From NCBI GenBank assembly GCA_051313645.2, contig JBNRSN020000012.1, positions 115,630,001 to 115,694,000 of the forward strand: DNA of 64,000 bases. The letters run 5' to 3'. Made by a program: the position numbers and the translations under genes. The notes under the pieces are model-generated. The model saw nothing but the letters and a program-made list of their open reading frames with translations, ran no database searches and was not told the DNA's origin. This document shows, piece after piece, positions 1 to 64,000 of this stretch. The stretch is from Centroscyllium fabricii. Lineage: Eukaryota. Numbering within the stretch: position 1 is the stretch's first letter; each line of letters starts with the position of its first letter.

Positions 1-9
1 TGTTTTTTA

Positions 10-210
10 TGGATGAGTTGTTATGATCTGGAATGCACTGCCTAAAGAATGGTGGAAGCAGATTCAGTAGTAACTTTCAATGGGACTTAGCTATATACTT
101 GAAAAGGAATAATTTGTTGGGCTATGGGGAAAGAGCAGGGGAGTGAGACGAATTGGATAGTTCTTTCAAAGAATTATAAATGGCCTCATTCTGTGTTAGA
201 TGATTCTAGG
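10..210 (+). mobile_element. Degraded CR1-type LINE 3' fragment
   Basis: tggaatgcactgcc...gtggtggaagcag...ggctatggggaaagagcaggggagtg resembles the WN.LP..VV / GYGE.AG.W end of the CR1 copies elsewhere in the window. Confidence 0.6.
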
Positions 211-513
211 AAATTTGTGTTGCGTTGTGACATGTGGATGTGTGAAATGAAAAAGAAGTTTGTATTTTTAACATCTATGAGCTGTTGGGCAATGGAACAG
301 GAAACCATCCTTTTCTAATATGGATAATTTGAGATCTTTGTTTAATATTAACACATCTTATTAATAAGAAAGCATCTTACAGAGATTTCACCTGATTCCC
401 ACCACTTTTTCTGTTGTGTTACATGTTAATGGTTGTGAGCATTAACCATGCTGTCAAACCATGCAGATTTTTCTCCAGATAAAATATTTCTATAAACATT
501 TTATTCACCACAG

Positions 514-627
514 AGATTGTCAGGACTATACTACAACATTCATCGATCCTATCTTAAGATCACAGAGGTTGTACATTTGGAAAAGCGTTTGTTTGGAAGA
601 TACTACCGAGTTGCATTTTATGGACAG
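514..627 (+). CDS. DOCK10: DOCK10 internal exon (DHR2), RLSGLYYNIHRSYLKITEVVHLEKRLFGRYYRVAFYGQ
   Basis: cag/ acceptor at 511-513, /gtaagt donor at 628, 114 nt, phase 0-0; matches recalled DOCK10 KLSDLYYDIHRSYLKVAEVVNSEKRLFGRYYRVAFYGQ. Confidence 0.95.
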
Positions 628-1293
628 GTAAGTGCAATGTGGTAATGTGACATTGAATATAATTCCTCATTCTGGACATTGTTTTTGTTCATTTGTGCGC
701 TTTGCACAGCAGTGAAAACAATGAATGTATTCCACATCAAGCCCAGTCTCAAATGCAATTTTAAACAATTTTTTAAAAATACAATAAATGTTTCTTGCGG
801 TGTTATTTTGCATTGACAGCAGTAATTTTATGATTATCTGCACCCTGCTGTATACAGTCTGCATGAATTGCTTTTATAAATATTTTGATCGTACTTTACG
901 CTTATCTTTTCATTTGGAATTTGAAATACTTAATGAAACACTGTTCCTATGCGCAGATTGTATTTCTTCAGCTATCGACGTTTGATTCTCAAAGACATTT
1001 TGTTTCTGTGCTAAATTCCACTGACCCATGACAACACAGAAGCTATTAATCTCTGACAAACTTCCCAGTCAGTTCTATTTCCATATACAATATTCAAATT
1101 CTTGTATCATTTGATGCAGCTTCAGAATCTAACATCAGATTCTGTATGATCCCATACAATCTATTGCTGCTCATCACAAGTGAGTATTTTGAAGAATCAC
1201 CCTGACATTATGGAGCACAATTTTAATAAATAACTAGAAGCTTCTTTAATATCTGCCTGGACCTGTGTCTTAAAGGTGGTATATGATCTAATA

Positions 1294-1666
1294 CAGGTCC
1301 GGCACCGTTAATCCGGCACCGTTGGGACCAGGCCGGTGCCGGACTAGTGAAAAATCCGAACGACTGAAGTTTCGGCGAGCGCATACGCAGACCATTCAAA
1401 ATGGCCACCACGCATGTGCAAACCATTAAAGATAGCCGCCGCACATGCAAACCATTCAAAATGGCCACCGCGCATGCGCTGACCATTCAAAATGGCCGCC
1501 CCGCATGCGCAGTCATTCAAAATGGCCACTGCACATGCGCAGACCAGTCGGAGAGAGGCCCGCACATCGCGAGCAGCCCTGGGATCACGTGGGCCACCAG
1601 ACGGATTTGTGCCGGACCACTGAGGTTTCCTGATTAACGGTTTCCGGATTAACGGTGCACAACCTG
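1294..1666. mobile_element. Tc1/mariner(pogo/Tigger)-type MITE containing a ~30-bp tandem array
   Basis: TA on both sides (1292-93, 1667-68); TIR CAGGTnnnGCACCGTTAATCCGG (20/23 match); related to the element at 33174-34342. Confidence 0.85.
1379..1545. repeat. ~30-bp minisatellite (cgcatgcgcagaccattcaaaatggccacc), about 5.5 copies
   Basis: Diverged tandem copies visible directly. Confidence 0.9.
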
Positions 1667-3636
1667 TAATAGGTCTGGAGAGTTAGTGTAAACGTAGTAA
1701 CACCTAGGAATAGTCTAGGTAGTGACCATAACAACTGTAGTTTAACCTGGAATGTTGACCAGGCTAAAATGTGATGTGTGCAGCCCACTGCCGAACAAAA
1801 CACACACAATTCACCTTTCAATAGCTGAAAACCTGATACAATTTGGATTGTTGGTTTTTATTACCTTGAGCAGACAACCTTTGCCCATTGTAAAGATAGA
1901 AAACAGTTTTTTAATAAACTGCACTGGGCATCTCTCCTCAGTAAGTTCTCTCTCAGAGCCAAAGAATCATTAGTGTTAAAAGTAAATTCAGAGTTTGTAC
2001 AACACAAACTGTCACAGACCTCACCTGAGTAATTAGTTCTTCCCCAAACACTTCTTATGCTTCACAAAAGTTATGGTTTTAAACTGAATTGAAACTATTT
2101 AGTGTTTGTGTCAATGAAATGGAAAATTTAATTAGAATAAGAACTAATACCCATTTTGTATTGGAATGTTTAGAAATTGAGGAACAAGAGAGAGGTATTT
2201 AGTTCATGTGCTATGATTCAGAGTTATGGACCAATGATTGAGACAGGCTACACCAATCATTCAGTAGGTCTATCATCTCCATCAAATGTGAACATACAAA
2301 AATGATGGGCAGGAATAGACCTGCTGGTCCACCAAACCTTGCAAACTGTTTCTTAAGTTAACTGTTCTGTAATCAGATGTACCCGATTACGGTTACTTCT
2401 CTATATTGAAGACCCACTGTAAGTAGAAATTGTATATTCCGAATATTCAGGTTATGTTCTCTTGTGCCATGTTTAAAAAAATCTAATTTAAACAACATTC
2501 CTGCTTTCACTGATTTGTTTCAAAAGTTTTCAATTATATATTCCCATATCGATCTTAATTCTTGGGAAATCTATTGGCTCTCAGCTTTTCACTGTAATAC
2601 AGTTCTTTCCTAGAATAATCGAGCTGTACTTGAACAACTACAGGCAAAGCAGTCTATGTTGCACAAATCGGATGTGTGAGATTTTCAGTGATAAGTCATA
2701 TACTTGAGGTATCCATTCACAATAAAAACATAAAATGTATTTGTGAAATAGGCCACAGTGGGATGGTTAAGTCACAGTAATTGATTCTTCTTTCCTCTTT
2801 CTTATTCGGTTTTCCATGTTTGTCTTTTTTTCTTCAAAATTTCTATTTCCTTCTTCATAACCGATGGAATTTGCAAAAGATTTTTCCTGCTTTTTCTTGA
2901 GACAGCTATGGAAATAATCGGCCCCATTGTCGCAGCTGAGCCGACAGACGGAATTTAGTCGTAGTAGCAGCTATGGAGATATGACTATCTAGAATGCACA
3001 GTAGTAGTGAAAATTATCCATTGAAATGATCAGGCCTTCAGTGTCACCTATGAATTCCGGGATAGCGACCTCCTGCTTTCTCCCTCTTTCTAATGCCACT
3101 GATTCTTGGTACAGTTCACACATTGATATGTTTGGCGATTGTGGTCTTCAAGTAGGAGATTGTGATTTCCTGTGTGAAATCCCATCTAAAAGTGGCATTC
3201 TTGTCGGGCCCGATTACAGGGGGGAAAGAATTAACTAGATAATGTGAGTTATTCGGAGCTCTAAGGATGCCATCAGAATATTTGGTAACAAGCAGTTCGG
3301 TTCAACCTCTTGCGGACACAAACTCTTCAATATTATAACTGAGTGTTACAGTGTATGTCACTGAGCATTCATAACAGACTGCAACAAGTAGTAAACTAAT
3401 TGCACTTTTCTCCAATACGGTTTCCAAGCTTCTCTTTGCCTAACTATCTAATTCAATCATGTTTAGCTTTTGGAATGTGTAAAGTATAATCACAAATACT
3501 GTCGAACCATAGAAATATCAATGTTTATTTTCACCAGTAAATTGGGTGCAGTATTGCTTACTTGTTTAGTTAACCTTGGCAACAATGTATGTACTTGTTT
3601 TAATGCAGAATTTTTCCTTTTTTCCACTTCTTCAAG

Positions 3637-3642
3637 GCTGTG
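3637..3642 (+). CDS. DOCK10: Candidate 6-nt DOCK10 microexon (GCT GTG = Ala-Val)
   Basis: Long polypyrimidine tract ending ttcttcaag/GCTGTG/gtaagt (consensus donor); phase 0-0, giving FYGQ-AV-AFFEE; upstream TGC at 3604-3606. Confidence 0.8.
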
Positions 3643-4281
3643 GTAAGTTTTTCTCTCTGCTCCTTTCATTTCTGCCACTCCTCTAGCCTTCCCTTAACAC
3701 CACAAATAAATAAACTAACTTTGTGTCAGTAATTTAATTACATTGATGAAAATTATGATCAGCATGCTACCTGAGATATGGAAATACTATGCAGCTCAGA
3801 TTGCAATGTTATTTTTCCTTTTATAAATGTGGATAGAAAAGTGCTAAGTGTTTTCAATAACTACTGTATGCTTTTGTCAGCATTTACACAGACCGTAACA
3901 GATCTAGGATGGGACTGATCTAGGCCATTGGCACCATGTATATTACTACTCAATGTATACTCTGTTTATAACACAGCCCCCACTAAGATCAGGATTACTG
4001 AGGCAGATTGCCATCTCCTGAAGTGTATGCAGTGCATTGCCCAGATACTAAGTTGCAAGCCCAGCACATATCCTGAGTGTCATTTATTGCAATAATTATC
4101 AGTCATTATTTACACTACCCAATGCAAAGTCAGGCAACAGAGGTGGGAATATTTGCACCACACTCGGTCCATAGTAAATAACTGTATAAAAGCAAAATAC
4201 TGCAGATGCTGGGAATCTGAAATAAAAACAGAAAATGCTAGAAATACTTAGCAGGTCAGACAGCATCTGTGGAGAGAGAAA

Positions 4282-4512
4282 CATAGAAACATAGAAACAT
4301 AGAAACTAGGAGCAGGAGTAGGCCATTCGGCCCTTCGAGCCTGCTCCGCCATTCAATGAGATCATGGCTGATCATCCAAACCCAGCACCCCACCCCTTCC
4401 CTCTCCCCAATCCCTATCGAGCCTGCATCGACACATATCCCACCCTATCGCCGTAACCCCACATATTTAATTACCCTAACACTAAGGGTCAATTTATCAT
4501 GGCCAATCAACC
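4282..4512 (-). mobile_element. HE1-like SINE 3' half with CR1-derived tail
   Basis: (catagaaa)n tail; body matches the SINE at 59904-60276. Confidence 0.85.
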
Positions 4513-4565
4513 GAGTTAACATTTCAGGTCAATGTTCTGACAAACGGTCATCAGCCTGAAACGTT

Positions 4566-5400
4566 GGGGGGAATTTTCATGTCCCCGTGAGGCGGGGTTT
4601 TGGGCGGCCCGGCTGGCAAAATAGCGGAACCGGCGGGTCCCGCCACTCCCCGCAGGATCCCCGCCGCTTTCTCATTTTCCCGCCCCCAGATTCCCCGCCC
4701 CAAAACCTTCCCGCCGCCGACTGGCGGGGATGGGTTGTCACCTCGTTATGGGCTCTTAATTGGCATCTTTAATGCCATTTTAAGGGCCCTCAGCCATTTT
4801 GCCGTGTTTTCCGCCCTAACCCCGCCACCTTAAACCCCGCTGGGTGAAACCCAGCAGGAGCACAGCGCTGGTTATAACTTCTGGACTATAACCTGGTGTT
4901 GTGTGAGTTCCTGAATTTATTACTTTCTCCTTTAAGGTTTGAAGGACATGCTGCCAAATGCTTGGCATGCCTCCAGCACCTTAGAGGAGATAGTAACTCC
5001 GTTCTGCCTTCAGTATCAGCTGAGAACAGAAACTGAGCAATCTCAGTTTTCACAATGGCCTCACAGCCGGTGCAAGCTGTGAGGGATTCGGAGCCCGCCC
5101 GCCCACCTGTCAGTCACCAGCACTTGGCCTTTCCCATTGGCTCCACTCCACTATGATGTCACAGTGGAGTGTTGCCATGGGAACTGACAACAACCAGTGC
5201 TGGAACTGTCAATCAAAGTGCTCACAGCTCCGCTGCAGCCCGACTCGATTGACCTAATTACCTCCCACTACCGCCGACGGGGATTTAACAACCTCATTAG
5301 CCTAAAATTGCGTGGGCTTCCCAGCTGGTTGGGCGGGCGGGACCGGAAGCCGCCCAGACCAAACCCCGCCAGGTTCCCGCCTTTCCGTCAAAATTCCCCT
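4566..5400 (+). mobile_element. GC-rich MITE family A, copy 1 (Harbinger-type)
   Basis: GGGGGGAATTTT...AAAATTCCCCT termini, GTT on both flanks; reverse-orientation homologues at 30350, 45359 and 63438. Confidence 0.85.
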
Positions 5401-5689
5401 GTTAACTCTGTTTCTCTCTCCACAGATGCTGCCTGACTTCCTGAGTATTTCTAGCATTTTCTGTAAATAACTCTAGAGTTGTAGCCCTTGTATTTCACAT
5501 AGCCTCTGTATGATGTACTCATACGAGTGAAGAGTAATTCTGTGCTAATGTTTCATTACTGCCATTGAACCATCAAGTAATGTTAAACTCTGGCACATTT
5601 ATAACAATTATTTACTGTGGCTTAAATGAGTTTCTAGAGGAACAGAACTGGTTTACTTGACGACTCCCTGGAGCAAAAAATGAAAGAAA

Positions 5690-5865
5690 AACTTGCATTT
5701 ATATAGTGCCTTGCATGACCTCAGGATGTTCCAATGCTTTATAGCTAATTAAGTACTTTTGAAGTGTAATCTCTGTTGTAATGTAGAAAATGTGGCAGCC
5801 ACTTTGCACCCACAAAGGTCCCACAAACAGCAATGAGATAAAAGATCAGATAATTTGTTTTAGGT
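5690..5865 (-). mobile_element. DeuSINE (SacSINE1/AmnSINE1-like) 3' fragment
   Basis: aacttgcatttatatagtgcc...aagtacttttgaagtgta...cccacaaacagcaatg resembles the recalled AmnSINE1-type tail. Confidence 0.65.
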
Positions 5866-8800
5866 GTGGCATGGAGACCAACCTCAAGAGTTGTTTATTT
5901 CCTGTGCAGTTGGAGGCAAAGAATCACACAGCAATTCATGTATGGATGCTGTGGACTGCCTTCTTGTTCTGGCAAGCCATAAAGCTCTCTTCCTACCCAT
6001 ACAGTTCCAGCAATATTTATTTTATATGTTGCTGACTTGCATGGACCTTCCAATACAGTCCACAGCCAGAAAGTTATGATTCCAACTGACTATTGAATGC
6101 TTTTACCAGTCGATTTGTGTGCATACACTGCTGTTTTCAGTGGTGGAAGTTCTCTCCTTCCCTTCTCACGGTGCAGACAGGGAGGATTTAGAGTTCCAGG
6201 AGTTGAATAAAAAACGGTTCACAACATTATGATCATGGAATCAGAGAATGTTAAGCATAGAAACAATCCATTTGCCCCCTCAATTTTTGCCAATGTTGTT
6301 CACCACACAAGGCAGCTACTCTAATCCCACTCTTCTGTTTGCTCAGCATCTATGATATATTAGAAATCTTACATTTGTGCACACTTCCAGTCTAAAAACC
6401 CTCATTGTTATTGCATTTTTGTCATACTTTTGTGCCATTTTTTCCCATTATGAGGTCTTATGGTCACACTGTAATTACACCCTCCCACCAATGGTGGCAT
6501 TGTAACAGCTAAACTTTGCATCTCCCAGCTCCTTAGCCTTTACTGCAGAGAAACTCTTATTGTCCAACAGCTCCACTTCTTTGCTTCCCAAATTTCTGTA
6601 TGTTTTGCTATTTAACTACAAATAATGTAAAATCAAAATATTGTATGAAAATAAGGGCAGAATGTATGACTTTATAATAGTGACTGAATTTCATGTGTGT
6701 GCCCTGATCCAATTATCCCACACCCTCTAATCCCGCTTCACTCAAAGACTATATGCCACGTTTACATATAGATTGGACTAGCCAGATTAGTAACAACACG
6801 ATGGAGGAAGAATTTCTGGAGTGTACACGAGACGGTTTCCTAGACCAAAATGTCGAGGAACCAACTCGGGATCAGGCCATCTTAGACTGGGTACTGTGCA
6901 ATGAGAAAGGATTAATTAGCAATCTTGTTGTACGAGGCCCATTGGGTCGGAGTGATCATAATATGATCGAATTCTCACTCAAGATGGAGAGCGAAGAAAT
7001 TGACTCAGAGACTAAGGTCCTGAATTTAAGTAAAGGGTACTATGATGGTATGAGACGAGAGTTGGGTACAATTGATTGGGAGGTGTCGCTCAGGGGGCTG
7101 ACGGTGGATCAACAATGGCAGGCATTCAAAGATTGAATGGAAGAAGCGCAGAGCTTGTTTATACCAGTTGGGCATAAAAATAAACCAAAAAAGGTGACTC
7201 AACCGTGGATAACAAGGGAAATTAGGGATAACATAAAATCCAAAGAAAGGGCATATCAACTGGCCAAAAAAAGCACCAAACCTGAGGATTGGGAACAATT
7301 CAGGTTACAGCAAAGGAGGACAAAGGGATTAATTAAGAGGGGGAAAATAGATTACGAAAGAAAGCTTGCGGCAAACATAAAAACTGACTGCAAAACCTTT
7401 TATAGATACATTAAAAGGAAGAGACTGGTGAAATCCCGAGTCGGGCCCTTGCAGTCCGAATCAGGAGAATATATAATGGGGAACAAGGAAATGGCGGACC
7501 AATTAAATTCATATTTTGGTTCTGTCTTCACAAAGGAGGACACAAATAACCTCACAGAGATGTCGGGAAACATAGGGACTAATACAAGGGAGGAACTGAA
7601 AGAAATCAATATTTCTAAGGATATGGTGTCCAGGAAGTTGAAGGGATTAAAGGCCGACAAATCCCCAGGGCCTGATAATCTGCATCCTAGGGTGCTTAAG
7701 GAAGTGGCCCTGGAGATATCAGATGCTTTGAGGATCATTTTCCAGAACTCAATAGACTCTGGAATGGTGCCCATGGATTGGAGGGTGGCTAATATTACCC
7801 CACTATTCAAAAAGGGGGTTAGAGAGAAAGCAGGGAATTATAGACCGGTAAGCCTTACATCGGTTGTGGGCAAAATGCTAGAGTCCATTATTAAGGACGT
7901 AATAGCAGATCACTTGACAAATAGTGATGGGATCGGACAGAGTCAACATGGATTTACAAAATGTAAATCGTGCTTGACTAATCTATTGGAATTCTTTGAG
8001 GATGTAACTGATAAAATAGATAGGGAAGAGCCAGTAGATGTGGTTTATCTGGACTTCCAGAAAGCCTTTGACAAGGTCCCTCATAGGAGATTGGCATGCA
8101 AAATTAAGGCTCATAGGATTGGGGGCAGGGTATTGACGTGGATAGAGAACTGGTTGGCAGATAGAAAACAGAGAGTTGGGATAAATGGGTCGTTTTCGGA
8201 TTGGCGGGCAGTGACTAGTGGGGTACCGCAGGGGTCTGTACTGGGACCCCAGCTGTTCACAATATATATTAATGACCTGGATGAGGGAATTGGATGTAAC
8301 ATCTCCAAATTCGCAGATGACACTAAGCTAGGAGGGGGGGTATGCTCTGAGGAGGATGTCCGGAAGCTCCAGTACGATTTTGACAGATTGGGGGATTGGG
8401 CGAATACATGGCAAATGCACTATAATGTGGATAAATGTGAGGTTATCCACTTTGGTAGCAAAAACAGGAAGGCAGATTATTATTTGAACGGCAATAGATT
8501 GGGAGAGATGGGAAAGTGCAAAGAGATCTGGGTGTTCTTGTGCACCAGTCACTGAAGGTGAGCATGCAGGTGCAGCAGGCGGTTAAAAAGGCAAATGGTT
8601 GTTACCAAATTAACGACCTCGGAGATGAGATATTAAGAGGTGAAACAATCGGCTTTTATTAGCTAAAGGTGGACATGCACCAGCTAGTCGACCGTCCCCA
8701 GGAATGGCCGGGGGAAGGGAGACGGCCGCCTATGTACCTGGTCCTGGGAGGGAGGAGTCACAGGCGGAGCCAGCATGGGCATGTCCAGGTGATCACACAC

Positions 8801-9167
8801 ACAGAACTATTATACAACATGGTTCAAGGGTGGTTACAGTAGGTTACAGTAATATACATATATATACATAAAGAGTGGTTTACCACATTCACCCCTTCTT
8901 TAAAACAAAAGTCCAGCGGGGTGAATGCGACAGTTCTTTTAAATTACAGGTTCAGTCTTTCGGGCGGCCTGGTTGATTGGCGCACCGCTGGTGGTGGTGT
9001 CGGCGGACGAAATGTAGCCGGTTGAGTTGGTCGTAGCGAGATCGGCGGGGGCGTTCGGTTCCTCGTCGGTGCCCTTGTGGTGACGGTTGGCGGCGCGCTC
9101 TCCCCCTCGTCGTCTGACTCTTGGGCGCGTGCACTGTGGAGCCATGCCGGGGGCCATGCCGTGCTGC

Positions 9168-9960
9168 CTACAGGTGCCGGGTGGACATACTGTGGTGCTG
9201 GAGTCTCGTACTGGGCAGCGTACCTTGGTGCCGGTGGCCCGGGGGGGGGGTGGCTGGCAGGTGTGGGGGCGCGGGCTGTTGGGCGGGGCTGGTCTCGGGG
9301 GCACCCGCTGGTGCCAGGTCCTTGATGGACACTGTGTCCTCCCTCCCGTCGGGGTATGCCACGTAGGCATACTGGGGGTTGGCGTGCAGGAGGTGGACCT
9401 GTTCGACCAGGTGGTCCGACTTGTGGCCCCTCACGTGCTTCCAGAGTAGGATTGGTCCTGGGGATGATAGCCATGATGGCAGCGAGGTCCCAGAAGCCGA
9501 CTTCCTAGGGAAGGCAAAAAGTCGCTCGTGAGGGGTGGTGTTAGTGGCCATTCAAAGGAGTGACCAGATGGAGTGGAGCGCTTCGGGGAGGACGTCCTGC
9601 CAGCGGGAGACTGGGAGGCCTTTAGACCGTAGGGCTAACATGATGGCCTTCCAGACCGTGGCGTTCTCCCTCTCCACCTGTCCGTTCCCCCGGGGGTTGT
9701 AGCTGGTAGTCCTGCTAGTAGCAATGCCTTTGGCTAGCAGGAACTGACGCAGCTCGTCACTCATGAAGGAGGCCCCCCAGTTGCTATGAATGTAGCTGGG
9801 ATAGCCGAACAGGGAGAAAATGCTGTGGAGGGCCTTGATGACTGTGGCAGAGGTCATGTCCGGGCAGGGGATGGCGAAGAGGAAACGCGAGTATTCGTCG
9901 ATGACGTTCAGAAAGTACACGTTCCTGTTGGACGAGGGAAGGGGCCCTTTAAAATCGACG
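9168..9960 (-). pseudogene. Gypsy integrase core and C-terminal region (disrupted)
   Basis: SVDFKGP..YFLNVIDEYSRF..IHSNWG (D>N)..PRGNGQVER; frameshift near 9975 and in-frame stop at 9552. Confidence 0.9.
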
Positions 9961-9969
9961 CTGAGTCGC

Positions 9970-11385
9970 TCAAAGGGGGCGGGTGGCCTTGATCAGGTGC
10001 GCCCGGTCTGGCCGAAAGAAGTGCGGCTTGCACTCCGCACAGACCTGGCAGTTCCTGGTCATGGTCTTGACCTCCTCGATGGAGTAGGGGAGGTTGCGGG
10101 ACTTAACAAAATGGACCAACCTGGTGACCCCCGGGTGGCAGAAGTCGTTGTGCAGGGTTTGGAGACGGTCCACTTGTGCGCTGGCACATGTACCGCGTGA
10201 TAGGGCATCTGGGGGCTCATTGAATTTCCCGGGCCGGTACAAGATATCATAATTGAAAGCGGAGAGCTCAATTCTCCACCTCAGTATCTTGTCGTTCTTG
10301 ATTTTACCCCACTCTTTGTTGTTGAACATAAAAGCGACTGAGCGTTGGTCAGTCAGCAGGGTAAATCGTTTGCCGGCCAGGTAGTGCTTCCAGTGTCGCA
10401 CTGCTTCAACAATGGCCTGGGCCTCCTTCTCGACTGAAGAGTGACGGGTCTCGGGGCCCTGGAGGGTACGTGAGAAGAAGGCCACGGGTCTGCCTGCCTG
10501 GTTAAGGGTGGCGGCCAGGGCAAAGTCCGATGCATCGCTCTTGACCTGGAACGGGATGGACTCGTCCACAGCGTGCATCGTTGCCTTCGCAATGTCGTCC
10601 TTAATGCCGCAGAACACCACGCGGGCATCTGCTGACAGGGGGAATGAGGTCGATTTAAGTAGTGGGCGGGCTTTGTCCGCATAGTTGGGGACCCACTGGG
10701 CATAATAGGCGAAGAACCCCAAGCACCTTTTGAGGGCCTTGAGGGAGTGGGGGAGGGGGAGCTCCAGGAGGGGGCGCGTGCAGTCCGGGTCGGGACCGAT
10801 GACCCCATTCTCCACAACACTGCCGAGGATGGCGAGGCGGGTGGTCCTGAACACACATTTTTCCGTGTTATATGTCAGGTTCAGTGTTTTGGCGGTGTGG
10901 AGACATTTCTGGAGGTTGGCGTCATTGTCCTGCTGGTCGTGGCCGCAGATGGTCACATTATCGAGATACGGAAAGGTGGCCCGCAGCCCGTACTGATCGA
11001 CCATTCGGTCCATCTCCCTTTGGAAGACCGAGACACCATTGGTGATGCCAAACGGGACCCCGAGGAAGTGATAGAGGCGGCCGTCGGCCTCGAAGGCCAT
11101 ATAGAGACGGTCCTCTGGGCGGATGGGGAGCTGGTGATACGCGGACTTCAGATCTATAGTTGAGAAGACCCGAAACTGCGCGATCTGATTTACCATGTCC
11201 GCTATCCGGGGAAGGGGGTACGCGTCTAACTGGGTGAACCGGTTAATGGTCTGGCTATAGTCCACTACCATCCGGTTCTTCGCTCCGGTCTTCACCACCA
11301 CTGCCTGCGCTCTCCAAGGGCTGTTACTGGCCTCGATGTCCCCCTCCCTCAGGAGGCGCTTCCCCTCGGACTTGATGAAGTCCAT
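9970..11385 (-). pseudogene. Gypsy reverse transcriptase, RNase H and integrase zinc finger
   Basis: SPWRA, RMVVDY, DLKSAYHQ, PFG, YLDN, SDASDF, EKEAQA, TDQRS, H..CHPG...CQVC. Confidence 0.95.
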
Positions 11386-12863
11386 GTCCCCGGTACTGTA
11401 GCACCTACTTTTGGTGGCGACGGCTTGCAGACCGGGGTGAGGTTAGCAAAGAGCGAGGGAGGGGCGACCTTAAGGGTCGAGAGGCCACAGGTAGCGCGCT
11501 GAGGATGCTGCGAGGAGCGCTGGTTGCAGACCGTGAGCGGGGGAAGGGGCCCACCGTACGCCATGGTAACGCTCTGGAGGTGGCACTGGAAGTCCAGGCC
11601 CAGTAATAATGGAGCGCAGAGCTGCGGCAGCACGAATAATTTAAAATTGCTAAAGTGCACGCCCCGTACCATCAGAGTCACCGCGCAACGCCCGCAGACG
11701 TCCGCGGATTCCGACTTTGATGCCATAGAGATCTTTTGGCTCGCCGGCGCAACCTTAAGAGAAAAGCGCTTTACTGTTTCAGGGTGGACGAAACTCGCCA
11801 TACTCCCGCTGTCGAAGAGGCACTCGATGCTCCGCCCGTTCACCTCCACCATCATCATTGACCTGCTGAGAGGTTGCGCCTTGTTCTGATCCAAGGTGAT
11901 GGATGCCAGTATCGGGTCGGTCGAGTGGTCGTCGTTTGGGTCCGTTGAGAGGTCTGGGGCCTGGTCCCAAGATGGCTGCCGCCATGTGGTGTACTGCGGA
12001 GGGGGTGGCTGGGACCAAGATGGCGTCTGCTGCCACGTGGTGGGCTGTGTTGAAGATGGCTGTGTCCAAGATGGCTGCCCCCACGGCCCACACGCGGCTC
12101 TGCCTGGTTTCGATTGCTGCATTGCAGCTGCTTTGCAGACTTTGGCATAGTGTCCTTTCTTGCCGCATTTCGAGCATGCTACGTCTTTTGCCGGGCAGTT
12201 CCATCTCGGGTGCTGAGACTGCCCGCAGAAATAGCATTTGGCCGTCTTAGAGTGAGCGGCCGCAGTCATCTCTTCCGCCGGTCGCGGCGCCGGCGATGTC
12301 CAATTTGGCGGGGCTGGGCCCGCGTAGTTGCCTGAATACGATGATAGGTTCAGCGATGCCATATCCAGCGCGTTGCCCAGGTCCGCTGTCGCCTGCAGGT
12401 CAAGTCCGTTCTGTTCCAAAAGTCTTTGGCAAATATAGTCCGACCTGAGGCCAGTCACGTACGCGTCCCTGATCAGGCTGTGGACCTGGGCCAACTGCGA
12501 CCTGCAGTTACAGGCCCGGCAGAGTACTCTCAGCGCGCGTAGGAACTCCACGCTGGACTCACCGGGTTGCTGTTTTCTGGTAGCCAGGAGGTGTCTGGCG
12601 TGGACGAGGTTAGGTGTCCGGTTGTACTCCGCTTTGAGGATCTGGATTGCATCTAGGTACGATGATGCGTCTGCGATCATGGAGTATACTTGAGGGCCCA
12701 CCCGGGCATTGAGGAGACGCCGTTTGTCCTCCTCGGTCCTGACGACTGCCGCGTTCGCCTTGATGAACGCATCAAAGCAGTCGAACCAGTGCGTAAAGGG
12801 ATTTGATGCGCCTGGTGTCCGGAGGTCCAGCTCGAACGTTGCTGGTTTGAGCATCGATTCCAT
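11349..12863 (-). pseudogene. Gypsy Gag (two CCHC knuckles) and aspartic protease
   Basis: CYFCGQSQHPRWNC, CSKCGKKGHYAKVC, LFDSGS; separated from RT by an apparent mutational frameshift near 11420. Confidence 0.92.
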
Positions 12864-14081
12864 CGTTAAATTTAGCTAATAAAATTGTTAACGAATTAAC
12901 GACCTCGGAGACGAGATATTAAGAGGTGAAACAATCGGCTTTTATTAGCTAAAGGTGGACATGCACCAGCTAGTCGACCGTCCCCAGGAATGGCCGGGGG
13001 AAGGGAGACGGCCGCTTATGTACCTGGTCCTGGGAGGGAGGAGTCACAGGCGGAGCCAGTATGGGCATGTCCAGGTGATCACACACAAAGAACTATTATA
13101 CAACATGGTTTAAGGGTGGTTACAGTATATATACATAAAGAGTGGTTTACCACAATGGTATGTTGGCCTTTATATCAAGTGGGTTTGAGTATAGGAATAG
13201 GGATGTCTTGCTGCAGCTGTACAGGGCCTTGGTGAGGCCACACCTTGAGTATTGTGTGCAGTTTTGGTCGCCTCATCTGAGGAAGGATGTTCTTGCCATG
13301 GAGGGAGTGCAGCGACGATTCACCAGGCTAATACCTGGGATGGCAGGAATTACTTATGAGGAGAGTTTGTGTCATCTGGGCTTATACTCGCTGGAGTTTA
13401 GAAGATTAAGAGGGGATCTCATCGAGACTTATAAAATTCTGTCAGGTCTGGACAGGTTAGATGTAGAAAGGATGTTTCCGATGGCGGGGGAGTCCAGAAC
13501 CAGGGGGCATAGTCTAAGGATAAGCGGTAAGCCATTTGGGACTGAGATGAGGAGGAAATTCTTCACACAGAGAGTGGTGAACCTGTGAAATTCTCTGCCA
13601 CAGAGGGCGGTGGAGGCCGGTTCATTGAATATATTCAAGAGGGAACTGGATATATTTCTTCAGGCTAAAGGGATTAAGGGATATGGAGAGAAGGCAGGGA
13701 CAGGGTACTGAACTTGTAAGATCAGCCATGATCTCATTAAATGGCGGAGCAGGCTCGAAGGGCCGAATGGCCTACTCCTGCTCCTATCTTCTATGTTTCT
13801 ATGGTAGATCGACCAGTATCCTTCAGCATTTCTCTTTTTCAAGAAACTTAGAAAATTCCCTCTTTAAAAGAAGAACAACAATGGTTTGTGGCAGACAATT
13901 CCGCACTATAATTGAGTCTTTGTGTAAAAGTTTTTTTCCAACCTCTCGTTTTAATTTTTTTCATGATTATTTTAAATATGTGTCCTCTCATGCTGTCTTG
14001 CTGAGTAGTGGAAACATTTTATCACTATTTACTTATCATAATCTTTTTTAATTTTGAAAATCTAAGTTCTCTTGTCTCTTC

Positions 14082-14353
14082 ATAACTGTAATCCCTCAAT
14101 ATAACTGTAATCCCTCAATATAACTGTAATCCCTCAATATAACTGTAATCCCTCAATATAACTGTAATCCCTCAATATAACTGTAATCCCTCAATATAAC
14201 TGTAATCCCTCAATATAACTGTAATCCCTCAATATAACTGTAATCCCTCAATATAACTGTAATCCCTCAATATAACTGTAATCCCTCAATATAACATGTA
14301 ATCCCTGAATATAACTGTAATCCCTCAATATAACTGTAATCCCTCAATATAAC
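14082..14353. repeat. 19-bp minisatellite (ataactgtaatccctcaat), about 14 copies
   Basis: Near-perfect tandem copies with no spacers. Confidence 0.97.
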
Positions 14354-14371
14354 ATGTTACCCCAGCCCCCA

Positions 14372-14943
14372 TCTTATTGAAACATATAAGATTGTGAGAG
14401 GGCTTGATCGGGTGGATGCGGTGAGGATGTTCCCAATGGTGGGTGAAACGAGGACTAGGGGGCATAATCTTAAAATAAGGGGCTGCCATTTCAAAACTGA
14501 GATGAGGAGAAACTTCTTCACTCAGAGGGTGGTGGGGCTGTGGAATTTGCTGCCCCAGAGAGCTGTGGAAGCTACTACGTTGAATAAATTTAAAACTGAG
14601 ATAGACAGTTTCCTGGAATTAAAGAGAATTAGGGGTTATGGTGAGCGGGCAGGTAAGTGGACGTGAGGCTAGGTTCAGATCGGCCATGTAATCTCCTGGA
14701 CCAGTTTTCGATCGCCTAGATGGAACGGAGAGGAATTTTCCTGATTTTTTTCTCCCAAATTGGCCACTGGGTTTTTTATCTGGTTTTTCGCCTCTCCCAG
14801 GTGATCACATGGGTCTGGGCAGGGTGGAGAGTAAAAATAAAATTGAGGTTAGGATCAGATCAGCCATGATCTTGTTGAATGGCGGAGCAGGCTCGAGGGG
14901 CCGATGGGCCTACTCCTGCTCCTATTTCTTATGTTCTTATGTT
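14372..14943 (+). mobile_element. CR1 3' fragment (long-3'UTR subfamily)
   Basis: TRGHNLK..RRNFFTQRVV..WNLLP; 3'UTR nearly the same as 54452-54725; (ttcttatg)n tail. Confidence 0.93.
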
Positions 14944-16163
14944 CCAAGGTATTTAACTAAAGTTAATTTCCTTTACCTGTCGATATGCAGGGAATTGCTG
15001 CAGTATTTCCAACAATTATTTAATTCTAGTTAGGTTCCAACATGCTCACTCAGAAAGAGAGCTGAGTATTTTCTTGAGCAATGATGTGACACTGAAGTAA
15101 TTGGATGAAACCAACAGTCCCAAGTGTAGAATATAGCCGACACAACAAATGACAGAGGAGTGAGAAAACAATTTGACCCAGATGATTATCCATGTTTATC
15201 CAATAGATCTTTGTATTCAAATACAAAATTTGCATTATCCAATAAGATGCAGTTTTACTCAGAAACATTAAATGAGTTTTTTATTTGCAATTGTATATGA
15301 AAAAATGACTCATTGTATAATTGCTGGAGCAATTTTGTGGTGATTTTGATTTTTGTCAGTCCATTTAGAGGACATGGATACAACTTCAGCTGAGCACTGC
15401 TGTTTCAGTGCTGCCCCGAGTGGTTGAAGTTCTCCCCTTCCCTTCTCACAAAGCAGACAGGGTGAATTTCGAGTACCAGGAGCTGAATTAAAAATGCTTG
15501 ACAACATCATGATTATGGAATCATAGAATGTTAAGCACAGAAACAGAACATTTATTCCCTTAAGTCTTCACCAATGTTTTTCTCTGCACGCTGTTTAGTA
15601 CAGAATTATTACTTATTATTTGTGAGTTGGAAAAAATTGTCAGTGGGAGACATAAGAAGGATTAAATGCTACTCACCTGATAGTGACGATCTTCTTTAAT
15701 GGGTCTGTTAATCCTGATGCAATGTTGCACTTACATGATACCACATATGGTCATTCTAGCCCTCATCACTTGTGTCTTGCAATGTGGCCAAATAACACAA
15801 GGGTTTTAAATATCACGCTCCAGTCATATCAACCTTGTCAGACTTGCCCCATCTGGTCTGCATTATGCACTTTAATAATGACTGTGATGCATGGAATATA
15901 CAATATTTTTACACAACAGGTTTCTACATTTCAATATATTTTACTCACGTAAAATATCATGTAACAAAAGAAATTATGCATTTAAGAGGAAGCTAGATAA
16001 GTGCATGAGGGCGAAAGGAATTGAAGGATATGTTGCTAGGGTGGAGCATATACATTGGCATAGACCTGTTGGCCTGTTTCTGTGCTGTAAAATTCTATGA
16101 AATGACTTACTCAACTGCCTTTTCAGTTCTATGTTTCCTTAAGGCTGTGCTTTTGAATTTAAT

Positions 16164-16930
16164 GGGGGATAAATTGGGTTGCGCACGTTTTGGCGAGTTA
16201 ACGTTGGCGCAGTGCTATTTTTAGCGCCTGCCGAACGCTGGCGCCGTTAGCGCTGAAATTTGGCTGTGGCGCCCATTGTAGGAGGGCAGGCGCTAAAACA
16301 GGAGCCCGCCCTCGCTCTTCAGGCGCTACGGCCGAAGTTCCGGGCGCTGGGGGTCGCTGCGACATGCAGTGCAGAGTGGTGCGCCGCAGAACTGCAGGTC
16401 TTCCTCCCCGATTAAAGGGGAGGGGCCTAGCGCGGCTGCGGCCAGAGCCCCGCGGGGCAGCCGTGGGACACCATGCAGCAGAAGGAGCTCGGCACTGGAG
16501 GGAAGTGCCTGAATCACTGGTCGGAGGCTTCACACCGCGGTGGGGGGGGCAGTGGGGGAGGCCGGGGGAGGCAGAGGGGGAAGGTGCTGGCAGTTGGGCA
16601 GCAATAAAAATGGCCGCCCGGCACCCTCCCCTTTCAGCAGCGCTCCCCCGCTGCTGTTATGGCTGCAGAAAGCTGTCGCGGGCAGTGCCCGCCGAAAACT
16701 CAGCGGGCGCTGCCCAATTTCAATCGCGGGTGCCACACTGGCACTGCACGCACTGATGACGTCATCCCCGTCAGCGAGCAGCACGAAATATTCAGTGGGG
16801 CGCTCCGGTTACCGCCCACCTTAGTGCCCCATTGAATACCGCGGGAGGCACAGGCGCTAAGTGTCTTGCGCACCATTAGCGCCCTTTTTGGGTGCTAACG
16901 GGCAGGCACAAGCCACCGAATTTCTAGCCC
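16164..16930 (+). mobile_element. GC-rich MITE family B, copy 1 (Harbinger-type)
   Basis: GGGGGATAAATTGGGTTGC...GCCACCGAATTTCTAGCCC termini, 3-bp TSD AAT; homologues at 28056, 42030 and 55986. Confidence 0.88.
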
Positions 16931-17168
16931 AATGAGTTTATAGCAGCTATTTGCTGGATATTTTCATGGATTGGTTTTAGTGCTGCTTCAGAAACTTGAA
17001 TGCACTACTACAATACAGTGTGATGCATAATACCTTTGATGCTGAGGTGGAATGAAATATGTAAAATACTTGAATGGAAATATAACATTAATTTTAATGC
17101 AAGCCATAGGAGTTACAAGGATCTACCAAAAAGGAAAGGAAAAGTTTCCACCTGAATCTAGCAATATT

Positions 17169-18007
17169 GGGCCAGGTTTTCCTCTGCTCCAGAGGAGCTG
17201 CACACGCACGGAGTGGGGTCCGAAATGCCCCGTGGGTGTGCAGCACGGGGGATGCCCACGAACGGGAATTTCCTCTGCTGAGGGAGAAGGGCCCTCAGCA
17301 TCAAACGCAGGAGTGAGTTGCACCCAGAATTTGCAATCCAAAAGGGTGATTTTTGGAGAGTGATTCCGTGTGCAACTGGCTCACAAGCTGCACCCAGAAA
17401 AAACAGTAGTAAACTCGTGTGTGAGGGACAAGATTTAGTTACTAAAGCAGGTGAGTTAATTTTTTAACTTTAATTTAAATTTTTTACAGTTTTTGGGAGT
17501 AATGTGGCCAGATCGGTAGCGTTAAATTTTTAAGTTAAAGTTTTTAAAAAAAAATTACAAATCCGATTTTAAGTTAATTTACCTGTTTCAAATCGCTAAT
17601 TTTTAAAGTTAAATTTCTGAAATTTTTAACTCTCTAGCTATTAAAAAATCTAAGAGGAAAAAATGGCAGACTTGCCTTCCGTTTCTTCCTCTGAGAAGCT
17701 GCTCTGCCCGCGCTGCTCCCCCGCCGAGTCTGTGAGTGCAGCTCTGCACTTCCCTGCTCTCACAAAGGTCCGACTCGGGATCTGTGTGCATTTTTTAATT
17801 TAAATTAGGGATCTGGGGGCGTTTTTTATTTAAATTTGGGATCTGTGGGCGGGGCATACACTGCGCACCTAGCGTGGCTGGACTGCCACGCAGCGCAGGA
17901 ACGGGGAGGAAAGTCAGGGAGCAACTTCTGTACGATGTTGGTGCGTGCGATAGGTGTCCGCAGGGTCCTAGCGCACGCACTAACCTGCACAGAGGAAAAC
18001 CTGGCCC
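17169..18007. mobile_element. Harbinger-type MITE
   Basis: 18-bp perfect TIR GGGCCAGGTTTTCCTCTG; TSD ATT. Confidence 0.88.
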
Positions 18008-19652
18008 ATTGTATCTTCTGCAGTAAGCAGTTTAAAAGAACTCGTGTTTGGATGCTATTACATTTTATACTTCTTAGAGTTAAGTGGTTTGCCAGTGTTA
18101 TTTTAGATAAGGCTAATCTTGGAACAATATTAGCCTTCTTATTAAGTACTTCAAATGATTTTTGGTATCTGATACATTGGGGCATTCAAAAGTGAATAAC
18201 TGTCTGGTGTCAATACCCTGAATACACCACATGGTGACAGTATTTATCAACAAGTTTAATACAGTGCTACTATAACACATTGTTGGAACGCTGAGTGTAT
18301 TACTGTAACATGTAATCCTTAGCTGTCAATATGTTAAGTACAAATAGAATAGCTACATGTGATTAGAAATGCTAATTTTGTGTTACGCTATCATGCCTTA
18401 TTCATTTTTTTAAATGAATTACTCAAATGTCACAAGTTTTACAGTGGCTAATGTATTAATAAAGCTACTATTAAAAGACTAATGCATATCGAATTCGCAA
18501 CGCAAAATTAAAATAATAATGAATAGCAAAATTTAAATCTTCAGTTAGATAGTATTTCAACTGTCGAAACTAAAATAAGTGTAAAATATTTTATTAACCT
18601 AGAGACTCCTGACCAATTTGCATCACTTTGTAAAACTGTTCTCTTGTGTGAACATGTTTAAAAAAAAGTACTGCCAATTTTTTCATCCAATAAACACTGA
18701 AATATCAGAAATCACTCAAAGACTTCCTACTTCAGTATATAAATCATAGAATCATAAAAATTTACGGCACAGAAGAAGACCATTCGGCCCATTGGGTCTG
18801 TGCCGGGAAATCATGTGGTAGAAATGTGTTGCAATTAGCATCAGCAACCATGGCTTATGAGAAAAATCAGCCGTAGTTACTGTTCCTGCGCACCAACTAA
18901 GTGACCACGTGCCAGTATTGAGCTATCGTAAGGAAAGGATTGTGCTTGATTGTGATGTCCCAACAAACAAATGGGCTGCTGACACTCAATGTAGAGACTT
19001 GTGTAAAGTGGTAACTCGGGTGAGGTAACAGAAGACATTTGTCACACATAGAACTGGACTTCATTTGCTTTTAATATTTTAAATATTATTGAAACATTAA
19101 TTTTGGAAGTGGAAAGAAATGATAACATTCCTGTAAACAGTAAGGTGTAAAGAGAATTCAGCATGGGTTAAGCTATTAAACTTAAGCATGTAGCTCCAAT
19201 GTAAAAGTCATGGGAATTGCTAACAGAACATTAATTCTATATAAATGGTATGTTTATAGGTGAAGATCCGGTACTAGGTATGTGAATAGAATCAATCAAT
19301 ATGGACTCTTTTTTAAATTTGTTCCTGGGATGTGGGCGTTGCTGGCAAGGCCAGCATTTAATAGCTTCAGGAGCTACATGCACAAATGGGCACTGAAATA
19401 GTTACTGATTTCTGTAATAATAAATAAGCTACAAATGGATAAAATATTTTTCAAACTTCTCTAGTGAGTCATTAATGAAACTCCAGAGAAAACTAGAACT
19501 GGAGAATACACAAAAGACCTACTGATGTGAGCAGACCTCAATTAATAACACAGGAGTGTCACTTTTGTTATTTTGTTATTTCTGCCCTTTGAATAAATAT
19601 CGTATCCAAGGAATTCTTGACATGTCTTTTGTGTAAAAGGTACAGCAAGATC

Positions 19653-20085
19653 AACTTGCATTTATATAATGACTTTAATTTAGAAAAATGTCCAAAAGGG
19701 CTTCGCAAAGGTGTAATGATGAAAATGGAAGCCAAAGGAGAGAGTGGTGACCAAAAACTTCATCAAGGAAGTGAATTTCAAGGAGGGTTTTAAAGGAGAA
19801 GTGGGAAGTGGAGAGGTTTAGGAAGAGTGAATGCTGGTGGTTGAAGGCACAGACACCAATGATGGAGCCAAGGACGGGGGTAATGCACACGTGGAGAGTG
19901 GAGAGTTTGGTAGAGAGGGGGCGGGAGATTGTAGCACTGAGATAGGGAGGGCCCAGGCCATGAAGAGATTTAAACATGAAGATGAGACTTTTAAATTTGA
20001 GGTGTTGGACGACTGGCAGTCAGTGTCAGCACAGGGGTGATGGGCAAGTGTGACTTGGTGTGGGATAGGATGCGGGTAGCACGGA
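19653..20085 (-). mobile_element. Old L2-type LINE 3' fragment
   Basis: FKSLHGLGPPYLS in ORF 19675-19977; tail resembles the reverse complement of 26940-27025. Confidence 0.7.
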
Positions 20086-21497
20086 GATAAACAGAAATGA
20101 ATTCAAATACTTTTGAAGAATTAGAATTTTATTTAGAAAATAATGAATAAAAATAGAGTACATTTATTGTAGATTAAGTTGATGCAGCATGTAGTCACAT
20201 CATGACACAATACCAGCAACAACTTGCATTTATATCGTGCTTTTAATGTAGAAAAACATTCCAAGCCAATTCAGAGTTATTTCAAAAGTCAGTAGTTATG
20301 TGGTTATTGTCTAAAGCGGTAAATACAGGAACTAATTGTTTAGTTTAGATTTCCTGTTCATGGGTGGCAGTGTGGTTGCTATGGCAACTTTTGTTGTATA
20401 GTGTGCAGTTTATTGTGCTTGTTTGCTGGAAGCCCATTTATGGAAGAAAAATAGTATTCTGAAAATCTAATGCCATGAGTGTTCTTTCATTAACTGAATG
20501 TTGCTCCAATGGGAAAAGCTCCATAGCACCCCTTTCCTGCTGTAGTATATATCTTTGTTTCAAAAGTGGAACTGAAGCTTTGCCTTTTTTTAAGTTATGC
20601 ATCTAAAGAAGAATTAATTGCATTTATACACTGAAGGTGTATAATCATGCTACACCCTCTTCAAACGGTTTAAAGACATGCCATTGTTTTATTGACATCA
20701 ATTGCTGCATGTGTTAAACAAATCATCAAGGCAGGTAGTTGTGTGTGTTCATTAATTGGGGCAGCAGTGCCATGGGGAATTTGGTTTAAGGATTTCTGAG
20801 AAGGAGAAACTTCCAGAAGTTGGTGAATGTTGAGCTCAGATGAATTGATATTTTCCCAGCTCCACATAGAGCCAACACATTACAACTTCAGATTGGAAAA
20901 TGATGGAGGCGGGACTGAAACCCAACAAGTGGGAGTCCTGCCTCTAAAAGCTCCCCATTGGTAAAATCAAGCCTGTGGTGTACCCTTGACGCTACAGACC
21001 TTCCTGGATTCTTGTGCCAGACAGGGATGGAACTTGTGAAGCTTGTCTGGGGTGTAATATGTCGTGTATATTATTTAAATTAGCCCTCTGCATTCTGCTC
21101 ATGGACAAGTCAGTGTTAAGGGATTTCCAATCTCTCCTATTGCACGGCTGAGAAGGAGTTAGGTCTACACCTCATTCCTGGGACTCTTGAGCTTTCACCT
21201 TGTAGCTGATGTAATATCACATGATTAGTACAGTTGAAAACATGGCAATAGTGGTTTGAAAAAAGGTAATATGCTGATCCATTGCTCCACAATCACCTCT
21301 GTGCTGTTAGATTTCTTACCTGCTGATAATGAACCAGATGACCTCAAATTGAATGTCAGGAAGACTGTAGCCATTCTATTTGGTTTCTGGCAAACATCTT
21401 TTACTCTTGCCCCTGATTCCATCCAACTCACTGGCTGTTTACTGAAGCTGAATTAATGGTTCACAACCATTGCTTATTTGATCCTGAGCAAAGTTTA

Positions 21498-23150
21498 CAT
21501 AGAAACATAGAAGATAGGAGCAGGAGTAGGCCATTTGGCCCTCGAGTCTACGTGGCTGATCACTCAAATTCAGTACCCTGTCCCTGCCTTCTCCCCATAT
21601 CCCTTGATCCCTTTAGCCTTAAGAAATATATTCAACTCCTTCTTGAATATATTTAATGAATTGGCATCACTGCCTTCTGTGATAGAGAATTCCACAGGTT
21701 CACCACTCTCTGGGTGAAGAAATTCCTTCTCATCTCAGTCCTAATATGGATTATCCCTTATCCTTAGACTGTGATCTCTGGTTCTGGACTCCTCCAACAT
21801 CGGGAACATCCTTCCTGCATCTAGTCTGTCCAGTCCTGTTAGAATTTTATAAGTTTCAATGAGATCCCCTCTCATTCTTCTAAACTCCAGTGAGTGCAAG
21901 CCCAATCGACCCAATCTCTCCTCATACATCATTCCTGCCATCCCAGGAATCAGCCTGGTGAATCTTCGCTGTACTCCTTCCATGGCAAGAACATCCTTCT
22001 TTAGATAAGGCGACCAAAACTGTGCACAATATTCAAGATGTGGTCTCACCAACGCCCTGTACAACTGCAGAAATATATCCTTGTTCCTGTACTCAAACCC
22101 TCTCGCTACGAAGGCCAACATACCATTTGTCTTCTTAACTGCCTGCTGCATCTGCATGCTTACCTTCAGCGACTGGTGCACAAGAACACCCAGGTCTCGT
22201 TGCCCTTCCTCTACTCCCAATCTATTGCCATTCAGATAATAATCTGCTGCCTTGTTTTTGACACCAAAGTGGATAACCTCGCATTTATCCACGTTATATT
22301 GCATCTGCCATGCTTCTGCCCAATCACCCAACCTGTCCAAATCAGACTGGAGTTTCTCGGCATCCTCCTCACAGCACACACGCCCACCCAGCTTTGTGTC
22401 ATCTGCAAACTTGGAAATATTACATCTAGTTCCCTCATCCAGATCATTATTATATATTGTGAATAGCTGGGATCCAAGGACCGATCTCTGCGGTACACCA
22501 CTAGTCACTGCCTGCCACTCGGAGAAAGAGTCGTTTATTCCAACTCTTTGCTTTCTGTCCGCCAACCAGTTCTCTATTCAAGTCAATACCTTGCCCCCAA
22601 TCACATGTGTCTTAACTTTACACGCTAATCTCTTATGCAGGACCTTATCGAAAGCCTTTTGAAATTCCAAGTACACCACATCCACTGGTCCTCCCTTATC
22701 TATTTTACCAGTTGCATCCTCAAAAAATTCCAGTAGATTAGCCAAGCACGATTTACCTTTTGTAAATCCATGTTGACTTTGTCCGATCCGGTCACTATTT
22801 TCCATGTACTCTGCTATTACATCTTTTATAATGGACTCTAGCATTTACCCCACTACCGATGTCAGGCTTACCGGTCTGTAATTCCCCTTTTTCTCTCTAC
22901 CACCTTTTTTGAACAGTGGGGTAACATTAGCTACCCTCCAATCCATGGGTACTGTTCCAGAGTCTATTGAATTTTGGAAGATGACCAGCAATATATCTAC
23001 TATTTCTAGTGCCACTTCCTTAAGATGTAGATTATCAGGCCCTGGGGATTTATCGGCCTTCAATTCTGTCAATTTATCTAGCGCAACTTCCCTACAAATA
23101 CTGATTTCCATCAGTTCCTCCCATTCATTAGACCCCATGTTCCCACATCT
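21498..23150 (-). mobile_element. 5'-truncated CR1 LINE (RT)
   Basis: ORFs 22845-23156, 22578-22844 and 21741-22565 (KSPGPD, QHGF, KFADD); tail at 21498. Confidence 0.95.
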
Positions 23151-25072
23151 TTTCAATCATCAAAACTGGCGAGTTCTATCTCCGCAACGTCGTCCATCAT
23201 CACTTTTGCCACACCCCCACTGCCACTGAGCCGGTTATCCGCACTATTGTTTTCTTCAGACTCCATTTTTCCAGTGTTGTTCTTGCTGGCCACCAGTGCT
23301 CCCCTGTACACAAACTCCAACTCATCCAAATCTCGGCCTTCCACCTCTTTCCTTCACAAAATTTCAGTGCACAATCGCCCTTGTCCTTGCCAATCTCCAT
23401 TGGCACCCTATCTCAATGAAATGAATTCAAAATCATTATCCTCATCTGTAAACCATTACATCACCCCTCTCTACCTCTGCAACCTCCTCTAGTCCTATGC
23501 TCCAGCCCACACCCAACCCCAACCCCACCCACACACAGTCTTCCAACTCTGGGCTCTTGTACATTCCACGCTACTTTTTGGTGGCAGAGCCTTCAGCCAC
23601 CTTAGCCCTATTCTCTCAACAACCTCCTTAAATCCCTCTGCCTGGGTACTTCTCTCCCTGCTGTAAAAGGTCTCCTCACATCCTGCCTTTTTGACCACAC
23701 TTAGTCACTTCTCTTAACTCTGGTCTTCTCTGGTGTTCTCCTGTGTTAAAGGCAAAATCGAAATGTGAGTTGTTCTTATTGATATAAACTTAGGTTAATG
23801 ACTGAAATTTCATAGCATATCTTGATATTGTTGAATTAGTTCTGTGTATTCTATCCAAATAAAAACTAATCTATTAATATTTTAACAACTTTATTACTGA
23901 TTGAATGAAACTGAAAGCTTGAACTCACATCATACAAAAAGGTTTGAAATTCAGAAAATGCTTCAAATGGCAAAAAGTATATTTGATCACTTTTTTCTTG
24001 TTTTTCTTCCTATCCTTTTTATGCCAATTTTCTCCCCTCTTCCTTTCTGGGGTTTAGTTCCACTCCCAATTGTTACCTTCTGGAACTTCGCCCAATGGAT
24101 CCTTATTCATATGTGAGCCGAGACATTGTGGTGGTGGGGGGGGGGGGGGGGGCGGTGAGGGGGCTGGCGGGGAAGAGAGAAGAGATTAACAGGAAGTGTG
24201 TTTCAGACGGAGCAAGTGTTAATCTTTGGCGCCAACAGCATCAATTCGAGGCCAAGGATATTTTGACTCCCAGGTCTCATTTGCATCCCACTGTCCGCTG
24301 ATAATGGGTGAATAGAGGCAGCTGACCAATGGCTGATTGGTTAAAATTGTTCTGCCCAGAGGCTGAAATGTGAATGATGGGCAGGTGATTTCAGCAGGGT
24401 TTTGCGGTTGGGCAGAGTTAACAGACCTGGGGTCAGCAGAGGCCGATACTTTCTTTTTGGGATCTGCAGAAACACTCCTGCTCCTTCCGGCCCATCAAAG
24501 GAATGTTTAACACTTGCCCTTTACGGCCTTATCAGTCATCAGAGCAGCTTTCACTGAGCGAGGTGACTGCATTGGTACCCCGCTATGACCATGGTTAAAA
24601 GGCCATTGGGGTCCAAGTGACATAACAGGATCCTGATTAGCCTACATGTATAAAGCTCCCACCTGATTTCGGCAAGCACCTCATCCACCACCAAAAGCAA
24701 TGGCATTAAAATCTCTGCAGAGCGGGAATGGAGTGGATAATTCACCCGTTCTGTTTTGACTGACCCCTCAGCTGGGGTCAGAGGGAGTTAAAGTCCACCG
24801 ATGTTTACTTTTAGCAGGGTTCAGTAAATACAGACCCCAGGAACAGGAATCATGGCTAATATGCTTCCACCTTCCTAATCCAGAAATGCTGAAACCAGTT
24901 GTAATGTCTCTACTGCAGCCTTACTGAAAGCGGTAAAGGCCAGGGATTATCAGCCATGATCTCATTGAATGGCGGAGCAGGCTCAAAGGGCCGAATGGCC
25001 TACTCCTGCTCCTATCTTCTATGTTTCTATGTAAACCTGGGGCATTCTGGTTTATATAACACTGTTACTCAC

Positions 25073-25320
25073 TGATGCGCTATCAATATCTCCAAAAGAC
25101 TAGAGGTTATACAAGTAACAAATAGGCTTTTATTCATTAAAGAATGAGAGCATGCCTCTGCTGATCAACTGGTCTAGGACTGAAGGGGGGTTGGGAAACA
25201 GTCACCTTTATACCTGGGTCTGAGGGAGGAGCCACAGGCGGAGTCAGCAGGGGCATGTCCAGCTAGGTTACATACAGCAGGTCAGAGTGAACTATAATAC
25301 AACAACAGTGGTTTACCACA
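25073..25320 (-). mobile_element. Solo LTR related to the Gypsy LTRs at 8600 and 12886
   Basis: TG...CA ends; shared ggagccacaggcggag and gtggtttaccaca; near-TSD CTCAC/CTTAC. Confidence 0.85.
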
Positions 25321-25393
25321 CTTACTAGCTTAACCAGTTGAATTATCATAGAAAACCTATGTTTTGATGTCAGTGTTTGTTTTTATTGGTCAG

Positions 25394-25540
25394 GCATTTT
25401 TTGAAGAAGATGACAGCAAAGAGTATATTTATAAAGAGCCCAAGCTAACTGGACTCTCAGAAATTTCCCAGAGGTTGTTGAAACTATACTCGGATAAATA
25501 TGGAGCAGAGAATGTGAAAATGATCCAAGATTCTAACAAG
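25394..25540 (+). CDS. DOCK10: DOCK10 exon [49 protein letters not shown]
   Basis: cag/.../gtaaag boundaries, 147 nt, phase 0-0; DOCK-D DHR2 motif [10 protein letters not shown]. Confidence 0.97.
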
Positions 25541-25844
25541 GTAAAGGCTGCAGTCACAACCCAAGCAGCTTTTGGATGAGTTAGTTAAAAAAAATATATA
25601 AAACCAGAGTAAAATAACAATAAGCAATTACAATTATATATATATATATATGTATCATACCTGCTATATCTTATCAATGAACAACTTAAAATTCTGAAAT
25701 TTTAAAATGAAAATAATTTTTAATTAAAGTATCACTAATTCTGAAACTGTTTTTGCATAAGTAGAAAAGAAACATCAGCAATTAACAATCTTATATATGA
25801 AGATTTGTGTTCTGCACCTCAGATGTGGTGTTCTTTTCACTCAG

Positions 25845-26055
25845 GTCAATCCCAAAGACTTGGACCCAAAGTTCGCCTATATCCAGGTTACTTATGTCAC
25901 ACCGTATTTTGATGAAAAAGAACTTGTTGAAAGGAGAACGGATTTTGAAAGACATCACAACATCAAACGTTTTGTGTTTGAAACCCCTTTTACGCTGTTT
26001 GGAAAAAAACATGGGGGAGTAGAAGAACAATGCAAGAGAAGGACAATCTTAACAA
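25845..26055 (+). CDS. DOCK10: DOCK10 exon [23 protein letters not shown]...FETPFT...[10 protein letters not shown]
   Basis: tcag/.../gtgtgt boundaries, 211 nt, phase 0-1. Confidence 0.96.
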
Positions 26056-26504
26056 GTGTGTAATAATTTTAAAATGAAGAGAACAAGCTCCTAAAGTTTA
26101 TCAACTTTGATCATTAACAGGATGCTCAATGTAAATTAAATAGTTTAAAACAAATAATCTATCATAGAATTTTCATATATTGACCAATCCAAATCTGTGA
26201 ATTAATCATCAAGCAAAAATGAATCAAAATGAAAAGAATTATACTTTGAGCTGTGTAGATCTGTTCTGTAGTTAAGGGGAAGGGGAGAATTTCTGCTCGA
26301 ACTTCGGCAGATCCGCAGAAACCCCATTTAGCTGTTTTTATGGTATTTCTCTGGGGATTCCACCAAAGTTACAACAGTAGGTTGTGCAATCACCACAGAA
26401 ATGTCAGATGATGGAGTTAATTCCACAGACAATGTCTGGAACCTAATAAGATGTGAATTAGAATATTACATCAGTTCTGTTCCCTAGCCACCGGCTCTGT
26501 TCCT

Positions 26505-27025
26505 CTCCCAGGTAGCTGTCTGGCCTCCCACATTCTACCCTATGTAAACTTGAGGTGATCCAAAACTCGACTGCCCGTGTCCTAACTTGCACCAAGTCCC
26601 GTTCACCTGTCGCTGTGCTCGCTGACTTAAGTGGCTCCTCAATTTAAAAATTCTCATCCTTGTTTTCAAATCCCTCCATGGCCTCGAACTTCCCTAGTTC
26701 TGTAATCTCCTCCATTCCCACAACCCCCCCGAGATATCTGTGCTCCTCTAATTCTAGCCTCTTGAGTATCTCCGATTTTAATTGTTCCAACATTGTGGCC
26801 ATGCCTTCAGCTGCCAAGCCCCGAAGCTCTGGAATTCCTTCACTCAACTTCTCTACCTCTCTTTCCTCCTTTAAGATGCTCCTTGCTCCTTAGTACCTGC
26901 CTCTTTTCTCCCCTAATATCTCCTATGTGGCTTGGCATCCAATTTTGTTTGATAATGCTACTGTGAAGTGCCTTGGGACATTTTACTACGTTAAAGGCAC
27001 TATATAAATATAAGTTGTTGTTGTT
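26505..27025 (+). mobile_element. L2-type LINE 3' fragment
   Basis: Degenerate GLPHSTL.KLEVIQNS.AR..KILILVFKSLHGL; (gtt)n tail. Confidence 0.8.
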
Positions 27026-27771
27026 GAAAGGCTTCAAAAGTCAATTGATAATATTCATGTTAGAGAGAAAAAATATCATCCATGTAAAACTAAGCTGCAT
27101 ACAGAGTTGGGACAATATTTTAACACAATTTAAGACAAAAACACAGAAGGGGGATACATTGGTCTCATTGCATTCACTTTTAGGGGGGAATTTGCATTCA
27201 CTTTTAGGGGGGAATTTGCATTGAGTGGACTAATTTTGGGTTGCAATTTCTCACACCCAATCTCATGTGGAAGAGCAACTTCCAAACGTTCAAGGCATCC
27301 ACTTGAAACACTTGCTTCACATCTCATGGGCTTATAACTAACATCGTTTTTGAATGATTAACTTTTTTTGGTGTTGTGTCGCCTTTTGTTTTGAAGTAGT
27401 TGGTCTACTTTTGCTGGTTTTCCAGGTTGGCACCTGTGATGTGTTAACACAGGCACTTCCAGCAGAGTTCACTAATTAATAATTAGGAGTGGGAACGGTG
27501 GCCAGGTTTTCCTCTTCCCTAGCATGGGGACACCCGAGGCCAATTTTAATGCCCCACTGCTGCCACAATAATAATGTTGGCTGACTCAACATAAGCCAAG
27601 GATTGAACCTCGGACCTTCATGATCTGTATAGCTCAGTGCCACAGCAGATGATGCATTTATTCATAATTGTATGATGATACTGTATTACCTTGCCGTAAT
27701 ACGTGCAAATAAGTGGAAATGCAGCTTTATTATCTTTTAATTTCAAAAGTATTCTTGGTTTGTTGATGCAG

Positions 27772-27962
27772 CTAGCCAGACATTTCCATACGTTAAGAAG
27801 CGAATTCAAGTTGTGAACCAGCAGAGCACAGAGCTGAATCCCATTGAGGTGGCAATTGATGAAATGACGAGGAAGGTTTCAGAACTAAATCACCTGTGCT
27901 GTATGAATGACGTGGACATGATTCGCCTGCAACTCAAACTACAGGGAAGTGTTAGTGCCAAG
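27772..27962 (+). CDS. DOCK10: DOCK10 exon (T)SQTFPYVKKRIQV...LNPIEVAIDEM...LQLKLQGSVSAK
   Basis: gcag/.../gtaagg boundaries, 191 nt, phase 1-0; absent from the ORF track (no ATG). Confidence 0.96.
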
Positions 27963-28055
27963 GTAAGGGTATTTTTGCAGAAATAAAAATATTTTTATTG
28001 TTTAGCTGTTAAACTTGACGATGTGATAGTATACACATTTCTCAATGAATTCTCT

Positions 28056-28803
28056 GGGGGAAAAATTGGGTTGCGCCCCATTTGGGGTGCTAACCTCGGT
28101 GGGGTGCTACTTTTAGCACCCCGAAAAAGTTAGCGCCAGTCCGCCGGAAATTGGGTTTTAGAGCCCCAAGTAGGAGTTGGGCGCTACTGCAGGCGCCCCA
28201 TCTCGTTCTTTGGGCGCTACCACTCAATTTCGGGCAACTGCGTGCCACAGCGCCACGCTCTGCAGAGCGCCATGCTGTGGTGCTGGAGGCCTCACTCCCC
28301 TTCTTAAAGCGCGGCACGGCCCGGAGCCCCGTTGGACTGCTGGGGCTCGGAATGCCGCCAAAGGAGCGCGGCACTCGAGGGAAGTGCCGGGCTCACGGAG
28401 CACAGCCAGCATTCCGCGGGGGGTCATCGGGGAAGGCCGGGGGCGGCAGAGGGGGCAGGTGCTGGCAGGCGGCCAGCAAGAAAAATGGCTGCCCGGCACC
28501 CCCCCCCTTTAAATAGCGCTGCCCCGGCTGCAAGTATGCTCCCCTGACCCTGTCAGTGACAGCGTCTAGTGGTACGTCAGCGGGCACGACTGAAGTGAAC
28601 AGCCGGGGCACGAGTGGGCCGCTGCGCATGGCAATGACGTCATCGGCGGTGGTGCGGTGCCACGGTGCGCTACCAGCTGCCGCTGCCGCCAGCACCCCGT
28701 TGAATATCGCGGGATGTGCCAGCCCAGGCGCGAGGTGCCTTGCGCCCCATTAACAGCCCTCTTGGGGCGCTAACGTCTCGCGCAAGCAACTGAATTTTCC
28801 CCC
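28056..28803 (+). mobile_element. MITE family B, copy 2
   Basis: GGGGGAAAAATTGGGTTGC...GCAACTGAATTTTCCCCC; interior homologous to the copies at 16164 and 55986. Confidence 0.85.
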
Positions 28804-29096
28804 CCCCTGTGTTTATACACAGTGAGAAATCTTATCCCATTTTACTGGAAAACAAAGTATACATTCCCAGTTAATTTTGGATAGATCTTGACCAACACGT
28901 TCCTGTACTTTATAACAAAGAAATATATACATTTCCACAGTATGGAATGTTTATTCACTACCTCTTGACTAGTAGAGAAGTGCATTATTTGTGAGAATAA
29001 CGAAAATACTTGTACTTATATAGTGTACACAGGATGCCCCAAAGCATGATGGGCATTACTGGAAAGACTGCATTTATTGCCCATCACTAGTTATCC

Positions 29097-29320
29097 CAAC
29101 AACAACAACTTGTATTTATATAGCACCTTTAACGTAGTAAAACGTCCCAGCGCACTTCACAGGAGTATTATAAGACAAAAAAGTTGACACCAAGCCACAT
29201 AAGGAGAAATTAAGGCAGGTGACCAAAAGCTTGGTCAAAGAGGTAGGTTTTAAGGAGCGTCTTAAAGGAGGAAAGAGAGATCACGTGGCAGAGAGATTTA
29301 GGCAGGGAATTCCAGAACTT
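29097..29320 (-). mobile_element. L2-type LINE tail
   Basis: (aac)n followed by ttgtatttatatagcacctttaacgtagtaaaacgtccc, the reverse complement of the 26940-27025 tail. Confidence 0.75.
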
Positions 29321-29547
29321 AGGTGGTGGTGGTGGGCCTTCTCACTGAACCACTAGAGTTCTTATGGTGATGGTATTCCCACAGTGGTGTTAGGTAGGGA
29401 ATTCCAGGATATTGACCCATTGGCGAAAAATGTCCAAGTCAAGATGACGTATGACTTGGAGGGCAGCTTGGAGGCGATGGTCTTCTAAAGGTATTGCTTC
29501 TCTTGTACTTCTCAATGGTAAAGATAGTAGGGGAGGGAGATGCTATT

Positions 29548-29708
29548 AATGTCTCATCCAGAAGATGGCACCTCAGACAGTACAGCATTCCTTGAGTACA
29601 CATGGAAGTATCAGCCTCGATTATGTGCTCATGTCTCTGGAGTGGGGATTGAACTCATGACCCTTTGAATAAGAGCAAGAGTGTGCTATCATTGAGCTGA
29701 GGCTGACA
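29548..29708 (-). mobile_element. DeuSINE 5' part (tRNA-like head + Deu domain)
   Basis: gtctcatccagaagatggcacctcagacagt...ctctggagtggggattgaactc resembles recalled SacSINE1/AmnSINE1. Confidence 0.6.
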
Positions 29709-30349
29709 GCCAAGTACTAAACTATCCGTGGTTACCATTACACTTCCCTTTCAGTCCTTCCATCTCATAGCTATGCACATGGAATCATGCTTCTGTGGCA
29801 GCAAGACAGCTGGCAATTTATGAAATAAATAAATACATCCTCACTATATGGAATCAGGCATCTTCGGCAGCAGGTCAGGCAGAAAATAAATAAAAATATG
29901 TTGCCTCAAAACATCAAATAGGTTTTCTGTGTCAGAGGGCCAGCTGGGAATTAATTAAGTAAATTAACATGTCCTGTAGAAATGCATATATGCTTCAGGG
30001 AGAATGGACCATCTACAAATTAATGAATTATGTAACTGGGGATATAATAGATTAAATCTGACTTGGAGGAGAGTGGGATAGCCATAAATGAATCAGTGAA
30101 TTAAATGAATGTAACCTGAGTAAATGGAATCTGGCTTCTAACAGGCCAAGATACAACTTGATAGCCTATGTTATGTATCTAATGTTGTAATGTCATGCAA
30201 TTTACTCTCCTCTCACTTTTTTTCATACAACTGATTAAGAAATTAAAACCCAAGTGACTCTCAGTTCAACATCAGTTCCTTCATAGAAAAAACGAACTGA
30301 AAAATCTGAGGTGAATCTTGCTGTGTCCAAGATAACCTTCAGAAATGTT

Positions 30350-31131
30350 GGGGGGATTTCGCCAGAACGGCAGGAACCTGGCGGGGATTGGTCTGGGCCG
30401 CCTCCGGCCCCGCCCACCCAAACAGCTGGGAAGGCCCGCAATTTTAGTTTAATTAGGTTGTTAAATCCACACCGGCGGCAGTGGGAGGTAATTAGGTCAA
30501 TCGAGTCGGGCTGCATCGGGGCTGTGAGCAGTTTGATTGACAGTTCCAGCACTGGTTGTTGACAGTTCCCATGGAAACACTCCACTGTGACATCACAGGG
30601 GAGTGGAACCAATGGGAACGGTCAAGTGCTGGTGACTGACAGGTGGGCAGGCGGGCTCAGAATTCTTGACAGCTCGCAGCAGCTGTGAGGAAATGTTCAG
30701 AACTGAGATTTCTCAACTCTGCTCACAGCTGCTGCAGCCACAGCGGAGTTGCTTACTCCTCTAAGATGTTGGAGGCATGCCAAGCATTTGGCAGCATGTC
30801 CTTCACACCTTGAAGGAGAAAGTTATAACCAGCGCTGTGCTCCCATTGGGTTTCACCCAGCGGGGTTTAAGGTGACGGTGTTAGGGCGGGAAACAGGACA
30901 AAATGGCTGAGGGCCCTTAAAATGGCCTTAAAGATGCCAATTAAGAGCCCTTAACGAGGTGACAACCCATCCCCGGCAGCCGGCGGCGGGAAGGTTTCGG
31001 GGCAGGGAATCTGGGCGGGGGAAATGAGAAAACGGCGGGGGGCAGGGGCGGGGGCAGGACCTGCTGGTTCCGCTATTTTGCCGGCTGGGCCGCCGGAAAC
31101 CCCGCCTCACGGGGACATGAAAATCCCCCCC
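30350..31131 (-). mobile_element. MITE family A, copy 2, followed by a P1 pseudo-LTR arm (31132-31205)
   Basis: Reverse complement of 4566-5400; G6 and C6-7 termini; GTT on both flanks. Confidence 0.88.
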
Positions 31132-31389
31132 GTTAACTCTGTTTCTCTCTCCATGGATGCTGCCTGGCCTGCTGAGTGTTTCCAGCATTTTCTGTTGTTG
31201 TTTCAGAATGGTCTTGTCGCACTAACTAGTAGGAGTGCACATGACGTTACCAGAATGCTGTGATACATGATAAACATGCATGCATAATAATCTTTTTGCT
31301 CAAAGATAACATTGCAAGATGCAAGCAAGCTAGTTGCTTTGGATCTGAGGACAAAATTTAAAGGCACAAATTTCAAAGTTACACACATT

Positions 31390-32183
31390 GGGCAGGATTT
31401 TCATTGAGGAGTCGGGTAGGAGGCGGGCCTACAACTTTCGGGGTTTTAATCTCGCCTCCATCGAGTTTTGGCCAACCCACATAATTTCAACTTGATTGAC
31501 CTTGTTGAGCCGGCCCAGCCAATTAAGGGCCACCCGGCAACAGGTGACGTCACAGATTGACATTTCATCTGTCAAGACCTTTTGCAGATGAAATATCAAT
31601 GTTTCACAGCTGTTTGAAACTGTCAAACACTGACAATCTGTACTCTAAGTTAATTCCTTCCTCTCAGGACGATTTAGAGATCTCCCCAGAACAGAAAGCT
31701 GAATGCTGCAAATTTTGACAGATCGCAGCCATTCTGCTTTCAGTGCCGGTGAGATGAGGGACTCCCGAGACCTGAAGGAAGGAAGGCTGTAAAGGTAAGT
31801 AAGACTTATTTAAACACTTTAAACATACCAAACACATTTACCTCTACACTCATGCACCCATCACTCACCTGAACACTGACATCTTGACCCCTCCAAGCCC
31901 AACGGCCTGCCTCGCTAACTTGGTGTGGTTTGGAGTCATCGGGAATCCCACATTTCACCAATGAAAATAGTGATTAGGCTAAAAACTGCCTGTTAACTAC
32001 CTGTTAACAGGCAGTTAATTGGCACTAATCCCCTTCCCGCCTCAGGGAGACGGGTTCCAGTGCGGGGCGGGTACCCGCCTCTTTGAAACTGGCATGGAAG
32101 CCGGTTGGGTGCGGGATGGGGTCGGGACCCCCGAATTCGGGGTTTTAAACTCCCACACTCCTCCAATCCTGACTCCATGGCCC
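31390..32183. mobile_element. Older GC-ended MITE-like element
   Basis: Starts gggcaggatttt and has GC-rich subterminal blocks; right end uncertain. Confidence 0.4.
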
Positions 32184-32779
32184 AATAAAGATCTAGCCCA
32201 TCAAGTGAAGCTGTGTTGAGACTAGAAGAACTGTTAGATATGTGGAACAGACATTCTGCAAAAGCAGTTACTGTGATATCAATTAACTCCTTCAAAAAAC
32301 AATTGAATAAATATTTGCTTAAATATTGGGAATTTAGGATATTTACGGATTAAGTGTAGACAAAGGTGATAATTGAATTGCAATGTTTCTGTGCTGTTGG
32401 GATCATACAAATGACATTTGTGGAAAGCAACTAGCCAGGTTTGAATGAAGAATGTCTCAGTGTGGACAGGGATGATAGAGTTTTGTTTGATTGTCTTTGG
32501 GGTCAGTGAGTAATTTTAAAGAGCTTTCCCCTTAGTTGATTAAATAAGTGAGATAGAACCTTGGTTAGGGGAGATTGTACATTGTTTCTGGAAGGAGTGA
32601 GTTTGATGGCCCATGCAGTCTTTTCTTGTTCTCTGCTTTTTTGTGTTAATCTAATGTAAACAATGATTTCAAGGGTTATAATGTGTTCATAACACTGCAC
32701 GTGTAATTCTTTTTTGTTTTTGTGCCAGTTTTACTGTTTTGCAGTGGTGCTCATTTAGTTATATCTTTGTTCTGCACAG

Positions 32780-32880
32780 GTAAACGCAGGGCCCATGGCT
32801 TATGCTTGGGCTTTTCTAGAGGAAAAGAATGCAAAAAAATATCCAGACAACCAAGTAAAACTCCTCAAAGAAATTTTCAG
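32780..32880 (+). CDS. DOCK10: DOCK10 exon VNAGPMAYAWAFLEEKNAKKYPDNQVKLLKEIF(R), containing the nucleotide-sensor Val
   Basis: acag/.../gtaagc boundaries, 101 nt, phase 0-2. Confidence 0.96.
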
Positions 32881-33365
32881 GTAAGCATTGTGGGAAGCTT
32901 AAGGTTAAACTATTAAAGATTAATTTTCCTGATTTAGAATATGAACCCACAGATTCCTTGCATCTACTCTTCTTTAAGATGGAAGTAATATGCAAACTGC
33001 GTGGTTGGAAAGTCTAGTCTATATAATTAAAAGTTTTATATCTTAACAGGCTTCTATTATTGCATGCCTTTTAAAAGCATCTTGCTTCAGAAGAGTTGCA
33101 CTTGAGGGTGTCGAACCTCAAAGCATCATGTGTCCATTGGACAAGAATTTCTAATTGCTGAATGCAGCAATTACAGGTTGAGCACCGGTAATCCGGCACC
33201 CGATGGTCCGGCACCTTCAGTGGTCTGGCATGAATCGAAACCGGCGGTCTTCAGTTTGCGGTGCAGCCGCTCGGTGGTGGCACCGTTTCCCCCGAAGGGT
33301 GGGCGAGTGCCGAAGGCATTGGGCATTTGGGTTGCTGCTTTTTTAGGGCTTGTAAGTGTTCTATC

Positions 33366-33884
33366 AATTCAATTCAATTCAATTCAAATTGCTTTATTCA
33401 AATGGCTTTATTGGCATGACAAGATACATCTTATGTTGCCAAAGCACAGAAAAAGGACATATACAATTGAACATACAAACGCATAACTAGACATAGTGAA
33501 TGGATAACGATGCAAACACATACATATATACCCGCATATAGATCTCATATGTTCTTATTAGCTTCAGCGGTGACTGTTGTCCCTCTGCTTATGGCAAGCT
33601 GTGATGTAGTTTGCCGTTAATTTTATACAGTCCCTCTGTTCCCCCAATAGATATGGGAGTTTTTGGTGGTCGTTCAAATTTTTGAATTCAGGGCATGTTT
33701 TTTAAATTTTGGGTAGAAATTCCCCCTTATGCCCTAATAGTTTTCGCAAGTTGTGAGGAAATGCAGCTCTGTCTCCACCACTCCCTGACTGCATTGGGAG
33801 CACAGCCTTTCCTCTCTGGGCAGCCAAGTCTTTCTGTGTCTGCCTTTTTCAATGGCTAGGCTGTGCTCACTAAGTCTATACATT
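33366..33884 (-). mobile_element. RTEX-type LINE 3' fragment
   Basis: YRLSEHSLAIEKGRHRKTWLPREERLCSQC..ETELHFLTTC zinc knuckle; (TTGAA)n tail; agtgttcta repeated on both sides. Confidence 0.85.
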
Positions 33885-34260
33885 GGAGTGTTCTACCCGC
33901 GCGCTCTGAGCCCCAGGGAGTGTTCTACCCGTGCGCTCCGGGCCCCGGGGAGTGTTCTACCCACGCGCTCTGAGCCCCGGGGAGTGTTCTACCCACGCGC
34001 TCTGAGCCCCGGGGAGTGTTCTACCCGCGCGCTCTGAGCCCCGGGGAGTGTTCTACCCGTGCGCTCTGAGCCCCGGGGAGTGTTCTACCCGCACGCTCTG
34101 AGCCCTGGGGAGTTTTCTACCTGCGCACTCTGAGCCCCAGGGAGTGTTCTACCCGCGCGCTCTGAGCCCCGGGGAGTGTTCTACCCGCGCGCTCTGAGCC
34201 CCGGGTAGTGTTCTACCCACGCGCTCCAAACCCCAGGGAGTGTTCTACCCGCGCGCTCCC
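33885..34260. repeat. 32-bp minisatellite (ggagtgttctacccgcgcgctctgagccccgg), about 12 copies
   Basis: Direct tandem copies. Confidence 0.97.
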
Positions 34261-34849
34261 CCGAACCTTCAGTGGTTCGGAATTTTCAGTGGTCCGGCAC
34301 CGGCCTGGCCCCGAGGTTGCCGGATTACTGGTGCTCAACCGGTATCTATTAAGTTGCCAACCAAATATCCAGAAAATATGAACAATTCAAAAAGTTGCAA
34401 ATGAATAATCAGAAGCAAGCTGAGCAATCAAGCCCCTCAATGTTATTCCAAAGTTACCATTCACAACCTAGAAAGTATTACAAAACTGCCCAATCAAATT
34501 GCTCAAACAATTTCTTCACACTATTTTCAACTATCATTTTTCTTCTTCATTGTATTTATCAGTCAGTGCATTAGTTTGGAAATAATCTTTGCAAACATAA
34601 AGAATACATCAAAAATGCCAAAATTCTGAAATGCTCACTGGGCTTACCCATAACTTTGGCTGTTCAGTGTTCGAAGTATCTGCAAGAAATTTCCATCAGA
34701 CAAGCCGACTCTATTTTCAAGAACCTGGATCATGAGTTAAGAATTTGACCCTGGCCAGAGTGTGGCTGGTTTCCAGCTTTTGTGGAGAAAGTATATAGGG
34801 GTAATTTTAACTTCTATCGTCAGATGAAAAATGGGTGATAGTGAACTAT

Positions 34850-35985
34850 GGGCGCGAAATTCGTGTGTGCACGAATTGGGGCGCTAAAATTGGCGCGGCG
34901 CAAAAATTAGCACCGGCAGTAAATTAGCGCTGGAGCGCCCGTTATTCACTTCTGTGCCGGCCTTGCAGTTTGCGGCGCTAATTCTAGCGTTGCACCGCCC
35001 AATTTCATGGCGCTAATTGCCGATTGCGGGCGCAGCGCTCCTTCAGCAACTTTTTGCTTTCCCATGAACTCTGGAGCCAGACAGGTCTTAAAAGGGGTAG
35101 GGGAAGCAGTGCATGATGTGTCGGCACCCCTCCCTCATCATCTCCCCGATCTCTGCCAATGCCCCTCATCTTCTCCCCGATCTCGACCGACCCCCCTCAT
35201 CATCGGCCGGATCTCGGGCCGCCCGACCCCCCTCATCATCTGCCCGATCTCGGGCCGCCCGAACCCCTCAGCAACTGGCCGATCTCAGGCTGCCCGAACC
35301 CCCTCAGCAACTGGCCGATCTCGGGCTGACCCCCCTCCCGCAGCAACTGGCCGATCTCGGGCTGACCCCCCTCCCGCAGCAACTGGCCGATCTTGGGCCG
35401 ACCCCCCTCCCGCAGCAACTGGCCGATCTCGGGCTGACACCCCTCCCGCAGCAACTGGCCGATCTCGGGCTGACCCCCCTTCCACAGCAACTGGCCGATC
35501 TCGGTCCGACCCCCCTCCTGCAGCATCTGGCCGATCTCGGGCTGACCCCCCACCGCAGCAACTGGCCGATCTCGGGCCGACCCCCTTCCCGCAGCATCTG
35601 GCCGATCTCGGGCTGACCACCCCCTCTCGGAGCAACTGGCTGACCTCGGGTCGAAGAGGCTACCAAGGAAAGGGACGGTCGCCCTTTTAGCAGCGCTGCA
35701 GCGGCCACTCAGACCCTCAGCAGCGCTTGCCAAATCTGGCGCTGGCAGCGCTGCGCCAGGGGGTCTGATGCAAAGGCGAATTTTCGGCACAGCCCAGCGG
35801 GCGGGCGTTACACCCGGATATGCACGACGATTGGTGATTGCAAATTAGCGCGCGCTAACAGCGCCGGCGCTAATCACTGGGTGAATCTTGGCCGCGGTGC
35901 TAAATTGGTTGCGCCCAGCGCTAAAATCTGTAGTGCCCATTTTTCGGCGCTAAACGGACGGCGCTAAGGTGCCAATTTTGTACCC
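34850..35985. mobile_element. Harbinger-type MITE nested in an older MITE (~34798-36066)
   Basis: TSD TAT; GGGCGCGAAATT/AATTTTGTACCC termini; many gcgctaa/ttagcgc motifs; host has an imperfect inverted repeat. Confidence 0.8.
35175..35650. repeat. ~36-bp minisatellite (cccctcccgcagcaactggccgatctcgggctgacc)
   Basis: Tandem copies; source of the periodic ORFs at 35007-35790. Confidence 0.95.
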
Positions 35986-36356
35986 TATGAGTCTGTTTTA
36001 CATTTCATCCGATATATTTTTTTCCATCATCCACTTTTTGTCTGGCGATGAAAGTTACTATCACCCTCTCTGTGTGCTTGATGTATCGGGCAAGTTGTAA
36101 TTTTCACTCTTCACCTGTGAAACTATAATATGCAGTGTGCACCACAGCAAACCATATCACAACACTCAGGTAGAAAAAGATGAGGGAATTCTACGTGTGG
36201 AGAAAGTTTGTGTGTGTGCGATGCATCATATGAATTTCAGTTTTCACCCTTGTGCTGCAGATCAACAATATCCAGACTATGACAACAAACCAGAAAATGT
36301 ACAAACAGGTTTTAATAAAGCTTTTGAAGGTGGAGAGAAAAGTAGAGATGTTGCAA

Positions 36357-36752
36357 CATAAGAAATAAGAGCAGGAGTAGACCATACTTTGGAATTCTCT
36401 ACCCCAGAAGGTTGTGGATACTCAGTCATTGAATATATTCAAGACAGAGATCGATGGATTTTTGAACACGATGGGAATCAAGGAATATGGGGAGGGGATG
36501 GGGAAGTGGATTGAGGTAGGAGATCAGCCATGACCTTACTAATGGCGGAGCAGGCTCAAGGGGCCATATGGCCTACTCCTGCTCCTATTTCATATGTTCT
36601 TATACGGCCCCTCGAGCCTGCTCCACCATTCAATAAGATCATGACTGATCTTCTACCTCAATAACACATTCCCGTCCTATTCCCATATCGCTTGATTCTC
36701 TTGGGTGTCCAAAAATCTATGGATCTCAGTCTTGAATATACTTAACAACTGG
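36357..36752. mobile_element. Plus-strand CR1 3' fragment (~36389-36603) inserted in a minus-strand CR1 tail
   Basis: cataagaaataagagcaggagtagaccatac | insert | acggcccctcgagcctgctcc rejoins as one CR1 tail. Confidence 0.8.
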
Positions 36753-37069
36753 GAAGGAGGGTTTAAGGGAGAGAGTTCCAGAGTAGACAGCCATTTTCTC
36801 CCCCAATGATGATGATGTGAAAAGAAGGATGCACCGATGCCAGAGTCGGAGGATCAGAGGGCGCTGGAGCAGATGCACCTTGGGCCATGTGACAAAAATC
36901 CAAATATTTTACAATATAAGCAAGTGGAAATAATTGGGTTGGGAGAGGAAAGGAAACAAACAAAATGACTTGCAGCATATGCAAGTTTTGTAAAGTGATA
37001 GGTAAATAGTGTAAGACTTGTACCTTTCAGTAACAACAAGGCAGCATAAAAAGGTAGATCCAGAATGTT

Positions 37070-37386
37070 ATAGAATCATAGAATCCCTACAGTGCAGATA
37101 GAGGCCATTTCGGCCCATCGAGCCTGCACCGACACATATCCCACCCTATCCCCATAACCCCACATATTCAAACCCCCTAACACTAAGGGTCAATTTATCC
37201 TGGCCAATCAATCTAACCCGCACATCTTTGGACTGTGGGAGGAAACCGGAGCACCCGGAGGAAACCCACGCAGACACGGGGAGAATATGCAAACTCCACA
37301 CAGATAGTCACCCGAGGCTGGATTTGAACCCGGGCCCCTAGCGCTGTGAGGCAACAGTGCTAACCACTATGCCACCGTGCCACCGT
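37070..37386 (-). mobile_element. HE1-type V-SINE (short-tail form)
   Basis: tRNA-like head with A/B boxes; V-domain gtttgcatattctccccgtgtctgcgtgggtttcc; (attctatg)n tail. Confidence 0.92.
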
Positions 37387-38321
37387 TTAGTTACATCAAA
37401 CTAAACTGTGTCGAGTAGGACAAGAAGACACAGTCAAACTAGACAACTTTCCCAACAGGAGATGTCAATTTTGGGGTGCTTGCCTCGTTGTCAGCAGCCC
37501 TCATGTTGGTCGTGAGTGTGGGGAAGCGGAGGGGGGTCAGTTGCGACTCCTATAAAGTCCAGGGAACACTTCTGCTTCTCTTGGCTGCAAGAGAAGGTGT
37601 TTCCTAAATACCAATTTCTTGAAGGAGAAATTACATGGAGTCAATGGAGAAACTTCATCCATGGGTTTCTAACTGAGGCATAATGTTCTTGTCATTCTTT
37701 CTCACCTTAATTTTTCTCCAGGAATCCTAATGTGATTATTCAGCGCTTACACAGCCTCATCCTCGAGTTACAGAACAGACTTTCTCCTGTCAATATAGAG
37801 CTGGAGGATTGTGCCATGATCTGGCATTACGCCCCAAATTTTCATATTCAGAGATTTTAGGCATCTGCCCGGAATGCCTAAAAAATGGGTACAACAAATT
37901 TGGCAGTGAGGCCAATGGCTGAGTAGGTTGGTCGCAGGCAATCCCACTGCTAAATTGGTATGCTTTGTGCCAGTTTTACACACTAAACGTAGATGCAATT
38001 CATGCATATTTCTATCCCACAAACTGTAGCAACAGTACCAGCTGTCAGCAGTGGAAATGGTACCTACCATTCTACATGTACAACATCTGTTGGCTCTGCT
38101 AGCTTTGTCACTACCACATTTTACAAGTTGCTAGTGTGCAATCTGCTTTTATGTCTCCTCTGTGACAAATATGAAAACTCAGGCTATCGGGTCAGTTAAG
38201 TCAACAGTGCTACTTCATAACTTTAGTTAAACTTCTGACAAGTATTTTATCTGTTTCTGAAGTAATAGAGGATTCGATTAACTTCCTGAGAAACTGTAAT
38301 CCTATGTCTTGTTTGCACTCA

Positions 38322-40086
38322 TGATGTGGAGGTGCCGGTGTTGGACTGGGGTGGACAAATGCAAGAAGTCACACGACACCAGGTTATAGTCCAACAGTTT
38401 TATTTTAAATCACAAGCTTTTGGAGCATCTGCCCCTTCGTCAGGTGAAAGAGAAGCTGACTTAAAGACAGCACATACGGGAGGGAGAGAGAAATCTGATG
38501 TGGGAGATCAGATTTCTCTCTTCCTCCCATATGTGCATTCTTTAATGCCCCAGTTTCACTGGAGGCTAATGCCCCAGTTTCACTGGAGGCTACGAATTGC
38601 CGAATCGTGCCGATTGTGAAATTTGGCCGATTCGTGGGTAATTCTTGCGATTCGTAGTGGATTCGTAGTGGATTCGTAGTGGATTCGTAGCGGATTCGTA
38701 GCGGATTCGTAGAGTTCGCGGAAGTTCGCGGGATTTCCTTGAGGTTTCAAGAAAGTTTTTGTTTGTCAAAAAATTTCGTGGGAGGGTTCACGAATGCCCA
38801 ATTCGTGATAGATTCCTAAACAATTCTTGACCCTTTCTTACCATTCTTAACCCTATCTTACCGTTCGTAACTGATTCGTAGTGGATTCCTAGTGCATTCT
38901 TGCCTATTCTTGGGCATTCTTGATTTTTTCAAATTCGTGGAAAAACGCCGAATTCATCACGAATGTCCACGAATGTCCACGAATGTCCACGAATGCACTA
39001 CGAATGCACTACGAATGCAATTCGTAGATAATTCGTAGCTAATTCGTAGAATTCGTAACTAAATCGTGGAGGTCGTAGTGGATTCGTTAATTAATTCTTC
39101 ATATTCGTGAGTGATTCGTACCTCATTCCTACAATAATTCGTGATAGATTCGTAACCTTGTCCAGAATCGCCAAGAATTCACCAAGAATCGCCAAGAATC
39201 AACCAAGAATTTTCGCATTTTTTGCAGAATCGCCAAGAATTTCGATTCTTGACGATTCTTGATATTCTTGACATTCTTAGCCTCCAGTGAAACTGGGGCA
39301 TAAGAATGTCAAGAATATCAAGAATCGTCAGGAATCGAAATTCTTGGCGATTCTGCAAAAAATGCAAAAATTCGTGGTTGATTCTTGGCGATTCTTGGTG
39401 AATTCTTGGCGATTCTGGACAAGGTTAAGAATCTATCACGAATTATTGTAGGAATGAGGTACGAATCACTCACGAATATGAAGAATTAATTAACGAATCC
39501 ACTACGACCTCCACGATTTAGTTACGAATTCTACGAATTAGCTACGAATTATCTACGAATTGCATTCGTAGTGCATTCGTAGTGCATTCGTGGACATTCG
39601 TGGACATTCGTGATGAATTCGGCGTTTTTCCACGAATTTGAGAAAATCAAGAATGCCCAAGAATAGGCAAGAATGCACTACGAATCCACTAAGAATCAGT
39701 TACGAACGGTAAGAAAGGGTCACGAACGGTAAGAAAGGGTCACGAATTGTTTAGGAATCTATCACGAATTGGGCATTCGTGAACCCTCCCACGAAATTTT
39801 TTGCCAAACAAAAACTTTCTTGAAACCTCAAAGAAATCCCGCGAACTTCCGCGAACTCTACGAATCCGCTACGAATCCGCTACGAATCCACTACGAATTG
39901 CAAGAATTACCCACGAATCGGACAAATTTCACAATCGGCACGATTCGGCAATTCTTAGCCTCCAGTGAAACTGGGGCATAAGTCAGCTTCTCTTTCACCT
40001 GACGAAGGGGCAGATGCTCCAAAAGCTTGTGATTTAAAATAAAACTGTTGGACTATAACCTGGTGTTGTGTGACTTCTTGCATTTA
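38322..40086. mobile_element. Penelope-like inverted pseudo-LTR element (family P2) interrupted by nested MITEs
   Basis: 10-bp TSD TTTGCACTCA (38312-21, 40087-96); inverted arms; ~33-nt one-sided extension; hammerhead-like ctgacga...(g>a)aaagcttgtga. Confidence 0.8.
38546..39978. mobile_element. Harbinger MITE with a second, inverted copy of itself (38570-39300) inserted in its TIR
   Basis: TIR TGCCCCAGTTTCACTGGAGGC occurs four times; TAA TSDs at 38543/39979 and 38567/39301; interior of short gattcgtagtg/cacgaat repeats. Confidence 0.92.
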
Positions 40087-40233
40087 TTTGCACTCAGTCA
40101 GCCGGATGCCAAATAATGCAGGAATTTAGATATTTGTCTGCAATGCTGTTAAAAACATTAATGATGTGCTCTAAATCATTATGAAATGATCACTAATTAG
40201 CTCAGTAATTTGTTCTTGATCTTATCTGTGCAG

Positions 40234-40372
40234 ACAATTTGCAGCGACATGCGGACATGCTCTAGAGGTTAATGAACGGCTTATTAAAGAAGACCAATTA
40301 GAATACCAGGAGGAGATGAAGTCTCACTACAGAGATCTGCTCAGCGAGTTGTCTGCAGTCATGAATGAGCAG
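40234..40372 (+). CDS. DOCK10: DOCK10 exon (R)QFAATCGHALEVNERLIKEDQLEYQEEMKSHYRDLLSELSAVMNEQ
   Basis: tgcag/.../gtttgc boundaries, 139 nt, phase 2-0. Confidence 0.96.
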
Positions 40373-40821
40373 GTTTGCATTACTATCATAACTGCCGCTA
40401 CCTTGTAAGTTGCACAGTGCATCTTTTAGTTCATTTGCTCGGACTCGGGGCATACACAGTGGCCACCCGGAGGAGGATGCAGAAGGACCAACCATTTTGG
40501 TTCGGGGTCCTCATTATAATGTGAGCATGAAACGTGCTTCCCAATAGGCAACTTGGTGCTCTTGAGGCAGGAAGTCAGGCTGAATGTGAAGGGTTCGCAG
40601 CAGCACCTTAAAGGGGAGGGGGACATGTATCGGGTCTGATAAAAAGCAGCACGTCAGAGCAGCAGGTAATGTTTCTGTGGAAATTACAGCAGCAACAACA
40701 TTAAAGTTGGAAGCCTTTGAGGCTCAAAACCCACAAGCGACTGCCATAAAGATGTGCCTCAAACCTCCATCCTGCTTCCCCTGACTGCAGCTGAGAATCC
40801 CAGTTGCTTATGCTGACAACT

Positions 40822-41212
40822 GGCGGCACGGTGGCATAGTGGTTAGCACTGTTGTCTCACAGCACTGGAGACCCGGGTTCAAATCCAGCCTCAGGTACTA
40901 TCTGTGTGGAGTTTGCACATTCTCCCCGTGTCTGCGTGGGTTTCCACCGGGTGCTCCGGTTTCCTCCCACAGTCCAAAGATGTGCAGGTTAGGTTGATTG
41001 GCCATGATGAATTGACCCTTAGTGTTAGGGGGATTGAATGTGTGGGGTTACGGGGATAGGGTGGGATATGTGTCGGTGCAGGTTCGATAGGGATATGGGG
41101 ACAAGGCAGGGACAGGGTGCTGGGTTTGGATGATCAGCCATGATCTCATTGAATGGCGGAGCAGGCTCGAAGGGCCGAATGGCCTACTCCTGCTCCTATC
41201 TTCTATGTTTCT
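40822..41212 (+). mobile_element. HE1-type V-SINE (long CR1-tail form)
   Basis: ggcggcacggtggcatagtggttagcac head, ggttcaaatcc B box, V-domain; tail matches the 3' end of the 6745-13802 CR1. Confidence 0.93.
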
Positions 41213-42029
41213 CTGTAATGACTTGGTTTGTGGGCGGGTGCAGGCGCAGGAAATGCTGGTAGTCAGGCAGGATTGCATAGGGGTCGTTACTAAGTAATTT
41301 GACCCCAATTTGCATTTAATAATGAGGCTCCCACCTGTTTTCAGTGGGAACTCTGGTCACCTGGATCGAGGTCGCCCCGAAAATCAGCAATGGCGGAAAC
41401 TTGTCACTAAGTGGCCACTTCCATTGCATGCACTATTTTTGGTTCCTCTGACGCCCCACTGTTAAGTGCAAACCGGGTGGTCTGAACATGAAACATCCCC
41501 TCCCCCTAGATTTTCTATCCATCAACTGCAAATGATTGGGAATCTAGCCTACAATATAAGGATGTTTATTTGTTCAAATGGAAAGGTTGCATATGCAAAT
41601 TAATCCTACGCGCGTTCCTGTTTTCTTCTAAGAATTAATTATTTTTTAATGATTTATTCAATCTGATAGCAGGTTTACTGAAGAAGGCAAGTACCTGTAC
41701 TATGTTTAGCAATCATCAATTACTTCTGTCAATTTCAACATAACCTTTTAAAATACTCTGTTAAATTTTAGAAGAGTCTGTGGTATCTAAATACTGTTTA
41801 TCTGATTTTTTTGTTCTAACTATTATTTAAAGCTTGCAATCTAATTTCATTTCAAAGCTGTGCTTGGTTTATTTAGCTGTAATATTTGCATAAACAGACA
41901 GATGCAGACCACTAAACTCGAACAAATAGGTCTTAGCTACATAGCTCCAGTAATATTTAATCACAACTCTGCATTGATGTTAATTCTAAGAATTAAGTTA
42001 TTTTATTTGGCCAGCAAATAATACACATT

Positions 42030-42738
42030 GGCCTAGAAATTCGGTGGCGCACATTTTCTGACACTAACGTCGGCGGTGCGCTACTTTTAGCGCCCGCCTA
42101 ACGTTGGCGCCGTTAGCGCTGAAATTCAGCTGCAGCGCCCATAGCAGGAGGTCGGGCGCTAAAACAGGCGATCGGCCTCGTTCTTCAGGCGCTACAGCCG
42201 AAGTTCCGGGCGCTGGGGGTCACTGCAACATGCAGCACAGAGTGCCGCGCCGCGGTACTGCAGGCCTTCCTCCCCGATTAAAGGGCAGGGGCCTAGCGCG
42301 GTTGCAGCCAGAGCCCGGCACTCGAGGGAAGTGCCGAACTCAGTGATCGGAGGTAGGACTCCGCGGGGGAGGCCGGGGGCGGCAGAGGGGGAAGGTGCTG
42401 GCACTCAGTCAGCAATAAAAATGGCCGCCCGGCACCCTCCCCTTTAAGCAGCGCTCCCCCGCTGCAGTTACGGCTGGAAAAGCTGCCACGGGCAGCGCCC
42501 GCTGAAAACTCAGCGCACGCTACCCAATTTCAGTCACAGGCGCCAGCGTGGCACTGTGCGCACTGATGACATCATCCCCGGCGGCGAGCAGCATGTAATA
42601 TTCACTGGGGCGCTACCGGTTACTGCCCACCTTTGCGCCCCACTGAATACCACTGGAGGCAGAAGGGCAGGCGCTAAGTGTCTTGCGCCCCATTAGCGCC
42701 CGCTAATGGCAGGCGCAAGCAAGCCAATTTTTTCCCCC
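42030..42738 (+). mobile_element. MITE family B, copy 3
   Basis: Interior collinear with the 16164 copy; termini GGCCTAGAAATTCGGTGGC...GCAAGCCAATTTTTTCCCCC. Confidence 0.87.
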
Positions 42739-42846
42739 AATAACTTTAGAATTAATAGCCAAATTAATTCTTTATTTAGACAAAACAGGTTAATTTCTAT
42801 CATGTTTCTTCTTTCACATACGATAATCCTGGCCACTTTTTACAGA

Positions 42847-43012
42847 CAGAAAATGTCGGAAACACTCAGCAAATCAGGCTGAGAGAAATTCTGATGTAAG
42901 GTTATGCCTGAAACAAAATCTTGTCACTTCTCTTCAGATGCTGTGCCTGACTTGCTGCATGTTTCCAGGATTTTCTGTTTTTATGTCAGATTTCCAGAAT
43001 CTGCAGTACTTT
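42847..43012. mobile_element. Degraded P1-type Penelope-like palindrome
   Basis: cagaaaatg...ctcagca / tgctgcatgtttccaggattttctg arms; ctgatgta...gaaac remnant. Confidence 0.55.
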
Positions 43013-43076
43013 ATTATCTGGTCACTTTTAGTCTTGACTTTTACATCAATGTAACTTTTGGCCATAGCTATCAGTG

Positions 43077-44698
43077 TCATAGAGTCATAGAGTTTTACAG
43101 CACAGAAAGAGGCCCTTCGGCCCATCGCGTCCGTGCCGGCCATCAAGCCCTGTCTATTCTAATCCCATTTTCCTGCATTTGGTCCGTAGCCTTGTATGCT
43201 ATGGCACTTCAAGTGCTCATCCAAATGCTTCTTGAATGCTGTGAGGGTTCCTGCCTCCACCACCCTTTCAGGCAATGAGTTCCAGATTCCAACCACCCTC
43301 TGGGTGAAAAAGTTCTTACTCAAATCCCCTCTAAACCTCCCGCCCCTTACCTTGAAACTATGTCCCCTTGTTATTGACACCTCTACCAAGGGAAAAAGTT
43401 CCTTTCTATTTACCCTATCTATGCCCCTCATAATTTTCTACACCTCAATCAGGTCCCTCCTCAGCCTTCTCTGCTCCAAGGAAAACAACCCCAGCCTGCC
43501 CAGTCTTTTTTCATAGCTGATGCACTCCAGCCCAGGTAACATCCTGTTGAATCTCCTCTGCACCGTCTCCAAAGCAATCACATCCTTCCTATGGTGTGGT
43601 GACCAGAACTGCACACAGTACTCCAGCTGTGGCCTTACCCGCGTTTTGTACAGCTCCATCATAACCTCCGTGCTCTTATATTCTATGCCTCAGCTAATGA
43701 AGGAAAGTATCCCATATGCCTTTTTAACCACCTTATCTACCTTTCCTGCTGCCTTCAGGGATCTATATACATGCACACCGAGGTCCCTCTGATCCTCTGT
43801 CTTTCCTAGGGTCTTATCATTCATTGTGTATTTCCTTGCCTTGTTAGTCCTTCCAAAATGCATCACCTCACACTTTTCAGGGTTAAATTCCATTTGCCAC
43901 TGCTCCACCCACCTGACCAACCCATCTATATCGTCCTGCAGACTGAGACTTCCCTCCTCGCTATTTACCACCCCACCAATTTTCGTGTCATCTGCGAACT
44001 TACTGATCATACCTTTTACATTCATATCCAAATCATTAATGTAGACTACAAACAGCAAGGGACCCAGCACAGATCCCTGTGGTACTCTGCTGGACACAGG
44101 CTTCCAATCACAAAAACAACCTTCGACCATCACCCTCTGCCTTCTGCCACTAAGCCAGTTTTGGATCCACTGTGCCAAGGTGCCCTGGATCCCATGGGCT
44201 CTTACCTTCTTGACCAGTCTCCTATGCGGGACTTTATCAAAAGCCTTACTGAAATCCATGTATACCACATCCACTGCACTACCCTCATCCACACGCCTAG
44301 TCACCCCCTCAAAAAATTCAATCAAGTTGGTCAAACATGATCTTCCCTTGACAAAGCCATGCTGACTATCCTTGATTAATCCTTGCCTCTCCAAGAGAAT
44401 ACTAATTCTGTCCCTCAGAATTTTTTCCAATAATTTCCCTACCATTGATGTTAGGCTCACTGGCCTGTAATTCCTTGGTTTATCCCTACTACCCTTCTTG
44501 AACAATGGTACTGCATTAGCTGTTCTCCAGTCCTCTGGCACATTTCTGTGGCCAGAGAGGTTCTGAAAATTTGTGTCAGAGCCCCTGTAATCTCTTCCTT
44601 TGCTTCACACAGCAGCCTGGGATACATCTCGTCCAGGCCTGGGGATTTATCCACTTTTAAGCCTGCTAAAACCACTAGTACCTCCTCCCTCTCCATGG
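43077..44698 (-). mobile_element. 5'-truncated CR1 LINE (second subfamily)
   Basis: ORFs 43690-44541 (DFSKAFD, PQGSVLGP, KFADD), 43438-43662 and 43159-43431; (tcatagag)n tail. Confidence 0.95.
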
Positions 44699-44752
44699 TA
44701 ATATGTCAGTGAAATATATCAATTAAAGATACAAAAAATTTGTAATATTGTA

Positions 44753-44979
44753 TGACGTAAGAAAACTACGAGACACTTAGTCTAAGCATTAAACAAAGCT
44801 TTAATCAACTGTTTTACAACATGGAGGTCTAGTTGTGTCCTTAACTAGTTCCTGTTAAGAATGTCCTGCGCAAGCTGGGCCCGTGCCCGAGTATTTATAC
44901 TCTCCCTGGACAGCGCCTCCCGCAGGCCACTCAGTATTATTTCCTAAGTCTTTCTTTCATGAATGACTGATTCATGTCA
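44753..44979 (-). mobile_element. Solo LTR (227 bp)
   Basis: TGAC...GTCA termini, perfect 5-bp TSD TTGTA, TATAAA and ATTAAA on the minus strand. Confidence 0.85.
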
Positions 44980-45358
44980 TTGTATAAGAAACAAGTCTGG
45001 GTTTCTGATCCTGAGAATACAATAGCCCGGAAATTATGGTCTGCAGCAAAGCGAAGGCTTTTGTGCTGGCCCCGAAGTATGTGTTGCACAAGGCTCTTGC
45101 GATCCCTGTGTCGAGAACTTCGGGTTTTCCGATCTTCAATTCAAATCAACGGAAGTTAATGGGGATCCCCTTCGGCGAACTACTGTGATGTCAAGAGGCT
45201 GTCTAAGCAGCCAAACAAAAGGCAGACTGTTAACAGACAGTGAACAAGGAAGTGAGTAATTATACTAATTGTTTGGAACATAGTCTGTGAATTTATTCAG
45301 TACTTGAAAATTCGGTGCTGAACATCTTTTCAGCATCCGACTGTAATTTAGATACAAT

Positions 45359-46144
45359 GGGGGGGACATTGCCGGAAGGGCGGGAACCTGGCGGGGATTG
45401 GCCTGGGCGGCTTCCTGTCCTGCCCACCCAAACAGCTGGGAAGGCCACGCAATTTTAATTTAATTGGGTTGTTAAATCCACGCCGGCGGCAGTAGGAGGT
45501 ATTGAAGTCAATCGAGTCGGGCTGCATCGGGGCTGCGAGGAGTTAGATTGACAGTTCCAGCACTGGTTGTTGACAGTTCCCATGGAAACACTCCACTGTG
45601 ACATCACAGTCGAGTGGAACCAATGGGAACGGTCAAGTGCTGGTGACTGACAGGTGGGCGGGTGGGCTCAGAATCCTTGACAGCTCGCACCGGCTGTCAG
45701 GAAATGTGCAGAGCTGAGGTTTTTCAGTTTCTGCTCACAGCTGGTCCAGACAACACGGAGTAACTTACTCCTCTATGGTGCTGGAGGCATGCCAAGCATT
45801 TGGCAGCATGTCCTTCACACCTTGAAGGAGAAAGTGATAACCAGCACTATGCGCCCGCTGGGTGAAACCCAGCGGGTTTTAAGGTGACGGGGTTAGGGCG
45901 GGAAATGGCAAAATGGCTGAGGGCCCTTAAAATGGCATTAAACATGCCAATTAAGGGCCCTTAACGAGGTGGCAACTCCTCCCTGCCGGCCGGCGGTGGG
46001 AAGGTTTCGGGGCGGGGAATCTGGGTGGGGGAAAATGAGAAAGCGGCAGGGATACGTCGGGGGAGGTCGGGACCCGCCGGTTCCGCTATTTTTCCGGCCG
46101 GGCCGCTGAAAACCCCGCCTCACAGGGACATGAAATTCCCCCCC
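45359..46144 (-). mobile_element. MITE family A, copy 3
   Basis: Homologous to 30350-31131; G7/C7 termini; no clear TSD. Confidence 0.87.
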
Positions 46145-46222
46145 AGAGATTCTAATCTTTATTGACACTCAGTAATAAATGAATAGTTAAAGCACTATGG
46201 TAAGATTAACTGGGGCCTCTTT

Positions 46223-46370
46223 CAATGTTCCCCCTATGGCCACACACCAATCACGAGGTCCCGTGCAAGTCACTCACCAGCTGCTAACGCTGGAAGAGAT
46301 ACCGCACATGCGCAGCCACGCAGCAAATTTAAAGGGACCACGTAGGGAAAAAAAATTAGAGGGAACATTG
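46223..46370. mobile_element. Small hAT-type MITE
   Basis: TIR CAATGTTCCC/GGGAACATTG; imperfect 8-bp TSD gcctcttt/acctcatt. Confidence 0.65.
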
Positions 46371-48040
46371 ACCTCATTATACATGATAAATCATATTGGC
46401 TACAAATTAGTTAGCCACTCATAATCTGCTGTAGCAGCATGTCTGTTAGCATCTGCCATTAGTTAGACTTGCCTCTGCACATTTAGATTTTTAAAATTTT
46501 TGCGTGGCAAGATGCTGAAAGTTTGAGCCGATAACGTCGGAGCGAGGGAAACAGGGCAAGCGATTGTGTATCTCCTTAACTCATTAGATTGAAGGATTGT
46601 GAAATTAACAGTGCAAGGACTGAGAAGGAAGTGGAAGTTAGAGTGGTTGAATTCAATGTCAAATTAGGTACAAAAAGAGACATTTTGGCTGAGATTTTCC
46701 CACTGCCGGGCATGCGGGTTTGGAAGCGGGTCGGCAGTAAAAGTTGCAGAAATTGCGAGTGCGTCGGGAACCCGCTATCATCCCGTCTCCTCGTGCCTTT
46801 AACTCGGGCGCGTTTGCCAGTGCGCCACGGACCCCAATGGCAGAGGCGGGCAATCTAATTAAGCTCATTAAATCATTGTTGTGAGACCCTTAAGAGGGAC
46901 TTTAACCAGACCTTTTGATTTTTGCTGGATGGCCACGCGAATGACACAGCTCTTAGTCACATCTGTCAATGTGAGGTGGAAGCTCAGTGGTCATTAGTGA
47001 GGTCATTAATGGAGAGCTTGGAAATCAGAATAAATACTCCCACTTGACACCTCATTTCTTGCCTAAGGGAAATGCTCTTGCTGACTCCATTTTGAGCACA
47101 GATTTAGGTGTCTAGAGTTTGCCAGTCTTTTCTGCGACCTCGGAAGCCACTCTCACCACATTGCTAGTAACTATCGATGTGATAGGCCCTCTACTTGATC
47201 TGCCATCTATTACATCAGCATGGGTGCTGCTTATACTGTCTCACCTTGGTCCTCACAAGCGGACCAGGATGAGCACCACCACCACCAGCAGCAGCAGCAA
47301 CATCACCACCAACCTTCTTCTCAACAACCTGATGCTCCACTGGATAGATGGCATCAGTGCATGGTTGCAGTGCGTCAGAGGCGATACCCACAACACAGGG
47401 TATACAGGATGATCTTCCTCAACATGGCTGAGCAGGAGCGCCAAAGGAGGCTCGCACCAGGTCGTCACAGAAATTTGCAGCTTACTGGAAAAGGACCTGC
47501 AGCCCAGAGGACCTGGCGGACACTCCTTACTAGCGGCTGTCAAAGTCACTACCACCCTCAACTTCTTCACCTCAGGCTCCTTCCAGCAGCAGACATTTGT
47601 GGCACCTTGCAGTTGGCCACCCACAGATGCATCACACATGTCATTGAAGCCAAGTTTAACAAGTTAGCCAATTATGTGAACTTTGACACTGATGAAGACA
47701 GTGTTACAGAGCGAATGCTTGGCTTTGCCACTCTGGCTGGCTTCCCATGGGTACAGGGCATCATTGACAGGAGATCATAGTGGACTTCCGGAGGACTGAA
47801 AGCAGAGGACACACCCCCATCTTCATCCAAGGGGCTGAGGTGGAAAGGGTGTCCAGCTTCAAGTTCCTCGGGGTCCTCATCTCGGAAGACCTCTCCTGGT
47901 CACTAAACACCTCCTCTCTGGTTAAGAAGGCCCAACAGCGCCTGTACTTCCTAAGGAAGCTGAAAAAAGCCAGGCTGTCATCCGGCATCCTCTCCAACTT
48001 CTACCGCTGCACAATCAAAAGCATACTGACAAGCTGCATA

Positions 48041-48850
48041 ATAAGATAAGATAAGATTCAATTTATTGTCATTGTAAAGTGAACATACACAGAACAACGA
48101 AATGCAAACATGCAATCTCCCAAATTATTAAATGTCCTTGGTCCCAGTCTGATCCTTTCCATCCCACCAGGCGCTGCAGCCACGATGCCAGGGGAGTGGA
48201 CAGAGCAAACCCCTGTTCCATCTCACCGAGCCCGACGGCACCACGACTCCTCGAGCCCCACGGCTCTCCCGAGGCCCACGGCCCGACGGCTCCTCGAGCC
48301 CCACGGCTCTCCCGAGGCCCACGGCCCGACGGCTCCTCGAGGCCCACGGCTCTCCCGAGGCCCACGGCTCTCCCGAGGCCCACGGCCCGACGGCTCCTCG
48401 AGCCCCACGGCTCTCCCGAGGCCCACGGCCCGACGACTCCTCGAGCCCCACGGCTCTCCCGAGGCCCACGGCCCGACGGCTCCTCGAGCCCCACAGCTCT
48501 CCCGAGGCCCACGGCCCAACGGCTCCTCGAGCCCCACGGCTCTCCCGAGGCCCACGGCCCGACGGCTCCTCGAGCCCCATGGCTCTCCCGAGGCCCACGG
48601 CCCGACGGCTCCTCGAGCCCCACGGCCCCACGACTCCTCGAGCCCCACGGCTCTCCCGACGCCCACGGCCCCACGAGGCCCGACGACTCTTCGAGCCCGC
48701 TCTCAGCACCCCGGCGCTCCGACGACCGCGACGGCTTGTTCAGCACCGGTGCCCCGATTGAGGAGCACCGGTGCTCCACTCCACCGACCCCGCCGTCCTC
48801 TCCAGGAACAGTGCGGGACCAGGGACACTAAAAAAACGGGAGACGCAAAG
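48041..48850 (-). mobile_element. Non-autonomous retroposon with a Rex-like 3' tail
   Basis: Interrupts the Rex frame at SCI|VWYGNC; tail caatgacaataaattgaat(cttat)n similar to the host LINE tail. Confidence 0.7.
48228..48700. repeat. 43-bp GC-rich minisatellite (gagccccacggctctcccgaggcccacggcccgacggctcctc), about 11 copies
   Basis: Tandem copies built from two related subunits. Confidence 0.95.
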
Positions 48851-49769
48851 CAGTCTGGTATGGAAATTGCACCATCTCGGACTGGAAGGCCCTGCAGCGG
48901 GTAGTCAAAACTGCCCAACGAATCACCGGTACCCAGCTACCGTCAATTGAAAGCATTTACCTCAAACGCTGCCTACGGAGGTCTCTGAACATTATTAAAG
49001 ACCCCACACACCCCAGCCACAGTCTGTTCACCCCCTGCCCTCCGGGAGACGCTACAGATCAATTCGCGCCCACACGACTAGATTTAAGAACAGCTTCTTC
49101 CCCAGGGCTGTCAACCTCCTGAACTCTATTTAAAAAAATTTAAAAAAAACTCCGGTTCCTGCAAACCTGAAAATGTACTTTACTGTATGCAATTTGCATG
49201 TAATTTATTTGCACTACTCTCGGGAGCGGCGAGTCTTCGTCTCGTTGTATTGTACTAGTACTCTGCAATGACAATAAAACTTGAATTGAATTGCACACAT
49301 TTGGCCATCAAGGCACACCACCAACACCCAGGAGTCTTTGTCAACTGTAGGGGCTTCCACTCCCTCAATGTGCAGCTCATCTGCAACCATAGGAAGGTCA
49401 TCATGTATGTGTGTGCCAATTCCCTGGCAGTTGTCATGACTCTTTCGTCCTGCACCAGTCCACCCTCCCTCAGCTCTTCACACCACCAAACACACTTACA
49501 GGCTGGCTGCTTGGAGTGTAGGGCTATCCACTGAAGACATGGCTCATGACACCCTTGAGGAGGCCAAACAATGAAGCCAAGGAGTGTTATAATGAAAACC
49601 ACATGTCCACCAGATATGTCGTTGAGCAAACAATAGGCATGCTCAAGATGTGCTTCAGATGCCTTGGCAGATCTGGAGGAGCCGTTCAATGCACACCAGC
49701 CAGGGTCTTCAGAATCATCGTTGCCTACTGTGCGCTGCACAACATGGAATGAGGATTAGAGCTGCTTGA

Positions 49770-51492
49770 GAGGAAACCTCCACGTCCATGTCCCGTCTCA
49801 CCATCATACCTCTCATGAGCTGCCCACACTTCCCTGCTAGCAAGGAGCTGGCAAGCACCTTGCTGCATAGCAGTGGGGCCATGAGGACCCATGTCTACGT
49901 TTAGATCCTTCCTAAAGCGGAGGTCTATGAGCCTCTGCCATCTTTTCTCCATAGCTAGCATGTGCTAATGTGAGTGGTGCATTAGCTGCTCCATGCAGGT
50001 GGCCATCCTTTCCATGGAAGAGCACATCGTCGCCATCGCCCTCAACATGGTGCTGCTCATGTTGGAGATGGAATCCTCCATTCTCTGAACATTTGCAAAC
50101 ATCGCAACTGCAAAAACTGTCAGAGCCTCATGCAATTGTTGCTGCCCATTCAGGGTCACCCTCTTTCTCGATGGCCCGCCTACATGCAGCTGAGCAGAGC
50201 TTGGAGCATCCTGCGCCCCCTAGCGAGGATTCTCCACTGCTGTCCCTGTCAACACCATCTGCTCTTGCTCTCTTGTGATGTAAGAGACACCAGGTGACAA
50301 CACTACTCTATCTTGCATAGGACCCACCGAGGTGTGCGTATCTGAGCTGGTGCTGGGAGTGCTTGGGAGGCTCCTCTGAGAAGTTGTCTTCCTCTTCTGG
50401 CTGGATGGTGGGGGGTGGGGGTGGCTAATGATGGACGTGTGGGAGAATAAAGAGATGATTTAGTAATGTTATATTAAGAATGGGTACCGATACCATTGCA
50501 CATGATGAACATTCACTGGCTGTTGACATCAGTCACCATGTGAGTGAGTGCTGTATGCCATGTGGCTGTATGAGATGTAATTCTGTTACCAAGTTGCTGA
50601 GAGGTCCCCCTCTCTCCGTCTCCCACCGCCATCAGCTCTGCAACTCTTGAGACCTCCAGGAGCACCTCCTGTGCTGCAGTTAAAGTACTGAAGGATGGAG
50701 GGCCACTTCCGGTTCTCTTCCTCTGCCTGTTGTGCACTCGCTTCTCCTGCAAGGAGGGAAAGAAGAGAAATTTGAGTGAGAGTAATGGAGTGAGTGTAAG
50801 GAATGTGTGGGTGACCAGAGTGTGGTAACCCATATTATGTATATTTACCACTGCATTATTGTTGCCAACAATTGGCTGTGTGTGATACACAGCCTGTAAT
50901 ACTGTCGTGGAGCCAGGTCAGCCACACCTCTAACTCCTCCCCCAGGTGAGGCCTTTATAGGTGAGGACTGACCGAGGCTCCCTCATTCTGTTCTGATGTT
51001 CGTTCGGAGGGTAGCTCCAAAGTAAGTTATTAAAAGCCTATAGTTATGGTAACTACTCGTCCAGTCTTTTATTAAGAGATATTGACGATACGTCACAGAG
51101 GATGTGAGTATGTACATATAGAGAGAGGGCTGGGTGGAATGCACGGTATGTTGGTGTGAGGAATGATGTGCAGGAGCAGGCTTGGGAAGGCAGAGTGATG
51201 GGAGTGTGTTGATGGGCACTTCAGGATGAGGATGAGTGTGACTTTACACTCACCCTTTCTGATCTCATCAGATCATTGAAGTGCTTCCTGCAATGTATCC
51301 AGGTCCTCCTTATGACAACCCTGCTGTTGACCTACTCAGCAATTTGGAGCCAGGCCCTTTGGGCTCCTGGGGAGGTCTCTTCCGCTCATCAGCAGGAAAG
51401 AAGACCTCCCTGCTTGCTCTGACTCCCTCTACAAGAATATGTAATGATTCATTGGAAAAGTGGAGTGCAGCCCTCTGTCTTTGCGAACCCAT
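49770..51492 (-). pseudogene. Harbinger ORF2 Myb/SANT-like DNA-binding protein remnant (spliced)
   Basis: MGSQRQRAALHFSNESLHILVEGV..AWLQIAE*VNS..RTWIHCRKHFNDL /gtgagt (51253); next exon EKRVHNRQRKRTGSGPP. Confidence 0.8.
50821..51095 (+). mobile_element. Solo LTR (TGTGGTAA...CGTCA) in the Myb-gene intron
   Basis: Perfect 5-bp TSD CAGAG; same start as the Gypsy LTRs; attaaaagcc poly(A) region. Confidence 0.85.
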
Positions 51493-52686
51493 TTTTCTAT
51501 TTCTCAGCAACAACACTCTCCTCTCCAATCCTCCCTCCACATTCCTACATGAACCTTCAAATGTGATGTGGCCAAGGCTGCTTTAAATATCCCCGCTGGA
51601 AATTAGTCATTGATGATGTCATCAGACCCGCACCGTTTCATTGGGCCAGGAAACCCGCATGTCTGCCTTAATAGGGGCCATTACACTAAAGTCGCTCTGA
51701 AGTGTGGACTGATCAATACATCACGGTACTGACCCACTACGTGGCCCGCACGCACCCGACCCGACTTGGCAGGGAAAATTCTGGCCGAAGAGAGGGGAAA
51801 AAATTACTGTAGTAAGAGAAGAAAAAAGAGACCAAAAGGAAACTTTTAAAATTTTAACATTTGGAAAATCTCCAACAGCGATTGAGACTCCATATTTGTA
51901 ATAGTTAATTTTCAGTGCCAGAGAGATTGACTAACAGTAATTAACATTTATCACGTTGTTAAAAGGGTACTTAGACTGAAATGGATAAGACTTAACTTTC
52001 TGTGGCAAGTTTATTCGTATCTACCGCACAAAGGGAGCAACTTCACACTGCTCAATGTATTTCAATGAGAAGTGAGGTGTCATTTTCATTAAGCTAACAG
52101 CATCTCGGACAGCAACTTTGGATTTCCATATTTAACCACGCATCTGCCCTTGCCTGAAGTTGCTGTGGCATTTGCACGTAAATAACAGTGAACGCTATTA
52201 GCCATACCTTTATTTTGACTGCAAATTATGGGCCAATTATGACTGAGTGCAGAATTTCTGTATCTACATTTTAGTACCTGCAAACTCCTCTGTGTGATTA
52301 GCTCGTGAATCACCTGAGAAATCAAACTGGATGAATATGAAATATTATAGTGAGGATTTTCTGATCTGCCTGGTTTTCTGGCTCCAATATGTATTTGATC
52401 ATAAGGATTCTAATGGTATATAGAGAAGTATAGTTTTACCTTATTTAAATTTGTCCTCCTCCATCTCTTTTGGGGTTTTACATATCCATAAAATTCATGG
52501 CATAGGTGCAGGCTTAAAAAAAATTGATTGGTGCTGATCCTTCGATTAGTAAAATCAAGTTCATGAATTATTGATGAAAGGAGTGTGTGTAAATGAATAA
52601 AAATTCCAGCATCATATCCTCTTCCCTTTTCCACCTAAGAACATAAGAAATAGAAGCAGGAGTAGGCCATACAGCCCCTTGACCCT

Positions 52687-55440
52687 TGTTAGGGTAAAAA
52701 ATAAGTCTTCCCTCCTCCCAAGCGGACCCCCTGAGATAAGTGTAGGTCCCTTACAGTCAGAAGCAGGAGAAATGATAATGGGAAACAAAGAAATGGCTGA
52801 ACAATTAAATTCATATTTTGGCTCTGTGTTTACAAAGGAGGACACAAGTAACCTCCCAGAGATATTGAGAAAAATAAGGTTTGATGATGGGGAGGAATTA
52901 AAGGATATCCGTATTTGCAGGGAAATGGTTTTAGGGAAATTGAAGGGATTGAAGGCCGATAAATCCCCGGGGCCTGATGGTCTACATCCTAGGGTACTTA
53001 GGGAGGTAGCCATGGAAATAGTAGATGCATTGCTGATTATCTTCCAGCAATCGATGGAATCTGGAACTGTACCCATGGATTGGAGGGTGGCAAATGTTAC
53101 CCCACTATTCAAGAAGGGTGGTAGGGAGAAAGCAGGAAATTACAGACCAGTAAGCCTGACATCGGTAGTGGGAAAGATGCTGGAGTCCATAATAAAGGAT
53201 GAAATCACTGAGCACTTTAAAAGCAGCGGCAGGATTAGACAAAGTCAACATGGATTTACAAAAGGTAAATCATGCTTGACTAATCTGCTGGAATTTTTTG
53301 AGGATTTAACTGGGAAAATTGATCAGGGAGAACCAGTAGATGTGATATACTTGGACTTTCAGAAGGCATTCGACAAGGTCCCGCACAAGAGACTAGCATT
53401 TAAAGTTAAGGCACATGGGATTGGGGGCAAGGTATTGACTTGGATTGAAAATTGGTTGGCAGACAGAAAGCAGAGAGTGGGAGTAAATGGGTCTTTTTCT
53501 GGGTGGCGGGCAGTGACTAGTGGGGTACCACAGGGCTCAGTCCTGGGACCCCAGCTATTCACAATATACATTAATGATTTAGAAAAGGGAACTAAATCTA
53601 ATGTCTCCAAGTTTGCAGATGACACAAAGCTGGGAGGGCGTGTGTGCTGCGAGAAGGATAGCAGGATGCTCCAGGATGATTTGGACATGTTGGGCGAGTG
53701 GGCTGATACATGGCAGATGCAGTATAATGTGGATAAATGCGAGGTTATCCACTTTGGGGGAAAAAATAGAAATGCCGACTATTATCTAAATGGCAATAGA
53801 TTAGGAGAAAGGGAAGTACAACGAGACTTGGGTGTCCTGGTGCACCGGTCACTAAAGGTGAGCTTGCAGGTGCAGCAGGCGGTTAAGAAGACAAATGGTA
53901 TGTTGGCCTTCATAGCGAGAGGTTTTGAGTACAGGAATAGGGAGGTCTTGCTGCAGTTGTACAAGGCTTTGGTGAGACCAAGCCTTGAGTACTGTGTGCA
54001 GTTTTGGTCTCCTTATCTAAGGAAGGACGTTCTTGCCATGGAGGGAGTGCAGAGGAGATTCACCAGGCTGATACCTGGGATGGCAGGATTGACATATGGG
54101 GAGAGACTGGGTAGACTGGGTTTGTACTCTCTGGAGTTTAGAAGATTGAGAGGGGATCTCATCGAAACGTATAAAATTCTAACTGGTCTGGACAGACTTG
54201 ATGCAGGAAGAATGTTCCCGATGGTAGGAGAGTCCAGAACCAGGGGTCATAGTCTAAGGATAAGGGGTGACTCATTTAGGACGGAGATGAGGAGAAATTT
54301 CTTCAGCCAGAGGGTGGTGGGGCTGTGGAATTTGCTGCCCCAGAGAGCTGTGGAAGCTACTACTTTGAATAAATTTAAAACAGAGATAGACAGTTTCCTG
54401 GAAGAAAAGGGAATTAAGGGTTATGGTGAGCGGGCAGGCAAGTGGACATGAGGATAAGTTCAGATCGGCCATGTGATCTCCTGGACTAGTTTTCGATCGC
54501 TTAGATGGGTCGGAGAGGAATTTCCCAGATTTTTTCTCCCAAATTGGCTAATGGGTTTTTTATCTGGTTTTTCGCCTCTCCCGGGTGATCACATGTGTTT
54601 GGCTGGGATGGAAAGTTAAAATAAAATTGAGGTTGGGATCAGATCAGCCATGATCTTGTTGAATGGCGGAGCAGGCTCGAGGGGCCGATTGGCCTACTCC
54701 TGCTCCTATTTCTTATGTTCTTATGTAAGGGGCCGACACTTACCCTATAGCAACCACGAATTCACCAGACGGACACCTTGGAGAAGTTTCACGATCTTTA
54801 TTCAAGCATATGCAGGGGGAAAATCTCAGTCAATTCAATTTCAATTTCAATTTAAAAAACTTAATTGGCATGACAGGATACATCCCTATGTTGCCAAAGT
54901 ATAAAACATAACATACATAGTTAAAATGCATAGATACAGATACAGATACAGGTATACAATGTATGGGCAGATATGCCCCTGTACATATGTATATATATAT
55001 ACACACAATACATCTGTAACCTTTTATCGGTTGCTACACGTTCTTGCAGTTCGTGTCATTAGTCTCATTCCAGAGAAAGGATTCTTCCCCCGAGTATCAA
55101 ATACGTACAGCAATTATACCCTAACTTGAGGTGTGCACCCCTCGTGCACCCCCTTCCACGATCATTGATTGGTCTACAGAATAGGTGAAGGGCTGTGTCC
55201 ATTCTGCCCCTTATCAGGGAGGTTGCTGAATGGTTCACAGAAACTCCTCTTTACAGCATTCGTGGGCTAATTTATCTGTTCCTGCGCTGGCCAGGAGGTG
55301 CTTACATCATGCTTTGAGAATCTGTATGTCCTGCCTTATCTTAAGCAAGGACAAAAGACCAGCTTATCAGCTTTACAATTCCTGTCTTATCTGGGTCCTA
55401 CATCCCAAAGCAAGGACAGGAGACAAACTTATCATTCTTC
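52687..55440 (-). mobile_element. Fragmented ERV-like LTR interrupted by CR1 (52741-54725) and an RTEX-like tail (~54831-55040)
   Basis: On the minus strand, GATA cluster, CCAAT, TATAAT, AATAAA and terminal AACA occur in U3-R-U5 order; taag duplicated around the CR1. Confidence 0.55.
52741..54725 (+). mobile_element. Young 5'-truncated CR1 LINE with an uninterrupted RT frame
   Basis: ORF 52679-54451 open through YRPVSLTS, PQGSVLGP, KFADD to the natural stop; (ttcttatg)n tail. Confidence 0.96.
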
Positions 55441-55442
55441 TA

Positions 55443-55683
55443 GTGCGGGTTAGGTTGATTGGCCATGATAAAATTGACCCTTAGTGTTAGGGGGATTGGA
55501 TATGTGGGGTTACGGGGATAGGGTGGGATATGTGTCGGTGCAGGCTCGATACTGATATGGGGACAAGGCAGGGAGGGGGTGCTGGGTTTAGATGATCAGC
55601 CATGATCTCATTGAATGGCGGAGCAGGCTCGAAGGGCCGAATGGCCTACTCCTGCTCCTATCTTCTATGTTTCTATGTTTCTA
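55443..55683 (+). mobile_element. HE1-like SINE 3' half (long tail)
   Basis: Matches 40982-41212. Confidence 0.88.
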
Positions 55684-55985
55684 GTTTCCACTAATTTTAA
55701 TTCTGAGAAGAGATAGTTTCTTCTAACTTTTAATTCGAAGAAATCATTTTTGTCCCCTTACAAGCCTGTTCCGCCATTCATAAGATTGTGGCTGCTCTTT
55801 GACCTCATCTCCACTTTCCTGCTGGATCTCCATATCCCGCGATTCCCTTAGAGTCCAAAAATCTTTGCTAACTGACATCCCTTCATTGTGTATGTTTCCT
55901 GTTGCAGTGTGTTTAACTTTACATTTTTCTACATTAAAAATACATCTACCAGTGGACTAGGTGGTGCAGTGGGTTAGGACACTAT

Positions 55986-56747
55986 GGGGGAAAAATTGGG
56001 TGGCACCCGCTTTTGAGCACTAACCTCGGTGGAGCGCTACTTTTAGCGCCCCGAAAAAGTTTGCACCGTTCTGCCGCAAATTCAGTTGCAGCGCCCCAAG
56101 CAGGAGTTGGGACGCTCCTGGAAGCACTCCACCTCATTCCTAGGGCGCTGCAACTGAATTTCTTGGCGCTGCATGCCACAGCACCATGCACCACGGCACA
56201 TCACGCCGCGGTACTACAGGCCTTCTTCCCCTTCTTAAAGGGGAGTGGCCTAGCGCAGCACAACCCAGGGACCAGCTCGGCCACCGGGGATTGGAAGTAC
56301 CGGCAAAAGAGCCCGGCACTCGAGAGAAGTGCTGGGCTCACGGAGCGCAGCCGGCACTCCGCAGTGGGGCTGCAGAGGAGGCCAGGGACGGCAGAGGGGG
56401 CAGGTGCTGGCAGGCGGCCAGCAACAAAAATGGCCGTCCGGATCCGCTCCTTTAACTTGCGCTGCCCCGGCTGCAAGTATGCCCCCCTGACCCTGTCGGA
56501 CAAAGCATCCAGCGGTAAGCCAGGGGGCACAACTGAAGATCACGGCCGGGGCGCGAGCAGGGCGCTGCACACGGTGATGACATCATCGCTGGCGGTGCAG
56601 CGCCATGGGGCACTAATGGCTATCGCCGCCGCCAGCCTCCCGCTGAATTTCACGGGAGGCGTGGGCGGCGCCACGCCCAGGTGCTTTGCGCCCCATTAGC
56701 GCCCCTCGGGCACTAACAGCTGATGCAAGCAACCCATTTTCTAGCCC
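55986..56747 (+). mobile_element. MITE family B, copy 4
   Basis: TSD TAT; GGGGGAAAAATTGGGTGGC...GCAACCCATTTTCTAGCCC. Confidence 0.88.
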
Positions 56748-57094
56748 TATTTTTCACCTCTGTGCGTTTTGGGTTTGTATGCAGCCCGATTAAAGAGACA
56801 TTTACTGTGAAGCTCCTGTGTGCAATAACTTTGGGTAATTTCTACCTAGTTCTGAGTGGGTATAGACTTCGAGCACAAATTACTCCTATCTGGCATTCGA
56901 TTATATTCTCACTTTTTCACAACGATAGCCAGTTTTTTGCTTTAAAGAAGGGAAAAAAAATCACTCTGTGTTTTGCAATTGTGCCCCATTGTTCGCAGAC
57001 TGAGGTGTTAAGGTATGCTAATATGCTTGTGTGCTCTAGGGTTGGATGTATGGGATCAAATTTCTCCCCTCCCCCATGTGTGTGATCTTTGACT

Positions 57095-57235
57095 TTAGTT
57101 TCTCTTTCACCTGACGAAGGGGCAAAAGCTCCGAAAGCTTGTGATTTAAAATAAAACGTTGGACTTTAAACCTGGTGTTGTGTGACTTTTTGCATTTGTC
57201 CACCCCAGTCCAACACCGGCACCTCCGCATTATGA
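57095..57235 (+). mobile_element. Penelope-like P2 pseudo-LTR fragment
   Basis: Reverse complement of 38322-38455, including the extension. Confidence 0.8.
57107..57144 (+). ncRNA. Minimal type I hammerhead ribozyme motif (Penelope-type)
   Basis: UCAC-CUGACGA-A-GGGGC-AAAA-GCUCC-GAAA-GCUU-GUGA: stem I UCAC/GUGA, 5-bp stem II, palindromic minimal stem III. Confidence 0.7.
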
Positions 57236-57456
57236 AATAAAGCAGTGTACCCTGTTTTTTTCTAGTCTGTTGGAGCATCAGTATTTCTTGAGTTTATTTG
57301 ATATCTGATAAATCTGACTTTGTAAGTAACAGCATCACATTTTTTTTAAATGATTTGAAGGTGAACCTTAAATTATTTGATCAATTGTAATATCATAATA
57401 TTTGAATCCTCAATAGAATGTACTCACTCAATTATATTTTTATTTTTCTCTGGCAG

Positions 57457-57532
57457 CTGAATTATGCTTTCACTTCTTCCAACTTCTACTCTTCTCAATC
57501 TATTATCTCCTTCACTACTGTTACCAAAAATG
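57457..57532 (+). CDS. DOCK10: Candidate alternative DOCK10 penultimate exon LNYAFTSSNFYSSQSIISFTTVTKN(G), 76 nt; if its donor is not used the frame ends at TGA 57573
   Basis: tttttatttttctctggcag/ acceptor, G/gtatgt donor, in frame after MNEQ; same length and residue pattern as the recalled mammalian LCRGPCLYSFCSSVSSISLSTVSKS exon. Confidence 0.75.
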
Positions 57533-59903
57533 GTATGTCTGGACCTCTTTCTATGGTGAACTTTCACTCTTGACGATTTGATGCATGGTTTTGTATTTCA
57601 ACTTCTATTTTAATTTTTATTTGTCCAGTTTATTAATTTATTATAAAATGACTATCCAAAGCCATCAGCCACATTGCACATACATCTTACAACATTGACA
57701 AAATGTTTGTTTGTTTTCTCGTAACTGTTCAGTTGAAGTTGTAGCACGCGCAAATGATGCAGCTTACAAAGCATTTGGATAACATGATTTTGTACATTTA
57801 AAAATGCAACTGCCAACAAAGTAACATGATGGATTTAAATGCTGACTTTATTGTTAAATAACATATCACTAATTTTAATAAACATTTGTAATTCATCTCT
57901 ACAAATTTGCATGGTGCAATTAATTGTGCACTTTTTATGTCTTGCAGCAAAACATGTGATTCATTAAGCTGGTAAATTTTCAGCTTTATTAACTTGGCTT
58001 TGCATGAGTGAAAACTAGCTTTCTTGTAGCAGAATGCAATCTTGCTTCTTTTTCGCATTAATTGCCTGTGATAATTATTACTTTTAACCATAATAACCTA
58101 AGAAGCAATTATAAAATAACTCATTTGTACCAAGTCTGTGGTCAAACAAAATGTTGAAAAACAACAGTGCAAAAATGTTGTGCATCAACATTATTTTCGC
58201 ATCACAGACAACCCCACTTGTATGTGTTTAACTCAGCAACTCCACACACACCTTTACCAGCTTCTAATCCGATTCCATACTACTTCCAGCCTACACACTA
58301 CCACACAGCACTGCCCTGCCAACAATTATAGCTAGTGACAAGCAAGCAATAGAAAAACTGGATGAAAAAGCCACACAGGATAGCTATCAGACAACAACAG
58401 AAAATATACGTGTATCAGCCAATGACAGTCTGATTCCCTTACTAAATGGACACAAACAACTCCATAAATTAAACTTCCACTCCGAGCCCAAACCCTATCT
58501 GCACAGTAACATTACAGAAGAGACTTTTGTCCTTCACACAATTAAGAACCCACCCTGAATTCTCCAAATTAATTTTACAAGGGACATACAGAAATGTTTA
58601 AAATATTAGTTCTAGAAATGCAGCACATATTGCTATGTGAGACATAGAAAACATTTAAACATAACTAATCTGCATAACTCATTTATAACTTCACAGTTTG
58701 TGAGTTATGAGCTAATTAATTGATGAAGTATTTGCTGAATGTTCCTTGCATGCAGTATCCTTTATTCAATACTCTGGTGCATCAGTACTACCACAACATG
58801 AAAACGATGTAGTTAGATTTAAGAATGCACATGCCTACACATTTCTTTAATAGCTTTAAAATTCAACATTACATGGAATTATTTCTGGTGATGTTATGTG
58901 ACCAGAAAGGTGCATAGTTCAGTAAGTCCACTATGAGGTATGCTACCCTGGACCTAGATAGAGTTGATAGAAAATGTACAATGAGATTATACAACATTCA
59001 CCTAATTTGCTTTACTGAATATTATAACATTTCGGGTATTCAGAATATAGTAAACTAAATTTGTAGTTGTGAATTTGTTTTGTGTGTGGTAATTACAACT
59101 GGAATACTTATTTTTTTATTTTAAATTTGAAGATTTCAAAGTTCTTTTGATGTTCTAACTCTCTCCCAATTTTATGGAGTCCTATAATGTCCTGACATCA
59201 GAGTACCCTGTACTTCTGGTAGTTCAAATTTTTATGTTAAACTGATGAGTGATTTTTTTTAGCTAAACAAACCTTTCAGGGTTTCACTTCAGTGCATTTG
59301 GGTACAAACATGCAAACACTAATGTTAGGCTGAATTTGCAACAATTTGTGCATTTTTTTACCGAACCTCATTACTGTTACATGCATTGGAAATGAGTAAA
59401 GCTAGCAGCTGAAATTTGGTTGAAGCACATGCTGTAGAAGTGAGGAGGGATGTTCACTCTATGCATCCACAATGATAATTTACTCTCCCTAAAGGATACA
59501 AAGAAGGGTAACATTTTGCAAGGCTCTCTTCCTGCCTCAGAGCCTCACTAGAGGGGAGATTGGAAGTGTAAAAATCAGGTTTTCAGGCCCATGTGCTGTG
59601 GCTAAATCCATAACTATTTTGTGGTGACGACCTTTGGAGCTATGGGAGGGGAGGTACGGTGAACCCAGCCAAGGTTCAGTAGACATTTGAAAATTATGTA
59701 CATATATCTTGCTAGATTTCACATTTTTGGGATACACTCCATCCCCAGTGCTGACCTCGCCCTCAAAAATTGTGAGAGAATGCACCATTTTTGTTTACTT
59801 TTGCCAATATTTTCATAAATTATTCTTGGTTGTTGCTGCAATTTAAATAGTACCATGAAAGTAGGTGAGGATGGGAACTCCTTTGGGCTTCTAATAGTGC
59901 TGT

Positions 59904-60276
59904 ATAGAAACATAGAAGATAGGAGCAGGAGTCGGCCATTCGGCCCTTCGAGCCTGCTCCGCCACTCAATGAGATCATGGCTGATCATCCAAACCCAGTA
60001 CCCTGTCCCTGCCTTGTCCCCACATCCCTCTCGAGCCTGCACCGACACATATCCCACCCTATCCCCGTAACCCCCACATATTCAATCCCCCTAACACTAA
60101 GGGTCAATTTATCCTGGCCAATCAACCTAACCCGCACATCTTTGGACTGTGGGAGGAAACCGGAGCACCCGGAGGAAACCCACACAGACACGGGGAGAAT
60201 GTGCAAACTCCACACAGATAGTCACCCGAGGCCGGATTTGAACCCGGGTCTCCAGTGCTGTAAGGCAACAGTGCTA
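59904..60276 (-). mobile_element. HE1-type V-SINE (long tail)
   Basis: Reverse complement of 40840-41212. Confidence 0.92.
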
Positions 60277-60899
60277 GTATGATTTAGATGAAAGAGAAAA
60301 TGTCATGAGGGGGCAATAAATGCAGGTGAAATGATACCCGAGGCATTTTCTTTGCACCTGTGACTATTGCAGGACCAGAGATTGTTGACCAAGCCACACA
60401 TCCCTTCATGTGTCACTAGCAAGCCATCTTTCCTGCCCTGCTTCATAAAAGGGGCTGTTGCATAAGCTATGCCATCTGCTGCAAGTTCACCAGCAGACAA
60501 CTTGCACCACAGGAACAGCTTGTCCCATAGGCTTGCATTAACATTTTATGGTACTAGATCCTTCCAAGCAACCACTGGTGATGCATGACAATTTCATCAT
60601 TTAATTAAATTTGAAGAATAAAATTATAGTGGGTAGCAGTCCATTCAAATGAGCAGACGTTTCATTTCAAACATATGCAGTATTATTTCAACATTTATAC
60701 ATGCTCACACCCCCTCTGGTTGTTTGGTAAAAATATAGCGTAGCATTATTAATGGAATATGGTGACCATCTTGTGTTCCACTTGCTCAACAACTCATTTC
60801 CACTCAGCATCAGTTAGAGCACTTGTGTGTAATTCCAGGTCTTGTGTATAAGGTGTCGCTTCTCACATTTATCATCCGAAATTGCAGTCTGCCCATATC

Positions 60900-61057
60900 G
60901 GGTTTAAGCTTGGGTACGAGCGCACCAGAGCTTAAACCTGCAGGAAGCAGCCGGTTGCGCTGCTTCCGGTTTTCCTATGCCGGCCAGCGGGGGGGTTGGA
61001 GTTCCTGCGAGCTCCAGCGCAGGAAGCAGCGAACTAGGGGTTGCGTCCAGACATTAC

Positions 61058-61093
<36 letters not shown>

Positions 61094-61661
61094 AGTTTTT
61101 CTACGGACCAAGACCAGGAGATTCTACGCTGGGAAAAAGCAGTCGTAAGTATCCGTTTTTATCTGGTAAGTGTGTATTTTATTGATTTTAAGTGTTGTTT
61201 TTTCAGGTTTTTAATTGTTGTTAAATTTAAAGACAGGTAAATATTTTTTTAGACCTGTTGGAAGTTGAAAAAAAATTCTGTAAATTTTTTTTTTTTCTTT
61301 AAAATAGGTTATTTGTGTTAGTTGGGGTAATGTTAAAAAAAATGTTGGGTTTGTAAAATTTTATTTTTGTGTTTAGCTGTCTTTTGGGCAATCTCTCCTT
61401 TCAGAACTTGCACAGATTTCTCAGTGGAAGTTTTGAACGGAGAATTGGTTCCACTGATTGGCTCGCTGCCAATCAGGTGGTCTCAAAAGCCATCTCGCAC
61501 TAATTATGCCCTTCAGATGCCCATTAAGCTTGCACGGAGCTCTGACAGGCTGGGCTAACTGCAATTTCTGAGAGCAAAAAAGCAAAACTGAATATGGGCA
61601 GTTCAAGTGCGTTAAGCAGGTACTGTACCCGCACAAAGGTTCCACTGCAATTTCTGGGCCC
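60900..61661. mobile_element. Possible older MITE with an internal poly(A) run (61043-61071)
   Basis: GC-rich ends ggg.../...aatttctgggccc around an A/T-tract interior; weak TIR. Confidence 0.35.
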
Positions 61662-61849
61662 ATGCAACTCTGCATTTGCTGTGCCAGTATTTTGCTTAAA
61701 TAAGACAAGTTTTCTGGTCAGCTGCATTGCATTTCCTCCCCCTCCCCCCAACTGTTTGCATATGATGTTTGCATATGGTGTTTGGTTTTAAGAAGTGTAT
61801 CTCTTACTTTCTTTTAACTTATTTTATTATTTTTTGGGGGAAAAAACAG

Positions 61850-61975
61850 GTTGTGTACGGGGAGGATATGACAAAGCAGCAAGGAACGGAACGGCAGCAC
61901 GTGTCCAGAGCCATCAGTAGGACCATCACCGCCAACAACCTGCCAGGAGCAACAGTCACATCAAACACGGAATAA
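61850..61975 (+). CDS. DOCK10: DOCK10 terminal coding exon VVYGEDMTKQQGTERQHVSRAISRTITANNLPGATVTSNTE*
   Basis: acag/ acceptor; aligns loosely with recalled ITGRDDLSKRGVDQTCTRVISKATPALPTVSISSSAEV; followed by AT-rich, repeat-free UTR-like sequence. Confidence 0.8.
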   Translation, partial: VVYGEDMTKQQGTERQHVSRAISRTITANNLPGATVTSNTE

Positions 61976-63020
61976 TATCACTTTCTCTTCAATAAATTAC
62001 CATAAATTATAGTTGTTGTCAGATCTCTGATACTGGAATTGTTACAAGCTGCAAATTAATTGTATTCTGTAAAAACGAATAGAATTGTTTTATTATACTG
62101 AACAGTTACAATTACAAACCAGCGTTACAAACTCTAGCTTGTAATCCGTCTTTGCAATGTACCTGCAGTATCTGCACTATTTACTGTGGTTTTTATTGTT
62201 CGGTGGTATTTATTACACCAAGTTGGATATGTGTAATGGATACAATATAAATGTACAGTGCTTGCAGTAGACTATATGGTATATGGTACCTAACATTTTG
62301 TTTGCTAGTACTGTTTTAAATGGATATATTGATATTTTATATCATTTAAAAATCTTGAAATGCTTTTATTTGCTATTATAACTGTAAATATTGACATTAA
62401 TATGTAAAATAGATCTTTTACAATGACTTTAAGTGGACATACTGATGAGATGAATTTAACAGCAAAATAACAGTTTTAAAAAAATAAAATATGTAAAATA
62501 TTTGTGTACATACATTGGCAAATTTTGAAAACTTATTTTTACAAATGTTTGTTGCTGAAAACTCCATGCATGTTGTCAAAAGAAAAGAGCAGAACCGTAA
62601 AGCACAACAGTCTGATCTCATTTGACAGTAATGGGACACCGTAATCTGTCGACTCCCTTCTGAGTGTAGATATAAAGGAGTAACAGAAAATGGGGCTGAT
62701 TTCAAAGCTGAAATTTAATTGCAGAATTCAGCTGCCATAATAAATCACCAGCCCCACGCTCCTGGTTTATGGATGCAATTTGAACCCCATAAATAGATTA
62801 TATGCTTAAATATCATGGCCTTCTACCCATTAATATTTATTAAATACCCCAGATGATGCAAAAGTATTAGTTGAGTTTTGTTTTATTAAATACTATTTTC
62901 ATCCATGGCCCAGTGTCTGTGTGAAGTAAGGTACCCTTGTTTTATGCTTGTACTTGGCAGCATTATATATTTTTCTTATGTTAGTGGTTACCTATTTCTT
63001 CTCACCAGAAATAAAAAAAA
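61976..63020 (+). other. DOCK10: Putative DOCK10 3' UTR with candidate AATAAA signals near 61991, 62483 and 63010
   Basis: AT-rich, transposon-free stretch after the stop; the actual cleavage site cannot be determined from sequence. Confidence 0.5.
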
Positions 63021-63437
63021 TTAAAAAAAATGAGTTTCTTGTGGAATAGTTTTTCAGGCCCCTCACTTTGAGGTTACAGATGTATTATGTTATCTGTCTG
63101 AGACTGGCGGATGCATTGTGTGATTCTCAGCGACAAGATCTGTATTACATTATCTAGCTGTGAATCGCATGCTTATGGCCACAAGAGAGCTCAGTGTGTG
63201 CATGCTTACATTCATATTCAGAATGGCATTCTCAACCAGGATATTTGTGAATGTTTTCTATGATAAAGGCACTATATGTTTTTTTTTAAAGGTTTAACAT
63301 TTACACAGACTCCACAGCAATTTTTAAACCTATTTTAACACCACACTTGAGTTGTTTTCCACACAGTGACAAGCCCAAATGATGTGATGAACTTTCCAAG
63401 AATGTCTTTCAATGGTACAATCTGAGGCCAGAGCGTA

Positions 63438-64000
63438 GGGGGAATTTTTCCGGAAGGGCGGGAACCTGGCGGGGATTGGTCTGGGCGGCTTCCGGTCCCT
63501 CCCGCCCAACCAGCTGGGAAGCCCACGCAATTTTAGGTTAATGTGGTTGTTAAATCCCCGTCGGCGGGAGCAGGAGGTAATTAGGTGAATTGAGTCGGGC
63601 TGCAGCGGAGCTGCGAGCACTTTGATTGACAGTTCCAGCACTGGTTGTTGTCAGTTCCCATGGCAACACTCCACTGTGACATCACAGTGGAGTGGAGCCA
63701 ATGGGAAAGGCCAAGTGCTGGTGACTGACAGGTGGGCGGGCGGGCTCCGAATTGCTCACAGCTCGCAGCGGCTGTGTGGCCATTGTGAGAACTGAGATTG
63801 CCTCAGCTGATACTGAAGGCAGAACAGAGTTACTATCTCCTCTAAGATGCTGGAGGTATGCCAAGCATTTGGCAGCATGTCCTTCACACCTTAAAGGAGA
63901 AAGTAATAAATTCAGGAAGTCACACAATACCAGGTTATAGTCCAGAAGGTATAACCAGCGCTGTGCTCCCGGGGTTTAAGTTGGCGGGGTTAGGGCAGAA
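63438..64000 (-). mobile_element. MITE family A, copy 4 (runs off the window)
   Basis: Reverse complement of 4825-5400, including the same ~45-bp internal insertion as copy 1. Confidence 0.9.

Follow-up and report, generated by a model that had tools for sequence, protein, structure and literature searches.

The plus strand of the window, a 64,000-nucleotide (64-kb) stretch of Centroscyllium fabricii DNA, encodes the 3' portion of DOCK10. A tblastn search with two cartilaginous-fish DOCK10 proteins placed exons near positions 511-627, 25394-25540, 25845, 27774, 32774, 40230, 57457, and 61850. The gene is assigned to DOCK10 within the DOCK-D family: its DHR2 exons are nearest DOCK10, and the position equivalent to human R1876, encoded by the first of these exons, is an arginine as opposed to the threonine of DOCK9. 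This upstream exon matches cartilaginous-fish DOCK10 at 33 to 35 of 37 residues and ends in phase 0 at 627, after FYGQ, with gtaagt following directly. The downstream exon is identical at 47 to 49 of 49 residues to DOCK10 from chimaera, shark, and skate, and at 41 of 49 to the human protein. Its first residue (25394-25396) is alanine in all 43 cartilaginous-fish DOCK10 sequences among the proteins listed, and glycine in the listed bony vertebrates. The encoded protein departs from positions conserved in its relatives at 523-525, 580-582, ∼25999, and ∼32801, the changes being G for E/D, L for S, F for S, and W for R; the tryptophan lies in the AYARAF motif and is common to the window and Amblyraja.

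The 24.8-kb intron between the two exons (628-25393) hosts a predicted 6-nt cassette microexon, GCTGTG, flanked by introns of 3.0 and 21.8 kb (Table 1). The initial annotation had described a frame-preserving Ala-Val microexon between FYGQ and AFFEE, and the phase 0 boundary and the start of the next exon at 25394 bear this out; the motifs it gave (ttttaatgcag at 3598-3608, the pyrimidine tract, AAG, GCTGTG, GTAAGT, and ACTAAC) are all in place. Over the 25 nt scored, the tract has a C/T fraction of 0.88. The A at 3603 is the predicted branch point, from its fit to the yUnAy consensus.

Table 1. Coordinates of the DOCK10 microexon, its flanking exons, and its candidate splicing signals in the window
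Feature	Position	Strand	Remarks
Upstream DOCK10 coding exon	514..627	+	End of DHR2 lobe A and first strand of lobe B; start at 514 or 516
Predicted branch point	3599..3604	+	A at 3603, 34 nt 5' of the exon; consensus fit only
UGC	3604..3606	+	At -33, 5' of the pyrimidine tract; followed by AG at 3607-3608 (-30)
Pyrimidine tract and AAG acceptor	3611..3636	+	Tract 3611-3633; AG 3635-3636
6-nt cassette microexon GCTGTG	3637..3642	+	Ala-Val, phase 0; splice signals, six bases identical to mouse, AV isoforms
Consensus donor GTAAGT	3643..3648	+	Sequence
Candidate bipartite QKI response element	3714..3733	+	ACTAAC core 3714-3719; half-site TAAT 3730-3733; other half-site at 3695
Candidate RBFOX site GCATG	3762..3766	+	Pentamer only, without the 5' T
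Downstream DOCK10 coding exon	25394..25540	+	AFFEE...SNK

These signals stand out from the background of the intron, which contains 646 in-frame candidates of 3 to 27 nt bounded by AG and GT. Eighteen of them have a GTRAG donor, and among these the GCTGTG exon ranks first by pyrimidine content. The pattern AG-GCN-GTN-GT occurs once in the 24.8 kb, at this site, against 0.225 occurrences expected from Markov resamples; none of 200 resamples held that pattern with a GTRAG donor, nor did any of the 200 hold a 6-nt candidate of any kind with a GTRAG donor and a tract fraction of at least 0.85. The predicted RNA structure of 3560-3780 was not unusual (z, +1.19). Four of 21 sequencing data sets were compared over 400-4150; all consist of contigs and cover the surroundings of the exon, none contains a splice joint, and the one guessed to be RNA spans intron sequence only. 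A lower divergence rate of the exon-bearing piece was rejected as evidence: one set gave 93/1058 versus 173/1507 (P = 0.03), and a second set gave P = 0.13 in the opposite direction. The upstream AG at 3607-3608 could yield a 34-nt, frame-shifting version of the exon. We regard the GCTGTG exon as almost certainly real in the C. fabricii window and likely to be spliced there as in other jawed vertebrates.

Database proteins place the same insert across the jawed vertebrates, as the initial annotation had inferred. A query with the downstream exon only returned 5 Ala-Val (AV) forms, from chimpanzee and frog, among the 120 proteins listed. A second query, with a frog region that contains AV and therefore favors AV in the ranking, gave 65 AV forms among 120 proteins listed, along with 30 that lack an insert, 7 with other sequences, and 3 unparsed; the other 15, all RefSeq ray-finned fish models, read AA (3), IV (3), VA (5), or IA (4). 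AV was seen in DOCK10 from mammals (echidna and opossum among them), a bird, turtles, frogs, lungfish, gar, zebrafish, and catfish. The mammalian isoforms reading GQAVGFF that the initial annotation mentioned are present in the databases, and mouse UniProt DOCK10 isoforms 2 and 3 include AV. Inserts that start with VS or VR in some database proteins look like donor-site read-through and were left uncounted. A Mus pahari model reads FQAV, which suggests that another acceptor, 6 nt farther 5', is used in this mouse.

Among the cartilaginous-fish matches listed, in which the largest cluster is represented by 15 of its 43 members, AV is found in 16 of 43 proteins and in 5 of 11 species. It is present in 5/5 proteins from Scyliorhinus canicula and 1/1 from Chiloscyllium plagiosum among these matches, and both forms occur in Rhincodon (AV in 3/5) and Amblyraja (AV in 4/7); in Callorhinchus, 3/3 RefSeq models and 0/7 UniRef entries listed contain it. 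The product predicted for the window exon, FYGQAVAFFEE, is found in proteins of other species: XP_042194969.1 (Callorhinchus), XP_048460342.1 (Rhincodon), XP_032887032.1 (Amblyraja), and XP_038671181.1 (Scyliorhinus). The window exon thus has the attributes of a jawed-vertebrate DOCK10 Ala-Val microexon, namely 6 nt, phase 0, AV at the FYGQ junction, and AG/GT bounds.

The mouse exon provides the closest comparison. Row chr1_-_80522184_80522190 of a mouse MicroExonator table gives a transcript identifier; we take it to be Dock10 from the position of the locus, an assignment that fits the AV-containing proteins. In that table (PMC7821500, Additional file 2), the row reads GCTGTG with 566 junction reads, type "Annotated," a conservation score of 3.64, and a U2 score of 85. 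The mouse exon therefore has the same six bases and the same Ala-Val at the FYGQ junction as the window; its flanking introns differ (∼1.5 and 6.5 kb versus 3.0 and 21.8 kb), as does the residue after the insert (G, versus A in cartilaginous fishes). In a zebrafish brain table, a single 6-nt row reads GCAGTG and has 89 reads; the row names no gene, and we infer that it is dock10. Because AV isoforms exist in many species and the mouse row is annotated with 566 reads, we conclude that the DOCK10 Ala-Val exon is real, is about as old as jawed vertebrates, and is already known from databases in mouse and shark, being missed by some annotations only. The earlier description of the exon as hidden and easily missed consequently holds in part: it is annotated in mouse and in RefSeq models of five cartilaginous fishes, and it is absent from the listed isoforms of 6 of the 11 cartilaginous-fish species. 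As a discovery the exon itself is minor, and what remains of interest is its function and regulation.

Downstream of the exon lies a combination of candidate motifs (Table 1) in which the bipartite QKI element follows the definition of PMC12064062. A lone QKI core has a 6.8% chance of falling in 150 nt, and none of the four other exons checked has a core in the next 150 nt. The bipartite element together with GCATG occurs in 36 of 6,385 overlapping 150-nt windows, a motif combination that was chosen post hoc. YGCY motifs at 3658, 3673, and 3765 are uninformative (88% by chance). The arrangement resembles that of the 33-nt striated-muscle microexon of Snap23, which, according to PMC12064062, is activated by QKI, RBFOX2, and MBNL through downstream motifs: ACUAAC with a half-site, GCAUG, and YGCY. 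The window matches this pattern with an ACUAAY core, a UAAY half-site, and a downstream GCAUG, the last as a pentamer only. The two systems also differ: in Snap23 the donor is a weak GC, each kind of site occurs twice, and knockdown has provided proof, whereas the window has a consensus donor and one candidate core.

Expression of the mouse exon bears on this comparison in a mixed way. In the mouse data set (PMC7821500), the exon belongs to cluster Neuro-Muscular NM4 (PC1, 0.026; PC2, -0.037, with the direction of PC2 guessed from three rows), and its differential flags for mid/hindbrain, forebrain, skeletal muscle, heart, and adrenal are all FALSE. Muscle enrichment of the Snap23 type would fit the cluster label, yet the muscle and heart flags are FALSE like those for brain, so that any tissue bias is mild or noisy. 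We propose that many cells leave out this short exon by default; that QKI binding to the bipartite element would raise its inclusion, aided by RBFOX at the GCATG and perhaps by MBNL; and that muscle and maturing nerve would thereby come to include it. Since the motif combination was tested post hoc and the RBFOX site lacks its 5' T, we give roughly equal chances for and against QKI and RBFOX as the candidate main activators, and we rank them ahead of SRRM3/4. Taken as a whole, a conserved Ala-Val cassette that is activated by QKI/RBFOX in muscle and nerve and fine-tunes the exchange factor is the explanation toward which we lean slightly.

The initial annotation had instead pointed to control by the neural regulators SRRM3/4, under which the exon would be skipped outside neurons and turned on through the upstream UGC. 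The exon has the size and conservation of this class (3 to 27 nt, frame preserving, and conserved across jawed vertebrates), as well as a consensus donor. Its upstream architecture is another matter. In SRRM-type microexons, the tract and branch point are described as lying at a distance from the AG, and the UGC as filling the space that separates tract from AG (10.1101/2024.09.17.613571). In the window, the tract runs right up to the AAG, a second AG lies at -30, and the UGC, at -33, is 5' of the tract. Chance would supply a TGC within 40 nt in ∼49% of cases, which makes it weak evidence. In favor of SRRM3/4, the UGC does lie 3' of the predicted branch point and 5' of the AG, and a UGC is described as not strictly required (Bonnal et al., 10.1101/2024.09.17.613571); the 6-nt dock9b exon of zebrafish is neural (dPSI, 55.6) and srrm3/4 dependent (PMC12626424); the probable zebrafish ortholog of the DOCK10 exon has brain reads; and the PC1 loading of the mouse exon is positive. 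Against it stand the FALSE brain flags in the mouse rows and the absence of the gene from lists of neural exons. The supplements of PMC12626424 (708 zebrafish neural exons, 6-nt dock9b among them) contain 0 matches to dock10, which coverage may explain. Neither dock10 nor dock9 nor dock11 matched in 12 of 13 supplementary files of another zebrafish study. In 12 of 19 files of PMC7935315, DOCK10 is missing from an SRRM4 inclusion list that holds DOCK9 and DOCK11 exons, and low coverage could again explain it. Across the supplement files searched for PMC12626424, PMC12626420, PMC7935315, PMC9303857 (12 of 18 files), and PMC12868881, a DOCK10 6-nt row was not found. The DOCK10 exon of PMC12424998 is a different, negatively charged exon and was discarded. 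Neural SRRM3/4 control is thus poorly supported by the files searched and by the position of the UGC, and we consider it unlikely, if still a serious competitor; the QKI motif, also pointed out in the initial annotation, is the better regulatory lead. More generally, small size, conservation, and a UGC close by do not by themselves place an exon in the SRRM3/4 neuronal program.

A further alternative is that the exon is real and that the strength of its tract and donor brings about partial inclusion in many tissues; tissue bias would then be no more than mild, and no one factor would be in overall control. The directly adjoining tract and AG, the presence of AV in many RefSeq models, and, in mouse, the five FALSE flags and the U2 score all agree with such broad inclusion. 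The mouse cluster label, however, is Neuro-Muscular rather than constitutive; none of the Logan/JGI mammalian assembly members listed that span the junction has AV, the 4 AV forms among 53 cluster members all being annotated entries; and all five solved DOCK10 constructs (5/5) lack the insert. We judge broad inclusion improbable. That the site is a chance or decayed cryptic one, unspliced in C. fabricii, is scarcely credible: the lack of AV among the listed isoforms of 6 of 11 cartilaginous species would agree with it, but the six bases are identical to mouse, the signals are intact and unique in 24.8 kb, and AV is annotated in chimaera, sharks, and skate.

In the paralog DOCK9, which the initial annotation had said to have an alternative exon at this junction, inserts are indeed found at the same place as the DOCK10 Ala-Val. 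Among 120 DOCK9 proteins listed, 86 lack an insert, 18 carry a 12-residue piece, 8 carry AA plus the 12-residue piece, 1 carries AA alone, and 7 are of other kinds. A 6-nt DOCK9 microexon (zebrafish DreEX0028046, human HsaEX0020668) and a 36-nt exon (HsaEX0020665) were paired with these inserts by length only. A search of the 64-kb window for a counterpart of the 12-residue DOCK9 exon gave no match. The DOCK9 events are neural and SRRM3/4 responsive, unlike the QKI/RBFOX regulation that we favor for DOCK10. The Ala-Val and Ala-Ala exons may be copies of a single 6-nt exon that predates the duplication and later came under separate control (SRRM3/4 in neurons for DOCK9, QKI/RBFOX in muscle and nerve for DOCK10), the two residues retuning dual Cdc42/Rac exchange by tissue; we offer this scenario as a doubtful one.

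The position of the insert was mapped onto human DOCK10 with a construct numbering offset of 1693, which reproduces the published F1846, R1876, L2059, and Y2126; Ala-Val is thereby placed between Q1885 and G1886. Two AlphaFold models, one of the form with AV and one of the form lacking it, both predict a strand, a loop, and a strand at the junction, and the insert would form the first residues of the loop. Both models are of low confidence (pLDDT, 45 and 50; root mean square deviation, ∼22 Å from the crystal structures) and are globally wrong; a comparison of the two forms was therefore discarded as too poor, and placement in the loop rests on local secondary structure. Inclusion of Ala-Val would lengthen this lobe B loop from 10 to 12 residues. 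The loop has 9, 10, and 11 residues in 63, 24, and 2, respectively, of the 89 parsable among 150 family representatives listed; none of the 89 has 12, an absence that says nothing about the age of the exon, since each cluster is represented by a single protein.

Should the two strands pair as a hairpin, the insert would occupy the GTPase-distal end, opposite the end that holds R1876 and L1903. L1903 presumably has a contact role in GTPase binding. It is mutated in the Rac1 complex 8I5V, and R1876 bonds Asn43 of RAC3 and helps to explain dual specificity (10.1101/2022.06.15.496229). Because the loop is predicted to lie away from the R1876 contact, we expect fine-tuning, through packing of lobes A and B or a partner surface, rather than on/off control of catalysis; a GTPase-distal loop with a tuning effect is, on these models, marginally the better guess. 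Retention of an optional two-residue insert in a catalytic exchange factor domain, in lineages as far apart as sharks and mice, implies selection. The literature searched, with most subscription papers outside its scope, yielded no study devoted to the DOCK10 Ala-Val exon or the function of its insert.

A second cassette exon lies farther downstream. Its 76 nt (57457-57532, plus strand), between the exon that ends at 40372 and the last exon (from 61850), shift the frame and swap the C-terminal tail, and RefSeq isoforms from shark and skate show both tails. A retina-enriched 76-nt exon of chicken DOCK10 (GgaEX0006872) is alike by length only. DOCK9 and DOCK11 have SRRM-responsive microexons near their 3' ends (8 nt in DOCK9; 18 nt in human and 12 nt in zebrafish DOCK11), and given these, alternative C-terminal tails look like a theme of the DOCK-D family. 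Upstream of the Ala-Val exon, a 375-bp insertion (1292-1666) is absent from the contigs of three related organisms and present at very high copy number in one of them; on visual inspection it shows terminal inverted repeats, TA at its ends, and repeats of ∼33 bp inside, and it may be a Tc1/mariner-type MITE. Of two further intron stretches, the one at ∼4190-4560 resembles a shark SINE and the one at ∼6700-8000 a fragment of a CR1-type LINE.

Follow-up and report, generated by a model that had tools for sequence, protein, structure and literature searches.

A Covarying Self-Complementary Primer Site Suggests tRNA-Independent Self-Priming in an Animal Gypsy Clade Apparently outside the Chromoviruses

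Introduction

How does a Gypsy retrotransposon that lacks a tRNA primer-binding site begin reverse transcription? The question is raised by a 4.55 kb Ty3/Gypsy element on the minus strand of a 64-kb stretch of Centroscyllium fabricii DNA (hereafter the window, meaning the whole stretch analysed), which carries a self-complementary site at its 5' end, the primer position being an exact complement of part of the element's own LTR. To our knowledge, self-priming has so far been tested only in fission-yeast elements of the Tf1 type. Tf1 has its first 11 bases paired to the primer site, with RNase H cleavage falling between bases 11 and 12 (available sections of PMC7175516). Tf1-like self-priming has been proposed for Tj1 of S. 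japonicus (PMC4600332, in part) and is also predicted for Tcn1 and for plant TAR copia elements (PMC6317226, in part), and the portions of the literature at hand treat it as a mark of the Tf1/sushi group and a few plant lineages.

The Window Element

The features of the element, in its own 5' to 3' order, are as follows.

13155..13159 (-): target-site duplication (TSD) on the element's 5' side, ACCAT, with an identical 5-mer at 8595-8599
12886..13154 (-): 5' LTR of 269 nt, TG...CA, from LTR comparison
13015..13022 (-): TATA-like box, 72 nt ahead of the 11-nt core, with TATAAAG at the aligned place in a sister solo LTR
12940..12953 (-): LTR arm, the proposed self-primer, 14 nt, with the conserved 11-nt core at 12950-12940 and AATAAA at 12946-12941
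12940/12939 boundary (-): proposed cut, where the LTR arm ends on its 3' side
12885..12939 (-): loop of 55 nt that would serve as template for the strong-stop DNA, made up of R-U5 and a single spacer base (A at 12885)
12871..12884 (-): primer-binding position, an exact complement of the arm by reverse-complement comparison, lacking TGG
11349..12863 (-): Gag, whose two CCHC knuckles lie at 12236-12135, and aspartic protease; the reading frame is broken close to the PR/RT junction
9970..11442 (-): RT (catalytic motif YLDN), RNase H and the start of the integrase zinc finger, from domain matches in translation
9168..9992 (-): core and C-terminal portion of the integrase, its frames broken, with no chromodomain found
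8888..8901 (-): polypurine tract just before the 3' LTR, from sequence
8600..8887 (-): 3' LTR of 288 nt, with a copy of the arm at 8667-8654 that has no local partner
8595..8599 (-): target-site duplication on the element's 3' side, ACCAT

The domain order Gag-PR-RT-RH-IN, the TG...CA termini of the LTRs, the 5-bp TSD and the polypurine tract are those of Ty3/Gypsy elements, and the top relative with a solved structure is the Ty3 RT (158 bits). Two CX2CX4HX4C knuckles are found in the Gag translation; these, and the 5-bp TSD, had both been reported in a preliminary description of the locus. Between the two LTRs there are 7 substitutions over 269 columns, and gaps amount to 19 nt. The window copy is decayed, since its frame is broken near PR/RT, near RH/IN and in the integrase tail, where full-length relatives keep a single ORF of ~1150–1240 aa. 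The closest named proteins are those of Hypanus (81% over RT-RH), Mustelus and Scyliorhinus.

Some further features of the RT and of the window were recorded. The RT motif is YxDN in place of YxDD in the window element (10959-10970, minus strand), in 25/29 loci and in 7/14 of the proteins parsed. It is present in open ORFs of 1187–1234 aa in copies whose LTRs are 99–100% identical, that is, young and intact, and it clusters in a single subclade of 37 rows, some of them YxDD. A full-text literature search for YLDN gave no match. Elsewhere in the window there is a long nested palindrome (38566-39982) with arms of 321, 314 and 125 nt, 95–98% complementary and built of 10–11-nt repeats, and there are tandem arrays at 14082-14372, 33821-34322, 35193-35628 and 48183-48712, with units of 19, 32, 36 and 43 nt.

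The Self-Complementary Site

The 5' LTR is followed by a single A and then by a 14-mer (12871-12884) that is the exact reverse complement of 12940-12953 within the LTR, with a loop of 55 nt; the next pair fails on both sides. TGG is absent, which excludes priming by a tRNA 3' end, and the Gag ATG lies at 12863, only 22 nt past the LTR. The AATAAA of the LTR sits within the paired arm. The 14-bp inverted repeat, the AATAAA in one of its arms, the missing TGG and the 22-nt distance to the Gag ATG, all given in the preliminary description, are borne out by the sequence. ARAGORN found no tRNA gene in the 64-kb window nor in the 47 scanned of 82 relative loci, and an Rfam search over 12800-13200 gave only three sub-threshold matches, with no match to a tRNA model at E up to 10.

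Perfect inverted repeats of at least 12 bp are no rarity in the window, with 45 entries listed for loops of up to 300 nt, many of them within one palindrome or in poly-A, and for this reason the argument against chance rests on position. Chance pairing was modelled with a dinucleotide model of the 269-nt LTR and a site starting 0–3 nt after the LTR; under this position-matched null, pairing of at least 13 bp was seen in 0/20,000 LTRs, with a maximum of 12 against the 14 observed. The fold of 12864-12956 has a predicted energy of -23.4 kcal/mol (z -6.05, 0/200 shuffles as stable), and with 50 nt more context the z-score is only -1.91 (11/200 shuffles). Directly after the 3' LTR comes flanking sequence. 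It is flank, and not the primer site, that adjoins the 3' LTR, so a local hairpin is impossible there, as had been claimed from the outset: the local partner is absent.

Other copies of the family were surveyed by aligning contigs of four public sequencing runs to 12500-13250, and most of the further copies have an identical site. Among the variants listed, the only substitutions in the arms are A>C at 12947 (LTR arm) and T>G at 12877 (primer site). These are partner positions, and a joint change would restore the pair. The shares of depth for 12947 A>C and 12877 T>G are 29% and 0.9% in run X1, and 60% and 76% in run X11, frequencies that are per-run contig depths with each position counted separately, and so do not represent linkage on one contig.

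Relatives and Covariation

Relatives were collected with an alignment of 30 Gag sequences, giving 80 metagenome loci (the best 80 of 131 confirmed) and two genome-contig loci. Seven loci in which the match started at a contig edge were dropped, and the scored set of 75 loci plus the window (76 sequences) fell into 24 families at 80% nucleotide identity. Named relatives come from sharks and rays, Trichinella, Trichuris, an ascidian, Hydra, corals and a stick insect, and intact relatives have short LTRs and a single ORF near 1200 aa. Scans of viral contigs, run with Gag and with RT, gave no relatives. Two contigs labelled as bacterial MAGs (L081, L082) also contain this Gypsy element in the same LTR layout and are likely to be eukaryotic DNA in the bins.

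A duplex with the family's own LTR, at a site right after LTR-CA|A, is present in 21/24 families. The preliminary description had named missing complementarity in related families as the observation that would count against it; what was found is the opposite, a complementarity that is both present and covarying. Of the three families lacking the duplex, L079 is truncated and L016 has just 92 nt upstream. The third, L013, has a clear LTR-end/spacer junction ahead of Gag with no partner in its 118 nt upstream, and is a possible exception or a contig-edge effect. Across all 76 sequences, the 11-nt core pairs 11/11 in 36 and at least 10/11 in 58; the 18 that score lower mostly have a truncated Gag start, a contig edge or decay.

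Of the 21 family representatives, 18 have a fully paired core (11/11) and three pair at 10/11, a sample that favours the result, being the best-scoring copy per family with one (L048) re-anchored by hand to the LTR end. Among 420 cross-family control pairs, 11/11 occurred in four and 10/11 in 35. There are 19 different cores among the 21 families, the spacer is A in 21/21, and a TGG primer site within 0–5 nt of the 5' LTR occurs in 0/21. Changes on both sides are seen at 14/16 alignment pairs, compensatory double-change cells number 78 against 22.9 ± 3.9 in shuffles (0/500 as high), and the covariation score is 0.64, against at most 0.15 with the partners slid. Gag identity among the 21 families is 30–78% (median 48%); the Gag tree was poorly resolved, with the window row on a long branch, and served for identities only. 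In eight loci from three other families, the LTR end is set by a second LTR together with a 5-bp TSD.

The duplex has one ragged and one sharp end. Pairing beyond the core, at positions 12–15, is found in 19, 18, 17 and 14 of the 21 (cross-family rates 0.28, 0.43, 0.66 and 0.38) and at position 16 in five only; the total length ranges from 11 to 18 bp. At the LTR-end side, the next base pairs in 0/21: in every one of the 21 a G or an A follows the arm, opposite the spacer A, and the arm itself ends just ahead of R-C-Y. There are no G-U pairs in the core (0/231 cells). Loop length varies from 24 to 72 nt, and the primer site ends 0–38 nt ahead of the Gag start, the spacing to the ATG being variable and the spacing to the LTR end always one base. 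The position, perfect pairing, covariation and fixed register of the primer site are established by these data.

Adjoining Hairpin

A short hairpin, typically RCCT with AGGT, opens at the first base after the arm and has at least 4 bp in 17/21 families, against a mean of 5.0 and a maximum of 11 families in 2000 shuffles; stems at other offsets reach at least 4 bp in 8–13 of 21. The hairpin beside the arm is moderately supported as a real feature. In the window element the loop opens with GCC, there are only 3 bp at the hairpin's place, and a U5 stem is predicted instead. G-U pairs make up 16/89 of the pairs in the hairpin, and the contrast with the core fits a hairpin acting at the RNA level next to a duplex in which one strand is re-copied from the other. 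Lin and Levin are said, going by a title of 1998, to have described a supporting RNA stem of the U5-IR kind next to the primer duplex. Two other leader structures were considered and rejected: a generally stable U5 fold (loop z below -1.5 in only 6/21, median z -0.26 relative to shuffles) and a conserved leader hairpin upstream of the arm (z +0.42 and +0.98).

Transcript Start

The window also contains a solo LTR of a sister family:

25073..25320 (-): solo LTR of 248 nt, TSD GTAAG/GTGAG, which has TATAAAG and, where it aligns with the window element's arm, an arm of its own

Full-length copies of this sister family are predicted to carry a different primer site, absent from the window, that is complementary to their own arm. 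The TATA box stands 72 nt ahead of the core in the window element and 74 nt ahead in the sister solo LTR, and in the public runs a G>A variant at 13020 converts the TATA-like box to TATATAAG, a canonical TATA, at ~33% (X1) and 72% (X11) of contig depth. The position of the box suggests a start near 12991, 38 nt before the arm. With a start ~38 nt upstream, the primer may be internal in the fish families and bear a 5' tail, unlike the layout of Tf1. Among the 21 representatives, a TATA-like motif ~30 nt ahead of the core was found in 0/21, and L076 has only ~40 nt of LTR before the core; both observations would suit transcription beginning at the arm or close to it. A strict initiator at the first base of the core finds no support, the preceding base being a pyrimidine in 11/21 only. 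For Tf2, the choice of start site can decide whether the self-primer is included (PMC5341516, in part).

Both LTR families also have, at an aligned place, a perfect match to RRRCWWGYYY, which we take to be the p53 half-site motif (13063-13072 and 25251-25260, both minus strand).

Proposed Mechanism

From the arrangement of the site, and by analogy with Tf1, we consider it likely that this animal Gypsy clade, which by its domains lies outside the chromoviruses, uses tRNA-free self-priming. The element RNA would fold back so that the LTR arm pairs with the primer site, and RNase H, a domain of which is present in the window element, would cleave where arm and RCC meet, so that the paired arm is freed at its 3' side, by analogy with Tf1. 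The RCCT/AGGT hairpin that begins at the next base would probably guide this cut. The cut arm would then prime reverse transcription, the RT copying 24–72 nt as strong-stop DNA, and strand transfer would rely on the R bases that lie from the cut to the poly(A) site. At every loop length the arm's 3' end faces, in the same register, the base adjoining the LTR end, and the sharp stop of the duplex at the LTR-end side (0/21) fits what is required of a primer 3' end.

In retroelements, the primer site is regenerated from the primer during plus-strand synthesis. Here, plus-strand synthesis would re-copy the primer site from the self-primer in each cycle, and this would account for a site that follows the LTR by Watson–Crick pairs alone.

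A fuller scheme can be sketched, which we hold to be rather doubtful as a whole. Self-priming would have evolved independently in this clade, and the primer would be the poly(A) signal itself, as an internal piece of a TATA-driven transcript in the fish families; a single fold-back would first hide the 5' AAUAAA during transcription, later be cut in the particle at a site marked by the stacked RCCT/AGGT hairpin and be extended by the YxDN RT, with the primer site re-copied from the LTR in each cycle.

Polyadenylation Signal and Alternative Explanations

A(A/T)TAAA lies inside the arm in 16/21 families, and in 15 the hexamer and the arm finish on the same base. In HIV-1, AAUAAA is held in a stem at the 5' LTR, the 5' poly(A) hairpin. 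By folding, AATAAA in the window element is predicted to be unpaired with a probability of 0.10 in the 5' LTR, against 0.90 in the 3' LTR plus flank, and taking away the primer site leaves the hexamer slot more exposed in 20/21 representatives. These models make it quite possible, if somewhat short of probable, that the duplex contributes to hiding the 5' poly(A) signal. Masking is not the general reason for the duplex, because five of 21 arms (L003, L012, L033, L056 and L076) have neither AATAAA nor ATTAAA and keep the duplex, and in three (L001, L003 and L071) a further hexamer stands in the loop, outside the duplex. Four of the five (L012, L056, L033 and L076) have neither hexamer anywhere from the core to the LTR end, and in three of these four the arm closes with AGA and the primer site has the C that matches. 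Masking may be a second use of the duplex, and is not its common cause. The preliminary description had proposed that one fold-back could both supply a tRNA-independent primer and silence the 5'-LTR poly(A) site: the self-complementary primer site is strongly supported by covariation in 21/24 families, while silencing is plausible on the modelled exposure and fails as a general cause.

The alternative that survives best, and which we still judge unlikely, takes concealment as the main function: the duplex would hide the 5' poly(A) signal much as in HIV-1, with a built-in 5'/3' asymmetry, and priming would occur by other means. The frequency of the hexamer in the arm, its place at the arm's end and the folding results are what this reading would expect. 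It has to accommodate the five arms that pair without a hexamer and the three loops with an extra one, and it leaves the element with no primer site at all (TGG 0/21). A stem acting only as RNA would, moreover, allow G-U pairs and would have no need of a fixed one-base register to the LTR end, and poly(A) signals near the cap are weak anyway.

Somewhat less probable again is that the fold-back is a packaging, dimerisation or translation-control structure beside the Gag start, with priming by another route of the kind proposed for Skipper or the fungal GalEa. The site does end within 0–38 nt of the Gag start, and how priming works is unexplained in other elements that lack a tRNA site (PMC5006619 and PMC5445492, both in part); however, it is the distance to the ATG that varies widely and the distance to the LTR end that is constant at one base, and a purely Watson–Crick core fits a templated copy better.

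We give still less credence to priming by a tRNA fragment ending in the D-arm, pairing through G-U pairs and merely mirrored by the LTR arm. The idea draws on the core consensus (W-G-Y and W-A-R-A separated by four variable bases, followed by GC), which presumably resembles a tRNA D-loop, and on primer-site positions 6–7, which are pyrimidines able to pair with the invariant GG in 17/21 families; half-tRNA priming has also been reported for copia lineages (PMC6317226, in part). Copying of a tRNA should, however, reset positions 6–7 to CC, and CC is found in 2/21. There are, besides, 19 different cores, each matching its own LTR with positions 12–15 included; the poly(A) hexamer also accounts for the consensus, and no tRNA model matched 12800-13200 at E up to 10.

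Finally, a chance inverted repeat or a one-off rearrangement in the window copy, for which the AT-rich arm and the other perfect 12–15 bp inverted repeats of the window might speak, can be set aside as having a negligible probability, given 0/20,000 nulls of at least 13 bp, covariation in 21 families and the same site in most public-run copies.

Classification

Neither a chromodomain nor SH3_Tf2-1 (GPY-F) was detected in any of 10 full-length relatives at E 0.05, and none was found in the C-terminal ORF of the window element; SH3_Tf2-1 was detected in 2/25 outgroup proteins. A FastTree tree of RT-RH was built from the 138 rows kept by coverage from the window and 174 proteins. It places the window element in a clade of 78 rows, with SH-like support of 100, separate from 60 further Gypsy RTs that include the SH3_Tf2-1-bearing P0230 and P0172, in a tree that holds no named Tf1/sushi element.

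The element had been called Mag-like at the outset, and Cigr-1 is, we presume, also a candidate clade. The protease flap reads MAS, LAS, MAQ, MAL or MAT in 12 relatives, and the integrase tail is mostly GPVL-like. For the Mag cluster, the GyDB marker table gives the flap states TITG, TANG, NANI, GFDG and GDDS and a GxV/I integrase motif (PMC2774666, supplement 3, in part). Two CCHC arrays occur in most Mag members and are shared with Cigr-1, Osvaldo, Micropia, Gmr1 and Tor4 (PMC2774666, in part). The two CCHC knuckles thus agree with a Mag-like assignment, whereas the MAS/LAS flap matches no listed Mag state in a by-eye comparison, and membership is not established. Troyka was rejected, as it needs CG...CG termini and a 3-bp TSD (PMC12440569, in part), against TG...CA and 5 bp here.

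Significance

If self-priming is confirmed in this widespread animal Gypsy clade outside Tf1/sushi, tRNA-free priming would be more common than supposed and would probably have arisen more than once. The signature of the clade is sharper and covaries, and gives a base-level prediction of the cut site. Priming would also become linked to a long-standing puzzle, that of an element's disregard for its own 5' poly(A) signal. On the practical side, the whole clade would escape LTR finders in which a tRNA primer site is used as a filter. The available portions of PMC6934838, PMC3601003, PMC6238403, PMC11117352, PMC3026039 and the PMC8556966 supplement mention no site of this kind in an animal Gypsy clade other than the chromoviruses, and a full-text literature search, in a corpus that leaves most subscription journals and Repbase Reports outside its coverage, returned no description of this clade's signature.

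Comparison with Known Systems

The clade can be set beside several known systems, each of which shares part of its features. The Mag cluster and the Cigr-1 clade are alike in having two CCHC arrays, no chromodomain and no env (PMC2774666, supplement 3, in part), and differ in the flap, MAS/LAS being outside their listed states, a comparison made by table states and not by tree. The dictyostelid Skipper, with a polypyrimidine site, and the fungal GalEa, with a conserved hairpin site, likewise have no canonical tRNA site, but as described in the available parts of PMC5006619 and PMC5445492 they are without an LTR complement, which the present clade has.

HIV-1 shares the AAUAAA held in a stem at the 5' LTR. 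It differs in using a tRNA primer and in having its hairpin inside R, where it can form at both ends, whereas here the partner lies outside the LTR and pairing is confined to the 5' end.

In the plant Ty1/copia TAR lineage (Houba, Osr-1), self-priming was predicted from an LTR complement of at least 10 bp located 0–5 nt after the 5' LTR (PMC6317226, in part), and the window element has such a complement. These elements belong to another superfamily and another kingdom, and no link to a poly(A) signal is noted in the available part of that source.

The closest parallel is with Tf1 and Tf2 of S. pombe, Tj1, and the Tf1/sushi and Tcn1 chromoviruses, which share the Ty3/Gypsy domain order, the lack of a tRNA site and a primer position complementary to their own 5' LTR (PMC7175516, PMC4600332 and PMC6317226, each in part). 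The 11-nt core found here equals the length of the Tf1 primer (PMC7175516, in part). Unlike the Tf1-type elements, the present clade has no chromodomain or SH3_Tf2-1, carries two CCHC knuckles and forms a separate RT clade; its arm usually ends in the poly(A) hexamer, its pairing extends over 11–18 bp and its RT is often YxDN, and in the fish families the TATA box suggests that the arm may be internal.
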